DNA of 64,000 nucleotides from Bryobacteraceae bacterium. GTDB taxonomy: Bacteria > Acidobacteriota > Terriglobia > Bryobacterales > Bryobacteraceae. Every line of letters begins with the position of its first letter. The stretch's first letter is position 1. The notes under the pieces are model-generated. The model did not search any database. It was not told the origin of the DNA and saw only the letters and a program-made list of their open reading frames with translations. The stretch is taken from contig JBEKZL010000014.1 of the NCBI GenBank assembly GCA_049509915.1, positions 2,587-66,586 on the forward strand, in the 5' to 3' direction. This document shows, in pieces, positions 1-64,000 of this stretch. Made by a program: the position numbers and the translations under genes.

Positions 1-1278
1 GAGGTCGCCTCGCACCTGGCCGACACGGTGGTGCTCGGGACGGGCGGTTACGGCAACGTATACTACCTGTCCACCAACGCCAAAGGCTCGAACGCGACCG
101 CGATCTGGCGGGCTCACAAGCGGGGCGCGCTGTTTGCCAACCCCTGCTTCACCCAGATTCACCCCACCTGCATTCCAGTTTCGGGCGAATATCAATCCAA
201 ACTGACGCTGATGAGCGAATCGCTGCGCAACGACGGGCGGGTGTGGGTGCCGCTCAAGAAGGGCGATACGCGTCCGCCCAGCCAGATACCGGAGGCGGAG
301 CGCGATTACTACCTGGAGCGCCGCTATCCGAGTTTCGGCAACCTGGTGCCGCGCGACGTGGCCTCGCGCAACTCCAAGGTGGTTTGCGACGAAGGCAGGG
401 GCGTGGGCGAGACGGGCCTGGCGGTCTATCTGGATTTCCGCGATGCCATTCAGCGGCTGGGCCGGCACGTGATTGAGGAGCGCTACGGCAACCTGTTCGA
501 GATGTACGAGCGCATCACCGGCGAGGACCCCTACCAGGGGCCGATGCGCATCTATCCGGCGATTCATTACACCATGGGCGGCCTGTGGGTGGACTACAAC
601 CTGATGACCACGATCCCCGGGTTGTATGCCATCGGCGAAGCCAACTTTTCCGATCACGGTGCCAACCGCCTGGGGGCGAGCGCGCTGATGCAGGGGCTGG
701 CGGACGGCTATTTCGTGCTGCCGAACACGATCAACGACTACATCGCTTCGACGAAGCTGGAAAAGGTGGACGGCAGCCATGGGGCGGCGGCCGAGGCCGA
801 AGCTTCGGTGCAGGCGACGACCAGGAGACTGCTGGAGGCGAAGGGGACGCGCTCGGTCGACAGCTTCCATCGCGAATTGGGCAGGCTGATGTGGGAGCAC
901 TGCGGCATGTCGCGGACGGCCGAGGGCCTGAAAGTGGCGTTAGGGAGCATTCGCGAGTTGCGCGAGCAATACTGGCGCGAAGTGAAGGTGCTGGGGACGG
1001 ACGAGGGCTTGAACCAGTCGCTCGAAAAGGCCGGCAGAGTGGCGGATTTCTTCGAACTGGCCGAGCTGATGTGCCTGGACGCGCTGGAGCGAAACGAATC
1101 GTGCGGTGGCCACTTCCGGGAGGAATACCAGACGCCGGAAGGCGAGGCGGCGCGCGACGACGAACATTTCAGTTATGCGGCGGCGTGGGGGTTCCGCGGC
1201 GTGGGCAATGCGCCCGAACTGCACAAGGAAGACCTGACATTCGAGTACGTGCATCCCACCCAGCGGAGCTACAAGTAA
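1..1278 (+). CDS. sdhA: succinate dehydrogenase/fumarate reductase flavoprotein subunit, C-terminal ~425 aa (5' end lies outside the window)
   Basis: Frame 1 is open from base 1. The translation carries [10 protein letters not shown] and [18 protein letters not shown] plus the C-terminal helical domain. The stop overlaps the start of the Fe-S subunit gene (TAATG). Confidence 0.9.
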
Positions 1279-2036
1279 TGCGAATCACTCTCCATATCTG
1301 GCGCCAGGAGAACGCGGCCGCGAAAGGCCGGATGGTGCGCTACGAAGTGCCCAACGTGAACGAGCACATGTCGTTCCTCGAGATGCTGGACGTGCTGAAC
1401 GAGGAACTGATCGCCAAGGGCGAGGAGCCGGTGGCGTTCGATCACGATTGCCGCGAGGGCATTTGCGGCATGTGCGGGGCCATGGTGAACGGCGTGGCGC
1501 ATGGGCCGCTGGCGGCAACCACGCTGTGCCAGTTGCACATGCGGCATTTCAAGGACGGCGACACGCTATACATCGAGCCCTGGCGGGCGCGGGCCTTTCC
1601 GGTAGTGAAAGACCTGGTGGTGGACCGCAGCGCGTTCGACCGGCTGATCGCGGCCGGCGGATTCATCGGCGTTTCCACGGGGAGCGCTCCGGATGGCAAT
1701 GCCGTGCTGGTTCCCAAGGAAAAGGCCGACCTGGCGATGGACGCGGCCGCATGCATCGGCTGCGGCGCATGCGTGGCCATGTGTCCGAACGCTTCGGCGT
1801 CGCTGTTCATGGGCGCCAAGATTGCGCATCTGGGGCTGTTGCCGCAAGGCGATGCGGAGCGCGACCAGCGCGTGGTCGCCATGGTGGCCCAGGCCAATGC
1901 TGAGTTGTTTGGAAGCTGCACCAACATGGCCGAGTGCGAAGCGGTCTGCCCGAAGGGGATAAAAATCGAAGTGATCGCGCGCATGAACCGGGACTTTCTC
2001 GGGGCCAAATGGGGCGGGCGAGCGACGACGAAATAA
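1278..2036 (+). CDS. sdhB: succinate dehydrogenase/fumarate reductase iron-sulfur subunit
   Basis: Starts [10 protein letters not shown]. Cys clusters are [22 protein letters not shown] and [12 protein letters not shown]. The start is the ATG at 1278 overlapping the sdhA stop. The 585..1277 part of the 483-aa track ORF is a run-on inside sdhA. Confidence 0.9.
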
Positions 2037-2041
2037 GGCGC

Positions 2042-2174
2042 GGGACAGACCATCGCTTTCTGTGGTCTGTCGAACTCTCGCCACCTCGTAACAGGCTGAC
2101 AGACGACCAACAAACGATCGTCTGTCCCACGATGCCAATTGCGGGGCAGACCACGAGCCACGATGATCTGCCCC
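2042..2174. repeat. three consecutive GC-rich stem-loops between convergent genes (possible bidirectional terminators, no U-tract)
   Basis: Stem-loop 1: GACAGACCA-N10-TGGTCTGTC (2044..2071). Stem-loop 2: GACAGACGA-N11-TCGTCTGTC (2098..2126). Stem-loop 3: GGGGCAGA-N16-TCTGCCCC (2143..2174). The stem of hairpin 1 recurs at 50250..50277. Confidence 0.7.
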
Positions 2175-2185
2175 ACGACAGGCTG

Positions 2186-5100
2186 TCAGTAAATCAGTTT
2201 GAAGGAGAACTGGATCTGCCGCGAGGTGCCGGCGGTGCGGCTGATCATGCCGAAGCCTGTCCCGGCTACGGTATTGGCGGGCAGGCCGAAGTTCACAATG
2301 TTGAACAGGTTGAAGAATTCGGCGCGAAACTGCAGGGTGCCGAGTTCCGCCGACCCTCGCTTGCCGACCGGTGTGTCCTTGATCAGGGCGACGTCCGCAT
2401 TGTGGAACCCCGGGCCGCGAAGCGTGTTTCGGCCCAGCGTGCCGAAGCGCCCGCGGTTCGGTCCGGTGCCGCCGGGCACATCGATCGGAACGTGGAAAAG
2501 GGACGCGTTAGCGGCTCCAAGCCCGAAATAGTCTTCGCGTACAGTACGGCTGATGGAGAGGTCGGGGATTCCGATCTGATCGGGCCGGTCGGTACCGCCC
2601 GCCCCAACTCCGGTTTGTTGAACCCCGGAGTAGACGGTAAAGGGCAGGCCGGTCATCAGCGTCCCCATGCCCAGCAATTGCCAGCCGCCGGTAAGGGTCT
2701 TGCCTAAAGGCCGCAGCGGGCGAATCGAATCCACATGCAGATCCTGGAACAGGCTGAAGGTGAACGCCTGCCGGATATCGAACCCGGACGGCCCTTTGTC
2801 CACGCCCGGATCGAAGGGATTCATGGGCGTGGTTTGAGCAACGGCGCCGGAAGAGCCGGTGATGAAACCGCCCAATACGGCGCTGGAGTCGTCGATGGAT
2901 TTCGAGTACGTGTAGCTGGTTTGAAAGCCCAGTCCGGACGCCGTCAGGCTATTGCTCGCGGACAGTTGCAGGGCGTGGTAGGTGGAATGGGAACGATTGG
3001 TGATCTCGGCGACCGGCCCGTAGCCACCGGTGACGCTGCCCGACGAATCGAACTGCGTGTAGGGCGCAAAGGCAGCATCCGCGCCGGTGTAACCGTTGGG
3101 GAAATCCATGGCTGGCAGTTTGATCCCCGCGGTTCCCACGTAAGAGCCATCGAGGATGACGCCGCGGACTTTGCGCTCGATCCCCGCCGTCCATGTGCCG
3201 ACGTAGCCACCGCTGAAGTTGGGCGCGATACCGGATACGGCGAGCGGCGTGATCTGATGATCCGGTGAAAGCGCCGCCAGATCCTGCTCGAAGCGGAGCA
3301 CATCCATGGGAGTGTTCGGGGCCACCTGTTTCGAATCGCCCGAGGGGAAAACCAGTTTCCCGTCCGGGGTGTACACGGCGGGCAGTTGCTGCGGCGTTAT
3401 GGTCATGCCGTAGCGAATGGATTGGTCGGGCGCCGCGGTGAGGCGCGGATACAATACAAACGGTGTGCTGCCGGTGAGCGAGTTGTCCTGCCAGAGATTG
3501 ACCAGCAGGGTGGTAATGGCGCCGCCCGCGTGCACAGTGGTGTTAGCGGCGACGCGGCCGTCGAGCGAAATCCGCGGACCCCAACCGTTCTTGTCGAGCT
3601 TGTATCCCGGCTGGGGATTGACGATCAATTCCGATCCGGGTGGCCCCGTTCCGCCCGACAGCACCGGCGCGGACGTGCGTTTATCCTCCTCGCGGATGGG
3701 CGAAGTGATCTCGTAGCGCAGACCGTAGTTGAGCGTTACCCGGCCATTGACCTTCCAACTGTCCTCGGCATACGTATTGTACGCATCGCGGTGGATGGCC
3801 GAATTGCCAATCGAGTTCCCTTGCGCAAACATCGGCGGTGCAACCGCGATGGAATAGGCGAAAGCGCTGGCGGTGAGCAACCCGGTCAAGGTATCGGGCA
3901 GAGGGTCTCCCACCTGAATATTGTGCCCGCCGCTGAGGGAGGGTATTGCGACAGGCGAATACGCTACGCCTCCGCCAAACTGGTACTGGCCGTTCGGAGT
4001 TATCCCGAAAAGGGTAGTATCGCGATTGGAGCGAACCTCGCCGCCGGCCTTAATGGTGTGCTTTCCGCGCTTCCAGGTGAAGTTCGCGCGCGCCTGGAAA
4101 AGATTGCCGTAGGCGGCCATGACGGAACCACCGGCGGCGTTGAAGGCTTCGTAGAGTCCGTCGCCGAATACCAGCGCGGAGTCGGTGCGATCCGGCGCCG
4201 GGAACGAAGGCGTGGCGCGCGTGAATCCGATGGAGTACTCCTGGGTAGATGTGGCGGATGGCGTGCGCGTCAGCGTAAGGACGCCGTTGCGCTGGCGATC
4301 CACGAATCCGACGGCGAATTCCGGCGAGATAGCGGTCTGGCTGGGGTTGGTGTCCGGGCCGGTGTTGTCGGCCATCGTGAATCGTCCGAACAACTTCGTT
4401 TTGTCGGATAGATTGTGATCGATGCGGCTGGAGAACTGATCGGCAACCGTGGTCACCTTCGATGAGCCCGCCCAGGTGCGCGCGCCGTAGGGGCCCTCGG
4501 CGTCGTTCGGCAGAGGGTAGCGCGCCAGTATCTTCGCGATGCGCGGATCCACAGGTACAATCAGCGTGTCGCCGGGGAATGCCGTGGTGTCGAAACCCTG
4601 GCGTTCGGCGGCGGAGGGAAGGGGCAGCACCTCGGTGACGCTGAGTACCTGACGGAACCCCTGATACTCGGCAAAGTAAAAGGTCCGGTTGCGGCCATTA
4701 TAGAGGTGGGGGATTACTACGGGGCCGCCGCTAGTGAGGCCGAATTCGTTGCGGATGAAGGGCGGAATGCGTTGGGGGCTGGCGACCGTGCGGTAGTCGA
4801 AGAAGTTGCGCGCATCGAGGGCGGCATTGCGCAGAAACTCGAACACCGAGCCATGCACGGAATTGGTTCCCGACTTGGTGATAATGTCGGTGAAGCCGGC
4901 CGCCCCACGTCCGATTTCGGCGGGCATCCACCCCGAGTTGGAGCGAATCTCCTGTACAGCATCGACGTTAAAGTTTGTGAAGGTCGCGCCTCCCATTTCG
5001 GGATCGGAACTGTCGGCGCCGTCCATGGCGAATACGGCCGCGGTGCCACGCTGCCCGTTGACGGCGAACTGCTGGGTGAAATTGGACGCGCCGTTGGTAT

Positions 5101-5635
5101 CGGTCATGGTGCCGGCCGCCAGCAGAAGCAATTGACTGAAGTCGCGCTTGTTCAGCGGCATCGCCGAGACGGCTTTAGCTGACAACTGCTCGCCTCCGGT
5201 GCCCTGGCGCGATCGGGTGCCTGCGAGAAGCGAGACAGTGCCCTCCGCCGATAATTCGATGACGGCCGCGGAGGCGCTGTCCGGCAGTCGGACCGTCCGC
5301 GAGCACGTTGCCGTGGAGCCTTTGTAGTCCACTGCAACCGAGTACTCGCCGGCGGGCAGGCCGGCAAACGTAAACTGGCCGTCGCTGCCAGTGCTGGCCG
5401 CCGCCTTCGTGCCGGCTGCTTCTACGCGGACGACGGCACCGGCCATCGCCGCGCCGCGGGAGTCCCGCAGGGTCCCCCTCCACGAAACCGGGGAGGGCCG
5501 GTCGTCCCCAGCCAGCACGGGAACTGTAATTGCGGCGCAAGCGATCAGGGCGAAAAGCTTTGTGGGCAACACATCAGCATAGCTCACACCACCGGCGCGC
5601 ACTTTTCCGCCGGTTGGCGACCGGGTGCGCGACAT
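2186..5635 (-). CDS. TonB-dependent receptor-like outer-membrane protein with N-terminal carboxypeptidase-regulatory-like domain
   Basis: 1149 aa with a signal-like N-terminus. It has a CarboxypepD_reg-like segment (GAVVRVEAAGT...GQFTFAGLPAGEYSV), a long Gly/Asn/Thr-rich beta-barrel region and a terminal aromatic residue (FKLIY). Confidence 0.85.
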   Translation of the reverse strand: MSRTRSPTGGKVRAGGVSYADVLPTKLFALIACAAITVPVLAGDDRPSPVSWRGTLRDSRGAAMAGAVVRVEAAGTKAAASTGSDGQFTFAGLPAGEYSVAVDYKGSTATCSRTVRLPDSASAAVIELSAEGTVSLLAGTRSRQGTGGEQLSAKAVSAMPLNKRDFSQLLLLAAGTMTDTNGASNFTQQFAVNGQRGTAAVFAMDGADSSDPEMGGATFTNFNVDAVQEIRSNSGWMPAEIGRGAAGFTDIITKSGTNSVHGSVFEFLRNAALDARNFFDYRTVASPQRIPPFIRNEFGLTSGGPVVIPHLYNGRNRTFYFAEYQGFRQVLSVTEVLPLPSAAERQGFDTTAFPGDTLIVPVDPRIAKILARYPLPNDAEGPYGARTWAGSSKVTTVADQFSSRIDHNLSDKTKLFGRFTMADNTGPDTNPSQTAISPEFAVGFVDRQRNGVLTLTRTPSATSTQEYSIGFTRATPSFPAPDRTDSALVFGDGLYEAFNAAGGSVMAAYGNLFQARANFTWKRGKHTIKAGGEVRSNRDTTLFGITPNGQYQFGGGVAYSPVAIPSLSGGHNIQVGDPLPDTLTGLLTASAFAYSIAVAPPMFAQGNSIGNSAIHRDAYNTYAEDSWKVNGRVTLNYGLRYEITSPIREEDKRTSAPVLSGGTGPPGSELIVNPQPGYKLDKNGWGPRISLDGRVAANTTVHAGGAITTLLVNLWQDNSLTGSTPFVLYPRLTAAPDQSIRYGMTITPQQLPAVYTPDGKLVFPSGDSKQVAPNTPMDVLRFEQDLAALSPDHQITPLAVSGIAPNFSGGYVGTWTAGIERKVRGVILDGSYVGTAGIKLPAMDFPNGYTGADAAFAPYTQFDSSGSVTGGYGPVAEITNRSHSTYHALQLSASNSLTASGLGFQTSYTYSKSIDDSSAVLGGFITGSSGAVAQTTPMNPFDPGVDKGPSGFDIRQAFTFSLFQDLHVDSIRPLRPLGKTLTGGWQLLGMGTLMTGLPFTVYSGVQQTGVGAGGTDRPDQIGIPDLSISRTVREDYFGLGAANASLFHVPIDVPGGTGPNRGRFGTLGRNTLRGPGFHNADVALIKDTPVGKRGSAELGTLQFRAEFFNLFNIVNFGLPANTVAGTGFGMISRTAGTSRQIQFSFKLIY

Positions 5636-5683
5636 GAAAGTGAAAGATTGATGGGTCTCCTTGCGGTGTTGCGCATTTCTTAG

Positions 5684-5878
5684 CGTCTAGATACGCTAAG
5701 AATAGGAGCCCTCTATGCCCAATCCATGAAGGGAGACGAGAGCCGCTGCCTGGCCGCCGGGATGGATGCTTATCTGCCCAAGCCAATGCAAGCGGAACAG
5801 CTTTACAACCTGCTTGACACCCTCGGTGCGCAATCGAGTCCCGGCCTGGCGGAGCCGATGTTGGAACTTCAGCACTGA
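5684..5878 (+). pseudogene. relic of the C-terminal end of a response-regulator receiver domain
   Basis: A short open frame reads ...IGALYAQSMKGDESRCLAAGMDAYLPKPMQAEQLYNLLDTL... and ends at the TGA at 5876..5878. This is the alpha4-beta5-alpha5 signature (AGxDxYLxKP). There is no N-terminal acidic pocket or phospho-Asp region upstream. Confidence 0.5.
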
Positions 5879-6355
5879 CGCCGGCGCCACGGCCTTCAGC
5901 GACCCGGGCTTTCGCGAGCGCCCCCAAGGGACGACGACAACCTCGCACTGATGCGCTGTCCGCGTGGCGCCTCGACATCGCTGCTGGAAAGCTGTGAGAC
6001 TCGGTATCTGGAAGAGGTCGTCCGGCGAACCGCCGCCGCCGCAATGCGGACAGCGCTCCGGCAGGGGCACCGCGATCTGTTCATCCACCCCGCCGGGATG
6101 GGACGGCACGCCTGCCGGCCGTACCGGCAGCCCGCTTTGCGGCCGGCCCGCTTTGGGTTGCGTTTGGGTATGCCCGTGAATGCGGCACCGCCTGGCGCTT
6201 GTCAGCGCCGGAACCATTGCCCCGGAATTGTCGCAACCGCGCGTAGGCCTCGGATGCCGCAACCAACTGGAGGCCGGTACGAACAGTTTGAGTAATGCCG
6301 CCGCACGAGCATCGTGAATACCCAGCCCACGGCGGGCACGTTCAGTCCCGCGGAT

Positions 6356-6799
6356 TCAGGCGGCCGCGACGTGCCGGTGCGCGGATTCGTAGCCGCGCAC
6401 CAAATGCACGATCGACAGGTCGAAAAAGCGTCCCACCCGCCGGTCGAGTTCCTCTTCGGCGTACAGTTCCATGCTGTCCTTGGTGAGGGTATGCTCCTCC
6501 ACGAAGTCAAGCAGGACTTGTTTCAGCAGGCACAGATCGCGCACGCATTCGTGCAACGGAACGGCCTGCTCCAATCGGTCTCTACCCACATGCTGCAAGC
6601 GGCGTTGCAGGGTTTCACTGTTTCCCTTGTCCAGCCAGTGAGTCAAGCTTTCCAGCAACTCCTTATGCCATTGCCGTAACCCGGTTAGGATGGCGCCGGT
6701 CTGCGCCATGTCGGGATCGCGACGAATCTGGTCGGCGACACGGTGGATAATTTCTTCTTCGTGCGTCTCCATCAGGTGAACGAGCTTCCCCGAAATCAT
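6356..6799 (-). CDS. hypothetical all-helical protein, possibly an RsbRD-N-like sensor domain
   Basis: 147 aa with a GAGGTG RBS 5 nt upstream of the ATG. The pattern ...GRDRLEQAVPLHECVRDLCLLKQVLLDF... resembles stand-alone RsbR-type N-terminal helical domains. The family call is from memory. Confidence 0.6.
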   Translation of the reverse strand: MISGKLVHLMETHEEEIIHRVADQIRRDPDMAQTGAILTGLRQWHKELLESLTHWLDKGNSETLQRRLQHVGRDRLEQAVPLHECVRDLCLLKQVLLDFVEEHTLTKDSMELYAEEELDRRVGRFFDLSIVHLVRGYESAHRHVAAA

Positions 6800-6910
6800 G
6801 GTTCACCTCATTTCTGCCTGTATAGTACACCCAAAGAATGCCGAATGATAGGGCTTTGAAGAACCTGCGAGCCCCCCCCGGACCGTCCGGCCATGCTACA
6901 ACGGATTTGA

Positions 6911-9900
6911 ATGCCTGTCTCCCCTCCCGAAACTTCAACGCCCGCCCTTTTCCCCGCCCTGCGCGTGGAGGAACTGGCGCGATACATCAACCTGAAACTG
7001 GTGGCTTTGGGGCAGCCTTCGGGCAGCCCCGCCGGGGGCGCCGGTTTTCTGGAACTGGCCCGTCCGCTGCTCCGCAATTACCAACAAAAGGAACAACTGC
7101 TTGCCGGGCGGCTGTGCCCCAGCGACACCCGCATACAGAATTTCCTGGACGGTTACCTGGCCGGCAAGTGTCCGGATGGAGCGCCGCGCCTGCCGTCGTC
7201 GTCCTTCGTGCTCGACCGGCCCGGCCTGGCCAGAATTCTGTCCTTCCCTTCGGACGCGGATAGCTTTCGTTCGCCCTACTTAAGCTCATATCGGGTGGCG
7301 CAGGGGGCGCTCCACAACCCCGCCAGCGACCGGCGCACCACCAAGGGGGTGTTTCACATCGTGGAGGGCGGCCTGCCGGTTCCCGCCGATAAACTGGCGG
7401 TGCCTCAGGCTGCCTTCGCCCGGCTGCTGGCCGAGGCGCTGAATCCGCCGCGCGAAATGCTGGCGCTGCCTTTTACCGCTGGACAGACCGAACAGGCCTA
7501 CGTGTTTCTCTCCCTGCTGCTGCGGCCCAAAGTGTGCCCGGCGATCGGCTGCGAACCCGGCAAGAGCATGGAGACGCGTTTCTTTGCGCCGGCCAGCCTG
7601 GTGAGCAACCTGGATTTCGTGGAAGCGATCTTTGGCAATGCCGGAGATCCCTATCTTCCTGAGAACGATGCCGCGCTGGACGTGCCGCACTGGACCGGCC
7701 ACACCGGATGCGTGATTCTGGCGCCGCACGTGGTGGGCCGGAAAAAGAAAGACCTGGGGCTGCCGCACTACGATCGGGCCAGCGAGCGCCAGCGGCGCGA
7801 CGGCATGTGCTGGCGCGACGAAAACGAAATCTACAACGACGGGCTGCCGTTCAAGATCGTCTGCCGGGACTTTTCCGGCGTGATCGTCACCATTCTGACC
7901 GATAACTACTTCGGCTATTGCAAGAAGGAAGTGAAGAGCCAGATCGGCTTTTCCGCCAATCTGTACGGGCTGGCCGAGGAAGAGCACGCCGGCGGCGCCA
8001 TCGCCTTCCCGTCCTACGTACTGGGACAGGACTTTGCGGCCGATCGCCCGTTTTCGCTGCGCAAGACCTCGTTCGAAGACGCCCTGGCGCTGCTGGACGG
8101 GCTGGTGGAACGCAAGCCGGAGGGCTACGCGCTGGACCGCGCCGACCCCGGCATTTTCTATGTTCCCGAGCATGCCCGATTCAGCGTGCGCGAGGGCACG
8201 GTGAGCTGGTCGGGCGGCGGCGGCGAGCAACGGATTACGCTGCTGCCGGAACATGTCTACGTGCTCCCTTCCGGGTACAAAGTGCGGCTCGAAAAACAGT
8301 ATCGCGGCACGGCCTGGCGGCTGGTGGGCTCGGTGCCGCACGGCACGCTTTGCCATAAGCCCTGCACGGTATCCGGCGGCGGCAAGTCCGAGATTTCGAA
8401 ATCCATTTTGAACATGGTGCTGCACGGGCCGGTGTTTGTGAGGGATTACTTCCACGATTTCGAAGAAGTGGCGCGGATATTGGAGCGGGATTTTTCCCGG
8501 ATCCACAAGGGCGCCCAACCGCAGGCAGGGACCGGGCGGCCCATCCTGGGGCCGGAGCGGTCGCTTGGCTCGGTGATCAAGCTGCTCACGCCTTCGGCGG
8601 ACTACACCGACGAATACAATGAGTGGCTGCGGAAGCTGCCGCAGACCATCCGCCAGTTGATCTTCACCGTGAAGCGCTACTACCGTCCCGAGTGGGGCGC
8701 CGATTGGCGGGAGCACTTCACCGTGGACCGCATTAACGGGTATCTGGGCCACGAGCTGAAGTATGAAAGCCAGAAGCTGGTGGGAAATTACCTGCGGGTG
8801 GGGTTCGATCCGGAAGGCTCCTGGCGCATTTACAAACTGCGGCCGGACTTTCGGCCGGCGGAGAAGGTGCAGGTGGAAGACGACATCACGGCTTCGGCGG
8901 TGGTGCCGCGCGCCCGCGTGCCGCACTTCGACGCCAAGTATCCGCACCCCAGTTTGAAGCTGGTCGAAAACTGCGAAGCCTACCTGTTCCAGCGGCCGGA
9001 CGACGCCGTCCACCGAGGTTTCGACGCGCAAGCCGAAGCCGACATCGCTACCCCGGGAACGTTTCTTTCCAACTTCCAGCCGCTCGGCGTGGCCGAGGCG
9101 CGCTCGCTGGTGGAACACGTGGTGGAATTCGATCAATACACCGCGCCGATGCAGGAATTGCTTCGTAACTTCGTGGCGAATTCCACCCACGGATACGTGG
9201 TTTCGTCCGCCCACGCGCGCCTGGTGGATGGCAAGCCGTCGAAGAATCCCCGGTATCTCGAGCGGCGTCCCGACCTGGTGGACCGGCGCGGCGCACACCT
9301 GGCGCAAATGTGCGCGCGCCTCGACCGAGCCATTCCAGCGGGCGAGCCGGTTCAGTTTCCGGTGAACGCGGTGCTGGCCGGACGGCGCGGCAATCCTGCC
9401 GACGCTTCCATCGGGCTGCCTCCGCTGGCGGTCTACAATCCCATTCACTATCAGGAATTGCCCGAGCTGTTCATGGATTTCGTGGCCAGCCTGACGGGCA
9501 AGTCGCCCTCCACAACCGGCTTCGGCAGCGAGGGGGCGCTCACCAAGGGCCCGTTCAACGCCTTGTGGCCGGTGGTCGATCTGAACAATGCCCTGGTGGG
9601 CTTCATCCTGACGGGCTATGCCGGCTTCACCACGGCCGCCGGTTGGGTGGGGCCGCACTACCGGGTGGACCACGACATCAGCATGCTGGTGCCGGAAGTT
9701 TGGTGCCGCATCCGGGTGGAGGAGCGCGAGCCGCGGTTTCTAATCGAAAACGGATACCTGGAGAAGGTGGAAGATTTCGATTACCAGGGCCGCACGGTGC
9801 GCGCCAGCCGTCTAGGCTACCGCATTACCGACGCCTTCGCCGAGCGCTTCCTGGGACGCATCTTCGAAACCCCCAACGAAGTGTTTACCGAAGAGATGGT

Positions 9901-10354
9901 GCGGCCGGAAAAGCAAGACCCGGATTCGTTTGCGACGGGCGTGGATGCGATTGTCGAAGCCGGACGGCGGGTGGCGCTCCAGTACTTCGAAGATGGCAGC
10001 GTGAAAGGCGCCTGCCCGCCGCTGGCGGCGCTGCTCCACATCATGGCGCACGACAACTGGGAAGGACTGGGCATCGACGCGCCGCGGGTGCGCGGGCTCT
10101 TTTCACGCGAGGCCATGCTCGGTAGCGACTGGTATCGCGAAAGGCTGCGCACCAAGCAGCGGCGGGATGAAGCCCTGTGCCGCCGCAACCTGCAGGCGCT
10201 CGAAGCCGCGCGCGATGGCGGCGGCCCACTCGGTTTCGACGTGGAAGCGCGGCTGGCGTTGGCGCGCCAACAACTGGCGCGGGTCTCCTCGGAGCAATAC
10301 GTGGAAGAACTGGTGGGCACGATTGGCGCCGACCCGTTCGCCGGGCAAGTGTAA
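6911..10354 (+). CDS. large (1147 aa) conserved-looking soluble protein of unknown function; candidate PPi-dependent PEP carboxykinase family (hypothesis only)
   Basis: A single uninterrupted ORF with non-repetitive, balanced composition and no signal peptide or TM segment. It contains the motif CTVSGGGKSEISKS. The size matches the ~130-kDa PPi-PEPCK class. Confidence 0.8.
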   Translation: MPVSPPETSTPALFPALRVEELARYINLKLVALGQPSGSPAGGAGFLELARPLLRNYQQKEQLLAGRLCPSDTRIQNFLDGYLAGKCPDGAPRLPSSSFVLDRPGLARILSFPSDADSFRSPYLSSYRVAQGALHNPASDRRTTKGVFHIVEGGLPVPADKLAVPQAAFARLLAEALNPPREMLALPFTAGQTEQAYVFLSLLLRPKVCPAIGCEPGKSMETRFFAPASLVSNLDFVEAIFGNAGDPYLPENDAALDVPHWTGHTGCVILAPHVVGRKKKDLGLPHYDRASERQRRDGMCWRDENEIYNDGLPFKIVCRDFSGVIVTILTDNYFGYCKKEVKSQIGFSANLYGLAEEEHAGGAIAFPSYVLGQDFAADRPFSLRKTSFEDALALLDGLVERKPEGYALDRADPGIFYVPEHARFSVREGTVSWSGGGGEQRITLLPEHVYVLPSGYKVRLEKQYRGTAWRLVGSVPHGTLCHKPCTVSGGGKSEISKSILNMVLHGPVFVRDYFHDFEEVARILERDFSRIHKGAQPQAGTGRPILGPERSLGSVIKLLTPSADYTDEYNEWLRKLPQTIRQLIFTVKRYYRPEWGADWREHFTVDRINGYLGHELKYESQKLVGNYLRVGFDPEGSWRIYKLRPDFRPAEKVQVEDDITASAVVPRARVPHFDAKYPHPSLKLVENCEAYLFQRPDDAVHRGFDAQAEADIATPGTFLSNFQPLGVAEARSLVEHVVEFDQYTAPMQELLRNFVANSTHGYVVSSAHARLVDGKPSKNPRYLERRPDLVDRRGAHLAQMCARLDRAIPAGEPVQFPVNAVLAGRRGNPADASIGLPPLAVYNPIHYQELPELFMDFVASLTGKSPSTTGFGSEGALTKGPFNALWPVVDLNNALVGFILTGYAGFTTAAGWVGPHYRVDHDISMLVPEVWCRIRVEEREPRFLIENGYLEKVEDFDYQGRTVRASRLGYRITDAFAERFLGRIFETPNEVFTEEMVRPEKQDPDSFATGVDAIVEAGRRVALQYFEDGSVKGACPPLAALLHIMAHDNWEGLGIDAPRVRGLFSREAMLGSDWYRERLRTKQRRDEALCRRNLQALEAARDGGGPLGFDVEARLALARQQLARVSSEQYVEELVGTIGADPFAGQV

Positions 10355-10413
10355 ACGGTAGCGCAGGCCGTCGCGCCAGGACAGCAAAACCGCCGCGCGC
10401 TATATTCGACTTG

Positions 10414-11646
10414 ATGAGCACAACACGCCGATCCGCCCTCGCGTCCGCCTTTGCCGGCGCGGGCTTCGCGGCCTTCGATCAGGCCGAAGCGGCCGCCCAG
10501 GAAAAGGCCGGGAACAACGCCCCCATTCCGGCTCGCGACAACTTAAAGGTGACCAAGCTCGAGACTTTTCTGGTGAAGCCGCGATGGCTGTTCCTGAAAG
10601 TCCATACCAATGCCGGGATCGTGGGACTGGGAGAACCGATCACCGAAGGCCGCGCGCTGACGTGCGCCGAAGCGGTCAAGGAGATTGAACCGTACCTGGT
10701 GGGCAAGGACCCGCGGCGGGTGGCGCACCACTGGCAGGCCATCTACCGGCACGCGTTCTACCGCGGCGGCCCCATCCTCACCAGCGCGCTGAGCGGCATC
10801 GACCAGGCGCTGTGGGACATCAAGGGGAAGGCGCTGGGCGTTCCCGTGTACGAGTTGCTGGGCGGCCCAACGCGCGACCGCGTGCGGGTGTACGCCCACG
10901 CCAGCACGGTTGACGACATGAAAAAGGCGCAGGCGCGCGGATTCACGGCCTTCAAAGCGGGGCCGGCCAAGCGACGCCCGGCCCGTTACATCGAGACTCA
11001 GGGCGCGGTGAGCTACGCGGCCGAGCGGTTCGCCGAACTGCGCAAGGCGATGGGGCCGGAGGCCGATATCGCCATCGATTTCCACGGCGCCATCAGCCCG
11101 GCTACGGCCAAGCTGCTGATCAAGGCCCTGGAGCCCTACCAACCCATGTTCATCGAAGAGCCGTGCCAGGCGCAGAACCACGACGTGATGGCGGAGATCG
11201 CACGCGGAACCTTTCTGCCCATCGCCACCGGGGAGCGCGTCTTCACCAAGTGGGGCTTCCGCGAGGTGCTGGAAAAACGCGCCGCCACGGTGCTGCAACC
11301 CGACATGTGCCACGCCGGCGGCATCACGGAAGCACGGCTGATCGCGGGCATGGCCGAAGCCTACTACGCGACGATTGCACCGCATAACCCGCTCGGCCCT
11401 ATTTCACTGGCTGCGGGCGTGCAACTGTCCGCTTCAATCCCCAATTTCCTCTGCCAGGAACAGGTCTCGCTGGGTGAAGGCTATCTCAAGAAGCCGTTCA
11501 CCGTGCGCGACGGGTATCTCGATCTGCCCACCGGTCCGGGCCTCGGCATTGAACTCGACGAGAACGCCATGGCTGACAAACTGACTCACGACTGGCGCAA
11601 CCCGCAAGCCTACGACTCCGAGGATGGGTCGGTGGTGGACTGGTAG
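10414..11646 (+). CDS. dgoD: D-galactonate dehydratase family enolase-superfamily enzyme with an N-terminal twin-arginine signal
   Basis: The core reads KVTKLETFLVKPRWLFLKVHTNAGIVGLGEPITEGRA...GGPILTSALSGIDQALWDIKGKALGVPVYELLGG, which closely parallels E. coli DgoD. The N-terminus MSTTRRSALASAFAGAGFAAFDQAEA is Tat-like. Confidence 0.8.
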   Translation: MSTTRRSALASAFAGAGFAAFDQAEAAAQEKAGNNAPIPARDNLKVTKLETFLVKPRWLFLKVHTNAGIVGLGEPITEGRALTCAEAVKEIEPYLVGKDPRRVAHHWQAIYRHAFYRGGPILTSALSGIDQALWDIKGKALGVPVYELLGGPTRDRVRVYAHASTVDDMKKAQARGFTAFKAGPAKRRPARYIETQGAVSYAAERFAELRKAMGPEADIAIDFHGAISPATAKLLIKALEPYQPMFIEEPCQAQNHDVMAEIARGTFLPIATGERVFTKWGFREVLEKRAATVLQPDMCHAGGITEARLIAGMAEAYYATIAPHNPLGPISLAAGVQLSASIPNFLCQEQVSLGEGYLKKPFTVRDGYLDLPTGPGLGIELDENAMADKLTHDWRNPQAYDSEDGSVVDW

Positions 11647-11653
11647 CACAACG

Positions 11654-11758
11654 GGTGGGGCGGCCCCGTGGCCGGCTTGCCAACGGTGGTGAGCGGTTGT
11701 TTCGGCGGAGAAGAGCGGGTCCAGGGGGACCCGCGCGGACCCGGGGGTCCGCCCCACC
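11654..11758. repeat. 105-bp GC-rich intergenic repeat element with inverted termini (family copy 1)
   Basis: The termini are GGTGGGGCGGCCCCGTGGCCGG ... CCGCGCGGACCCGGGGGTCCGCCCCACC. Its reverse complement matches 29251..29303 almost base for base. Confidence 0.75.
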
Positions 11759-11788
11759 AATGATTTGCGTGCGCCACGCGGGGACGGC

Positions 11789-13984
11789 TCATCCGAGATC
11801 GACGGCGACAGCTTCGTGGATCAGGACTCGGGGGACGGTAAGTTCAATCCAGCCGTTAATCCGCGTGAAGGGGATCCGGTCGCCGGAGCGCAGCAGCGAT
11901 ACCGACTTGGGCTGCGACGGGACTTTGATTCGCACTCTTATATCCAACAACGGAAGGAAGCTTTCTCGCGCGCGGAGATGTTTGTTCTTATTGCCGGTGT
12001 CAGCCAGTAAATGCAGGACGATGGCATTTTTCGAGGCCATCAGATGGGGCGTGAGACCGGGTTGGTATTCAATCTCATAGGAACGCTTCGCTCCGAGATA
12101 GGGCTCGAACAACCTGCCGAACGAGGTCCGTAGGATGGGCATTTCGGCCTCCTCGTAAATCGCTTCGAAGCCGGAGGCGATGTAGATTACTTTGCCGCGG
12201 CCAAGAGTATTGCCGACGCCGGCGGGGCCGATGGTGGCGCGGTGTCCGCGATCGATGGTTTGGGCCAGCACCCTGCCGCCGTTGGCGCGAATGCGCATCA
12301 CTTGGGGATCCTGCGGGATGAGGTCCCCCGTGCGGGCATTCATATAGAGGTCGGGCATCTCGATGGGCTCGGGGTCGAGCAACGAGGCGCCGAACACGTC
12401 GGCGAGGCCGAAATCCGCGCGCACGCGGCCGTACTCGTCGGCGACCGATGTCAGATGAGTGGCGATGAGAGCGCCGCCGTTCCGCACATAGTCGCGCAGC
12501 ATGCCGCACTGCTTCTCGCTGAGGCAGGCGCAGTTAGGGGCGTAGATCATCTGATATTTCGAGAGAAGCTCGGTCGACATGTTCCAGTCGAGAAACGGTT
12601 CGGCCTCGTAGCTGTTGGCCTTCAGCAACCTGTATGCGCCATGGAAGTAATTGGGGTAGGCTCCAGGTACGAAATGTTTGCCGGTATACCAGTCGAGAGT
12701 CTGGCCGCCAACCACGATACCGACCTGCGGCTGCGATGCCAGCGTGCGCAGCAGTGCGTCGTGCTTCTGGGCGAAGTCGAAAATCTCTTTGATGTAACGT
12801 CCGCTCTCGTAGGCCAACGGACCTTGCTGGTTGTAGAAGAAGCGTGACATGCTCCAGTAGACGAGTCCCACGCCGGCGGCAATCGCCGCCGCGCCATCGA
12901 TTAGCAGTTCCTGGCTCTCGACCGGATAGCTGTACCAGCCGCGTACGGTCGAGTCCTTCATGTGTTCGCGGTTGTAATCGGTGTGGCTTCCGACATAAGT
13001 CCAGGTGACTTTGCCGGTGGACTGGCCGAGTTGCATGTTGAACAACTTCTCTTCCGGTGTTTCGGCGGCTTCGAACATGAAGCCGTCGGCGACCGGAATG
13101 GCGCGGCTGCGCCAACCGCGGCGGCCGAGCAGCGAACTGTCGTTGAACAGGACCGGAACGTCGCGCGTCCGGCGAATCATCTCGCGGATCTCGGCGAAAA
13201 ATCCGATTACGACGTCGTTGGCCATCCAGTTCTGATACTCGATGTCATCGTCGAGCGAAATGCCCTGGTCGGGGATGGCCTTGCCGAATTTTTTCCGGTA
13301 AGCCGCCTGGCAGTATGGGCAGTGGCAGAAATCGCGGCCGTGATCCATGCCCTGATAAGGGCCGTCGAAGTACATCACGTCGACTGCGTATTGGGTGAGC
13401 ACCTCGCGCACCAGCGTGCGGATCACCGCGCGCAGGGGCGAATTGAGACAGCCTTCGAAAAAGGTCGCCCAGCCGTAGTGGCTGGTGATCATGGGCCGGC
13501 CGTCGGCGAATTTCTTGCTCCAATCGGCATAGCGGGGGTCGGTCGAAGTGGAGTCCATGAAGGGGTGATTCAAGGGCATGTAGGCGACTACGCGGAGTCC
13601 GGCCTGTTTCGCGAGTTCGACCGTCTCGCGCATGGGATCGCCTTTGAGTTCGGGATGGATGGGATAGCCCGACTTGGTCGGGAAGTAGGCGAAATAGGAG
13701 GCGGAGGGGTAGCGCAGGGCGTCGGCGTTGAGGTCGCGGGCGATATCGACGGCCTTCCTCGCCTGGTAATCGAGTGAGGGATAGAAGGGCGGGTTGTAGG
13801 CCTCGGCGATCAGAATGCGCGGGTTGCGAATCCATTCATAGGTAGACATTCCGGCGGGCGCGGCGTGAGATTCTGGGATGTCGAGCCGCGCGGCGGCGGC
13901 AATCAAGGCGGATTGCCGCAGGAGTTCGCGGCGAGTGACGATCTTCGTGCGTGGCTCGGCAGCGGCGGCGCGGATTATTTCCAT
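11789..13984 (-). CDS. Tat-exported glycoside-hydrolase-like protein (GH42 / beta-galactosidase-trimerisation-domain-like)
   Basis: 731 aa. The N-terminus TRRELLRQSALIAAAARL is a Tat motif. It is followed by a TIM-barrel-like region and a class-I glutamine-amidotransferase-like C-terminal half. The family call is from memory. Confidence 0.7.
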   Translation of the reverse strand: MEIIRAAAAEPRTKIVTRRELLRQSALIAAAARLDIPESHAAPAGMSTYEWIRNPRILIAEAYNPPFYPSLDYQARKAVDIARDLNADALRYPSASYFAYFPTKSGYPIHPELKGDPMRETVELAKQAGLRVVAYMPLNHPFMDSTSTDPRYADWSKKFADGRPMITSHYGWATFFEGCLNSPLRAVIRTLVREVLTQYAVDVMYFDGPYQGMDHGRDFCHCPYCQAAYRKKFGKAIPDQGISLDDDIEYQNWMANDVVIGFFAEIREMIRRTRDVPVLFNDSSLLGRRGWRSRAIPVADGFMFEAAETPEEKLFNMQLGQSTGKVTWTYVGSHTDYNREHMKDSTVRGWYSYPVESQELLIDGAAAIAAGVGLVYWSMSRFFYNQQGPLAYESGRYIKEIFDFAQKHDALLRTLASQPQVGIVVGGQTLDWYTGKHFVPGAYPNYFHGAYRLLKANSYEAEPFLDWNMSTELLSKYQMIYAPNCACLSEKQCGMLRDYVRNGGALIATHLTSVADEYGRVRADFGLADVFGASLLDPEPIEMPDLYMNARTGDLIPQDPQVMRIRANGGRVLAQTIDRGHRATIGPAGVGNTLGRGKVIYIASGFEAIYEEAEMPILRTSFGRLFEPYLGAKRSYEIEYQPGLTPHLMASKNAIVLHLLADTGNKNKHLRARESFLPLLDIRVRIKVPSQPKSVSLLRSGDRIPFTRINGWIELTVPRVLIHEAVAVDLG

Positions 13985-14065
13985 TTCTACACCTTACCAG
14001 CCAGCCGCGGGCGGGCGTGCTAGCCCCCATCTTCCACCGATGCCGAGAACACCTAGAATGGAGGC

Positions 14066-14305
14066 ATGGATTGGTCTGATTGCCCTTTGGTCGAAGTGAT
14101 TCCAGGCAAGGTCAGCGGTGTACCGCTGCTCAAGAACACGCGCTTGCCGGTGGAGGCAATCACCGGAAATTACGACGCCTTCCGCGATGAGGGATTACCC
14201 GCGGACTCCGCCATAGCTGAAACCCTCGATTGCTACCCGGGAGCAGGGTTTGAAACGATCATAGCGATTCTCGACTATCGTGCCGCCCACCAGGCGCAGC
14301 CTTGA
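14066..14305 (+). CDS. DUF433 family protein (putative antitoxin)
   Basis: 79 aa. GKVSGVPLLKNTRLPVEAI is typical of the DUF433/COG2442 HTH-like fold. Its stop overlaps the next start (TTGA). Confidence 0.75.
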   Translation: MDWSDCPLVEVIPGKVSGVPLLKNTRLPVEAITGNYDAFRDEGLPADSAIAETLDCYPGAGFETIIAILDYRAAHQAQP

Positions 14306-14664
14306 AGATTCTGTTCGACGAGGACGTGCCCCGGAAGCCTGCCCGAGCGTTGCCCAGGCATGAAATCCATACCGTGGTCAGCATGCGATGGGGCGGCGTC
14401 AAGAACGGCGCGTTGCTAACGTTGATCGAGCGCGAACGCTTCGACGTTTTCCTCACCGGTGACAAGAACATGCAAAACCAGCAGCGGCTCGAAGGCCGTC
14501 CGTTTGCCGTGCTGATTATGTCCGCGATCAACTGGCCAGTGGTCAGGCCCCATGTTCACAAGATTGCTCTGGCGTTAGATAGCGCGCGGCCCGGCACGGT
14601 GAACACGATAGATTGCGGCGTCTTCGTTCCGCGTCCCACACGCACGTCGAGCGAAAGTGAGTAA
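14302..14664 (+). CDS. DUF5615 / PIN-like (COG4634-type) protein (putative toxin)
   Basis: 120 aa starting MKILFDEDVP with ...VFLTGDKN. It is translationally coupled to the DUF433 gene. Confidence 0.7.
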   Translation: MKILFDEDVPRKPARALPRHEIHTVVSMRWGGVKNGALLTLIERERFDVFLTGDKNMQNQQRLEGRPFAVLIMSAINWPVVRPHVHKIALALDSARPGTVNTIDCGVFVPRPTRTSSESE

Positions 14665-14854
14665 GTGCCGTCCCATATTGGGTCGCCTGTGCAACAAGAC
14701 GAATAGCACTGTTTATACTTCTGGCAGCTTATCCCGCCATAATCGGCAGCACGAGCGCGAGGAGCCACGAAACGGGCATCACCAGAAAGATGAGGAAAAC
14801 TGACGTACCGTGGACATTAAATCTCTCGACCGAGCTGGCTGCCAACGCCACCAC

Positions 14855-15118
14855 TCACGGAGCAGCAAAGACTATTCCGGCTGCTTTTCGTCGGGTGCCT
14901 GCGGGGAACTGTTTGGCCCAGCCGATTACAGCAACAAACGATAAGACGATGCCGACCAACAGGGCCCAAATGAACCACCCAAAGTGGCTGCTCAGGAAGT
15001 CGAACCTGAAGTGGGCGGCATCCCCTACGTAGCCGGCGCCAACACCAATCACGATCAGAACGACGCCGACAAATATGCCAATCGTCCAGAATGAAGACTT
15101 GCGCCCGGTGCTTTCCAT
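14855..15118 (-). CDS. small membrane protein (3 predicted TM helices)
   Basis: 87 aa, with hydrophobic helices IGIFVGVVLIVIGVGAGYV and WFIWALLVGIVLSFVAVIGW. Confidence 0.45.
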   Translation of the reverse strand: MESTGRKSSFWTIGIFVGVVLIVIGVGAGYVGDAAHFRFDFLSSHFGWFIWALLVGIVLSFVAVIGWAKQFPAGTRRKAAGIVFAAP

Positions 15119-15333
15119 CTCATAAGAATCATCTCATCTCATGGGCCTCGTTCGCTGTTTCACGCCAGCCATTGCAACGCTACCGGCCGGGGGCTATCCT
15201 TGTGCTTCGTATAGGGTGGCGGCGGGCCGGACCAAGCCCGCGCCGCCCGGAATCGGAGCTTATGGGTTTCCCTAGTTCGACTCCGCCGGTGGAGAGCCAC
15301 GAACTCCGCCAGCGTTCCGCGCACGAGGGTCCG

Positions 15334-16491
15334 ATGACCTCGCGAGAGCGGCTTCTCACGGCGCTTGCCGGGAAAGTTCCGGATCGCCTTCCGGTCACCA
15401 CACACCATGTGCTGACCTGCTTTCTTCAGGAGCACTTCGGCGGGCGGTCGAGCCGCGAGTTCTTCGATTGGTACGGCCTCGACGCCATCACCTGGACGGT
15501 GCCGCACCTTCCGCACGCCGACAACGGCGAATATCCCGACCCCTTGCAGGCGGAGCCTGGGTTCCTCGAGAGCCGGCGCGTGGCGTCGCTCGGTTGGCAC
15601 GTGGAGTTCGAAGAGCTGCCCGGCCGGGACCGCAAGACCACGCGCTATCGTTTCGTGACCCCGAAGGGGACGCTCAGCATGGTGACCGAAGACGACGGCC
15701 GCTCCACATGGGTGGCCGAACCGCTCATCAAGCAAAAGCGCGATATCGACCTCATCGGCGAGTTCGCCACGGCTCCCAGGTGCGATGTCGAAGCCGTGAA
15801 CCGGGAGGCCGAAGCATTTGGAGACCGGGGCATCGTCCGCGGCCACATCTGCGCTTTCGACGTTTTCGGCCAGCCGGGATGCTGGCAGGATGCCTGCTGT
15901 CTGGCCGGAACCGAGAAGCTCATCCTGGCTGCGCACGACGACCCGGAGTGGGTACACGAGTTGCTGCGAATTCTTCAGCGGCGCAAGATCGTTTTCATCC
16001 GGTCGCTGAAAAGCGCCCGCTACGACGTGCTGGAGCTGGGCGGCGGCGACGCTTCTTCCACCGTCATCTCGCCGCGCATGTTCGACCAGTTCGTGGCGCC
16101 CTACGATTCCGAGTTGATCGCCGAAGCGCACCTGGCCGGCCAGCGCATCGTCTACCACACCTGCGGTGGCATGATGGCGATGCTGGAGCGAATCGCCGCC
16201 ATGCGGCCCGACGCCATGGAGACTTTCACCCCGCCCGCCATGGGAGGCGACACGGTTCTTGCCGAGGCCAAGCGCCGCGTGGGCGCGAAGGTCTGCATGA
16301 TCGGCGGTTTCGACCAGTTCCATTTCTTCGTGGGCTGCTCGCCGGACCAGACTCGGGCAGCCGTCCGCCGGTGCTTCGCCGAAGCCGGCGCCAACGGCGG
16401 CTACATTCTGAGCCCTTCGGATCATTTCTTCGATGCCGAACCCGAACTGATCGCGGCCTTCGCCGATGAAGCGCGAAAGTGTGTTTACTGA
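15334..16491 (+). CDS. uroporphyrinogen decarboxylase (URO-D) family protein
   Basis: MTSRERLLTALAGKVPDRLPV is a typical URO-D family N-terminus, and the C-terminus reads GGYILSPSDHFFDAEPE. In-frame ATGs at 15262 and 15091 are less likely starts. Confidence 0.75.
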   Translation: MTSRERLLTALAGKVPDRLPVTTHHVLTCFLQEHFGGRSSREFFDWYGLDAITWTVPHLPHADNGEYPDPLQAEPGFLESRRVASLGWHVEFEELPGRDRKTTRYRFVTPKGTLSMVTEDDGRSTWVAEPLIKQKRDIDLIGEFATAPRCDVEAVNREAEAFGDRGIVRGHICAFDVFGQPGCWQDACCLAGTEKLILAAHDDPEWVHELLRILQRRKIVFIRSLKSARYDVLELGGGDASSTVISPRMFDQFVAPYDSELIAEAHLAGQRIVYHTCGGMMAMLERIAAMRPDAMETFTPPAMGGDTVLAEAKRRVGAKVCMIGGFDQFHFFVGCSPDQTRAAVRRCFAEAGANGGYILSPSDHFFDAEPELIAAFADEARKCVY

Positions 16492-17472
16492 ATGCCGGCC
16501 GGGTTGATACTAGTAATTTTCGGCGGGCTGATGAACGGCAGCTTCGCCACGCCCATGAAGGGGATTCGCGGCTGGCAGTGGGAACACACCTGGCTGGTGT
16601 GGTCGGTCACGGGCCTGGTTGTCCTGCCGGGTTGCGCCGCGCTGGCGACGGTGGTGCGGCCGTGGCACGTGTATGCCGCCGCGGCGCCGGAGTCGGTGGC
16701 GATTGTGGTCCTGTTCGGGTCGCTGTGGGGCATCAGTTCGATTCTGTTCGGGCTGGGCGTGAGCCGGGTCGGATTGGCGATCGGATTCGGTGTGATCATC
16801 GGCATCTCGTCCATTCTGGGATCGTTAGTCCCGCTGATTTTCCTGCATCCGGAGTCTCTGTGGCGGCCGGCGGGGCTGCTCACCATGGTCGGCGTCCTGC
16901 TGCTCGGGAGCGGCGTGGCGTCGAGCGCCATCGCCGGGCGGAGCCGCGGTGCCTCCATTTCGGTGACGCGCGGCGGTCTCGCCATCTGCGTGCTGAGCGG
17001 ATTGGGCGCGCCGATGGTCAACTTCGGGCTGGCGTTTGGCGCCGGCATCGTCGCCAGCGCCGAGAAGACAGGTACAGCGCCGGTGCACGCCCTGAATGCC
17101 ATCTGGCCTCTGCTGCTGAGCGGAGCCTTTCTTAGCAACGCGGGTTATTGCCTCTACCTCATGCGCCGGAAATCGGGATTCCGGGCCTTCCGCCAGCCTC
17201 GCGCCGCCGCCAACTTTGCCTTATCCGCCCTGATGGGCGCGCTGTGGATGGGCAGCAACCTGGCCTATGGGTATGGAACCTCCCGCCTCGGTCCGTTGGG
17301 GCTGGTCCTGGGATGGCCGATCATGATGGCCTGCGTGGTTCTGACTGCCAACGGATGGGGCGTGGCGACCGGAGAATGGCGGAACGCGAGGCCGCGCTCG
17401 AAGCGATGGATGGCGGCAGGTGTGATACTGCTCGTCGCGGGAGTGGCGGTCATTGGCAGCGCCGCAATGTAG
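16492..17472 (+). CDS. L-rhamnose/proton symporter (RhaT) family transporter
   Basis: 326 aa with about 10 TM segments. The N-terminus GLILVIFGGLMNGSFATPMKGIRGWQWEHTWLVWSV parallels RhaT. The start directly abuts the previous stop. Confidence 0.75.
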   Translation: MPAGLILVIFGGLMNGSFATPMKGIRGWQWEHTWLVWSVTGLVVLPGCAALATVVRPWHVYAAAAPESVAIVVLFGSLWGISSILFGLGVSRVGLAIGFGVIIGISSILGSLVPLIFLHPESLWRPAGLLTMVGVLLLGSGVASSAIAGRSRGASISVTRGGLAICVLSGLGAPMVNFGLAFGAGIVASAEKTGTAPVHALNAIWPLLLSGAFLSNAGYCLYLMRRKSGFRAFRQPRAAANFALSALMGALWMGSNLAYGYGTSRLGPLGLVLGWPIMMACVVLTANGWGVATGEWRNARPRSKRWMAAGVILLVAGVAVIGSAAM

Positions 17473-17490
17473 CGGGCGCGGCGTTTTCAA

Positions 17491-18184
17491 TCAGCTCGAT
17501 GCGGCTGCCGGCCAGTCCAGACCCTCCAGTTGGTCAACGAGAAACCGCCGCATTGCCACCACGGTGGCTCCGGCGCGCATGAGGGTGACTCCGTCCTCGA
17601 TCGAAGCCACGCCGCCGGAAGCCTTGATGCCGAGCGTGGGGCCGACCGTTTCGCGGATCAAGCCGATGTCGTGTACGGTGGCGCGGCCCGGTCCGAAACC
17701 GGTGCAGGTCTTGATGAAGTCCGCGCCGCTATCGAGAACCAACCTCGCAGATGTCCCGCGCGACGCGGGCATAATCGCCCGCCTTGAAGGCGGCGATGTT
17801 CATCACCATGTCCATGTCGGTGGCGCCGCGGCGAAGTCCCTCTTCGGCCTCCAGGCACTTGACACGCGTGGTTTGACCGCCGCCCGGGAAGGAAATCGGG
17901 ATCTGCGCCCGCACCGGCGAACCTTTCAACTCGTCCACCAGGGCGCCCAAATGTTGCGGAAAGGCCACTACTGCACGAAAGCCGTAGTTCCTGGCGGCAC
18001 GGCAGGCGGCCCGTGCCTCTTCCTCGCTGGCCGTAATGGTAAGCGCTTCCGAATAGTCGATCGCGGCTACCAGGCGGCCAATTTCTTCCGATGTGATCGA
18101 GTGCATACGCTCCGATGATAACGCCTCGTATTCGAACCGCCAAAACAGAGGGGCAGGCCCAATCGCGCATTCCGCGCAAATCAC
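17491..18184 (-). pseudogene. deoC: deoxyribose-phosphate aldolase (DeoC)-like gene split across two frames with an internal deletion
   Basis: The N-terminal half (frame a) reads ...FPGGGQTTRVKCLEAEEGLRRGATDMDMVMNIAAFKAGDYARVARDICEV and stops at 17729. The C-terminal half (frame b) reads LVLDSGADFIKTCTGFGPG...GIKASGGV. The segment that normally carries the KVIxE strand is absent. Confidence 0.6.
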
Positions 18185-18333
18185 CGGCGTGGAGTAGTGA
18201 ATGCAAGATTCTCGTCAATGTATGGTGAGTCTCAACATATCATGGCCAAGCTTATGGTGTCGCGGCTCCGCAATCGCCTGGTGGTCATCTTCGTCGGTGC
18301 TGTTCCCATCGCGCCGGCAGGAGCCCTGCCGCG

Positions 18334-19663
18334 ATGAGTGCTGTGTTGAGCTGGCACGACGCGTACCATGCGGGCGCTACGATCTGCGGTGGAAAGGGCT
18401 ACAACCTGGCGCGGCTGGCGCGTTACGGTTTTCGGGTACCTCGCGGCGGCGTGCTGCCGGTCGGCGCGCCGCTTTCAGATATCGGGCGCGGTCTGGAGCA
18501 ACTGGGACTGCTGGAGGCCAAAGTCGCGGTGCGCTCCAGTGCCACAGCGGAAGACTCCATGCGTGCGTCGTTTGCCGGCATCCATCGCAGTTACCTCAAT
18601 GTGAGCGGTAGCGATGCCGTGCAACAGGCGGCCCAGGGCTGTATCGACTCGCTCGAAACCGCGCAAGCCATCGCCTATCGCCGCCGGATGGGCTTGGAAG
18701 ACGAAGAGGTGCGCTGCGCCGTAGTCGTGTGCGAGATGGTGGAGGCGCGCTGTGCCGGGGTGGCTTTCTCCTGCGACCCGGCGACGGGCCGCCGCGACCT
18801 CATTTTGATCGACGCCGCGAAAGGCCTGGGCGAAGCGGTGGTGAGCGGGCGCGTCAATCCGGAGCGCATGATCTGGCGCCGCCGGTGCGGCAGGGTTTGG
18901 CGAGAGAGCGGCTCCGCCGCCAGTGCTCTGTTGCCGGAGCCGGTCGAAGAAGAACTCGTCCATCTGGTGGATCGCGCGCACTGGGCCCTCGGCGAGGGAA
19001 GGGAGCCGCAGGATGTCGAGTGGGCCTATGACGGAGAGCATCTTTGGTTGCTCCAGGCGCGCCCGGTCACCAGCTTGCCCCGCTACGGATGGCCGCGGAC
19101 GGCCACATTGCCTCGCCATTGGTCGACTGCCAACCTCAAGGACAGCCTGCCCGGCGTGCCGTGCGAACTCTCCTGGAGCACGCTCACCGACATCGTCCCC
19201 GAAGCCCTCTACGCCGCGCAGAAAGCCGTTCAATACCCGATTCCGCCGGGCATGGAGGTGGTTCGCCGCTTCCAGGGACGCGCGCTGGGTCGCGGATCCG
19301 GCGTGGCTTGTCGAGCAGGTCCGGTTCCTCCGCGAGAACCCGGCAACACCCAACTTGCGGGAAACCGCCGCCGACACCCGCCGGCGGGCTGAGCGGGAAT
19401 TGAAGCGGCGCTTCGGCTGGCGGACGCCTTTCCTGCTCTGGCTGGTGCGCAAGCTGCGCGCGGCCATGGCTGCCCGGGAAGCTGCCAAATCCGCCCTTAT
19501 ATGCCTGATGCTGCCCATTCGCCGCATCGTGCTGGAGATCGGCCGCCGCCTGGTGGCCGAGGGTAAACTGCCCCAGTGGCTTGGTGTGCGCCGGCCCTGG
19601 AAATCGGCTAATGGGCAACCACGCAGCGTTCCTCCTCCGGGCGCATCTCCGAGAAGGGGATAA
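18334..19663 (+). pseudogene. PEP-utilising enzyme (PEP synthase / PPDK N-terminal ATP-grasp type), frameshifted and lacking the phospho-His swivel domain
   Basis: Frame 1 reads GGKGYNLARLA...VAVRSSATAEDS..SFAGIHRSY...DVEWAYDGEHLWLLQARPVT...RRFQGRA. The sense then continues in another frame (WLVEQVRFLRENPA...LPIRRIVLEIGRRLVAEGKL) and stops at 19663 without a PEP-utiliser mobile domain. Confidence 0.55.
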
Positions 19664-19831
19664 GTGCCGGGCAATGACGCCAACTTCCCGGTCCGTCGTC
19701 CAGGACTTATCCCCTATTGCGCGCGATCCGGCCCCTGCGAGCCGAGAGAAGAGACGAACTTGGGTCTTGCCGGTCCAAACAACAGGAACGGGTGTCAGTA
19801 CCAGATTGACAAGCTCTGTTTTCCGCCGAGC

Positions 19832-22132
<2,301 letters not shown>

Positions 22133-22148
22133 CTAACTCCTACGACAC

Positions 22149-22613
22149 TCAACGGGAAGCGTGCCGTGGTGCGCACTTCGCACAAAGCCCCCGGAAAATG
22201 ACTTCGCATTCGCGAAGAACCCGCTTATCGAGGGAGCCCGAGGCGGGCCTGGGCACGTCGTACCACTCAATGTCCTCCACATTGCCGCAGCGGTCGCAGA
22301 TGAAGTGGTGATGCCGCATGCCTTTCGCATCGAATCGCGCGGCGCGGCCCTCGACGGCCACTTCACGCACCAAACCCGCCTGCACCAAGTCCCGCAGATT
22401 GTTATAAGTAGTGGCCCTTGAAGAGCGCGGATCCACCTGGTTCACGGCTTCGAAAATTTCCGCAGCCGTGGGATGAATGTGGTTTTCCATCAAGAACGCC
22501 ATCACCGCGTAGCGCTGCGGCGTGCATCGCAAGCCGCTGCCTTCCAGGGACCGTTTGATCGCCTCGGCGTCTAACAAGAAATTTAGACTATATCTAATAT
22601 TATACTTTGTCAA
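22149..22613 (-). CDS. furA: Fur-family (FurA/PerR-like) metalloregulator
   Basis: Contains RCTPQRYAVMAFL..HPTAAEIF, HHHFICDRCGNVEDI and CAKC. It lies immediately upstream of katG. The true start may be the TTG at 22577, because 22578..22613 looks like promoter/operator DNA. Confidence 0.85.
   Translation of the reverse strand: MTKYNIRYSLNFLLDAEAIKRSLEGSGLRCTPQRYAVMAFLMENHIHPTAAEIFEAVNQVDPRSSRATTYNNLRDLVQAGLVREVAVEGRAARFDAKGMRHHHFICDRCGNVEDIEWYDVPRPASGSLDKRVLRECEVIFRGLCAKCAPRHASR
22571..22613 (-). promoter_or_regulatory. AT-rich candidate promoter/operator of furA-katG
   Basis: The minus strand reads TTGACAAAGTATAATATTAGATATAGTCTAAATTTCTTG, which contains TTGACA, TATAGT and the inverted repeat TTAGA-N5-TCTAA (22583..22597). 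It is the only strongly AT-rich stretch in this neighbourhood. Confidence 0.45.
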
Positions 22614-22686
22614 GACCTGTATCTAGGCTGGGTCTTGGCCCATCGAGTACGCTTGTCTCATGCCAGCATTGGAAGGGAGCAACACA

Positions 22687-23574
22687 ATGAGTGAAGCAAG
22701 GCTAGGCGGACGGTTCACGTTTCCCGGCACGTCATTGACGGTGCACCGGATAGGCTACGGCGCGATGCAGTTGGCCGGCCCCGGCGTGTGGGGGCCTCCC
22801 GAGGACCCGGACGGTGCCGTGGCCGTCCTCCGCGAGGCCGTCGCGGCCGGCGTGAACCATATCGATACGTCCGACTACTATGGCCCGCACGTCACCAACC
22901 GGATCATCCGCCAGGCTCTGCATCCTTACCCGGCCGGGTTGGTGATTGTCACCAAGCTCGGAGGCCGCCGGGCGCCCGACAAGTCGTGGCAGCCGGCCAT
23001 CTCGCCCGAAGAGCTGACCGGCGGCGTCCACGACAATCTCCGCAACTTGGGCCTGGAGGCGCTCGACGTCGCCAACTACCGCGTGATGGGGTCGGGCCAC
23101 GGCCCCAAGGAAGGGTCCATCGCCGGGCAGGTGACGGTGCTGGCCGACCTGCGGCGCAAAGGGCTGATTCGCCATATCGGCGTGAGCAACGTCACCCCCG
23201 CCCAGGTGGCCGAGGCGCAGGCAATCAGCGATATCGTATGCGTGCAGAACAACTACAACCTGGCCTACCGCCGCGACGACGCCCTGATCGACGATCTGGC
23301 CAGGCAGGGCGTCCCGTACGTGCCGTTCTTCCCGCTGGGCGGGTTCACGCCGCTGCAATCGTCCACTCTGTCGGACGTCGCGGACCGGCTCGGGTCCACG
23401 CCGATGCAGGTCGCGCTGGCGTGGCTGCTGCAGCGGTCGCCCAACATCCTCTTAATCCCCGGCACGTCGTCGCTCACCCACCTCCGCGAGAACCTGGCCG
23501 CCGGGCAGTTGACGCTGTCACCGGAAACCCTGGCGGAGCTGGACGGCATCGCCGCCGAGCCAGTGGCGGATTGA
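22687..23574 (+). CDS. aldo/keto reductase
   Basis: Contains IGYGAMQLAGPGVWG, HIDTSDYYGP and LLIPGTSSLTHLREN. A GGAAGGGAG RBS lies 8 nt before the ATG at 22687. Confidence 0.9.
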   Translation: MSEARLGGRFTFPGTSLTVHRIGYGAMQLAGPGVWGPPEDPDGAVAVLREAVAAGVNHIDTSDYYGPHVTNRIIRQALHPYPAGLVIVTKLGGRRAPDKSWQPAISPEELTGGVHDNLRNLGLEALDVANYRVMGSGHGPKEGSIAGQVTVLADLRRKGLIRHIGVSNVTPAQVAEAQAISDIVCVQNNYNLAYRRDDALIDDLARQGVPYVPFFPLGGFTPLQSSTLSDVADRLGSTPMQVALAWLLQRSPNILLIPGTSSLTHLRENLAAGQLTLSPETLAELDGIAAEPVAD

Positions 23575-23605
23575 TCGCGGGATACTACGCATCCAAGCTA
23601 CAGAA

Positions 23606-23938
23606 TCAGGAGAGGGCCAAGAACGACTTCTGCGGATCGGCGAGAAACTCATCTATCTCGGTGAGCCGGCTCCTGACGAGCCCTTCTATGGCCTTCGTAG
23701 AGCAGTTGCCGAGCCGGATCCAAAGAATCCTAGGTGGATACCCCTCAAGGAAACTTCTCTGGCGGAAGTCAGCGTCTTTGGTGACAATCGCGAAACCGTG
23801 CTGGGCGGCGTATGCCCAAATCGTGGTGTCCGTTGCTTCCCGGAGTTCGACATCCCGTACATGCATCGCGCTGGGGAAACAATCTGCCAGAGCCTTGCAC
23901 AAAAAGGGAGAAAGATTCTGATCGAAAAGCAGTCTCAC
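23606..23938 (-). CDS. DUF5615 / PIN-like protein (putative toxin), second copy
   Basis: Reads VRLLFDQNLSP...AIVTKDADF. The GTG start overlaps the upstream DUF433 stop (GTGA). Confidence 0.7.
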   Translation of the reverse strand: MRLLFDQNLSPFLCKALADCFPSAMHVRDVELREATDTTIWAYAAQHGFAIVTKDADFRQRSFLEGYPPRILWIRLGNCSTKAIEGLVRSRLTEIDEFLADPQKSFLALS

Positions 23939-24159
23939 GCGGGAATGCTCGCCAATCGCCGTTCGCGATCCGCGGCAAAAGCGAGGCAAGCCCGAATGTC
24001 TTCGTGGATGAGGTCTGGAAAGTCGTGCAAGATCTCGTCTTCAGACATCCCGGAAGCCAGGTAGTCCAGTACGTCGTAGACTGTGATCCGCATCCCGCGG
24101 ATGCACGGCTTCCCGCCCATCTTGTCGGACTCGATTGTGATGATCTTGCTGTAATCCAT
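23935..24159 (-). CDS. DUF433 family protein (putative antitoxin), second copy
   Basis: 74 aa, reading GGKPCIRGMRITVYDVLDYLASGMSEDEILHDFPDL. Confidence 0.8.
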   Translation of the reverse strand: MDYSKIITIESDKMGGKPCIRGMRITVYDVLDYLASGMSEDEILHDFPDLIHEDIRACLAFAADRERRLASIPA

Positions 24160-24212
24160 GCGACCCGCTCCGAGGTTCCATCTTCAACAATAACAAAATC
24201 CGGGACCGAGCC

Positions 24213-24534
24213 GGTCAGCCTCACGTGAGCCCTTGGCGAAATCGGCCAATACGTCGGAGCGCTCCAACATGTTCGCGCATTTCGTTGTCCTGTGGCCTCT
24301 CGCATGGGATTTACACGCGGAATGCGGAAAATACCCATGATCGCTCCGCTCGCTAGCCAGCTCGCGCGGCGAAAGGGGTGGTCGTGAAAGATTTTTCCTC
24401 TTCGGTGCCGGTGGAACGACTGATTCGGGCGTTCCACGCGGCGTCTCTTCGGTCCGGGGGTGCGGAAATCGCGAAGACCTCGCAGCGCTCCGACGTGTTG
24501 GCGATTTTTGCCAAGGGCTCACGTCAGGCCGACC
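24213..24534. repeat. pair of 51-bp inverted repeats enclosing a 220-bp spacer (MITE-like or IS-end relic)
   Basis: The left arm is 24213..24263 and the right arm is 24484..24534. The reverse complement of the left arm matches the right arm at about 46 of 51 positions by manual alignment. Both arms contain CTCACGTSAG. Confidence 0.75.
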
Positions 24535-24948
24535 ATTTCAGGGCCGAGTATTTCAGAGCCAGAGTTAGATCGTTACGGAAGCCGTGACCTCGCTCACATC
24601 GACCCGAGATTGGCGCGTGCCGCCAAAGCCCAGCCGCAGGTGTGACGCGCCCCGGCATCGCCAGGCTTCGCCGAATCGACCATCTACGGTTGGCGGCGAC
24701 TTGGCTATTGAGAGCTTTAGTGCCTGATCTTGCGTCGCTTCCCGTAAACGCCGAGTGTCGCCGGAACCTGGCGCGCTTATTGGGGTAATCCGTCGCAGGG
24801 ACCATCAGGTCAGGGTGTTCTGGTTCTGGTGTTTCTCAAAATCGGGATCCGATCAGCGCCCGCAGCATCGCTTGTACTTGCGGCCGCTCCCGCATGGACA
24901 GGGGTCGTTTAACCGAACCCCGCGATCTCTCTCAGCTGCGGAAACGCG

Positions 24949-27287
24949 CTAAGCACGAAGGTCGGCGGCAGCTGCGGAAACCCGCCTAATTGCCGCGGAC
25001 GACATGCCTACCAAACTCACGTGCTGCCAGTGAACCCCGCTCAGTACATCATCGGGGGCGTATTCCAGCTCTAATAATGGCCTGCTGGTCTCCTGGTTTG
25101 CAGCAATTACCACTTGCGTATGTTCCAACCCGAAGCCAATCCTGCGCGGCGATCCCTCCGACCACACAATGATCGTAAACCTCATACCGCCACAGCTGGA
25201 GAATGGTCTGCTTCGACCAAGTTCACGGTTTGCACGCAGCTGGTCCTCGATGTACTGAGCGAGCCGTTCCCGAAAGCCGCCAGACGCATCGAGCAAGAAG
25301 CTCGTCACTTCGGAGCGCCGACGAAGGTTCGTTTTGGGCAGGAACTCAGTGATTTCCTTCAGTCGGTCAGGCATTTTCTGCAGCGGCAGAGCAGCCTCGC
25401 CGCCGCGAGCCACGGCGTCATAGTAGGCGTCGATTTTGCCGCGATAGCCGACGAAGTTCAATTTGGCCTTCTCGTTCTGGCTCACCAACTCGGCTGCGTA
25501 CTGCCCGTAGTTGTTTTGAGCGAGGTATAGCCCAAGGTGATCCATTTCGTCGTTCAGATCGACGAGGTCGGATCGCACGGCACGCATCCGCTGCTCGGTA
25601 AAGTGCAAGAAAATGAGCGGGTTCTTGAACAGATCGGCGTAAACGCGTAGGTCGTCGATCGAAAGCGCCCAAACAGGCCGCAGGCCGACGTCAACCCCAA
25701 CCTTTCGGAGGTGCTGGGCACGTGCAGCCAGCTCTGTAAATGGATCGAGTGTCACTGCACAAATCGTAACGTGACGGAACGCCGAGCGGCGCAACTTCGC
25801 GATCTCATTGTGTCCAGCGTCGGCAATCGGGACCTCCGGGGCGCTCTCCAGATAGTCAAGAAACCTACTGCCCTGTGACGCCGGGCAACGCAAGAGGTTT
25901 TTGAGGGACGAAATGTGAGCGGGGAGATCGGTAGCGGGCGAGGTGTAGGTGAATGCGCCCGCTTTCACCTCCACGACAAACAAATGTCTTCATAAACCAA
26001 GAGGCCGTCCGCTTCGCACCACGGCGGAGCCGCGCCACCTGAAGACCAGTAATAATACACGGGTCGATAGGCGCAAGCACCAGGCAAAAGATCCTCGAAG
26101 TACCGGAAAGGCAGCGCCTCCGATACTGACTTCTGCCGCTTATTCCAGCTCTCCTTGTAATCAGGGGCCAGTCGAAATATCGCCCGTTAAAGAACTCTAT
26201 AAATGTGGTCGAAGAGCGTAAAAACGCTGAAGCACAAAAATCGTCCTCCGATTCGGATGAAAGGACGCTTCATGGTCGGCCAAACGCGGAGCGGCCACCC
26301 ACAAAACTCGCCGGGCGCGAAGAACTGATCCTCTTCTCCGGGCGACCAGGCAAGCTCATGGAGAAGGGTCTCTGGCAGCTTTGTTACCGTGCCGACGTCG
26401 AAAAGGTCAAGTCCGACAACCTCACCGACCACCCTACAGGTCTTCGCGGTAAACTCGGGATCCTCCGGGATCCTCCAGGACTTTTCCGAGCAGATCCTCA
26501 CTGTGTTTGTCCGCGTCTTCGGCCGTCTGAGCCGGTCGATCCGCCGTTTCGTGGCGAAGTTCGTCCAAAGCCATGAGTGCCTCCCCTAGTCCGCGTGTGA
26601 GCTTGTACAGGATCTTCTCCAGTTCTGCGACAATCGTCGCGGCATCGATACTGAACAGCCTTATCAGCACGTCTGAGTGCGGCGCGAGGACATCGAGGAG
26701 CGCCTGCGGCTCATGGATGTGATACCGCTCGCCCCGTACGTTCATCCAGATCAATTCGGCCCGAAATCGGAAACTTCCAATTCCATATCAAGATCGGGAT
26801 CCTGCAGCCGACGATTTGCGGTGAATGCGAGCTGGTAGTTCAGATTGAGCTGCGCAAACAGCTTCTGCACGTTGTCTTTCAGGCTCGCCCAAGCGCCGTT
26901 ATCGACGTCCTGGGCACAAGCACAGCCGGGGGGAACCGACTCTATGACGCTTTGGACGTAATCGATCATTCGGAGGGGTAATGGATCGTCGAACTCCCCC
27001 ATAGAGTTGCCGGCGACCGCGGCAAACTCCCACCAGGCTCGCTGTAGAAGCCGGTCGGCCGGCAGACTTGAAACCTGCTTTGCTATCTCCGCCACCAATG
27101 CGTTGATTTCGTGTGTGATCCCAGGCAAGTCGCAAGCCATCTCGGCTTGAACTGCATCGAACTGATCGCGAGTAGCCCGAGAGCGACCCACCACAAATCT
27201 CCCAAACCGAGCGAGCTCAAATGGCCCAGCATCGAAGCGCTCGTCCGGTGCCACGTTCCGCGGCTTTTTCCGTCGTCGGCTCATCAT
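24949..27287 (-). pseudogene. ~780-codon PD-(D/E)XK (NERD-like) nuclease-domain gene inactivated by four lesions
   Basis: Five collinear sense segments (27287-26751, 26754-26434, 26501-26187, 26186-25965, 25983-24949). The reconstructed motif is CEADGLLVYED-x-LFVVEVKAG. The lesions are an indel in the C-run at 26760..26762, a 10-bp tandem duplication at 26457..26476, an in-frame TAA at 26187..26189 and a 1-nt indel at ~25984. Confidence 0.65.
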
Positions 27288-27625
27288 TTTTCTCCATGTG
27301 ACTCTGACCTACACGGTGAGGCTGGTGGCCATCAAGTGGGCAAGAGAATGCCGTGCTCGCGCGGGAGTCGCCGGGGTTATTGTAGCTCCGTACACGGTAG
27401 TTGCCCACGCGTGGCTGCGCGTGTAGCGTGCAAGGCGCGGCGGCACTGATGGCGCCCGCGATGCACGCGCCGGCCTCGGCACCGGATTGCTCCCGATGGC
27501 TCGGCCTGGGCCGCCGATCACAGAAGCTCGGCACCTGGACGAAAACGCCCAAAGCCGCAAATTTGAGAGCGGCAACCGAACTCCGGCGGTATATCCCGTT
27601 CCCACCCGCAGACCATCTCTTCCGC

Positions 27626-27822
27626 TCAAGTCTCCAACCGGAACACCTCGCCCAATTCCCGGATCTGCTCCTCATCCAACGGCCTCACTTCCTGTCCTTT
27701 TAGCAGGAGGAAGAGTTTGGCGGTTTGCTCCAATTCCTCGGTGGCGTACACGGCGGCATCGGGCGATCCGGCGGAAGCCACGGCGCGGCGCCGCCCGACC
27801 AGAGCGCGGATGGCCGGGGTGG
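27626..27822 (-). pseudogene. duplicated fragment of the 3' end of the class II aldolase (otnC-like) gene
   Basis: Reads ...AIRALVGRRRAVASAGSPDAAVYATEELEQTAKLFLLLKGQEVRPLDEEQIRELGEVFRLET*. The last 42 residues match the intact gene at 28593.. at 35 positions. DNA similarity continues ~60 bp past the stop. Confidence 0.65.
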
Positions 27823-27867
27823 AAGGAGCGTTGCGCCGGCCAGGCGACGCCCGCCGCTGACGGCAAT

Positions 27868-28242
27868 TCACCCGGGTGGCGCCAGGGCGCGCAAGACGCC
27901 GGACCTGAGCGGCGGAAGATCGTCCACGATCGTATTCCACACGGTTTCGACGTCGACCCTGTCGTAGCGATGCCGGAGCCAATTGCCGATGCCGCGGATA
28001 CTGTGCCACGGCAGCCCGGGACACAGACGCTCCGCGTCCCCTCCGAGCCGCATCGCCGCCTCGCTAATTAGCAGGAGCTTGCGCTCCACCGCGGCAACCG
28101 TCTTCGGGTCTTCCCGGAATGCCTCCAAGTCCATGCCATGCACGAACCTGACGATCATGTCGATGCCGTCGAGGATATCCCGCAAGGAAAGCGCGGGTTC
28201 CCTAAAAGGCAAGGACGGCCTCGCGGGAGGCGTTGGCGGCAA
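27868..28242 (-). CDS. hepT: HEPN/DUF86 (HepT-like) toxin
   Basis: Reads RDILDGIDMIVRF...ERKLLLISEAA...WHSIRGIGNWLRHRYDRVDVETVWNTI. An alternative TTG start at 28185 would remove the 41-nt overlap with mntA. The canonical Arg of Rx4-6H appears to be Gly (GNWLRH). Confidence 0.7.
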   Translation of the reverse strand: MPPTPPARPSLPFREPALSLRDILDGIDMIVRFVHGMDLEAFREDPKTVAAVERKLLLISEAAMRLGGDAERLCPGLPWHSIRGIGNWLRHRYDRVDVETVWNTIVDDLPPLRSGVLRALAPPG

Positions 28243-28501
28243 CCGGCTCCTTGAGTCCTTTTGCCGGAGAGAGATCCACGCGGGCGCCCAGCATGTCCGC
28301 GAGGCGGTTTTCGATGTCGACCATGTCCAGAAGGGACAAACGCCGCCCGGGAGAAAACTCGGCTATGACATCCACATCCGACACGTCGTGGATAGCCGTC
28401 CCCCGTGCGTAGGAGCCATGCAGGAACAGGTGTTCGATGCCAGCGGCTTTCAGCTCACTTTCGTGTTCCCGCAGTTTGGCAATGATCGTGGACCTGTCCA
28501 T
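28202..28501 (-). CDS. mntA: nucleotidyltransferase (MntA-like) antitoxin
   Basis: Starts MDRSTIIAKLREH. Contains the GSYARG and DVDV minimal nucleotidyltransferase motifs. Confidence 0.8.
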   Translation of the reverse strand: MDRSTIIAKLREHESELKAAGIEHLFLHGSYARGTAIHDVSDVDVIAEFSPGRRLSLLDMVDIENRLADMLGARVDLSPAKGLKEPVAANASREAVLAF

Positions 28502-28592
28502 GCCGCAGCCCCATTTTGTATTCTCTCGCATCCGAAGCAGCCGCGGCGGCAGATCCGGCCGAGGAAGGCCGCCCGCAAGTCCACCTTCCTAC

Positions 28593-29231
28593 TCAAGTCT
28601 CCAACCGGAACACATCGACCAGTTCGCGGATCTGGGTCTCGTTCAAGGGCCTCGCTTCCTGTCCCTTCAACAGCAGGAACAGTTTGGCGGTCTCTTCCAG
28701 TTCCTCGATGGCGTACACGGCGGCTTCGAGAGATGCGGCCGAAACCACGGGGCCGTGGTTGGCTAGCAACACGGCGGCGTGCCGGGCGGCCAGGGCGCGA
28801 ATGGCGTCGCCAAGGCACGGATCGCCGGGGCGATGGTAGGGGACCAGCGGAAGTTTTCCGATCTTCATTACGAAGTACGCGGTCAGCGGCGGCAGGCAGC
28901 TTTCGGCTGGCAGGTTCGCCAGGCAGGATACGGCGGCGGAATGAGTGGAATGCAAATGAACCACCGCGCCGGCCGCGGCCCGCTCCTGGTACATGGCCAG
29001 GTGAAGCGGAGCCTCCTTCGATGGCGCGTCGCCGGAGATCACGCGCCCATCCCACGCGAGCTTCGAAATCCGCGCCGGATCCAGCCTGCCCAGGCAGGCG
29101 TTGGTGGGAGTGAGCAGCCAGCCGTCTTCCAGGCGCGCGCTGATATTACCGCTGGAACCGGCCGTCAGACCGCGATCGAAAATCGAGCGGCCCAGCTCGG
29201 TCATCTCCTCCCGCATCCGGTTTTCCGTCAT
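28593..29231 (-). CDS. otnC: class II aldolase/adducin family protein, likely 3-oxo-tetronate 4-phosphate decarboxylase
   Basis: Contains GSSGNISARL, PSKEAPLHLAMY, VVHLHS and LLANHGPV. It lies directly downstream of a DUF1537 kinase, as in E. coli ygbJKL. The ATG at 29246 is an alternative start. Confidence 0.75.
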   Translation of the reverse strand: MTENRMREEMTELGRSIFDRGLTAGSSGNISARLEDGWLLTPTNACLGRLDPARISKLAWDGRVISGDAPSKEAPLHLAMYQERAAAGAVVHLHSTHSAAVSCLANLPAESCLPPLTAYFVMKIGKLPLVPYHRPGDPCLGDAIRALAARHAAVLLANHGPVVSAASLEAAVYAIEELEETAKLFLLLKGQEARPLNETQIRELVDVFRLET

Positions 29232-29250
29232 GGCAGTATCCTGCATAAAT

Positions 29251-29376
29251 GGTGGGTCGGACCCCCTGGTCCGCGCCGGTCCCCTGGACCCGCTCTTCTC
29301 CCGGGCAATCAAGCGCTCGCCACGCCCGGCGAGCCGGCAAGGGGGCCAGCCGCGGACCAGGGGGGTCCGCCCCACC
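29251..29376. repeat. 126-bp GC-rich intergenic repeat element with inverted termini (family copy 2)
   Basis: Reads GGTGGGTCGGACCCCCTGGTCCGCG...CGCGGACCAGGGGGGTCCGCCCCACC. It shares a ~50-nt block with the reverse complement of 11654..11758. Confidence 0.75.
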
Positions 29377-29394
29377 ACGTACGCTGGTGCATTG

Positions 29395-30660
29395 TCATGG
29401 CAGCCGGCTCCAGGCTTTGAGGAAGAAATCGTCCGTGCCGAAATTGCCGCTCTTCAGAGCCAGCGCCAGTGGCCTCTCACCCAAGCTCACCGTCCACGGA
29501 ACGCCGGGGTCGATTTCATCGCCGATGCGCAAGCCCGCCAGCCGCAGCGTGCCGGCTACGGCGCCGGCCGTTTCTCCGCCCGCTACGATCAGCCTGCGCA
29601 CGCCCAGATCCACCAGCCGGCGGGCGATCGCGGCCAGCGTGCTCTCGACCAGTGCGCCAGCGCGTTCGGCGCCCAGCTCGTCTTGCACTTTCTTCACCGC
29701 CGCCGGCTCGGCCGAGGCGTAAACAAGCACCGGCCCGCTGTCCAGCCGGCCCGAGGCCCAATCCACGGCTTCCGCCACTACATCGGCGCCGGAGGCTGCG
29801 CGTAGCGGGTCGATCCGGAAGGCCGGCGCCACCTCCCGCATGCGCGCAACCTGCCGCAGCGTGGCGGGCGAGCAACTGCCCGAGATCACTGCGTCGAATC
29901 CCTCGATTCGCGGCAACCGGCCGGCCGGTAAATCCGCAGGCAGCAGGCCCTGGGAGCGGAAGTTGTCGGGAAGGCCCATGGCGATGCCCGATCCGCCGGT
30001 CAGCAGCGGCATGTCGCGGCAGGCGGCGGCGATGGCCATCAGGTCAGCGTCGGAGGCGGCGTCGACAATCGCAATTCCGGCGCCGGCGCCGCGCACGCTC
30101 TCGAAGGCCCGCCGAATCTCCGCCTCGCCGCCGCGAACGCTCTCGAACGGGACCAGGCCCACGCGGCGGGTCGATTGGCGCTGCAGCACGCGCACCAGAT
30201 TGGAATCCGTCATGGGCGTGAGCGGATGGTGCCGCATGCCGCTCTCGTCGAGCAACACATCGCCGACGAACAGGTAGCCGCGGAAGACCGCGCGTCCGTT
30301 GGCGGGAAAGGCCGGGCAGGCGATGGTGAAATCGGTGCCCACCGCGTCCATCAGCGCCTCGGCCACCGGTCCGATGTTGCCCCAGTCGCTCGAATCGAAC
30401 GTGGAGCAGTATTTGAAAAGGATTTGGCGGCAGCCGGCGTCGCGCAGCCATCGAAGCGCTTCCCGAGACCCATCCACGGCATCGCCCGGAGGCGCCGTGC
30501 GGGTCTTGAGCGCGACTACAATGGCATCGATCGAGGACGGCGGCGCCGTGCGCGGCACGCCGAACATCTGCACCGTGCGCATACCGTGTTTCACCAGCAT
30601 TCCGGCCAGATCGGTAGCGCCGGTGAAATCGTCGGCGATCGCCCCCAGCAGCGGAGCCAT
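29395..30660 (-). CDS. otnK: four-carbon acid-sugar kinase (DUF1537), likely 3-oxo-tetronate kinase
   Basis: The N-terminal motif is LGAIADDFTGATDLAGML. The protein is 421 aa and its start overlaps the upstream stop. Confidence 0.85.
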   Translation of the reverse strand: MAPLLGAIADDFTGATDLAGMLVKHGMRTVQMFGVPRTAPPSSIDAIVVALKTRTAPPGDAVDGSREALRWLRDAGCRQILFKYCSTFDSSDWGNIGPVAEALMDAVGTDFTIACPAFPANGRAVFRGYLFVGDVLLDESGMRHHPLTPMTDSNLVRVLQRQSTRRVGLVPFESVRGGEAEIRRAFESVRGAGAGIAIVDAASDADLMAIAAACRDMPLLTGGSGIAMGLPDNFRSQGLLPADLPAGRLPRIEGFDAVISGSCSPATLRQVARMREVAPAFRIDPLRAASGADVVAEAVDWASGRLDSGPVLVYASAEPAAVKKVQDELGAERAGALVESTLAAIARRLVDLGVRRLIVAGGETAGAVAGTLRLAGLRIGDEIDPGVPWTVSLGERPLALALKSGNFGTDDFFLKAWSRLP

Positions 30661-31601
30661 CAGCGGTCTTCCCTTCGATCCTTGGGCAGCTCGATGCCGG
30701 GGTACATCTTAATGACGGCCGAATCGTCTTCTCCGCCGTGTCCGGCTGCGGCGGCGGCCAGAAAGATCTGGTGCGCGGTGGCAGTGAGCGGCAACGGGAA
30801 CGTCAGCTTGCGCGCCGAGTCCAGCACCAGGCCCAGGTCCTTGACGAAAATGTTCACCGCGGATAGCGGCGTATAGTCCCCCGCCAAAATATGCGGCACC
30901 CGGTTCTGGAACATCCAGGAGGAGCCGGCGCTGTTGCCGATCACTTCGTACAGCGTGGCGGGGTCGCCACCGGCCTTGATTCCGAGCGCCATAGCTTCGG
31001 CGGCCGCGGCGATGTGCACCCCTGCCAGCAGTTGATTGATCATCTTGACCGTAGAGCCCTGACCGGGCTGTTCGCCGAGGCGGTACAGTTTCGCGGCAAT
31101 CGCCTCGAACAAAGGCGCGCACCGTTTAAACGCCGCGGCGGGACCGGATGCCATCACCGTAAGCTGGCCTTCGGCGGCTTTCTTCGCGCCGCCCGAAACC
31201 GGTGCATCGATATTCAGCAGGCCCGCGTTTTCTATGCGCTGTCCAAGGCCGGCTGCGAATGCCGGCGGGATGGTGGCACTGGTGACGATCACCGAACCTG
31301 GCTCCATGCTCTCCGCCAAACCGCCAGCGCCGAAGATCGCCGCTTCGGTCTGCTCCGCATTGACGACCAGAATCACAACGGCGCCGCTGCGGCTCCCAGC
31401 TTCACCGGGGGAACTGGCGGCAACACCGCCGAGATCTTCGAACTGCCGGCACGCTTCCGGGCGAACGTCGTAGCCCGCCACCGGGAATCCCGCCCGTAAC
31501 AGCGATCGGGCCACGCCCATACCCATCGATCCGAGGCCGATTACCGCTACCGGCATCCCGGTCCGGCCGCCTTCGGGCCGCATTGGAATCTCATCGTTCA
31601 T
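30660..31601 (-). CDS. NAD(P)-dependent 3-hydroxyisobutyrate-dehydrogenase-family oxidoreductase (L-threonate or D-erythronate dehydrogenase type)
   Basis: Rossmann motif VAVIGLGSMGMGVARSL. The gene context is as for ygbJ. The start may instead be the ATG at 31556. Confidence 0.8.
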   Translation of the reverse strand: MNDEIPMRPEGGRTGMPVAVIGLGSMGMGVARSLLRAGFPVAGYDVRPEACRQFEDLGGVAASSPGEAGSRSGAVVILVVNAEQTEAAIFGAGGLAESMEPGSVIVTSATIPPAFAAGLGQRIENAGLLNIDAPVSGGAKKAAEGQLTVMASGPAAAFKRCAPLFEAIAAKLYRLGEQPGQGSTVKMINQLLAGVHIAAAAEAMALGIKAGGDPATLYEVIGNSAGSSWMFQNRVPHILAGDYTPLSAVNIFVKDLGLVLDSARKLTFPLPLTATAHQIFLAAAAAGHGGEDDSAVIKMYPGIELPKDRREDR

Positions 31602-32931
31602 CGTCGGAACCCGCCATGGAGCTGTCTGAAATAAGAACTGCCGGGCGTCCAGCCGCCCCCTTGTTGGATTTTATCGCCCATGCGATCGCGGCAGCCGCAA
31701 GGCAGGACCCCGCCAGCACCAGTTGCGCCATCGCCGTACTTCCCGTCCGGTCGCGAATCCGGCCGATCACGAACGGACTGACATAACCGCCCAGGTTCCC
31801 CACCGAGTTGATCCAGGCAATTCCCGCCGCGGCGCCGGCGCCCGACAAAACCGCCGTCGGCAGCGACCAGAATACCGACTGGCCGCACATGATCCCTATG
31901 GCGCTCAGGCTCACTAACGCCACTGCCACGGTTCCAGAAGGCCCCGCCACTCCCCCCACCGCAAACGCCGCTCCGGCCAGCGCCGCCGCCACCGCCACGT
32001 GTTTTCGCCGCTCGCCGGTCTTGTCGGAATGGTGCCCGTAGAAGATCATGGCCGTCGCCGCCAGCGCCCAGGGAATGGCGGAAACCAGGCCGATCCGCCA
32101 CGGATCGGTGCTGATAGTGTCTTTCAGAATCTGCGGTAGCCAGAACGCCAGGCCATAGTTGCCCATCTGGAATCCGAAGTAGATGGCGCAACATAGCCAG
32201 ACCCTGCCGCTCCCGAACGCGTCCCCGATCCGGTGCCGCGATGGGCCCTCGCTTTTCTTGACCTCTTCCTCCTGGTGCAGCCGCCGTGTCAGATAGTCCC
32301 GTTCCTCTTGGCTAAGCCATTTGGCTTTGGCTGGTCCATCCACCAGGTAGAACATGGTGACCAGCCCCGCGATGGCGGAAGGAATGCCTTCGAGCAGGAA
32401 CAGCCATTGCCAAGCGCGGAGCCCACCCATCCCAGACATCTTAGCCATGATTCGCCCCGAGATCGGACCGGCTATCACCCCCGATAGCGGCGTCGCGGCC
32501 ATGAACAGCGCCACAATTCTGCCGCGGTGGGTGTGCGTGTACCAGAACGTCAGGTAGAGAATCACACCAGGGAAGAAGCCCGATTCCACGATCCCGAGCA
32601 GCATGCGGATGGCGTAGAAGCTGGCCGCACCCTTGGCCAGAACCGTGCAGCAGGAAACCCCTCCCCACAGCACCATCAGCCCGCCGAGCCACATCCGCGC
32701 CCCCAGACGTTGCAGCATCATGTTGGCCGGCACTTCAAACAGGAAATAGCCGATAAAGAAAATCCCCGCGCCGGTGCCGTAGACCGTCTCGCTCATCCCC
32801 AAATCCCGCTGCATCTGCAGTTTGGCGAAGCCGATGTTGACGCGGTCCACGTACGCCAGTATGTAGCAGGCGAACAGAAACGGAATCAGCCGCCCGGTGA
32901 CTTTGTTGTAGACTGCCGTTTCGAAATCCAT
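31591..32931 (-). CDS. MFS transporter (anion:cation symporter, ACS-type)
   Basis: 446 aa with 12 TM segments. The N-terminal region reads AYVDRVNIGFAKLQMQRDLGMSETVYGTGAGIFFIGYFLFEVPAN. Confidence 0.85.
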   Translation of the reverse strand: MDFETAVYNKVTGRLIPFLFACYILAYVDRVNIGFAKLQMQRDLGMSETVYGTGAGIFFIGYFLFEVPANMMLQRLGARMWLGGLMVLWGGVSCCTVLAKGAASFYAIRMLLGIVESGFFPGVILYLTFWYTHTHRGRIVALFMAATPLSGVIAGPISGRIMAKMSGMGGLRAWQWLFLLEGIPSAIAGLVTMFYLVDGPAKAKWLSQEERDYLTRRLHQEEEVKKSEGPSRHRIGDAFGSGRVWLCCAIYFGFQMGNYGLAFWLPQILKDTISTDPWRIGLVSAIPWALAATAMIFYGHHSDKTGERRKHVAVAAALAGAAFAVGGVAGPSGTVAVALVSLSAIGIMCGQSVFWSLPTAVLSGAGAAAGIAWINSVGNLGGYVSPFVIGRIRDRTGSTAMAQLVLAGSCLAAAAIAWAIKSNKGAAGRPAVLISDSSMAGSDDER

Positions 32932-33039
32932 GGGAAGGTTCCACTCCGCGATTGCCCCGGCCGCCCGGCGGAGCGTTCCGGCACGTTCCCCATTCTCGCC
33001 TTTCCGGGAGGAAAAAGGGGAGAAACCGGCCGCCCCAAG

Positions 33040-34485
33040 TCATCTTTCCGGCGCCCAGTACCCCGCTTTCGCGCTGACCTGGAACTTGTCGCCGCCGTTC
33101 ACTTCCACCTTGATCTTTCGGTATTTCCCGTCCGGCGCTTCGTTCTTCGGCACGTAAGCCAGCAAGTAGTATTCCCGCGTGTCGGTCAGCGCCCTGGTAA
33201 TCCCCTTCGGCAAATCGTTACTGTTTTGAAAAAACAAACCGCCGGTTTCGTGGGCGAGCTGCGCCATCGCATCCGCATTCTCGCGCGCGACCGAGGCTCC
33301 TTGCCGGTCCACCGAGTCCATGGTTGCCGTGGCTTCCGTCGGCACGTTTCTGGCATCCATTTGTGCCGGGGTCGACGAATAAGCCGTGCTGGCATCGAAG
33401 GTGCCGCCGGCGCTGAAAGCCGACGAGTAAACTCCGCGCGAGTCCAGCGTGTAGAATTTCACATCATAGCCGGTCGCCGCCTTAAGAATGGCTTGTAACT
33501 CCGATTCCGTGTCTTTCGATGGGAACTGGAACGTGTGATCGTGCGGGGCAAAACCCTGAACGATACCGTACAGTTCACGGCCGGGAAAGCGATTGAACCC
33601 GTCGGAAATGAAAATGATGGTCCGGGAGGTCGGCATGCTCGCCGTCGCCCGGACCAATTCGTTGAGCTGCCGCAAGAAATTGCGGTTCAGGAGGTAAGTC
33701 CTCTCTTCAAAGCTGAAAAGAAAGGCCTTTACCCTGCCCTTGACCGCGGGACATCCCGGCCCATCGGACTGGGCGCCCTGGCTGGTGCCCTTGTAGCCGG
33801 TGGCGCCGTTGCTGTCGCACGCACAAACCGAGCAATAGTTTTGCATCAGCGCCCTGAATTGCTGGAGGGCGATGGCCGTGCTCGCGGCTTCGCTGGTCTG
33901 GATCATTTTCGCAAAGCTCTTGCTGGCGATCGCCGCCACGATCACCGTCACATCGGTAGTGGAATCCTTGACCACGGTGAGGTCTCGCCCCAGCGCCATC
34001 AGGGCGTATTGCGTGTCCGTGCCCTGCTCCTGTCGAAGACTCTTCAAAAGCGCGTCCTTCACCCGGCCGAAGCTTGCAAACGAGGAATGGAGCGTATCGA
34101 TGCAAATCAGATAGGTGCGCCGCACAGTGTTCGACGCCGGAGCCGGGCGATCCGCTGGCTTGACGGCGATTCCGGCGGGGACGCCTGCCACCGGGCCGGT
34201 CTGGCGGGCTGCTTCCGCAGCGGCGGATTCCACCGTGGTGCGGAAAGAGACGATCTGTTGCGGGACGCCATCTTCCGACACCTGAAAGTCGGATCGCTTC
34301 AGGCCGCTGACGTGGTGCCCTTTGGCATCCGTCACGATCACCGGCACCAGCACCTCTTTCACATTGGCGGTGATTTTGGGTAAGGGCTGCTGCTGTTCCA
34401 GTTCCTGAGCCTGGCTGGCAAGCGCCAGAGCGAATAATCCAGCCGAAAGGGAAAACAGCTTCCGTGCCAGACGGCATTTCATCAC
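33040..34485 (-). CDS. secreted VWFA-related domain protein (acidobacterial TIGR03436-like)
   Basis: Has a signal peptide. Contains VLVPVIVTDAKGHHVSGLKRSDFQVSEDG and the C-terminal YRKIKVEV...VSAKAGYWAP, which are typical of that family. Confidence 0.75.
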   Translation of the reverse strand: MMKCRLARKLFSLSAGLFALALASQAQELEQQQPLPKITANVKEVLVPVIVTDAKGHHVSGLKRSDFQVSEDGVPQQIVSFRTTVESAAAEAARQTGPVAGVPAGIAVKPADRPAPASNTVRRTYLICIDTLHSSFASFGRVKDALLKSLRQEQGTDTQYALMALGRDLTVVKDSTTDVTVIVAAIASKSFAKMIQTSEAASTAIALQQFRALMQNYCSVCACDSNGATGYKGTSQGAQSDGPGCPAVKGRVKAFLFSFEERTYLLNRNFLRQLNELVRATASMPTSRTIIFISDGFNRFPGRELYGIVQGFAPHDHTFQFPSKDTESELQAILKAATGYDVKFYTLDSRGVYSSAFSAGGTFDASTAYSSTPAQMDARNVPTEATATMDSVDRQGASVARENADAMAQLAHETGGLFFQNSNDLPKGITRALTDTREYYLLAYVPKNEAPDGKYRKIKVEVNGGDKFQVSAKAGYWAPER

Positions 34486-34737
34486 GGTTTATCTCCGAAC
34501 CTTCCTCCGCGCTGCCGCGCTTCAATCCCACCGGAATCCTAATGGTACCCGGCTTCGTCCGCGCGCAGGATAAAGTGCCCGCGGAACCTCGACGCGTTCC
34601 GTCGCCGGCGCGTGCCGATGCCCAATGAGAAATGCGCCCTAAAGTCTTTCATGGGCGCTGCCGATATGAAGAAAGTAGCAGCCGTAGACCGAGAGGCATG
34701 GCCGAAAATAGGAATCCTCGAATAGGAACGATGAATC

Positions 34738-35043
34738 ATGCAACCCGACAATGCACACCAAACAGGAGAATTGTGCCTCCCCGTCGAAGCCGGTGCAAAG
34801 GTCACGCTGAAAAAGAACGGCCATGCCGCCCTTGCTACCTCGGTAAGCGTAAGCGGTTGCGGTGTCCTGCTGCACTTCGACGAACCGCCCCAGCTCGCGA
34901 CCGGCGATCAGGTGATCTGCGAGTTCAAAATCTCCAGCGACACCGACCCCCGGCTCCCGTATTGGGTGGTGGGAATGGTCTCCAGCGTAGACGATTGCTG
35001 CGCCACGGTCGATCTTGCCGGTGCCCCTCCAAGGGTCAGGTGA
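34738..35043 (+). CDS. small hypothetical protein (weak PilZ-like beta-barrel resemblance, no RxxxR)
   Basis: 101 aa with an AGGAA RBS 10 nt upstream. SVSGCGVLL resembles the PilZ DxSxxG region. Confidence 0.4.
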   Translation: MQPDNAHQTGELCLPVEAGAKVTLKKNGHAALATSVSVSGCGVLLHFDEPPQLATGDQVICEFKISSDTDPRLPYWVVGMVSSVDDCCATVDLAGAPPRVR

Positions 35044-35200
35044 GCCAGCTCGACAGCACAACGCAAACCCAGACAGCAGCTGCGCAATAACCAGAGATTG
35101 TCTGTAACTCCAAGAAATAAAGAATTCTCGGAACCATGGAGAGCCCCCGACGAAAGCCGCCCCAGGGGTCTCCCCGGCCCCGACAAGGTAAGCTGGTGGG

Positions 35201-35470
35201 GTGGGGCGACTGATTTTTCGTGCCTTAGGCGGCCTGGTGCTGGTGGCCGTAGGAGCGTACCTGCTGGATGGGGCCATTGCCAAGGCGCGCGGCGCCAGCG
35301 CTTTTCGGCAAGTCCAGGTGCAACCGTATTATGCTGTTCCGATGAAGGACGGCAAGACCGAGTTCATGATGCTCGATCCGGAAACCGACACGTGCATTCG
35401 CTCCGTGTTTCCGCACTTCGGCTACCGGCCCTGTTGGAAAATGACCTCCCAGCAGCGTATCAACATGTAA
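35201..35470 (+). CDS. small membrane-anchored hypothetical protein
   Basis: 89 aa with a GTG start. It has one N-terminal TM helix, LGGLVLVAVGAYLL. Confidence 0.4.
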   Translation: MGRLIFRALGGLVLVAVGAYLLDGAIAKARGASAFRQVQVQPYYAVPMKDGKTEFMMLDPETDTCIRSVFPHFGYRPCWKMTSQQRINM

Positions 35471-35548
35471 CCGGACCGTCACCAGTTTCTTATCGCCCGC
35501 CGAATCGCGGAACTCCCCGCTGCCTGCTACCGTATCTAAGGTACGACT

Positions 35549-35968
35549 ATGACACTCACAAGCAGCCCCGAACTGGACCGGATTCATGTGCTGCTGGCGG
35601 AAAAAGGATACGCGGTATCCGAGCCGGCGGCCGACTCGCTGAGCATACGGGAAGTCGAAAGCGGAGTCACCGTGCAAGCGGTACTCCAGGGCGACGTCCT
35701 GTATCTTTCCCTGGTTTGCACCGTGGCCCCGGAGGCGGCCATCACGCCCGATATCATGCGGCGCATGTTGGCGTCCGATAACGGCATTTCGACTTCGTAT
35801 TTCCAGCTCTACCCGGCCGGCGACGGCAAAATCGCCATCACCCTCAACAACTTCTGCAAACTGCAGGAACTGGGGCCGGACGATGAAGACGATATTCAAT
35901 CCTGCGTGCACTTTCTGTTGGTGGATGTGATGACTGCCCGCCGCATATTGAGCGGACTCAAAGGGTAA
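35549..35968 (+). CDS. YbjN/YjfI (DUF2170)-like small cytoplasmic protein
   Basis: 139 aa, immediately upstream of a PspA-family gene as in E. coli yjfI-yjfJ. The family call is from position and size only. Confidence 0.55.
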   Translation: MTLTSSPELDRIHVLLAEKGYAVSEPAADSLSIREVESGVTVQAVLQGDVLYLSLVCTVAPEAAITPDIMRRMLASDNGISTSYFQLYPAGDGKIAITLNNFCKLQELGPDDEDDIQSCVHFLLVDVMTARRILSGLKG

Positions 35969-35980
35969 AGGAGGATCAAT

Positions 35981-36769
35981 ATGCCGTTTCTATCCGATGT
36001 TTTTGCCCGCCTGGGGCGCGTGGCGCGCGGCCAGGCCAATCAGGGTGTCGATGCCATCGAGGACGCCACCTTCGAGGCTACCGTTCGCCAGACCGTCGCC
36101 GACATGAAAGGCGAGCTCAATAACGTGGTGCGCGCCTCCGCCGTGGCCATGAGCAACTACAACCGCCTCGACGCCGAGTACCAGAAGTACGTCAAGCAAT
36201 CGCAGGAGTGGAAGGACCGCGCCGGGCTGGCGCTGGACGCGGGCAACGAAGAGCTGGCCAAAGCGGCGCTGGCCCGGAAGGCCGACTCCGACAAGCAGGT
36301 CGCTTCCATGCAGCAGTCGGTTGCGGCGGCGCAGCAAACTAGCGAGAAGCTGAAAAGCCAGGTGGGCGAGCTGAAGCGCAAGATCGAGGAAGGGGAGCGC
36401 ACCGCTACCACCCTGGTGGCGCGCAAGAACGCCGCCGCGGCCCAGCGCAAAGTAGCCGAAGCCATGGCCGGCGTGGGCAACGCCGACAATGCATTCGCCG
36501 CCCTCAACCGCTTCGAGGAAACCGTCTCCAAGGAAGAAGCCACCGCCAAAGCTTTCGATGAACTGGCTTCCACCGGCAAAGACGATAACCTGGAGAAGCA
36601 GTTCGCCGCCCTCGGCGGCCATAGCGTGGACGCCGAACTGGAAGCGCTCAAACGCGAACGACAACTGAAGGCCGCTCCGGCTCCGCCGCCTTATCTTCCC
36701 AAAGAGCTGCCGGTGGGGGGCGATTCCCTTTCTACCGCGCCGAAGCTGGGCGAAAAGGCCAAAGCCTGA
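35981..36769 (+). CDS. pspA: PspA/IM30 family protein
   Basis: Contains FARLGRVARGQANQGVDAIEDATFEATVRQTVADMKGEL plus a long coiled coil. A strong AAGGAGG RBS precedes the start. Confidence 0.85.
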   Translation: MPFLSDVFARLGRVARGQANQGVDAIEDATFEATVRQTVADMKGELNNVVRASAVAMSNYNRLDAEYQKYVKQSQEWKDRAGLALDAGNEELAKAALARKADSDKQVASMQQSVAAAQQTSEKLKSQVGELKRKIEEGERTATTLVARKNAAAAQRKVAEAMAGVGNADNAFAALNRFEETVSKEEATAKAFDELASTGKDDNLEKQFAALGGHSVDAELEALKRERQLKAAPAPPPYLPKELPVGGDSLSTAPKLGEKAKA

Positions 36770-36784
36770 GCCGGCGGGGGCTCG

Positions 36785-37417
36785 ATGATAACCTACACGA
36801 TCGAAGGCCTTCTAGGCGTTCTGCTGGTGGTAGTTCTGATGCAACTGTTCAAAAAGCACGCGCCGCCTCCCATCGCGCAGCCGGTGGAAGACTTGGCCAA
36901 TCTAAAACCGTCGGAAGCCCGCGTGGGAGACGCGCTGTCGGTCTCTGGCGCCGGTGACGACATGACCGATCTCGACTTCATCGTCGAGCGCAGCACCTGG
37001 TTTCAAGCCGCCGCGAAGCGCTGGCTGGAGCTGAGCGGACCGTACAAGACGCGCCGTGTGGTGCTACGCGTAGATTTCGGCGACGACCTCGAAACCAGCG
37101 TTCAAATCGATCCCCGCAAGCTGACGATCGAGGACTTGGGCCTGTCCGAAGACGACCTGGCCCAAATGGACGAGCGACAGAATACCGCCGACTCGTTCGA
37201 GTTCGATGGCAAGCTCTGGCTGTATGTGCTCAGCCGCGAAACCCAGATGACGCGCAGCGATCAGCCCCAGCCGGTGGGCTTCTACTATTGGGAATTTCGC
37301 CAGCAGGACGGCGCTGGCCGCCTCGCCATCCGCAAGCTCCAGGGCGACCCCTTCGCGGTCGCGCTCTACAGCGGGGTTCCCTTAGGCGACGTGTCCGTTT
37401 ACCGCGGCCGCACGTAG
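36785..37417 (+). CDS. membrane-anchored PspA-associated protein (DUF4178/DUF2491-like)
   Basis: 210 aa. It has an N-terminal TM helix (LLGVLLVVVLMQLF), then a beta-rich domain containing W..LSGPY and FYYWEFRQ. Confidence 0.6.
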   Translation: MITYTIEGLLGVLLVVVLMQLFKKHAPPPIAQPVEDLANLKPSEARVGDALSVSGAGDDMTDLDFIVERSTWFQAAAKRWLELSGPYKTRRVVLRVDFGDDLETSVQIDPRKLTIEDLGLSEDDLAQMDERQNTADSFEFDGKLWLYVLSRETQMTRSDQPQPVGFYYWEFRQQDGAGRLAIRKLQGDPFAVALYSGVPLGDVSVYRGRT

Positions 37418-37450
37418 GAGGCAGTCGTGAAACTGTCCTTGGATAGTTTA

Positions 37451-37584
37451 GCGGGGCAGGCCACCGCTTCTTGTCGTCTGCCCCGCAGTTTGGTGGCGCA
37501 GGCGATTCGCCTGCCTTCGCCCGCGTTCCGCGCAGCGGACGCGGCAAGCTTCGCTCGGCTGGGGGCAGGCGAATCGCCTGCCCC
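37451..37584. repeat. cluster of GC-rich palindromic stem-loops
   Basis: Stem-loops: GCGGGGCAG-N18-CTGCCCCGC (37451..37486), GCAGGCG-ATT-CGCCTGC (37498..37514) and GGGGCAGGCG-AAT-CGCCTGCCCC (37562..37584). Confidence 0.7.
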
Positions 37585-37605
37585 ACAACACGCGCTGGGG
37601 ACCTT

Positions 37606-39144
37606 ATGAACCGCTCCGGTCTGAAATTTCTAGCGTCCTTGTTGGTCACGGCGATGGCGGTGTTGCCCTTCGCCGGCCTCGACAATTTGCCTCGAGACCT
37701 GCGCCGGCGCATTGACGCCGAGCGGGCCACGCTGGCTTCCTCGCTGCGCCAGGAACAATCAGCCAAAAGCGAGGTGAATGCCGATCTCGCCGCCGATCCA
37801 GCCCTGTTCAAGACCATCGCCTCGGCCGCGGCTTGGCCGGGGCGGTTCGCCGATTCCGAAAGCAAGTTCTCCGATGCCCAGAGCAAGCTGGCCGAGCTGG
37901 GGCGCCTGGAAAAGGCCAATCGGCGGCAGGACCGCGCCCGCGCCGAATCGCTGCTCGTCGAAGAGCAAGGCCTGCGAGCGTCCGCCGCGGCCGAAGCGCA
38001 AACCACCCAAACCGACGCCGCCCGCTGGGTCGAGCTCAAGCGCCAGTTGCCTGAAGAATTGCGCCGCATGGAGCTGGACTACAACGCCATCCATGCCTTC
38101 GATCTGGCCTCGACAGCCACTGCCGTCCAAAAGGCGGAAACCGATTGGCCGGATAAGAAAGCCGACTTGGACACGCGGCTGCAGGCTCTGCGCAACACCA
38201 TCTCCGCCGCCGAACAGACCTGGCAATCGGACGCCGGCGACCGGCGCGCCGCGGCCGCCCAGGATTGGGCCCACCTGCAGTTCGCTTCGCTGGTCGCCGC
38301 CGCCGATTCCTTAAAGACCGCCGCCGCCGATCTGCCCAAAGCGTCCGCCGACCTGCAGGTTCTCGGCTCCCAGCTTTACGTTTCCTGGGACAAGATCCTG
38401 GTCGACATGGAAACGCGCGGTATTGGACGGGCGCGCTCCTGGGACCAGCAGATTCGCACCGTCAGCACCCGCGTGGCCGATGCCGCCGACAAAACCGGCG
38501 TGGTATCGAGCCACGAAAAGTGGGTCGAGGTTTCGCAGGCTACCTATGCCGCCGATGAGAACGATCTCGGCATGGCCATCGAGCACAAGCCTGCCGGCAA
38601 GTACGATTCCGAGGCCGAGCGCGTGGCCCAGCCCGCCGGGTTCGCGTACGTCGCGCCGCCTGACGTGGGATCTAACCGCTACGGCTATTGGGATCACAGC
38701 GGCGGCCGCGATTTCTGGGTCTTCTACGGACAGTATGCGCTCCTGCGCGACCTGCTGTTCAATCGCGATTACCGCCCCCTCGAGCGCCGCGATTGGGAGG
38801 ATTATCGCTGGTCGCGCGACGCCGGTCACACTTACTACGGCCGCACCGCCCAAGGCACGCCGGTATATGGCAGCCAGGGCGCCGCCACTCGCGATCGTTA
38901 CTCCGGCAGCAGCTACGCCCACTCCGGCGGCTTTCGCGATTCCCAGTACGCCTCGAAGCCGGGTTCCTATCGCAGCTCGCCGTATGCTTCACCGATGGCG
39001 CGCGATCCCAATGCCGATCACAGCCCAAGGCGCTTCGGAAGACCCGGCGCCGAGCCCGAAGCGCCGCACGGATTTCATCCCGCGCCCCGGCCCACGCCCA
39101 GGTTCCGTCCCCCCGCCGGCGGTCGGCGTTTCGGCAGGCATTGA
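37606..39144 (+). CDS. exported coiled-coil protein with Tyr/Arg/Ser-rich C-terminal tail, unknown function
   Basis: 512 aa. The signal/anchor is MNRSGLKFLASLLVTAMAVLPFAG. There is a long Ala/Gln/Glu-rich helical region, a conserved-looking block NRYGYWDHSGGRDFWVFYGQYALLRDLLF and a low-complexity tail. Confidence 0.65.
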   Translation: MNRSGLKFLASLLVTAMAVLPFAGLDNLPRDLRRRIDAERATLASSLRQEQSAKSEVNADLAADPALFKTIASAAAWPGRFADSESKFSDAQSKLAELGRLEKANRRQDRARAESLLVEEQGLRASAAAEAQTTQTDAARWVELKRQLPEELRRMELDYNAIHAFDLASTATAVQKAETDWPDKKADLDTRLQALRNTISAAEQTWQSDAGDRRAAAAQDWAHLQFASLVAAADSLKTAAADLPKASADLQVLGSQLYVSWDKILVDMETRGIGRARSWDQQIRTVSTRVADAADKTGVVSSHEKWVEVSQATYAADENDLGMAIEHKPAGKYDSEAERVAQPAGFAYVAPPDVGSNRYGYWDHSGGRDFWVFYGQYALLRDLLFNRDYRPLERRDWEDYRWSRDAGHTYYGRTAQGTPVYGSQGAATRDRYSGSSYAHSGGFRDSQYASKPGSYRSSPYASPMARDPNADHSPRRFGRPGAEPEAPHGFHPAPRPTPRFRPPAGGRRFGRH

Positions 39145-39185
39145 CGACATCCACATAGGCTATACTCGTTCCCGGAGAATTTCGA

Positions 39186-40266
39186 ATGCGGTCATGTTGG
39201 TTTGTCGTTGCCGTGGCACTGGCAAGTTTTGCATCCAGTGGATTGGCTCAAGAAGCCGGCCCATACAAGGTGCTCAAGGCGGCGAGGGTCGGCGGAGAAG
39301 GCGGTTGGGATTATATCTATGCCGATGCCGCTGGACGCCGACTGTACATTCCTCGTCGTGGCACGCCCGCGTCGGCGGATGTTCCAACGCGGTTGATGAT
39401 ATTCGATCTCGACACGCTTGAACCAGCCGGCGAGATTGCCGGCGTCGGAGGCAACGTACCGCTGTCGACCCGAAGTCCGGCCATGGTTTCACCAGCAGCA
39501 ACCCGATATCCATGTTTGATACGAAGACAATGAAGCTCATCAAGACCATCGAGGTAGCCCCGTCAATACGACCGGACGGCATCTACTTCGATGCCTTCAA
39601 CGAGAGGGTCTACGTCTTCAGTCATCCCACAAAAGATGCGACCGTGATCGATGCGAAAAGCGGCGCTGAGCTCGGCACTGTCGATCTGGGCGGCACACCG
39701 GAACAAGGCGTGGGCGACGGCAAAGGATGCTCTACGTCGTCATGCAGGATATGCCGGGCAGTGTCACGGCGGTGGACGTAAAGGCGATGAAGGCGGTTGC
39801 ACACTATTCTTTCGTGGACCAAGGCCGGTGTAACGGGCTGGCGTTGGACGCGGAGAATCAAGTACTATTCGCGACCTGTGGGAACTCGGGAAATCCGCCT
39901 GCCCAGCCGGCACAGCCCGTGATAGTGATTCTCAGCGCCAAAGATGGCAAAATCATCACGAGTCTCCCGCTCACCGGCGGGCCGGACGGCGCGGTGTTCA
40001 ATCCATCTACGATGGAGGCTTTCAGCACAAACGGAAACGGCACGTTGACCGTCGTCAAGGAGAAAAGCCCGAGAACTTTCGAGGTCGAGCAGAGTCTCGA
40101 GACGATGAATGGCGCGCGGACAATCGCGTTCGACAGCAAGGCGAACCATATTTACACGATGAGTCAAGAGCGGGGGCCGGCACCACCGACACCGCCGGGC
40201 GGTGGGCGAGGACGCCCGGGCACTCCGGTACCCGGATCGTTTACGATTCTGATGATCGGCAAGTAG
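39186..40266 (+). pseudogene. YncE/YVTN-type beta-propeller protein interrupted by two 1-nt deletions
   Basis: There are three collinear frames. GVGGN|(x)TAVDPKSGHGFTSSNPISMFDTKTMKLIKTIEV joins at ~39456..39457. GVGDGKG|MLYVVMQDMPGSV joins at ~39725..39726. A signal peptide is present at the 5' end. Confidence 0.7.
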
Positions 40267-40630
40267 GACCCACATACATCCGGGGCCGTGACTTTCGCAA
40301 TCTCCAGTGACGCCCACTTTCTCCGAGTAAATCTTTCTACTACGTATCGAAGGTCACAGAAATGAAACACCGTCATTGTCTGTGATGGCAATAACTACTC
40401 ATAGCTCTTCGCCAAGCTCCGGTGGATAGCTGGCGCGTATCAGCGCGCGGGCGGAGGGGGATGGGTTTTGTATCCTTCGGCCGAGAGCGCACCTCCGCCG
40501 GCGGGTCCAACGCTCGTGCATCTCTCGCAACGCCGTGATTCCCGTGCATAGCGGGTCATCGCTGCACGATCGTGTATCATGAATTGCAGTCCGATGTTAT
40601 ATCCGGTGCCAATTAGATTGGAGGATTGTA

Positions 40631-41506
40631 TTGCCGACAGCTAGCAGTAGGCTATCGCAGGTGTTTGAGAAACGGGAACAGGAAATCACGAACCGGTGGA
40701 TCGAGCAGCAACAGGCGGCCAGCCGCCAGCTTACGGCCGCCGAACGCGATCAAATCAACCGGCAGTCCCGCGAGTTTGTGGGGGCGCTAAAGAGCGCTTT
40801 GCAGCGTAACAGCAGCGATATCTCGGCGCCCGATTGGACCGGCGTCCGGGAGTTTCTAGTGGACTTGTCGAGCCGCAGGGCCAAGGACGGCTACACGCCC
40901 AGGGAAACGGCAATGTTCGTTTTTTCACTGAAGCAACCGCTTTTTTCGGCTCTCAGGAGCGAGTTGGGTGCGGACCCGGCGCTGAGCGAGGAGATCTCGT
41001 TCGCCACAGTATTGATCGATGAACTCGGGCTTTTGACAACCGAGGCATTCCAGAAGTCGCGTGAGGAAGTGATCATACGGCAGCAGAAAGAGCTCCTGGA
41101 ACTCTCCACGCCCGTGGTCCGGCTGTGGGACAACATTCTGGCGTTGCCGCTGATTGGAACGCTCGATAGCGCTCGGACCCAAGTGGTGATGCAGAATCTA
41201 CTGGAGGCCATTGTTCAGACGCGCTCGGATTACGCCATCATTGATATTACTGGGGTCCCCGTGGTAGATACGCTGGTAGCGCAACATCTGCTAAAGACAG
41301 TGGCGGCGGCGCGCTTGATGGGCGCCGATTGTTTGATTAGCGGCATTCGCCCCCAGATCGCACAAACCATAATTCACCTGGGAGTCGATCTGTCGGAAGT
41401 CATTACAAAGGCCACCTTAGCCGACGCATTCGATTTGGCATTGCGGCGAAGCGGGCATGCCGTAGTTCGTCGCGAAGCGATTCCCGCGCCTGCCGCTGCG
41501 AGGTGA
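40631..41506 (+). CDS. rsbR: RsbR-type stressosome protein (N-terminal helical sensor domain + STAS)
   Basis: A GGAGG RBS lies 7 nt before the TTG start. Contains ELSTPVVRLWDNILALPLIGTLDSART and DYAIIDITGVPVVDTLVAQHLL. Confidence 0.85.
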   Translation: MPTASSRLSQVFEKREQEITNRWIEQQQAASRQLTAAERDQINRQSREFVGALKSALQRNSSDISAPDWTGVREFLVDLSSRRAKDGYTPRETAMFVFSLKQPLFSALRSELGADPALSEEISFATVLIDELGLLTTEAFQKSREEVIIRQQKELLELSTPVVRLWDNILALPLIGTLDSARTQVVMQNLLEAIVQTRSDYAIIDITGVPVVDTLVAQHLLKTVAAARLMGADCLISGIRPQIAQTIIHLGVDLSEVITKATLADAFDLALRRSGHAVVRREAIPAPAAAR

Positions 41507-41898
41507 CCGTGGAGCGAATACCGATCCTCAAAATGGGCAAGTTCTTGCTCGTCACGATCCAGGTGGATATGCACGACCGGCTCGCCCTCGCGCTGCAGGA
41601 CGACTTGACGTCGCAGATCGTCAAGTTCCATGCCCACGGTGTGTTGATCGACATTTCGGCGCTTGAAATCGTCGATTCTTTCATCGGACGGATGCTGGCC
41701 AGCATCGCATCGATGGCGCGTCTCCTGGATGCGGAGACAGTGGTGGTTGGAATGCAGCCCGCGGTGGCGATCACGTTGGTAGAGTTGGGGCTGCCGATGA
41801 GAGGAATCCGCACGGCACTGGACGTCGAGAAGGGCATGGCGGCATTGCAGACCGCGATTATTGAAGCAGGACAAGACAATGCGAGTAGTATCCGCTGA
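41503..41898 (+). CDS. rsbS: RsbS-type STAS-domain stressosome scaffold protein
   Basis: Contains IPILKMGKFLLVTIQVDMHD and GVLIDISALEIVDSFIGRML, with the phosphorylatable Ser context conserved. The GTGA start overlaps the rsbR stop. Confidence 0.85.
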   Translation: MTVERIPILKMGKFLLVTIQVDMHDRLALALQDDLTSQIVKFHAHGVLIDISALEIVDSFIGRMLASIASMARLLDAETVVVGMQPAVAITLVELGLPMRGIRTALDVEKGMAALQTAIIEAGQDNASSIR

Positions 41899-42283
41899 GT
41901 CGATGGAAATTCGCAGATCGGATGATATCGCCCTGGTGCGCCAAGCCGTACGTAAGAAATCGATCGCATTGGGTTTTGGCCTGGTGGACCAGACCAAAGT
42001 GGTGACCGCGTCCAGCGAATTAGCGCGCAACACTCTCGATTATGGGGGCGGGGGCGCTGCCAACATCGAAATCGTGGAAAATGACACTCGGACCGGGCTG
42101 AAAATCACATTCGTCGATCAAGGACCTGGCATTCCCGACCTCGACCTCGCATTGAGCGACGGCTACACCACCGGGAATGGCATGGGCCTGGGACTGGGTG
42201 GAGCAAAGCGGCTTTCGCATGGGTTCGAGCTATGGTCGAAACCTGGGGAAGGAACCCGAGTCTCGATTCTTAGGTGGAAGTAA
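41879..42283 (+). CDS. rsbT: RsbT-type serine kinase (GHKL ATPase)
   Basis: Contains SSELARNTLDYGGGG, DQGPGIPD and GNGMGLGLGGAKRL, and is ~134 aa. The TTG at 41861 is an alternative start. Confidence 0.85.
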   Translation: MRVVSAESMEIRRSDDIALVRQAVRKKSIALGFGLVDQTKVVTASSELARNTLDYGGGGAANIEIVENDTRTGLKITFVDQGPGIPDLDLALSDGYTTGNGMGLGLGGAKRLSHGFELWSKPGEGTRVSILRWK

Positions 42284-43294
42284 GTGTCAACGGCGGTTCG
42301 GATCGTTGTAGAAGAGGATAGCATGACGGCGCAGGCGCGCCGGACTGCCCGGGAGATGGCTCTCGCCATGGGTATGGATCCGGACGGCGCCGAGCATGTT
42401 GCGATCGTTGTGACGGAGGCTTGCACCAATCTTCTCAAGCATGCCACTTGCGGAGAAATTCTGTTGCAAGTCGCGACGGAAGTCTCCGATAACATGCCGG
42501 CGCTGGAATTGTTGGCCGTGGATCAAGGTCCGGGGATGAAAAATCTCGATCAGTGTCTTCGAGATGGTTTCAGCACGGGTGGCAGTCCGGGGCATGGGCT
42601 CGGCGCGATCCAGCGGATGTCAAAGCAGTCGGATATTTACACCCTTGCGGAGCGAGGCACGGTGGTCCTGGCCCGCTGGGGGCCCTGGAAAAATGGCTGG
42701 AAGCCAGGCAGCGGCTTCCGCATCGGCGCGCTCAACGTTTCCAAGCCCGGGCAAGACGTGTGTGGTGACGCCTGGGGCGCCGCTCGCCACGACGGGTCGT
42801 TTACGATCGTCCTCGCCGATGGACTTGGACACGGCATGGAAGCCAAACTCGCGTCCACCGAAGCGGTCCGGCAGTTATATCAGAATCCCGAACTGCCGCC
42901 AAAACCACTGCTGGCGCGGATTCACCAGGCTCTCCGGAGTACCCGTGGCGCCGCAGTCGCGGTTGCCCGAATCGACGCCGCGGCAGGTAAGCTGGTTTAC
43001 GCCGGCGCCGGCAATATTGCCGCGCGTATTTACTCGGGCGCTGAAGCGCGGCAAAATCTGGTATCGCTGAACGGGACGGCCGGTCATCAGTGTGATCGCA
43101 TTCAGGAGTTCTATTACCCCTGGCCTGCGGATGGACTCCTGGTGCTTCATTCCGACGGACTTTCGACCGGTACCGGGCTGGAATCCTATCCCGGCGTGGC
43201 CGCCCGCGATCCTGCACTCATCGCAGGGGTTCTGTATCGGGACTTTTGCCGGGGTACGGATGACGCTACAGTGATAGTAACGAAGGGGGCATGA
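42284..43294 (+). CDS. fusion of an RsbT/RsbW-like GHKL kinase domain to a PP2C (SpoIIE-type) phosphatase
   Basis: The N-terminal part contains VTEACTNLLKHATCG, DQGPGM and GHGLGAIQRM. The C-terminal part contains CGDAWG, LADGLGHG and LHSDGL. The GTG start directly follows the rsbT stop. Confidence 0.8.
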   Translation: MSTAVRIVVEEDSMTAQARRTAREMALAMGMDPDGAEHVAIVVTEACTNLLKHATCGEILLQVATEVSDNMPALELLAVDQGPGMKNLDQCLRDGFSTGGSPGHGLGAIQRMSKQSDIYTLAERGTVVLARWGPWKNGWKPGSGFRIGALNVSKPGQDVCGDAWGAARHDGSFTIVLADGLGHGMEAKLASTEAVRQLYQNPELPPKPLLARIHQALRSTRGAAVAVARIDAAAGKLVYAGAGNIAARIYSGAEARQNLVSLNGTAGHQCDRIQEFYYPWPADGLLVLHSDGLSTGTGLESYPGVAARDPALIAGVLYRDFCRGTDDATVIVTKGA

Positions 43295-45451
43295 ATGAGC
43301 GGGACGATTCTTACCCTTGCGATCGCGTGCGAGCGCGACACCGTAGCCGCCCGGCAAAGAGCCCGCCAGATTGCGAAGCTGCTGGGTTTTGAACCGCAGG
43401 ACCAGACGCGCATTTCCACGGCCGTCTCCGAGATCGCCCGCAACGCATTCAACTACGCCGGCGGCGGCCGTGTCGAGTATTCGATCGAAGGCCGCACATC
43501 ACCTCAACTGTTCATCATCAAGATTAGAGACTCTGGATCGGGCGTGCGCGACCTGGAGAGTATTCTCGAAGGCCGCTACACCTCGTCGACGGGCATGGGA
43601 ATGGGGATTCTGGGAGCGCGCCGGCTGATGGATAAATTCGATATTGAGTCGGAACCCGGAAAGGGCACCACGATTTGGCTGAAGAAGCTGCTCCCGGCGC
43701 GGTCCCGGCTTTGGAAACCAAGCGACCTGCCCGGCTTGGCAGCCGCCCTGGCCGAGGTCCCGCAGGATGCGTTTCAGGAGCTGCAGCATCAGAATCAAGA
43801 ATTGCTCCATGCGCTCGAAGAGATCCGCACCCGCCAGCTCGAGCTCACACGGCTCAACCGGGAATTGGAAGACACGAATCGCGGCGTAGTGGCGCTGTAT
43901 GCGGAACTGGACGAGAAGGCGGACCACTTGCGACGCGCCGATGAGCTCAAGTCGCGGTTCTTGTCCAACATGAGCCACGAGTTCCGCTCGCCTTTGAACT
44001 CCATTCTGGCTCTGAGCGGGCTTCTGCTGGACGGCACAGATGGCGATCTGAACAAGGAACAGGAACAGCAAGCCGTGTACATCCGCAGAGCCGCCCGTGA
44101 TCTGCTCGACCTGGTGAACGATCTCTTGGATCTGGCGAAGGTGGAGGCCGGGAAGGTGGAGGCGAAGCCGGCGGATTTCCGCCCCGTGGATCTATTCGCC
44201 GCCTTGCGCGGAATGCTGCGTCCCGTCTTACTGAATCAGGCTGTAGAACTCGTTTTCGAGGATGTGAGCGGCATTCCCGAGATGTTTTCCGATGAAGGAA
44301 AGATTTCGCAGATCCTTCGGAATTTTATCTCCAATGCGCTCAAGTTCACCGAGCGCGGGGAGGTTCGCGTTTCCGCAAAGCGAATCGGCAATGACGCGGT
44401 TTTTTCAGTGGCCGACACCGGAATCGGGATCGCACCCGATGACCTGGGGCGGATTTTTCAGGAATTCGCGCAGGTGGACCATCCGATTCAAAGGCGAGTC
44501 AAGGGTACGGGCCTGGGACTGCCGCTATCAAAGAAGCTGGCGGGCCTGCTGGGCGGTGAGGTGCAGGTGCAAAGTCAATTGGGAATCGGGTCTACGTTTA
44601 CTGCTCGAATCCCTTTGCGGTACGAGGAGAGGGTGGAATTGAACCAGGCGTCGGAATCGGCCATCGCGGCGGTGGCTGCGAATCCCGCGCGCATTCCCAT
44701 ATTGGTGGTCGACGACAAGGACGAAATGCAGATGATGTACCGGAGTTATCTGAAGAACTCTGGTTACGATATGATTTTCGCCAGGACGATTCGGCAGGCA
44801 CAGGAAGTGCTGGAGAGAATCCGGCCGCGCGCCATTATTCTGGACATCGTCTTGCGATCCGAGGATTCTTGGCGATTTCTGGCGGACCTCAAGCGGGACG
44901 CGAACACTCAGGATATCCCTGTGATCGTCGCGAGCACCGTGGAAGATCAGGCAAAAGCATTCCATCTGGGTGCGGACCAGTATCTCTTGAAGCCGGTGGA
45001 ACGAGTCCCGTTGCTCGAACACCTGCAAGCGCTGACCGGCACAAGTCTTCTCCCTCGGATTCTCATCATCGATGATGAGAAACGGGATCGATATGTGCTG
45101 AAACAGCAGTTGGGCGAATCCGGTTTGATCGTCCAGGAGGCATCCAACGGAAGCGACGGAATTCGTGCGGCCAAGTACAGGCCGAACGTGATCATTCTGG
45201 ATCTGACGATGCCCGGGATGAATGGATTCGAGGTTCTGGATGCCTTGAAAACAAACGTCGCCACGAAAGACATCCCGGTGGTTATCTGGACCTCCCGTGT
45301 TCTTACCGAGCGGGAACAATCGCAACTAGAGACAAGAACGGTCGCGACTCTGAGCAAGGACGGAGAGGGCCTCCGACGGATCGCCGACATCGTTCGGCAG
45401 GTTTTGAATTCATCAGGAGTTTACCCTTCGGTAATGTCCCGAAGTGCCTGA
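43295..45451 (+). CDS. hybrid histidine kinase: RsbT-like GHKL domain, coiled coil, HisKA-HATPase_c, two receiver domains
   Basis: The N-terminal part contains VSEIARNAFNYAGGG and GMGMGILGARRL. The H-box is FLSNMSHEFRSPLN, followed by N/G boxes. The receivers contain ILVVDD..ILDIVL..LLKP and ILIIDD..ILDLTMPGMNG. Confidence 0.85.
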   Translation: MSGTILTLAIACERDTVAARQRARQIAKLLGFEPQDQTRISTAVSEIARNAFNYAGGGRVEYSIEGRTSPQLFIIKIRDSGSGVRDLESILEGRYTSSTGMGMGILGARRLMDKFDIESEPGKGTTIWLKKLLPARSRLWKPSDLPGLAAALAEVPQDAFQELQHQNQELLHALEEIRTRQLELTRLNRELEDTNRGVVALYAELDEKADHLRRADELKSRFLSNMSHEFRSPLNSILALSGLLLDGTDGDLNKEQEQQAVYIRRAARDLLDLVNDLLDLAKVEAGKVEAKPADFRPVDLFAALRGMLRPVLLNQAVELVFEDVSGIPEMFSDEGKISQILRNFISNALKFTERGEVRVSAKRIGNDAVFSVADTGIGIAPDDLGRIFQEFAQVDHPIQRRVKGTGLGLPLSKKLAGLLGGEVQVQSQLGIGSTFTARIPLRYEERVELNQASESAIAAVAANPARIPILVVDDKDEMQMMYRSYLKNSGYDMIFARTIRQAQEVLERIRPRAIILDIVLRSEDSWRFLADLKRDANTQDIPVIVASTVEDQAKAFHLGADQYLLKPVERVPLLEHLQALTGTSLLPRILIIDDEKRDRYVLKQQLGESGLIVQEASNGSDGIRAAKYRPNVIILDLTMPGMNGFEVLDALKTNVATKDIPVVIWTSRVLTEREQSQLETRTVATLSKDGEGLRRIADIVRQVLNSSGVYPSVMSRSA

Positions 45452-45477
45452 TAAAGTGTCCTGGTCAGGAGATCTCC

Positions 45478-46575
45478 ATGCCAGCATCATCCATACTTAA
45501 CGTTGACGACTACGCACCTGGGCTGTATGCGCGCACCAAGATTCTGCGACAAGCCGGTTTTGATGTGATTGAGGCAACCAGCGGCGAGCAGGCGCTTGAC
45601 CTGGCGGCGGAGCACAAACCCGCGTTGGTGCTCTTGGACGTGAATCTTCCAGACATGCATGGATTCGAAGTTTGCCGGCGAATCCGGGCGTCTCCCGCTC
45701 TTGCGGCCACTTCAATTTTGCATATCTCGGCGTCCAGCGTTCACGGGCAGCAGCAGGTGCATGGATTGGAGAGTGGCGCGGACGGATATATGGTTGAACC
45801 TGTGGAGCCGGCGGTTCTAGTCGCAACGATCAAGGCCTACTTGCGTGTGCGCGAGGTCGAGAGCGCATTGCGCCGCTCGAACGAAGAGTTAGAGCGCTTC
45901 GCCTATCGAGTGACACACGACCTGAAACAGCCGCTGCGCACGATTTCCTTGTATCAACAACGCCTCGGGAATCACCTTGCGGGAAAACTGGATCCAAGAG
46001 CGGTCGAGTTGATGCAATATATCCAGGACGGCGTGCTGAGAATGGGCGCCTTCATCGATGGTCTACTGAAATACTCGCAATCCAACCACGCGGGTAGCGA
46101 AGTTAGATTGCTGAATATTGAGACCCTGCTCGCCGGTGCTATCGGGTCGCTCGAGGGGGCAATTCAGGAAAGCGGCGCGAAGATAACCCACGACGCGCTG
46201 CCCAGGCTCGTGACCGACCCGCGAATCGAAGACGTGCTGCAAAACCTGATCGGCAACGCGATTAAGTATCGCCGCCAGGATGTGGCGCCGGAAGTCCATG
46301 TGTCTGCTAAACAGGAGGATGGTAACTGGGTGTTCTCTGTTCGCGACAACGGCGTGGGCATCCACCCGGATTACCAGCGCGACATATTTGAAGTCTTCCA
46401 TCGTCTGCATGGCCAGGATATTCCCGGCGCTGGAATCGGTTTAGCATTGGCTCAAAGGATCGTCGAGACCAATGGAGGAAAGTTATGGGTGGAATCGAAA
46501 GTGGGCTCAGGATCTACTTTCTACTTTACGATTCTACAATCCAAACCGGCTGCGCCGAACACCTCGCCAAGCTAA
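45478..46575 (+). CDS. receiver-domain-fused histidine kinase (REC-HisKA-HATPase_c)
   Basis: Contains ILNVDD...LLDVNLPDMHG...MVEP, the H-box FAYRVTHDLKQPLR, NLIGNAIKY and GAGIGLALAQRIV. An AGGAG RBS precedes the start. Confidence 0.85.
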   Translation: MPASSILNVDDYAPGLYARTKILRQAGFDVIEATSGEQALDLAAEHKPALVLLDVNLPDMHGFEVCRRIRASPALAATSILHISASSVHGQQQVHGLESGADGYMVEPVEPAVLVATIKAYLRVREVESALRRSNEELERFAYRVTHDLKQPLRTISLYQQRLGNHLAGKLDPRAVELMQYIQDGVLRMGAFIDGLLKYSQSNHAGSEVRLLNIETLLAGAIGSLEGAIQESGAKITHDALPRLVTDPRIEDVLQNLIGNAIKYRRQDVAPEVHVSAKQEDGNWVFSVRDNGVGIHPDYQRDIFEVFHRLHGQDIPGAGIGLALAQRIVETNGGKLWVESKVGSGSTFYFTILQSKPAAPNTSPS

Positions 46576-46647
46576 GCCGCGCTCGATCCAGGATCTTCCG
46601 CCGGTCGGGTGCGCCCTTTGCCAGCGATTCGATGAAGTGAGCGGCCT

Positions 46648-46930
46648 GCTGCCCATCTAATTTCGCATCGTAGAGCCCGTTCAACAGGTGCATGCCGCCT
46701 GGGCCGGACGTTGCGAGGCAGCAACCTAACCGCCCGGCGTGTTTTGCATAGGCGCACGCCATAGATGCCGCAGCCTCTTCGTGGCGCACCTGGATGAACC
46801 TGACGGCCTGCCGCTGCTTTCGCATCGCCTCCACAATTCCGTTGATGCCGTCGCCGGGCAGTCCAAATACCACTTCAACTCCCCAGGCGCGAAGGGTATC
46901 AACCAGAACGTCGGACGCAGTTCGTTTCAT
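46648..46930 (-). pseudogene. N-terminal ~94-codon relic of a thiamine-diphosphate enzyme (PoxB/acetolactate-synthase type)
   Basis: Reads VLVDTLRAWGVEVVFGLPGDGINGIVEA...IQVRHEEAAASMACAYAK..GRLGCCLATSGPGGMHLLNGLYDAKLDGQ. Family sense then ends, and the ORF runs on into the 3' end of the kinase gene. Confidence 0.55.
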
Positions 46931-46972
46931 ATGAGCCTATGCGTTGCAATCGGAGGTCCAAGGGAATGCCGC

Positions 46973-47195
46973 TCACTCGCCTTTCGTCTTCCGGTGCAGC
47001 CTTTCACGAGCTGCGATCAGGTTTTTCGCGAAAGCGAGGTAATCGAGTTGGCGCTGAGCCGGGTCGGGAGAGCGCAGGACGGCCGAAGGATGGACCGTGG
47101 CAGTGACCGCCTCTGCCGAAGGATAGGGAGAGAATCGCCCACGCTCCTCCCGAAGGCCGCTACGGCGGTACCATTCGTAAAGGTTGCGACCGGTT
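46973..47195 (-). pseudogene. C-terminal relic of a family-4-type uracil-DNA glycosylase
   Basis: The frame reads ...GRFSPYPSAEAVTATVHPSAVLRSPDPAQRQLDYLAFAKNLIAARERL..*. HPSAxLR is the UDG motif B. The frame is closed by a TAA immediately upstream, so only ~74 codons remain. Confidence 0.45.
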
Positions 47196-47486
47196 TACCC
47201 AATATCAGGCGGAAGGCGGTCTGAGGTAGTCGAGTCCTTCTGCCCGATCCTCCCGTAGCGCAATGGCGGCTATATCTGAGTAATTGCTGCGCGTGCGGTC
47301 TGTCCTCAACTCGTCCGTCTCGCTAAAATCTTCGAAATCCTCCTGGGTCTCTCTACTCAGGGGTAAACGTGAGATAAAAATGTCGACCATACGTCTTATA
47401 CCGTCCGCTTCTACTGAGACGCTGGTTGCATGTAGTATGCCAAAACCTTTGGGTTGGTTCTGGCAGCCCAGAGTTACCTGTGATTA

Positions 47487-48524
47487 TCATAAAGTGCGAG
47501 CCAGCGATCCTCGAGTTTCTTTCAGGTCCGACTGGATTCGCCGAGCCTCGTGCGACCCCCCGCGTGACGGCGGCCGGCGGGCGCACTCGGGCGCTTGTCC
47601 GGAAACTGCGCGAGCCGGTGCGCGTTTGTTCGCGCCCGCCCCGACACAGCGGGGCGGCGAAGGTCGTCGAACTGTGACACGACGAACGGCTTCGGCGGAT
47701 TGCACCGCGGTCCTACGGCGCGTGACCAAGGCCCGCCACGCTCTTCGAGCCTGGACGCAGCCGTGGCCGGTGTCGACTGCATCACCCCTCTCGCCAGTCT
47801 GAGGATTCCAGACTCGGATCGTGCCGTCTGCACCTCCCGAGGCGAGTAGCCGCGGCAAGGCGCTAAAGTCCAGCGCCCAAACGGAATTGATGTGCGCGCT
47901 GAGTTGGCGCTGGAAAGCGAAACCGCCCGCGGCGTCCCATATGCGGATAGCGGCGTCGCGGCCAGAAGACGCAAACAGTGCGCCGTCGGGACTGAACGCC
48001 AGCGACCAAACAGATTTCCGATGACCGCCGAGCTCGATGCGGCTCTTCTCCCCCTCCTCGACATTATAGAGTCGCACGCGAGCGCCCGCGGCTGCGGCCA
48101 GCCGCTTGCCGTCGGGACTGAACCGAAGGCAGTGCACGACCGGAGACTGCATGGGCAGCGCATCCACCCGGCGTCTCGCTGCCCAATCGTACAGCGGGAC
48201 ATGGGCCCCGTAGCCGCCGGCGGCGAGGATGTTCCCGCGCGCTGCGAACGCCAGTGAAGGCACCGGCCCTTCGCAAAGCTTCACGGCAGTGATTTCGGGC
48301 GCGGCGGAAGAGAGCGTCGCGATCCGCACTGTGCCGTCGTTGCCGCCCCGGGCGTAGGCCCCGCCTCCAGGGTGAATTGCAGCGCTCCAGACCGGTCCGT
48401 TATTGCCGGTGTGAGTCCGGCAAACGAGCCGGAACGAAGCGTCCCAGAGCTCGACCACGCCGTCCGCGCTGGCCGCCAGCAGAAGTTTACCGGCCGGTCC
48501 GAAGGTCAGTGCCAGAATCCGCAT
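47487..48524 (-). CDS. WD40-repeat protein (six recognisable blades; the 3' third is degenerate)
   Basis: Blades end in DGVVELWD, DGTVRIAT, RVRLYN, DAAIRIWD and DGTIRVWN. After about residue 245 the translation becomes Arg-rich low-complexity sequence. The start overlaps the caspase gene by 19 nt. Confidence 0.65.
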   Translation of the reverse strand: MRILALTFGPAGKLLLAASADGVVELWDASFRLVCRTHTGNNGPVWSAAIHPGGGAYARGGNDGTVRIATLSSAAPEITAVKLCEGPVPSLAFAARGNILAAGGYGAHVPLYDWAARRRVDALPMQSPVVHCLRFSPDGKRLAAAAGARVRLYNVEEGEKSRIELGGHRKSVWSLAFSPDGALFASSGRDAAIRIWDAAGGFAFQRQLSAHINSVWALDFSALPRLLASGGADGTIRVWNPQTGERGDAVDTGHGCVQARRAWRALVTRRRTAVQSAEAVRRVTVRRPSPPRCVGAGANKRAPARAVSGQAPECARRPPSRGGSHEARRIQSDLKETRGSLARTL

Positions 48525-49336
48525 TGCCGTCCGGCGATGGCCCCGGTCGGTTCATACCCGGGAATCAGCCCCACGCCGGACCGCACGACAGCCGGTCCCG
48601 ATTTCACGCCACAACGCGCGATCACCAGGGCGCCACGAACATCCCTGGACCACTTTTGTGGCAACTGTTGCGCATCCGCGCGCACGTGCTCGAAGACGTA
48701 CTCATATAACTCGTCCATGGTGACGAGCCCGTCGCCATCCAGGTCCGCCTGACCGCTCTGCACGCCCTCGATGATGTATTTGGTCAGCAGCCCGTAACGG
48801 TCGCCCTCGCGTTCGCGCGCGGCCTGCACGGCAGTCGACGCCGTGAGGATGTAGCTGCCGCTGCCTCCGGAAACGCGCTGCAACTGATCGTCGATGCCGC
48901 CCCGGAAAAACGCCTGTCCAGCGGCTCCGCTGTAGCAGCAGTCGAGGATCAGCACGATTTTGTTCGACCGTGAGTTGTCGATCATGCATCGAATCGACTC
49001 GATCGGGATCGAGGTGGACTCGAGCGCGTCGGCGACTGTATCCACGCTTGCAAGGTGTAGCCGTCCGTTGTCGTCCTGTTTGCCGTGTCCCGAGTAATAG
49101 AGCAACACGAGATCGTCCTTCGTGGCGACGCGCAGCGCCAGGTTCACCTGCCGCAGGCCCTCATAGTGGGGAACGTTCTTCAGAACGTTGATGCCTTCGG
49201 GCCGGAAGTCGCCGTTGGCCGCCAGTATTTCGGCGAGTCCATCCGCGTCGTTTTCAGGGCAGCGCAGCGGCGCCATCCAGGACTCGGCCTGAAAGCGGCT
49301 GCTGGCGATTAGCACGCCGAATCGACGTTCGGCCAT
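48506..49336 (-). CDS. caspase-family (peptidase C14) protease with C-terminal EF-hand-like loop
   Basis: The catalytic contexts LLYYSGHGKQDD and VLILDCCYSGAAG are present. The calcium-loop consensus DLDGDGLVTMDE matches DxDxDGxIxxxE. Confidence 0.8.
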   Translation of the reverse strand: MAERRFGVLIASSRFQAESWMAPLRCPENDADGLAEILAANGDFRPEGINVLKNVPHYEGLRQVNLALRVATKDDLVLLYYSGHGKQDDNGRLHLASVDTVADALESTSIPIESIRCMIDNSRSNKIVLILDCCYSGAAGQAFFRGGIDDQLQRVSGGSGSYILTASTAVQAAREREGDRYGLLTKYIIEGVQSGQADLDGDGLVTMDELYEYVFEHVRADAQQLPQKWSRDVRGALVIARCGVKSGPAVVRSGVGLIPGYEPTGAIAGRQCGFWH

Positions 49337-49343
49337 CGCAGCT

Positions 49344-49712
49344 CTACCCCTGGGAGAATTGCTCCGCGAGCTTGGCGGTCTTCTCGATCTGGTCGGCTGC
49401 CATATTTTCGGCGTTAATGGTCAACGCCCGCCCGTCGGGTTTCTTGAGTTCCACCTGAAGGGAGCTCTTGCGTTGAAAGTAGGTCTCCAGGACCTTGATG
49501 AGTGCCACGGCCGAGCCGCCACTCAGAAACGTTAGGGCGATAGTGCCAAGGGTCACCGGATCGCCGCGCGACCCGGGCGCGGCCGCGGCGGGTTCCGGCA
49601 GCGCGGCGGTCATGTCGGTCTCGCGACTCAGCGTCCTCACCAGATCCCGCGTGAGTTGCTGCTTTTGCTCGTCGCCCGCCTCCGGGTCCGTTATGCAAAG
49701 AATTGCCTGCAT
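49344..49712 (-). CDS. small protein resembling the effector-associated constant component (EACC1)
   Basis: 122 aa. It has an acidic N-terminal region, a Pro/Ala linker, a hydrophobic helix (LGTIALTFLSGGSAVALIKVL), then LQVELKKPDGRALTINAENMAADQIEK. It lies 8 nt upstream of the caspase gene. The family call is from memory. Confidence 0.55.
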   Translation of the reverse strand: MQAILCITDPEAGDEQKQQLTRDLVRTLSRETDMTAALPEPAAAAPGSRGDPVTLGTIALTFLSGGSAVALIKVLETYFQRKSSLQVELKKPDGRALTINAENMAADQIEKTAKLAEQFSQG

Positions 49713-49818
49713 TGGGACGTCCGCTCAGGATCATAGCACCGGGGCGATTTCAGGACTCTTGTCTCACGCAAGATGAGCCTGAAGAGGAAAGACGGGATGC
49801 TAGGGATTGATCATCAGC

Positions 49819-50164
49819 ATGGACGACACAGAGGCCACGAGCCTGGAGCAGATTCGGGCGTTCCTGGCCGGCAGCGGAGGAGTGCGGTTTGCCGGCCAGC
49901 GGCGCGAGGAGGTGCACGGTTGGGTCGAGAAGACGCTGGTGCGGCTCCAGTACCCGAGCTTGGACAAGCCCCGGCAGCGGATTGGTCCGGCGATACCTCG
50001 CGCGGATGACGGGGCTGAGCCGGGCCCAGGTCACGCGCCTGATCGCGCTCCAGCGCCGCATGGTGTACCGCCGGGAGCGCGGCGGCCAGGTTCCACTGAA
50101 TCAGCCTGCTCACCCCAGAATACCGTCTCAAAAGATACGCGACCACAGTAAAGCCCGAAAGTGA
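49819..50164 (+). mobile_element. frameshifted N-terminal relic of an integrase-core (DDE) transposase
   Basis: MDDTEATSLEQIRAFLAGSGGVRFAGQRREEVHGWVEKTLVRLQY continues after a frameshift near 49980 as GLVRRYLARMTGLSRAQVTRLIA. No catalytic domain follows. Confidence 0.5.
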
Positions 50165-50249
50165 ACACCGGCGGGCTAAGGAAGTCCTGAAAGGGCGGCC
50201 GCGGCCAGAATTGGCTGACCCATTCGTCCGTTGGGCCGTGTCGGGGGAT

Positions 50250-50277
50250 GACAGACCACAAAATGCGATGGTCTGTC
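50250..50277. repeat. stem-loop of the GACAGACCA/TGGTCTGTC family
   Basis: GACAGACCA-CAAAATGCGA-TGGTCTGTC has the same stem as 2044..2071 with a different loop. Confidence 0.7.
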
Positions 50278-50358
50278 CCACCGGCGGCACGGGCCCTCCC
50301 GGCCAAAAGCCCGCTGGCGGTCGGTGCCGGTATGATTGAATTGAAACAGGAGTGGTCG

Positions 50359-51429
50359 ATGGTGCATTCGGGCAACCGGGTGGCGTTGGGGGAACGGGTG
50401 GTACGCGCGGCCGAAGGGGCGTTGGAGCGGCAACAGTACGTCAGTGCGATCGACGTGCTGGTGGGCATGGGGCTATTGACGGCATCGCGCGTGGAGGACT
50501 GGCGGAAGGGGCGGCTCGATTTTCTGGAGCGCGCGATTCAGGGAAACCCCGACAAGATCGCGTATTCGATGGCTGCGTTTCGCCGCTGGGCAGAGGCCAA
50601 AGGACTCCGTGCGAGCGAAACCCGCTATGTTCGCACAACCCGGGCGGGGACCGTGGAACTGCGATTCAGCGAGAGCGGGGACCCGTCGATTGAGAGGCAA
50701 TATCGAATGCATTTTGTATCGCCCGCGCTGCCCGAGCGCAAGCGGGAGAAGATCGAACAGCGGTTAGGGCAGGCGCCGAAACTGGTGGTTTTCGAGATCC
50801 TGCGGGACTCGCAGTGCTCGGAATGCGGGACGGAACTGCCGGAGGGCAGCTTTCTGGTCATGGAAGCGGGGCAACCCTTGTGCCTGGCGTGCGCGCGGCT
50901 GGGGGATTTGGAGTTTCTTCCAGCGGGCGACACGGCCCTGACGCGGCGGGCGGGGAAGTACAGCGAACGGACGGCCGTGGTGGTACGCTTCAGCCGGTCG
51001 CGCGGAAGTTACGAACGGCAAGGCATACTGGCGGAGCGAGCCGCGCTGGAAAAGGCGGAGCGGGAGTGCGTGGAAGATGCCGAAGAGCGGGCGGCGGCGC
51101 GGGTTCGGGCCGCCACGGCACGCGGCGAACAAGATCGGGAACTGGTGCGACGCATGATGGAGCGACTGGCGGAGTTGTTCCCTGGCTGTCCGCGCGGCGA
51201 AATCCGGGAGATCGCCGCCCACACCGCCGCGCGAGGTAGCGGCCGCGTGGGCCGGACGGCGGCAGGCCGGAACCTGGAAGAGCGGGCCTTAACGGCAGCC
51301 GCGCGCGCGGCAATCCGGCACAGGCATACGAATTATGACTCCCTGCTCGCCGGCGGCGCAGACCGGGAACTCGCGCGCGAGCGGGTTGCGGACAAGGTCG
51401 AGGAAGTCCTGGACGATTGGAGAGGGTGA
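50359..51429 (+). CDS. DUF2293 domain-containing protein
   Basis: The C-terminal block is AAIRHRHTNYDSLLAGGADRELARERVADKVEEVLDDW. There is a central Cys pair motif, CSECG...CLAC. A GGAG RBS lies 7 nt before the ATG at 50359. Confidence 0.7.
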   Translation: MVHSGNRVALGERVVRAAEGALERQQYVSAIDVLVGMGLLTASRVEDWRKGRLDFLERAIQGNPDKIAYSMAAFRRWAEAKGLRASETRYVRTTRAGTVELRFSESGDPSIERQYRMHFVSPALPERKREKIEQRLGQAPKLVVFEILRDSQCSECGTELPEGSFLVMEAGQPLCLACARLGDLEFLPAGDTALTRRAGKYSERTAVVVRFSRSRGSYERQGILAERAALEKAERECVEDAEERAAARVRAATARGEQDRELVRRMMERLAELFPGCPRGEIREIAAHTAARGSGRVGRTAAGRNLEERALTAAARAAIRHRHTNYDSLLAGGADRELARERVADKVEEVLDDWRG

Positions 51430-51609
51430 GCGGCGGGCAAGGAAGGAGACGGACCGACGCGGCCCGTTCTGAGTACGTGGTTTCGCAATTACGATGGCGT
51501 GCTGTCGATGCGTGCCGCAATCGGATCCCAACCGCCGGGGAATGCAGATGACTGAATTTAGTTTTTGTTGGCGTTACTCGGCGGTTAATCCTTTTCCGGA
51601 GATTCGCCC

Positions 51610-52257
51610 GTGACCATCCGTCCGGCCAGCGACCGCGCCGTGCTGGTGGAGTTCGCTCAGGAGATTTCGCCAGCGGCTAACGCGCAGGTGCGCAGCCTGA
51701 CGGCGGCGCTGGCTGGGGTGCGCGGCATTCTGAATCTTCATCCCGCGTTTGCCAGCATACTGGTGGAGTTCGATCCGCGCCTGGTGGCGCACGATGCCGT
51801 GGAGGCGCTGGTGCGCGAGCGGGCCGGGGCGGCGACGGAGGCAGCCGAGGAGGGACGGCTGATCGAGATTCCGGTTCGTTATGGCGGCAACGATGGGCCG
51901 GATCTGGAAGACGTCGCGCGGCACGCGGGCCTTTCCGCCGGAGCGGTGGTGAAGTTGCATGCGTCAGCCGTTTATGCGGTTTATTTCGTGGGTTTCGCCA
52001 CCTGCTTTCCTTACCTGGGCGGATTGCCGGAGCGGCTGGCCACGCCGCGCTTGAGCGCGCCGCGGAAGACTGTACCGGCAGGAAGCATCGCCATCGGAGG
52101 CAGCCAGGCGGGTGTCTATCCGCTGGCATCGCCGGGAGGATGGCGGTTGATCGGGCGGACGCCGCTGGGGCTATTCGACATTCATGGCGAACCTCCGGGG
52201 CTGTTGCGGATGGGCGACCGGGTGCGGTTCATTCCCATGGAAGGGCAGCAGCGATGA
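51610..52257 (+). CDS. pxpB: 5-oxoprolinase subunit B (allophanate hydrolase subunit 1 / KipI family)
   Basis: Reads RPASDRAVLVEF...NLHPAFASILVEFDP...FVGFATCFPYLGGLPERL...GSIAIGGSQAGVYP. Confidence 0.85.
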   Translation: MTIRPASDRAVLVEFAQEISPAANAQVRSLTAALAGVRGILNLHPAFASILVEFDPRLVAHDAVEALVRERAGAATEAAEEGRLIEIPVRYGGNDGPDLEDVARHAGLSAGAVVKLHASAVYAVYFVGFATCFPYLGGLPERLATPRLSAPRKTVPAGSIAIGGSQAGVYPLASPGGWRLIGRTPLGLFDIHGEPPGLLRMGDRVRFIPMEGQQR

Positions 52258-53135
52258 GCCGGATTGGCGTCATCGCAGGGGGCCTGGAATCGAGCGTCCA
52301 GGACCTGGGCCGGTTTGGCTGGGCGCACTTCGGGGTATCGGCTTCGGGCGCGGCCGACCCGCTGGCGCTGCGCGCGGGCAACCTGCTGGTGGGCAATGCC
52401 GAGAATGCGGCCGGAGTGGAAATGACGCTGGCAGGAGCGGAACTGGAGTTCGAAGCGGCCGCGGTGGTTGCGCTCACCGGGTCGGATTTCGGTTCCGGCC
52501 TGCCTCTCTGGACGCCGGTCGAGATACCGGCGGGCGGCCGGATCCGCTGCCCGGCTACGCGCGGCGGGGCACGCTGCTACCTCTGTGTCCGCGGGGGGAT
52601 TGAGGTTCCCAAGATCATGGGCAGCGCCTCGGCGCATCTGGTGACGGGAGTGGGAGGGGGCAGGCTGCGCAAGGGCGAAGTGCTCGACATTGGCGATGCC
52701 GCCATCCGGCGTCCGCGGAAGGCCGCGCGGGGATTTCCATCGTGGGAGAAGGCGGCTACAGTGCGGGTTACCGCCGGGCCGCAGGCGGAATGGTTCGGCG
52801 AAGAGATTTATCGAAACGCTTACCGCGTGTCGGAAGAATCGAACCGCATGGGGCTGCGGCTGAGCGGCGCGGCGCTCACTGCAGGCGGCGGCCACATGAT
52901 CACTGAAGGCGTACCACTGGGCGCGGTGCAGGCGCCGCCCGACGGCCAGCCGATCATCCTTTTCGTTGAGCACCAGACCACCGGGGGCTATCCCAAACCG
53001 GCCAACGTGATTTCGGCCGATTTCTGGCGGCTGGGGCAAATGCGCCCGCGCGACGAAATCCGCTTCGAGCGGGTCACGATCGATGAGGCACTCGGCTTAC
53101 TGCAGCGACAGGAAGAGTGGCTGCGCTCGTTGTGA
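52254..53135 (+). CDS. pxpC: 5-oxoprolinase subunit C (allophanate hydrolase subunit 2 / KipA family)
   Basis: Contains GLESSVQDLGRFGWAHFGVSASGAADP and HQTTGGYPKPANVISAD. The ATGA start overlaps the pxpB stop. Confidence 0.85.
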   Translation: MSRIGVIAGGLESSVQDLGRFGWAHFGVSASGAADPLALRAGNLLVGNAENAAGVEMTLAGAELEFEAAAVVALTGSDFGSGLPLWTPVEIPAGGRIRCPATRGGARCYLCVRGGIEVPKIMGSASAHLVTGVGGGRLRKGEVLDIGDAAIRRPRKAARGFPSWEKAATVRVTAGPQAEWFGEEIYRNAYRVSEESNRMGLRLSGAALTAGGGHMITEGVPLGAVQAPPDGQPIILFVEHQTTGGYPKPANVISADFWRLGQMRPRDEIRFERVTIDEALGLLQRQEEWLRSL

Positions 53136-53264
53136 GGCCACACAAACCGCTCCAAGAAGCTGTGAGAAATCACAAATCGCAGGCGGAACCGCCTGCGCCA
53201 CCAAAGCGGGTGCGTTGTTTTCAATGGTGGGGCAGGCGGTTAGCGAAATTCCGAAACGGCGTGC

Positions 53265-54869
<1,605 letters not shown>

Positions 54870-54881
54870 TCAGATTGGTAA

Positions 54882-55202
54882 TTAGCTCGCCTTCGGAAGC
54901 GCCTGAGCAATCGTGTCCACCACTCCCAGGACGTCGTCTTCACGCATGATGATGTACTCGGTGGCGTCCAGTTTGATTTCGCTGCCGGAGTACTTGCCAA
55001 AAAGGATGCGGTCGCCGACTTTGACATCGAGAGCAACCATTGTGCCGTCGTCGAGGCGCTTGCCTTTCCCGACAGCGATCACTTCGCCCTGCTGGGGCTT
55101 CTCCTTGGCCGAGTCGGGGATGAAAATGCCGTTGTGCGCGGCGTCTTTCTCTTCTATCCGCTTTACCACGATACGGTCGTACAAGGGTCGAATGTTCTTC
55201 AT
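54882..55202 (-). CDS. groES: co-chaperonin GroES
   Basis: Reads [15 protein letters not shown]...GEVIAVGKG...[12 protein letters not shown]. An AAGGAGG RBS precedes the start. Confidence 0.95.
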
Positions 55203-55274
55203 ACTGTTGCCTCCTTTAGATTGAGTCGGTGAACCCTGTTACTTACCTACCTGCCAGATCCGCTTCCGCTACGC

Positions 55275-55655
55275 CTAGGCGGAGAAGACGAGGCCTTTCT
55301 GAAGATGTCGCGGGTGAGCAAAGACGCTGACGTAGGGCACCTTGAGGAACGAATTATCCCTCACCGCGGTAATCTCGATACTGTTGCATTTCTGCGATTT
55401 CACGGTTTTGATAAGCCGCGCCAACGCGGTGCGCAGCGTCTTCTGTTTATCGAATCCGAAGACGGTGGCCTTGATCTCTCCGGCCATGAAAAAGAAGGTC
55501 CATCCCGCTTCCGGAACTTCCTTCTCGAAGGTGGAACGCGCATTCCGGACCTCGGCCCACCCACTCGAATGAGACTCCCTCTGGAGCAACTGGGAATCCG
55601 GCAAATGCGCGCCTTCATCTACGAGAATGTCGCCGACTGCGATGGTGTCTGTCAT
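55275..55655 (-). CDS. hypothetical protein
   Basis: 126 aa from MTDTIAVGDI with a plausible globular composition. The upstream 23 codons of the track ORF look non-coding. Confidence 0.5.
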   Translation of the reverse strand: MTDTIAVGDILVDEGAHLPDSQLLQRESHSSGWAEVRNARSTFEKEVPEAGWTFFFMAGEIKATVFGFDKQKTLRTALARLIKTVKSQKCNSIEITAVRDNSFLKVPYVSVFAHPRHLQKGLVFSA

Positions 55656-55674
55656 GGTGTGCCTCCTGGTGTGA

Positions 55675-55860
55675 CTAGGCGGCGTGGGACAGCCATTCGA
55701 CGGGGTGCTCGCGGACGCCGCCATTACGTTCGGCGATGTCCGCCCATTTGACGTCTTTTCTCAGGTGCAGAAACACGCCAGGAGTGCCCTGGTATGTGCC
55801 ATGGGCTAACACAACCTGGTCGCCTTCATGGAATTCGGGAACGGCGGAAATAGTATTCAT
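55675..55860 (-). CDS. small hypothetical protein (KOW/SH3-like?)
   Basis: 61 aa, containing FHEGDQVVLAHGTYQGTPGVF. It lies 20 nt upstream of the next gene. Confidence 0.4.
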   Translation of the reverse strand: MNTISAVPEFHEGDQVVLAHGTYQGTPGVFLHLRKDVKWADIAERNGGVREHPVEWLSHAA

Positions 55861-55874
55861 GATGAGCCCTCGCG

Positions 55875-56558
55875 TTATGGCCGAAACTTGGATTTGTTTA
55901 CAAGTCTGGCCTTATCCAGCCTTGCTTGCTCGATGTCGCTATCCTTCGCCAGGCGTTCCGCCTCCCTTTGAGGCGCTTCGTTCAGGTCGAGGCGGTCGGC
56001 TTCGGCGTTGGCGGATTGAGCTTGGATTTCGACCGCCTTGAGGACACCGACCAGCTTGAAGCCACGGCCGTAGGGGGCCCGGACCAGGTCGAAGCGGTGC
56101 AACGAGTCCTGCCACGTGGCGAGAACTTCCTCCTGGTCGCCATAGCTTCCCGGCACGGCTTTCGAAGGTGCGGCCGGCAGTGTGGCAGGTCCATAAGTTG
56201 CGGAGACGGCTTCAACGAGGTCGTTGGTGGTGAGCCCTTCGGTCTCGTACCGATCGTAGTTCACCGCAATGCTAAACAATTGGCCGTCGTAGAAGCTGAA
56301 GACCACCTGCTGCGCGGACTCTGTCTGGGACGAGGCGCCGAGCGATTGGGGACGCCACTCGAGTTCCTGGATCAGGGCCGGCCGGCTATGGATTGCTTTC
56401 ACGTCGGATGGATTCGTGCCCGCCTGTTTGGCCACGGTCGCGAGGTCCGTTCCGAACTGGAAGTCGCGGTATTTGGAAAGATCTCCGGCCGTTGCCGTGG
56501 CCGATAGCACTCCGAGCACCGCAAATGTGACCGCGGATGTCAGTACGAACTTAGTCAT
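55875..56558 (-). CDS. secreted hypothetical protein
   Basis: The signal peptide is MTKFVLTSAVTFAVLGVLSATATA. It is followed by a ~200-aa domain and a charged C-terminal helix. Confidence 0.55.
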   Translation of the reverse strand: MTKFVLTSAVTFAVLGVLSATATAGDLSKYRDFQFGTDLATVAKQAGTNPSDVKAIHSRPALIQELEWRPQSLGASSQTESAQQVVFSFYDGQLFSIAVNYDRYETEGLTTNDLVEAVSATYGPATLPAAPSKAVPGSYGDQEEVLATWQDSLHRFDLVRAPYGRGFKLVGVLKAVEIQAQSANAEADRLDLNEAPQREAERLAKDSDIEQARLDKARLVNKSKFRP

Positions 56559-56994
56559 TGTCTTTCGTTCTCCTTTTGCGCCAGGTGAGCGAGGCGACAA
56601 ACGGGAAGGCGCTTGCCAACACCAAACCGCGTTGCCAGTCGCTCGAGAAACCGAATACCGGCGCCACCGGATTGTAAAGTAGCGCAAGTGCCCCGAACAC
56701 AGCCGCGGAAACGTAACGCCTCGAGCGTAAGGCTTGAAACATCATCACCGTCGACCCGGCAGCCGCCGTGAATCTGACCACCACATCGTATGGACCAAGT
56801 TGGGACCAGAGCGCAGCTGCCGCGACCAGCGCGGCGATCGATAGCCACTTCACGGCCTGCACGCCTGCGTCGTTGCTTCGACGCTCCCGCGCGCGGCCCT
56901 TCGCGACCCAGGTTTGCCACACCGTTTCGTTGAGCGTCGTGGCTGCAGGCGTCCACACTTCTTGTTGACGCGGCAATGCTACTGAAGCAGACAT
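56551..56994 (-). CDS. membrane protein, unknown function
   Basis: 147 aa from MSASVAL with three or four hydrophobic helices. It overlaps the downstream gene by 8 nt. Confidence 0.5.
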   Translation of the reverse strand: MSASVALPRQQEVWTPAATTLNETVWQTWVAKGRARERRSNDAGVQAVKWLSIAALVAAAALWSQLGPYDVVVRFTAAAGSTVMMFQALRSRRYVSAAVFGALALLYNPVAPVFGFSSDWQRGLVLASAFPFVASLTWRKRRTKDND

Positions 56995-57251
56995 TTCTAA
57001 CCCTCTTTCTCCGGCGATCGGTTGCTTGCAGTCCCCACGCGGGTGGCGCAACAATGATCGGATTGTACGGATGAGCTAAGGGAAACGGGGATCAGATCGC
57101 CTGACTTAGTTCAGATGATCCGCGAGTGGGCGGGAATCGCTCAGACGTTAACCATTATGGGTTAAGCGTTCTTGCTTGTCAAGCGTATTTGTGGCAATAT
57201 GGTGGTGCGCATTAACCAATTTAAGTTAAGAAAGGCACACAAGGCAGCTCC

Positions 57252-58130
57252 GTGGACGTCCCCCTCCTCATCAAGCAACGCCTGAAGGAACTTGGCCTTG
57301 AACAAAAAGACCTCGCGGCGGCCGCTCAGGTGACCGAATCGTACATCTCGCAACTGCTGGCGCGGAAAAAGGCGCCTCCGGCGCCCGCCCGCACGGATAT
57401 CTATGAGAAGATCGGCGCAGCCTTGAGGCTTCCGAGCGGAGAACTGTCGAACATGGCGGAGGTACAGCGTACGGAGGAACTGCGGAAGAAGATATCGGAG
57501 CCGCCGCGGCCTCTGTTCAAAGAGTGCCGGGAGTTGGTCCTGCGCAAGTGCGAACCTGCCAGGCAAAGCGAACTGCGGAGGATTTTTGAAAAGGCGACGT
57601 TTGGGGAACTCGAGCGCCTGGTCACCCAGAAACTTCTGGATGCCGCCCAGGCAGTGGCTAAAGAAGAGTTGGGACATGAAGAGTGGCTGCGTCTGATTGC
57701 CCAACTGAGCGGCCGCAGCTATGAGCAAATGCGCGTTGCCACTCTCGAGTTCCTGGATACCGACGTCTTCAACATCTCCGTCGAGAGTTGCGCCTCGTTC
57801 CTGGATCCGATGATCGACTCATGGGATATCGACCTCAAGACCTTCGGCATTGAAGTTGTTCTGAATCGCCTTCTCACGACAGGCAGCCCGAAGCGATTCG
57901 AGTTCACCGAACAGGAGTCAGAGCCCTTGGCCATCGAGCCAGGGCTCGAGCAATTCCTGAAGGACGCGTCTTTGAGCGGCGATGTCACCGAAGAGGAGAT
58001 CGCGTTTCTGAAGGCGTTGAAGTTAAGAGGGAGGCAACCGTCCCCTATCTATTACTACCGGGAGCTACAAAACCTGAGGGATCCGCTTCATTTTCCACTT
58101 ATCAAACAGCCGGAGATTCGGACCGATTGA
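57252..58130 (+). CDS. XRE-type helix-turn-helix protein with long C-terminal extension
   Basis: The N-terminal HTH is LIKQRLKELGLEQKDLAAAAQVTESYISQLLARKK. The start is GTG, and AT-rich palindromes lie upstream. Confidence 0.65.
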   Translation: MDVPLLIKQRLKELGLEQKDLAAAAQVTESYISQLLARKKAPPAPARTDIYEKIGAALRLPSGELSNMAEVQRTEELRKKISEPPRPLFKECRELVLRKCEPARQSELRRIFEKATFGELERLVTQKLLDAAQAVAKEELGHEEWLRLIAQLSGRSYEQMRVATLEFLDTDVFNISVESCASFLDPMIDSWDIDLKTFGIEVVLNRLLTTGSPKRFEFTEQESEPLAIEPGLEQFLKDASLSGDVTEEEIAFLKALKLRGRQPSPIYYYRELQNLRDPLHFPLIKQPEIRTD

Positions 58131-58169
58131 AGCGATTCGGAGTTTTGCCTGCCAGCTACGGAGTGCTCT

Positions 58170-60458
58170 ATGAAAGAAACTTCTAAAGTCCGCAAGATCG
58201 CTTTCGTCGGCGATCACTTGCCGCGCAAGTGCGGGATTGCCACCTTCACTTCCGACCTGCTAGCCGCGGTTGCGAGCGCGCATCCGCAAAGCCAATGTTT
58301 CTCCGTATCCGTCAACGACATTAAGGGCGGCTACGATTACCCGGAGGCGGTTCGTTTTGAGATTGAGGAGCAGGACATCTCGTCCTATCTGCGCGCCGCG
58401 GACTTCCTGAACATCAGCAACGTGGACATCGTCTGTCTGCAGCACGAATTCGGCATCTACGGCGGGCCCGCGGGCGGTCATATTCTGGCGTTCCTGCGGG
58501 AATTGCGGATGCCGGTTGTCACCACACTCCACACCGTTTTGCGCGAGCCCAGAGCGGACCAGCGGCGCGTCATGCAGGAACTGATCTCACTTTCCACGCG
58601 CCTGGTTGTCATGACCGAGCGCGGGCGGCAGATGTTGCAGGAGGTCTATGGCGCACCGCCGGCGAAGATCGATCCGATCGCGCACGGGATTCCCGACGTG
58701 GGGTTCGTCGATCCGACTTATTTCAAGGACCAGTTTGGGGTGGAAGGAAAGGTAGTGCTGCTCACCTTTGGCTTGCTTTCCCCCAACAAGGGCATCGAGT
58801 ATGTGCTCAAGGCTCTGCCGCAGATTCTGGCGGAGTTTCCCAACGTTGTTTACATTGTGCTGGGCGCCACGCACCCGAACGAATTGCGGGAGCACGGCGA
58901 AGCCTACCGGGTGAGCCTGGAAATGCTGGCCAAGAAGAACAAGATCGAAAAGAACGTGATTTTCTACAACGATTTTGTCGATATCGAGAATCTGAAGGAG
59001 TTCATCGGAGCCGCCGACCTTTACATCACGCCTTACCTGAACGAAGCGCAAATCACATCGGGCACACTGGCGTACGCGTTTGGCGCGGGCAAAGCAGTGG
59101 TTTCCACGCCGTACTGGCATGCCGCCGAACTGCTGGCGGAAGATCGCGGGGTGCTGGTACCGTTCGGCGACGCCCGGGCGATGGCCCGCGAGGTAATCGG
59201 CTTGCTCGGGGACGATACGCGCCGGCATGCGATGCGCAAGAACGCCTATCGAATGGGGCGGGAAATGGTCTGGAGCAACGTCGCGCAGCTCTACATGCGA
59301 TCGTTCGAGTTGGCACGGCTGCAGGGCGCCGCGCCTTCCCGGAAATCGCTTGTCACCAAAACGCTCGACCGCAGACCGCGCGAACTTCCCACTCTGAAGC
59401 TGGATCATCTCTTGCGCATGACCGATTCGACCGGAGTCTTCCAGCACGCCACGTTCAGCGTTCCCAATTTTTCCGAAGGTTATTGCACCGACGACAATGC
59501 GCGCGCATTCATACTCGCGATGCTGCTGGGCGAATTAGGCGAGGAATCGGAACAGGTGCGAGCGGTAGCGACCACCACCGCGGCGTTTCTGCAACACTCG
59601 TTCAACAGCCAGACCAAGCGCTTCCACAACCACCTCGGTTTCGACCGCCGTTGGCTCGACGAGCAGGGCTCCGAGGATTGCCAAGGCCGAGCCCTATGGG
59701 CCCTCGGCGTCGGAGTGGGACGTTCTTTGTTCCCGAGCTTTCAGGCGATGGCCGGACAACTCTTCGCCCTGGCTCTGCCGCCGTTGACGGAGTTCACCTC
59801 GCCGCGGGCTTGGGCATTCGGCTTGATCGGTATCCATGAATACCTGCGCAGGCTAAGGGGCGATAGCCTGGTGAACCAGACCCGCGAGACTCTGACCGCG
59901 AAACTGTTGGACCTGCTCGAGCGAAACGCCGCTCCGGACTGGTGCTGGTTTGAGCAGGAACTATCCTACGACAATGCGAAGCTGGCGCACGCCCTGATTC
60001 TGAGCGGACGCGCCACCGGACAGCCGGCGGTATTCGAGCGCGGCCTCGATGCGTTACGCTGGCTGAACGAGGTGCAGATCTCCGAAAAGGGCCACTTTCG
60101 GCCCATCGGCAGCAATGGGTTTTACCATCGTGGCGGCCAGCGCGCCAATTTCGACCAGCAACCCATCGAAGCTCACGCCATGGTTTCCGCCTGTCTGGAA
60201 GCTTATTGCGCCACTGCGGACGTCTGGTGGTACGAACAGGCGCAACGCGCCTTCGATTGGTTTATCGGTTGGAACGACCTCGGGTTGGAACTCTATTCTC
60301 CCGAAAGCGGCGCCTGCGGCGACGGGCTGCACGTCGATCGGGCCAATCGGAACGAGGGCGCGGAGTCCACGCTGGCCTTCGTGCTGTCATTAGCAGAAAT
60401 GCGCCTGGCGCAGGACATGCTCACCAGTTTCAAAGAGCCGATCGCCGTCGGCGCCTAG
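58170..60458 (+). CDS. GT4-family glycosyltransferase fused to a C-terminal alpha/alpha-barrel-like domain
   Basis: The N-terminal half contains KIAFVGDHLPRKCGIATFTSDL and a GT-B C-lobe with the ...TPYLNEAQITSGTLAYAFGAGKAVVSTP E-x7-E-like region. The C-terminal ~370 aa are helical-repeat-like. Confidence 0.8.
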   Translation: MKETSKVRKIAFVGDHLPRKCGIATFTSDLLAAVASAHPQSQCFSVSVNDIKGGYDYPEAVRFEIEEQDISSYLRAADFLNISNVDIVCLQHEFGIYGGPAGGHILAFLRELRMPVVTTLHTVLREPRADQRRVMQELISLSTRLVVMTERGRQMLQEVYGAPPAKIDPIAHGIPDVGFVDPTYFKDQFGVEGKVVLLTFGLLSPNKGIEYVLKALPQILAEFPNVVYIVLGATHPNELREHGEAYRVSLEMLAKKNKIEKNVIFYNDFVDIENLKEFIGAADLYITPYLNEAQITSGTLAYAFGAGKAVVSTPYWHAAELLAEDRGVLVPFGDARAMAREVIGLLGDDTRRHAMRKNAYRMGREMVWSNVAQLYMRSFELARLQGAAPSRKSLVTKTLDRRPRELPTLKLDHLLRMTDSTGVFQHATFSVPNFSEGYCTDDNARAFILAMLLGELGEESEQVRAVATTTAAFLQHSFNSQTKRFHNHLGFDRRWLDEQGSEDCQGRALWALGVGVGRSLFPSFQAMAGQLFALALPPLTEFTSPRAWAFGLIGIHEYLRRLRGDSLVNQTRETLTAKLLDLLERNAAPDWCWFEQELSYDNAKLAHALILSGRATGQPAVFERGLDALRWLNEVQISEKGHFRPIGSNGFYHRGGQRANFDQQPIEAHAMVSACLEAYCATADVWWYEQAQRAFDWFIGWNDLGLELYSPESGACGDGLHVDRANRNEGAESTLAFVLSLAEMRLAQDMLTSFKEPIAVGA

Positions 60459-60466
60459 GCATCTTC

Positions 60467-61930
60467 ATGAACACTAATTCCATTCACGTCACGCGTACGC
60501 CGACAATCCTCAGCCCCGACCAGTCGCGCGTGCTGCTGCGGCCATTCAGTCCGGGCGATTCCGAGCGAGTCGGAAGGATCGTCGAACGGATCATGTCGCT
60601 TCCGGAAGACGAGGTCGGTCTCCTCCTCAAAGAAATATTGGGCGAGTTCTCCGCACGCCATCATGACATCCGCAGCCTGTTCCTGGAACGCTACGAACAA
60701 GTCCGCGAGTTCGTGCCGGCGGGTGCGGACGTGTCCGAGGAACGGCGACTCCTGATTGGCTCCTATTTCCTGGCCGAGTACTCCCTGGAATCCGCCGCCC
60801 TGTTCAATCCCTCCATCGTTCCGCATCCTGACCAGACGGATCTGGCGCCCGGCGCGCTGCGCTTTATTCTCAGCTTGCGGGCGACCGGAGAAGGGCACAT
60901 TTCCTCCATCACTTTTCGAACCGGTATCATCCACGCCGATCAGCGGATCGAGGTATTCACTCCCAGCGGGTTCCTCACCGAACCGCGCCAGATCCCCAAT
61001 CCCCGCTACGAGAAGGCCCTGTTCGGCCGGAAACTGTTCGAGCTGGGATTGCACGACGAATTCACGCGCCGGGTCATGAGCCGGCTGGGCGAATCGTTCG
61101 CTCAGGAAGAGCTGCGCGCCGCTCTCCAGGCCGAACAGTTCCGCCTGCCGGATGGAATGGCGCCCGAAGATCAGGAAGACTCTCAGGGGATTTGGATGCT
61201 GGCCCGCTCCAACTACCAGGTTCAGTTCCAGCCCGACCAGCAGATCTCCGACCGCATTCTCTTCCCGGTCACACCTTCGCAACGCAACGGCATTGAAGAC
61301 GCCCGTTTCGTGTGTTTTCGAAACGACGACGGCAGCCACATCTACTACGCCACCTTCACCGCCTACGATGGCAAGATCGTGGTGCCGGAACTGGTGGAGA
61401 CCGACGACTTCCTCCTATTTCAGTTCATCACCTTGAATGGCCCCGCCGCGGAAAACAAAGGACTGGCGATCTTTCCGCGGAAGATCGGCGGTATGTATGC
61501 CATGCTCTCGCGCCAGGACAACGAGAACATCTACCTGATGTTCTCCGACAACGTCCACTTCTGGAACCAGTACAGCGTGCTCCTCAAGCCTGCGTTTCCC
61601 TGGGAACTGGTCCAACTCGGCAACTGCGGATCTCCGATCGAAACCGACAACGGATGGCTGGTGCTGAGCCACGGTGTGGGCCCGATGCGAAAGTACTGCA
61701 TCGGCGCGTTTTTGCTGGATCGCGACGATCCCAGCAAGGTAATCGGCCGTCTCCGCGAACCCTTGCTGAAGCCGAACCAGAACGAGCGCGAAGGCTACGT
61801 GCCCAACGTCGTCTATACCTGCGGCGCTCTGGTCCACAACGGCGTATTAATCATTCCGTACGGCCTGGCCGATCATGCCACCGGTTTCGCAACCGTCCCA
61901 CTGGCGGAAGTGCTGGCTGCCATGGAGTAA
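60467..61930 (+). CDS. GH130-like glycosidase/phosphorylase with ~190-aa N-terminal extension
   Basis: The C-terminal beta-propeller region reads GIEDARFVCF...YYATFTAYDG...NKGLAIFPRKIGG...GVGPMRKYCIGAFLLD...VPNVVYTCG. Confidence 0.75.
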   Translation: MNTNSIHVTRTPTILSPDQSRVLLRPFSPGDSERVGRIVERIMSLPEDEVGLLLKEILGEFSARHHDIRSLFLERYEQVREFVPAGADVSEERRLLIGSYFLAEYSLESAALFNPSIVPHPDQTDLAPGALRFILSLRATGEGHISSITFRTGIIHADQRIEVFTPSGFLTEPRQIPNPRYEKALFGRKLFELGLHDEFTRRVMSRLGESFAQEELRAALQAEQFRLPDGMAPEDQEDSQGIWMLARSNYQVQFQPDQQISDRILFPVTPSQRNGIEDARFVCFRNDDGSHIYYATFTAYDGKIVVPELVETDDFLLFQFITLNGPAAENKGLAIFPRKIGGMYAMLSRQDNENIYLMFSDNVHFWNQYSVLLKPAFPWELVQLGNCGSPIETDNGWLVLSHGVGPMRKYCIGAFLLDRDDPSKVIGRLREPLLKPNQNEREGYVPNVVYTCGALVHNGVLIIPYGLADHATGFATVPLAEVLAAME

Positions 61931-61949
61931 GGAGGGTGCGTTTGCCACT

Positions 61950-62798
61950 ATGAAAGTTTCCGTTACCCACTCCACCGTATACCGCTACGATTTCCCGGTG
62001 TACCTGGAACCCCACATCTTCCGGCTTCGGCCGCGCACCAACAGCTCACAAAGCCTGTTGGCGTTCGACCTCCGGATCGCCCCAACTCCCGCCGGCACCA
62101 CGGAGTGTTTGGATCAGGACGGCACCCTCGCCCTCAACGCCTGGTTCGGTGCGCCCACCAGCGAGTTGAGCGTTACCAGCCAATTCACGGTGGAGATGCT
62201 TCGCGAAAACCCTTTCGACTATGTACTTACCGGCAATGCGTTGAACCTTCCCCTATGGTACCTGGAGCCTTTGTGTACAAGCCTGGCTCCGTACCGGAAC
62301 GACCTGCAGGTGGCCGATCCGGTTAAGCAGTATGCGCAATCCACGGCCGCCGCGGCGCAATGGAATACGCTATGGTTTCTGACGACATTGAGCCGGCAGA
62401 TCTTTCAAACCTGCCGCCAGGTGGTCCGGCCATACGGTCCTCCCTGGCCTTCGGACCGAACGTTGAGCGCGCAGGAAGGATCCTGCCGCGACCTGGCCGT
62501 CCTGTTCTGCGACACTTGCCGCGTGATGGGAATCGCGGCGCGCTTCGTCAGCGGCTATGAATGCGCGTCGGCCGGCCGCGACGATTCCTACATGCACGCC
62601 TGGGCCGAAGTTTATTTGCCGGGCATCGGCTGGCGCGCATACGATCCCGCTCGCGGACTGGCGGTGTCCAACGGGCACGTAGCCGTGGCCGCGGGTTTCG
62701 ACCACGATCTCGCCTCCCCGGTGGCGGGTTGGTATGCCGGCGGATCGCCATCGCAAATGGAAGCCTCGATAAGAATGCGGATCGACCATGCCAACTAA
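61950..62798 (+). CDS. transglutaminase-like cysteine protease family protein
   Basis: The N-terminal Bact_transglu_N-like region is VTHSTVYRYDFPV. The catalytic contexts are GSCRDLAVLF, YMHAWAEVYLPGIGWRAYDP. A TAAGGAGG RBS precedes the start. Confidence 0.8.
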   Translation: MKVSVTHSTVYRYDFPVYLEPHIFRLRPRTNSSQSLLAFDLRIAPTPAGTTECLDQDGTLALNAWFGAPTSELSVTSQFTVEMLRENPFDYVLTGNALNLPLWYLEPLCTSLAPYRNDLQVADPVKQYAQSTAAAAQWNTLWFLTTLSRQIFQTCRQVVRPYGPPWPSDRTLSAQEGSCRDLAVLFCDTCRVMGIAARFVSGYECASAGRDDSYMHAWAEVYLPGIGWRAYDPARGLAVSNGHVAVAAGFDHDLASPVAGWYAGGSPSQMEASIRMRIDHAN

Positions 62799-63819
62799 GA
62801 GAATCGCCGTGCTCTCGCCGGTAGCCTGGCGAACGCCTCCCCGGCAATACGGCGCGTGGGAGACTGTCGCCAGTAACATCGCCGAAGGTCTGGTCTCTCG
62901 CGGTTGGGACGTCACCCTGTTCGCCACCCGCGATTCCGTCACTCGCACTCACCTGCATGCCGTGATCGACCGGGGATATGAAGAAGATCCCGCCGTCGAT
63001 CCCAAAGTGGCCGAATACCTTCACATCTCCGAAGCCTTCGAGCACGCCGGCGAGTTCGACCTCATCCACAGCCACTACGACTTCATGGCCCTTAGCTACT
63101 CACGGCTGGTGAAAACGCCCATTCTCACTACCATCCACGGATTCTCATCGCCACGAATCATGCCCGTCTATGAGAAGTATCGGGACGGATATTTCGTTTC
63201 TATTAGTAACTCCGACCGCGCTCCGGGGCTGAACTATCTGGCGACGGTCTATAACGGCATCGACCTCGATTTGTACCCGCTCCGGAAATCGCACGGTGAC
63301 GAGCTGATCTTCCTTGGCCGGATCCACCCGGATAAGGGCGTCCATCTGGCGATCGAGGTTGCCCGCCAGAGCGGCCTGCCGCTGCTCATCGCGGGCATTA
63401 TCCAGGACCGAACCTACTTCCGCGAGCAAGTCGAGCCCTACCTGGATCGTACCATCCGCTACATCGGGCCGGTCGACGTCACCGGCAAAAACGAGTTATT
63501 TGCGCGCGCCCGCGCCCTGCTGCACCTGAACACCATTCCGGAACGATTTGGACTCGTCCTGGTGGAAGCCAATGCCGCCGGCGTGCCCGTAATCGCCATG
63601 GACCTCGGCTCCTGCCGCGAGGTGATCGAAGACGCGCGCACGGGTTTCCTGGTCGACGGCGTCCCGCAAGCCGTGGGTGTGTTGAACCGCCTTTCGGAAA
63701 TCGATAGCGAAGTCTGCCGCCAAAGAGTCCAGCAGTGCTTTTCGATCGAAACCATGGTGGCGGCCTATGAACGAGTGTACCGCAGGATTTTCGAACTGGA
63801 AGCGAACAAACGATCATGA
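62788..63819 (+). CDS. GT4-family glycosyltransferase
   Basis: Contains RIAVLSP...PPRQYGAWETVASNIAEGL and ERFGLVLVEANAAGVPVIA. It overlaps the previous gene by 11 nt. Confidence 0.85.
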   Translation: MPTKRIAVLSPVAWRTPPRQYGAWETVASNIAEGLVSRGWDVTLFATRDSVTRTHLHAVIDRGYEEDPAVDPKVAEYLHISEAFEHAGEFDLIHSHYDFMALSYSRLVKTPILTTIHGFSSPRIMPVYEKYRDGYFVSISNSDRAPGLNYLATVYNGIDLDLYPLRKSHGDELIFLGRIHPDKGVHLAIEVARQSGLPLLIAGIIQDRTYFREQVEPYLDRTIRYIGPVDVTGKNELFARARALLHLNTIPERFGLVLVEANAAGVPVIAMDLGSCREVIEDARTGFLVDGVPQAVGVLNRLSEIDSEVCRQRVQQCFSIETMVAAYERVYRRIFELEANKRS

Positions 63820-64000
63820 AGCCGGACATTGTTAGACGATACCCTCACAATCCCATCCTCACCAAGGCACGGATCCCGTATCCGGTGGAGACCGTTCACA
63901 ACGCGGCGGTGGTGAAGTACGGCGACGAATACATCATGTTGTTCCGGTCCCATTTGCGCACCGGCCGTTCCATCATTGGTCTGGCGCGCAGCCCCGATGG
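63816..64000 (+). CDS. GH130-family glycosidase/phosphorylase, N-terminal 61 codons (continues beyond the window)
   Basis: Reads RYPHNPILTKARIPYPVETVHNAAVVKYGDEYIMLFR. The ATGA start overlaps the stop of the GT4 gene. Confidence 0.7.
   Translation, partial: MKPDIVRRYPHNPILTKARIPYPVETVHNAAVVKYGDEYIMLFRSHLRTGRSIIGLARSPD

Follow-up and report, generated by a model that had tools for sequence, protein, structure and literature searches.

In bacterial gasdermin–protease modules, a neighbouring caspase-like protease strips an autoinhibitory piece off a pore-former and the cell dies. EACC1–caspase systems follow the same logic, with a pore-former of unrelated fold and with the inhibitory piece at the N-terminus in EACC1 rather than at the C-terminus as in bacterial gasdermins. 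According to Kaur et al. 2020 (PMC7159879, section 33; 'System 4'), an EACC1 system consists of two genes: a 5′ EACC1 gene whose product carries one conserved Gly-rich hydrophobic helix, and a 3′ gene for an N-terminal caspase followed by any of about 50 C-terminal modules, superstructure-forming repeats included. Evans et al. 2025 (bioRxiv 10.1101/2025.11.14.688446) reported that the caspase cleaves EACC1 to yield a pore-forming toxin, the Ktedonobacter racemifer protein (EACC1-KrAvs12) being cut at Asp49 into fragments of 5.7 and 7.1 kDa; in that system, phage tail connector proteins are recognised by a STAND ATPase, Avs12, acting as the sensor. A caspase-like protease and a WD40 beta-propeller sensor are also combined in the Apaf-1-like bacterial caspase/STAND/WD40 proteins (bioRxiv 10.64898/2026.01.04.697583).

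Here we describe a locus from an acidobacterium (Bryobacteraceae), contained in a 64-kb window (the whole stretch of DNA that was analysed), which is very probably a decayed copy of the EACC1–caspase two-gene programmed-death (abortive-infection type) module. The ORF list of the window holds three minus-strand ORFs of 122, 276, and 345 aa (49344–49712, 48506–49336, and 47487–48524), confirming the closely packed trio of an earlier sequence-only reading; the 19-nt overlap that this reading gave for the caspase and WD40 ORFs is correct, whereas its 8-nt spacer between the EACC1 and caspase ORFs is in fact 7 nt long. The locus comprises the following features, in which L005 denotes the closest relative:

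49713..49754, minus strand: upstream leader of 42 nt, still homologous to the L005 cassette (blastn block)
49344..49712, minus strand: EACC1 gene, intact ORF of 122 aa
48506..49336, minus strand: caspase domain ORF of 276 aa, 5′ part of the frameshifted caspase–WD40 gene
48520..48522, minus strand: site of a 1-nt deletion (GCGGGATT to GCGGATT) between the caspase and WD40 parts (compared with L005 and L006 by MAFFT and blastn)
47749..48524, minus strand: WD40 part, blades 1–6 and the first strand of blade 7 (WD40 profile; comparison with L005)
47487..47748, minus strand: read-through into unrelated DNA, 86 codons with 23% Arg, outside the ancestral gene

The small protein had been likened to EACC1 for its layout, and the profile search bore this out: Pfam PF19953 matched with an E-value of 2.9e-10 and 40.5 bits (gathering cutoff 23.6) over profile positions 3–104 of 107. 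In the AF2 model (pLDDT 76), an N-terminal beta-alpha-beta domain is followed by a disordered linker (residues 42–54), the hydrophobic segment LGTIALTFLSGGSAVALIKVL, which is rich in Gly, and, at the C-terminus, a beta-hairpin and a helix, thus predicting the same two-domain architecture with an exposed linker as in the K. racemifer protein. The single hydrophobic helix, also picked out in the earlier reading, bears a central small/Gly patch, and G56, G66, A70, and L71 are invariant in our EACC1 alignment (A1). Equally invariant in this alignment is a G-x-R-G-D-P motif in the linker, and [RK]GD occurs in 107 of 149 family representatives. We infer that EACC1 is cleaved at the invariant R49-G50-D51-P52 in the modelled exposed, low-confidence linker; a cut after D51 would, by calculation, release fragments of 5.4 and 7.6 kDa, similar to those of the K. 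racemifer protein, and the position of D51 is likewise close to that of Asp49. A profile built from the seven closest EACC1 sequences retrieved 660 clusters, with proteins mostly of 120–125 aa. A Foldseek search of the PDB with the EACC1 model gave no significant match, a PDB sequence search returned chance-level matches only, and a metagenome scan with the EACC1 alignment yielded just four short contigs, useless for neighbourhoods.

The second ORF matched Peptidase_C14 (E 4.6e-11) and, more specifically, NCBIfam NF047832 'caspase, EACC1-associated type' (E 1.8e-47; 161.6 bits, above the cutoff of 140). As proposed from the sequence, the His/Cys dyad is intact: an alignment of 57 sequences shows no variation at His84 or Cys133/Cys134. 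The AF2 model (pLDDT 86.5; residues 252–276 disordered) found its best Foldseek matches in MALT1 and metacaspases (E about 1e-13), while a PDB sequence search with the caspase returned nothing. PADLOC, run on the locus, gave a weak generic caspase match, a spurious HEAT-ARM match, and nothing for EACC1. The loop D198–E209 (DLDGDGLVTMDEL) had been called a canonical EF-hand; it does fit the PROSITE PS00018 pattern, but Pfam EF-hand_5 stays below its gathering cutoff (E 0.011, 15.6 versus 25.9 bits). The loop is single and lies inside the Peptidase_C14 match, between helices 183–194 and 207–222 of the AF2 model; EF-hands are usually paired. The PS00018 pattern occurs in 90 of 120 caspase homologues, and at this level of pattern matching the EF-hand-like loop is a clade-wide caspase trait and not peculiar to the locus.

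What the sequence-only reading described as a three-gene cassette is, on comparison with relatives, a system of two genes (EACC1 and caspase–WD40), the second of which is split in the window. In relatives, caspase and WD40 repeats form one protein, of 565 aa in L005 and 654 aa in L009/L010. The homologous block shared with L005 (window 49754–47749 versus L005 5163–7173 by blastn; 89% DNA identity) has the leader as its 5′ edge, and the caspase and WD40 parts are 91% and 89.5% identical at the amino acid level to L005 residues 1–274 and 274–530, respectively. MAFFT alignment and blastn against L005 and L006 revealed one G missing at about 48521: the 276-aa caspase ORF leaves the ancestral reading frame for its final four codons and its stop, and the frame shift has created an internal ATG from which the WD40 part can be read. 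The resulting WD40 ORF (WD40 profile, E 2.9e-40) covers six blades and, of a seventh, just the first strand. Homology to L005 stops at 47749, corresponding to residue 530 of 565, inside the seventh blade; the ancestral gene ends ...GHGCVQAIGFNPKSLALASAGATGGIVLWTLAHEEHVMEANP in L005. The six clear blades and the Arg-rich tail noted earlier are thus both present, yet the tail spans 86 codons and not about 100; it has no homologue and contains 23% Arg, compared with 8% in the body of the protein. Programmed frameshifting was rejected, as a –1 slip would be needed at CGGATTC, where there is no slippery heptamer, and the 3′ truncation would persist anyway. A promoter scan found none, and terminator-like sites occurred at chance level.

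Between the window and L005, dN/dS is 0.18 for the WD40 part, 0.18 for the caspase, and 0.22 for EACC1. Selection is therefore not visibly relaxed yet in any of the three parts, meaning either that the lesions are recent or that the pieces still function.

The arrangement of the two genes is conserved across phyla, both in adjacency and in close spacing. The caspase gene directly follows EACC1 in L005, L008, and L009/L010 as well as in seven of eight further genome loci, the exception (L024) having a caspase fragment upstream of EACC1; the linkage of the small gene to caspases in relatives, for which a neighbourhood survey had been suggested, was thus found in every complete related locus examined. 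None of the three ORFs, nor the four genes of the closest relatives, contains an NTPase domain (STAND, AAA+, MoxR, or GTPase) by profile search. The earlier reading had seen this absence in the cassette correctly, but had taken described EACC1 systems to be built around STAND/AAA NTPases, which Kaur et al. 2020 (PMC7159879) contradict: System 4 does not require a separate NTPase, and with about 50 alternative modules on record, its absence falls within the published description. Its statement that no system of this kind had been characterised experimentally is outdated in light of the EACC1 cleavage work of Evans et al. 2025. In the lineage studied here the sensor is, or was, a bare WD40 propeller without an NTPase, unlike the STAND ATPase of the K. 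racemifer system, and no NB-ARC/STAND lies between protease and propeller as it does in the Apaf-1-like proteins. Apart from the shared gene order, helix, and N-terminal caspase with a variable module (WD40 repeats, in the relatives), the locus departs from System 4 in its host, since the emphasis of the paper is on actinobacteria and some proteobacteria; in the type VI secretion system (T6SS)-type sheath and TssA genes that follow the pair in relatives and are absent from the paper; and in the broken, truncated caspase–repeat fusion. Given that the fusion of a C-terminal module to the caspase is missing in the window and present in L005 and L009/L010, we file the window copy as a degraded member.

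Could the locus instead be a functional variant, a true three-gene system whose caspase works in trans with a WD40 protein of six blades? The ATG in the new frame overlaps the caspase stop by 19 nt, as is typical of translational coupling, such that a separate WD40 polypeptide could be made; the WD40 part has a dN/dS of 0.18, and the allele is fixed in the four sampled assemblies. Nevertheless, we regard this as unlikely. The repeats are fused to the caspase in all intact relatives examined (L005, L009/L010, and Chloroflexi L025/L027), and the sole other split copy, L008, also looks disrupted. Of blade 7 only the first strand is left, and with 86 non-homologous, Arg-rich codons in place of the rest, the propeller cannot close normally. 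Moreover, the low dN/dS mostly reflects divergence older than the lesion, and the neighbourhood is full of relics.

That the frameshift and truncation are sequencing or assembly artefacts, with an intact caspase–WD40 gene in the real genome, might be suspected from the metagenome-assembled source and from the position of the deletion within a short G run; we consider it very improbable. Across three independently assembled samples (L001, L002, and L003; JGI, Logan), the 101-nt segment spanning the deletion site, the whole cassette, and a 3.3-kb region are 100% identical, arguing that the lesions are not assembly errors, and L001 and L002 share the sequence that follows the 3′ breakpoint. Less credible still is a housekeeping orthocaspase unrelated to conflict, standing next to an EACC1-like ORF by coincidence. 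Caspase-domain proteins are common in Acidobacteriota, where many homologues of 50–60% identity carry other C-terminal domains, but the caspase scores above the curated cutoff of the EACC1-associated subfamily, EACC1 exceeds the Pfam gathering score, and the adjacency and 7-nt spacing are conserved across phyla. Adjacency and profile scores together effectively refute it. The decayed two-gene module is our preferred reading. Curated profile matches for EACC1 and caspase uphold the earlier identification as a conflict module. A dead WD40 fragment had been named as something that would speak against that identification, and the WD40 part does prove to be split off by a frameshift and truncated at its 3′ end.

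For the intact form of such a module, we envisage the following course, in which EACC1 cleavage by the caspase and pore formation by its C-terminal fragment are applied to this locus by analogy with the published system. EACC1 would be an autoinhibited small pore-former, and the caspase, fused to a seven-bladed WD40 propeller, would have that propeller as its sensor. Binding of a trigger to the propeller would switch on the caspase, presumably through induced proximity; the protease would then cut EACC1 in the exposed linker, at the proposed R49-G50-D51-P52, and the freed C-terminal fragment of about 7.6 kDa would oligomerise into a membrane pore and kill the cell. In the window copy, the 1-nt deletion has uncoupled the caspase from the propeller, and a deletion or rearrangement has taken away the last part of blade 7 together with all that lay beyond it (fused TssB–TssC and a TssA-like gene in relatives). 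With this link to the sensor broken, the module can most likely no longer be triggered, pointing to pseudogenisation of recent date within a small island of gene relics; it is the missing blade and the lost fusion, both read from the gene, that suggest this loss of function.

In three acidobacterial lineages, the intact EACC1–caspase pair is followed in the same orientation, and closely packed, by a fused TssB–TssC sheath gene (with a 4-nt overlap where measured, in L005), and in two lineages, where the contig reaches that far, by a TssA-like gene. TssBC and TssA are the only T6SS genes that accompany the pair in these relatives, and the block sits in differing flanking contexts among the three lineages. 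Compared to see whether they group in a tight clade of their own, the EACC1-linked TssBC genes are only 47–67% identical to each other and 44–52% identical to the sheath genes of full T6SS loci. Orphan fused TssBC genes in Acidobacteriota also lie directly 3′ of genes for two further types of immune-type WD40 protein, namely an NB-ARC/APAF1_C-WD40 protein and a stand-alone WD40 protein whose gene follows a kinase-FGE-sulfatase gene. Tblastn of the 64-kb window with the L005, L008, and L009 proteins detected nothing significant as a TssBC/TssA remnant, and at this level the window appears to be without T6SS locus features (TssB/TssC sheath, TssA). We tentatively raise the possibility that the ancestral block consisted of EACC1, caspase–WD40, TssB–TssC, and, where the contig reaches, a TssA-like gene, that the orphan sheath protein is a working part of the death module, and that the window copy lost this partner. 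The sheath might, for example, serve as a bait or platform whose polymerisation state is read by the WD40 propeller, and conceivable triggers would be a tail protein of a phage, a foreign tube protein, or an incoming T6SS attack.

Relics of three unrelated genes flank the cassette, on both sides, each supported by profile or tblastn and each in agreement with what had been read from the sequence:

46526..46930, minus strand: N-terminal fragment (134 aa) of a thiamine-pyrophosphate enzyme (TPP_enzyme_N, E 3.2e-27)
46976..47194, minus strand: UdgX-family uracil-DNA glycosylase (UDG) relic, C-terminal 48 aa (NCBIfam TIGR03914, E 5.7e-6, profile positions 182–229 of 231)
49807..50164, plus strand: frameshifted integrase/transposase relic, N-terminal about 100 aa (two frames spliced, tblastn E 3e-9)

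Pfam detected no middle or C-terminal domains in the thiamine-pyrophosphate enzyme fragment, and the spliced integrase relic shares 36% identity with the N-terminal end of an integrase of 432 aa whose gene lies beside that for TniQ. The UDG relic was visible only with NCBIfam and the integrase relic only with frame-spliced tblastn, Pfam having given no match on six-frame pieces of the flanks (46850–47800 and 49773–50164). Blastn of 46960–47720 against plasmids also found no match. These surroundings support a setting of decaying accessory DNA. A 19-nt inverted repeat (47717–47735/50021–50039) roughly brackets the cassette; the DNA being GC-rich, we take the match to be probably due to chance.

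With this locus, a family whose mechanism is published and for which Pfam and NCBIfam provide models gains a pseudogenised example from an acidobacterium, one that illustrates how a suicide module may decay—the sensor being uncoupled first, with the toxin and protease ORFs still intact. For the EACC1 subfamily, it brings out a candidate cleavage motif, [RK]-G-D, conserved just before the hydrophobic segment, and the conserved EF-hand-like loop makes Ca2+ dependence a testable property across the caspase family. Finally, WD40 immune-type proteins in Acidobacteriota are recurrently paired with orphan fused T6SS sheath genes, an association that, if functional, would connect contractile-sheath proteins with caspase-gated cell death.

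The cassette, which belongs to a Bryobacteraceae (Acidobacteriota) MAG, comprises three ORFs:

49344–49712, minus strand: EACC1 ORF, 122 aa (protein 100% identical to NCBI ABSH56_03490)
48506–49336, minus strand: caspase ORF, 276 aa
47487–48524, minus strand: WD40 ORF, 345 aa

The close packing described in the sequence-only reading was confirmed, with 7 nt (rather than the 8 given there) between the first two ORFs and, as stated, a 19-nt overlap between the caspase and WD40 ORFs. Its domain assignments were likewise borne out: the 122-aa protein matched EACC1 (Pfam PF19953; E 2.9e-10; 40.5 bits versus a gathering threshold of 23.6), the 345-aa ORF matched WD40 (E 2.9e-40), and the 276-aa protein matched Peptidase_C14 (E 4.6e-11) and, against NCBIfam NF047832 ('caspase, EACC1-associated type'), scored 161.6 bits where the curated cutoff is 140 (E 1.8e-47). 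The caspase dyad is intact, His84 and Cys133/134 being invariant in a 57-sequence alignment, and the AlphaFold2 model (pLDDT 86.5) had the MALT1 paracaspase and metacaspases as top structural matches (E ~1e-13). No NTPase domain was found in any of the three ORFs.

What had been read as three genes is two in relatives, and the second of these is broken in the window. In the closest relative locus, L005 (EACC1 83% identical; DNA 89% identical across window 49754–47749), EACC1 is followed, after an equal short spacer, by a single 565-aa caspase-WD40 protein; a more distant acidobacterial relative (L009/L010) encodes a 654-aa fusion. Alignment to L005 and to L006, a comparison locus at the deletion site, revealed only one frame-shifting indel within the homologous coding sequence, at ~48521 (GCGG-ATTC in the window versus GCGGGATTC in both). 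The caspase frame stops four codons past this deletion, where an ATG (MRILAL...) is available by chance in the other frame. Homology to L005 then breaks off abruptly at 47749, corresponding to residue 530 of 565: across this breakpoint L005 reads GHGCVQ-AIGFNPKSLALASAGATGGIVLWTLAHEEHVMEANP, finishing blade 7, whereas the window reads GHGCVQ-ARRAWRALV..., an 86-codon tail (23% Arg) for which no homologue was found. The seventh blade is thus mostly missing from the window propeller, and the window copy is predicted to have lost its sensor coupling.

Such lesions could reflect sequencing or assembly artefacts. However, three metagenome contigs that were assembled independently carry the 3.3-kb cassette region with 100% identity, and a fourth differs at one base; as separate assemblies share exactly these lesions, we consider the frameshift and truncation real. 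Between the window and L005, dN/dS was 0.22 for EACC1 and 0.18 for both the caspase and the WD40 part, arguing that decay is recent or not visible yet; these low ratios are the chief caveat to calling the module dead.

The cassette was correctly described as bracketed by relics. Between an intact histidine kinase/response-regulator gene (end 46575) and a DUF2293 gene (start 50248), 3.7 kb hold, apart from the cassette, fragments only:

TPP_enzyme_N piece, 134 aa (E 3e-27)
UdgX-type uracil-DNA glycosylase relic, last 48 residues (E 5.7e-6)
integrase relic, frameshifted N-terminal ~100 aa (the full-length relative has 432 aa and adjoins TniQ)

A 19-nt inverted repeat (89% complementary; 47717–47735 and 50021–50039) roughly brackets the cassette, its arms lying just beyond the 3′ breakpoint and within the integrase relic; it is possibly due to chance in GC-rich DNA. 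Adjoining the relic island is an intact stressosome-type RsbR/RsbS/RsbT-like cluster (40600–46575, plus strand), which, going by the genes called on L001, a contig of identical sequence, encodes RsbRD_N-STAS, STAS, HATPase_c and SpoIIE phosphatase proteins, then two hybrid histidine kinases/response regulators.

EACC1 systems were defined as two-gene and membrane-associated, with a caspase whose C-terminus carries any of up to ~50 alternative modules, STAND NTPases and "superstructure-forming repeats" among them (Kaur et al. 2020, PMC7159879). The view that they are built around STAND/AAA NTPases is therefore not tenable, and as the NTPase is optional, its absence here is no departure. Also outdated is the statement that experiments had yet to characterise any such system: in a representative whose caspase is fused to Avs12—rather than to WD40, as in the relatives here—the adjacent caspase cuts EACC1 near Asp49 into 5.7- and 7.1-kDa fragments, the C-terminal fragment is toxic by itself, and EACC1, once cleaved, makes liposomes permeable (Evans et al. 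2025, bioRxiv 10.1101/2025.11.14.688446).

Among the seven closest EACC1 sequences, G47-x-R49-G50-D51-P52-x-T54-x-G56 is invariant directly ahead of the hydrophobic segment, and [RK]GD occurs in 107 of 149 subfamily representatives. In the AF2 model (pLDDT 76), an N-terminal beta-alpha-beta unit is followed by a low-confidence linker holding this motif (residues 42–54), then strand, helix, hairpin and helix. Because cleavage after D51 would yield computed fragments of 5.4 and 7.6 kDa, close to those published, we infer the same mechanism: the WD40 propeller would sense a trigger and the caspase would become activated and cleave the EACC1 linker, whereupon the C-terminal fragment would form a pore.

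The proposed EF-hand stood in part. DLDGDGLVTMDEL in the caspase matches PROSITE PS00018, and the structural model shows it as a helix-loop-helix; the loop is single, lies within the Peptidase_C14 match and falls under the Pfam EF-hand threshold. As A-D-x-D-G-D-G-x-V-T-M-D-E-L-Y-x-Y-V (48710–48748; residues 197–209), it is kept in 90 of 120 caspase homologues (P0128–P0247) regardless of C-terminal domain (FGE-sulfatase, TPR, TIR, Sel1, some without an assigned domain). This suggests a putative family-wide metal site; Ca2+ gating would be a reasonable hypothesis for the whole caspase clade, rather than a peculiarity of this locus.

Pairing of EACC1 with a caspase also held elsewhere. EACC1 relatives were found in GTDB genomes of Sneathiellales, Gammaproteobacteria, Holophagaceae, Acetobacteraceae, Chloroflexota and one Nitrososphaeraceae archaeon, with a caspase gene directly downstream in seven of eight new loci. 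The eighth (L024:8091–9288; uncultured Nitrososphaeraceae archaeon, CAWBAU010000001.1; EACC1 relative at 33% identity, E 2e-11) has no full caspase downstream; directly upstream is a 278-aa ORF starting at the caspase Cys motif DCCYSG. Caspase C-terminal regions vary (12–13 WD40 repeats in Chloroflexi, some others without an assigned domain), and no recognisable NTPase was found among the proteins scanned at any surveyed EACC1 locus.

In three acidobacterial lineages (L005:5209–10469; L008:7193–12431, = L019, Ca. Solibacter; L009:989–5035 and L010:929–4964), the caspase-WD40 gene is directly followed by a fused TssB-TssC sheath gene (~648 aa, VipA + VipB), with a 4-nt overlap in L005, the sole locus measured. 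A TssA-like gene (ImpA_N + VasJ) comes next in L005 and L008, the contigs long enough. The window cassette ends exactly at the expected start of the TssBC partner, and no TssBC/TssA remnant is left in the window. The L008 copy (JAPKZC010001045.1) also looks damaged, with a 15-aa internal deletion in EACC1 (107 aa), a caspase-WD40 gene in two frames called as three ORFs, and a TssA-like gene called as two, reflecting either repeated module decay or MAG sequence errors.

Complete T6SS loci (P. aeruginosa, Melittangium, others) can likewise carry a fused TssBC gene. The sheath association may be synteny inherited with a dispersed T6SS. The relatives' contigs carrying the block have no Hcp, VgrG, baseplate or other T6SS genes, and the outer flanks of the EACC1/caspase-WD40/TssBC block differ in each lineage. 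In Acidobacteriota, genes for other immune-type WD40 proteins directly precede two more orphan copies:

L033:1–4953: NB-ARC/APAF1_C-WD40 protein upstream of TssBC; a PARG-like gene follows
L014:5537–10920 and L015:5486–10920: seven-repeat WD40 protein upstream of TssBC; a Ser/Thr kinase-FGE-sulfatase gene precedes

A T6SS sheath link to EACC1 systems is absent from Kaur 2020 and Evans 2025, and a literature search found none. We regard functional coupling as rather unlikely.

The original observation was thus confirmed and its interpretation in part only: the cassette represents a known family, whose mechanism has by now been characterised, in a recently decayed copy. The window copy itself is of little interest; the sheath association in its relatives merits a separate look.
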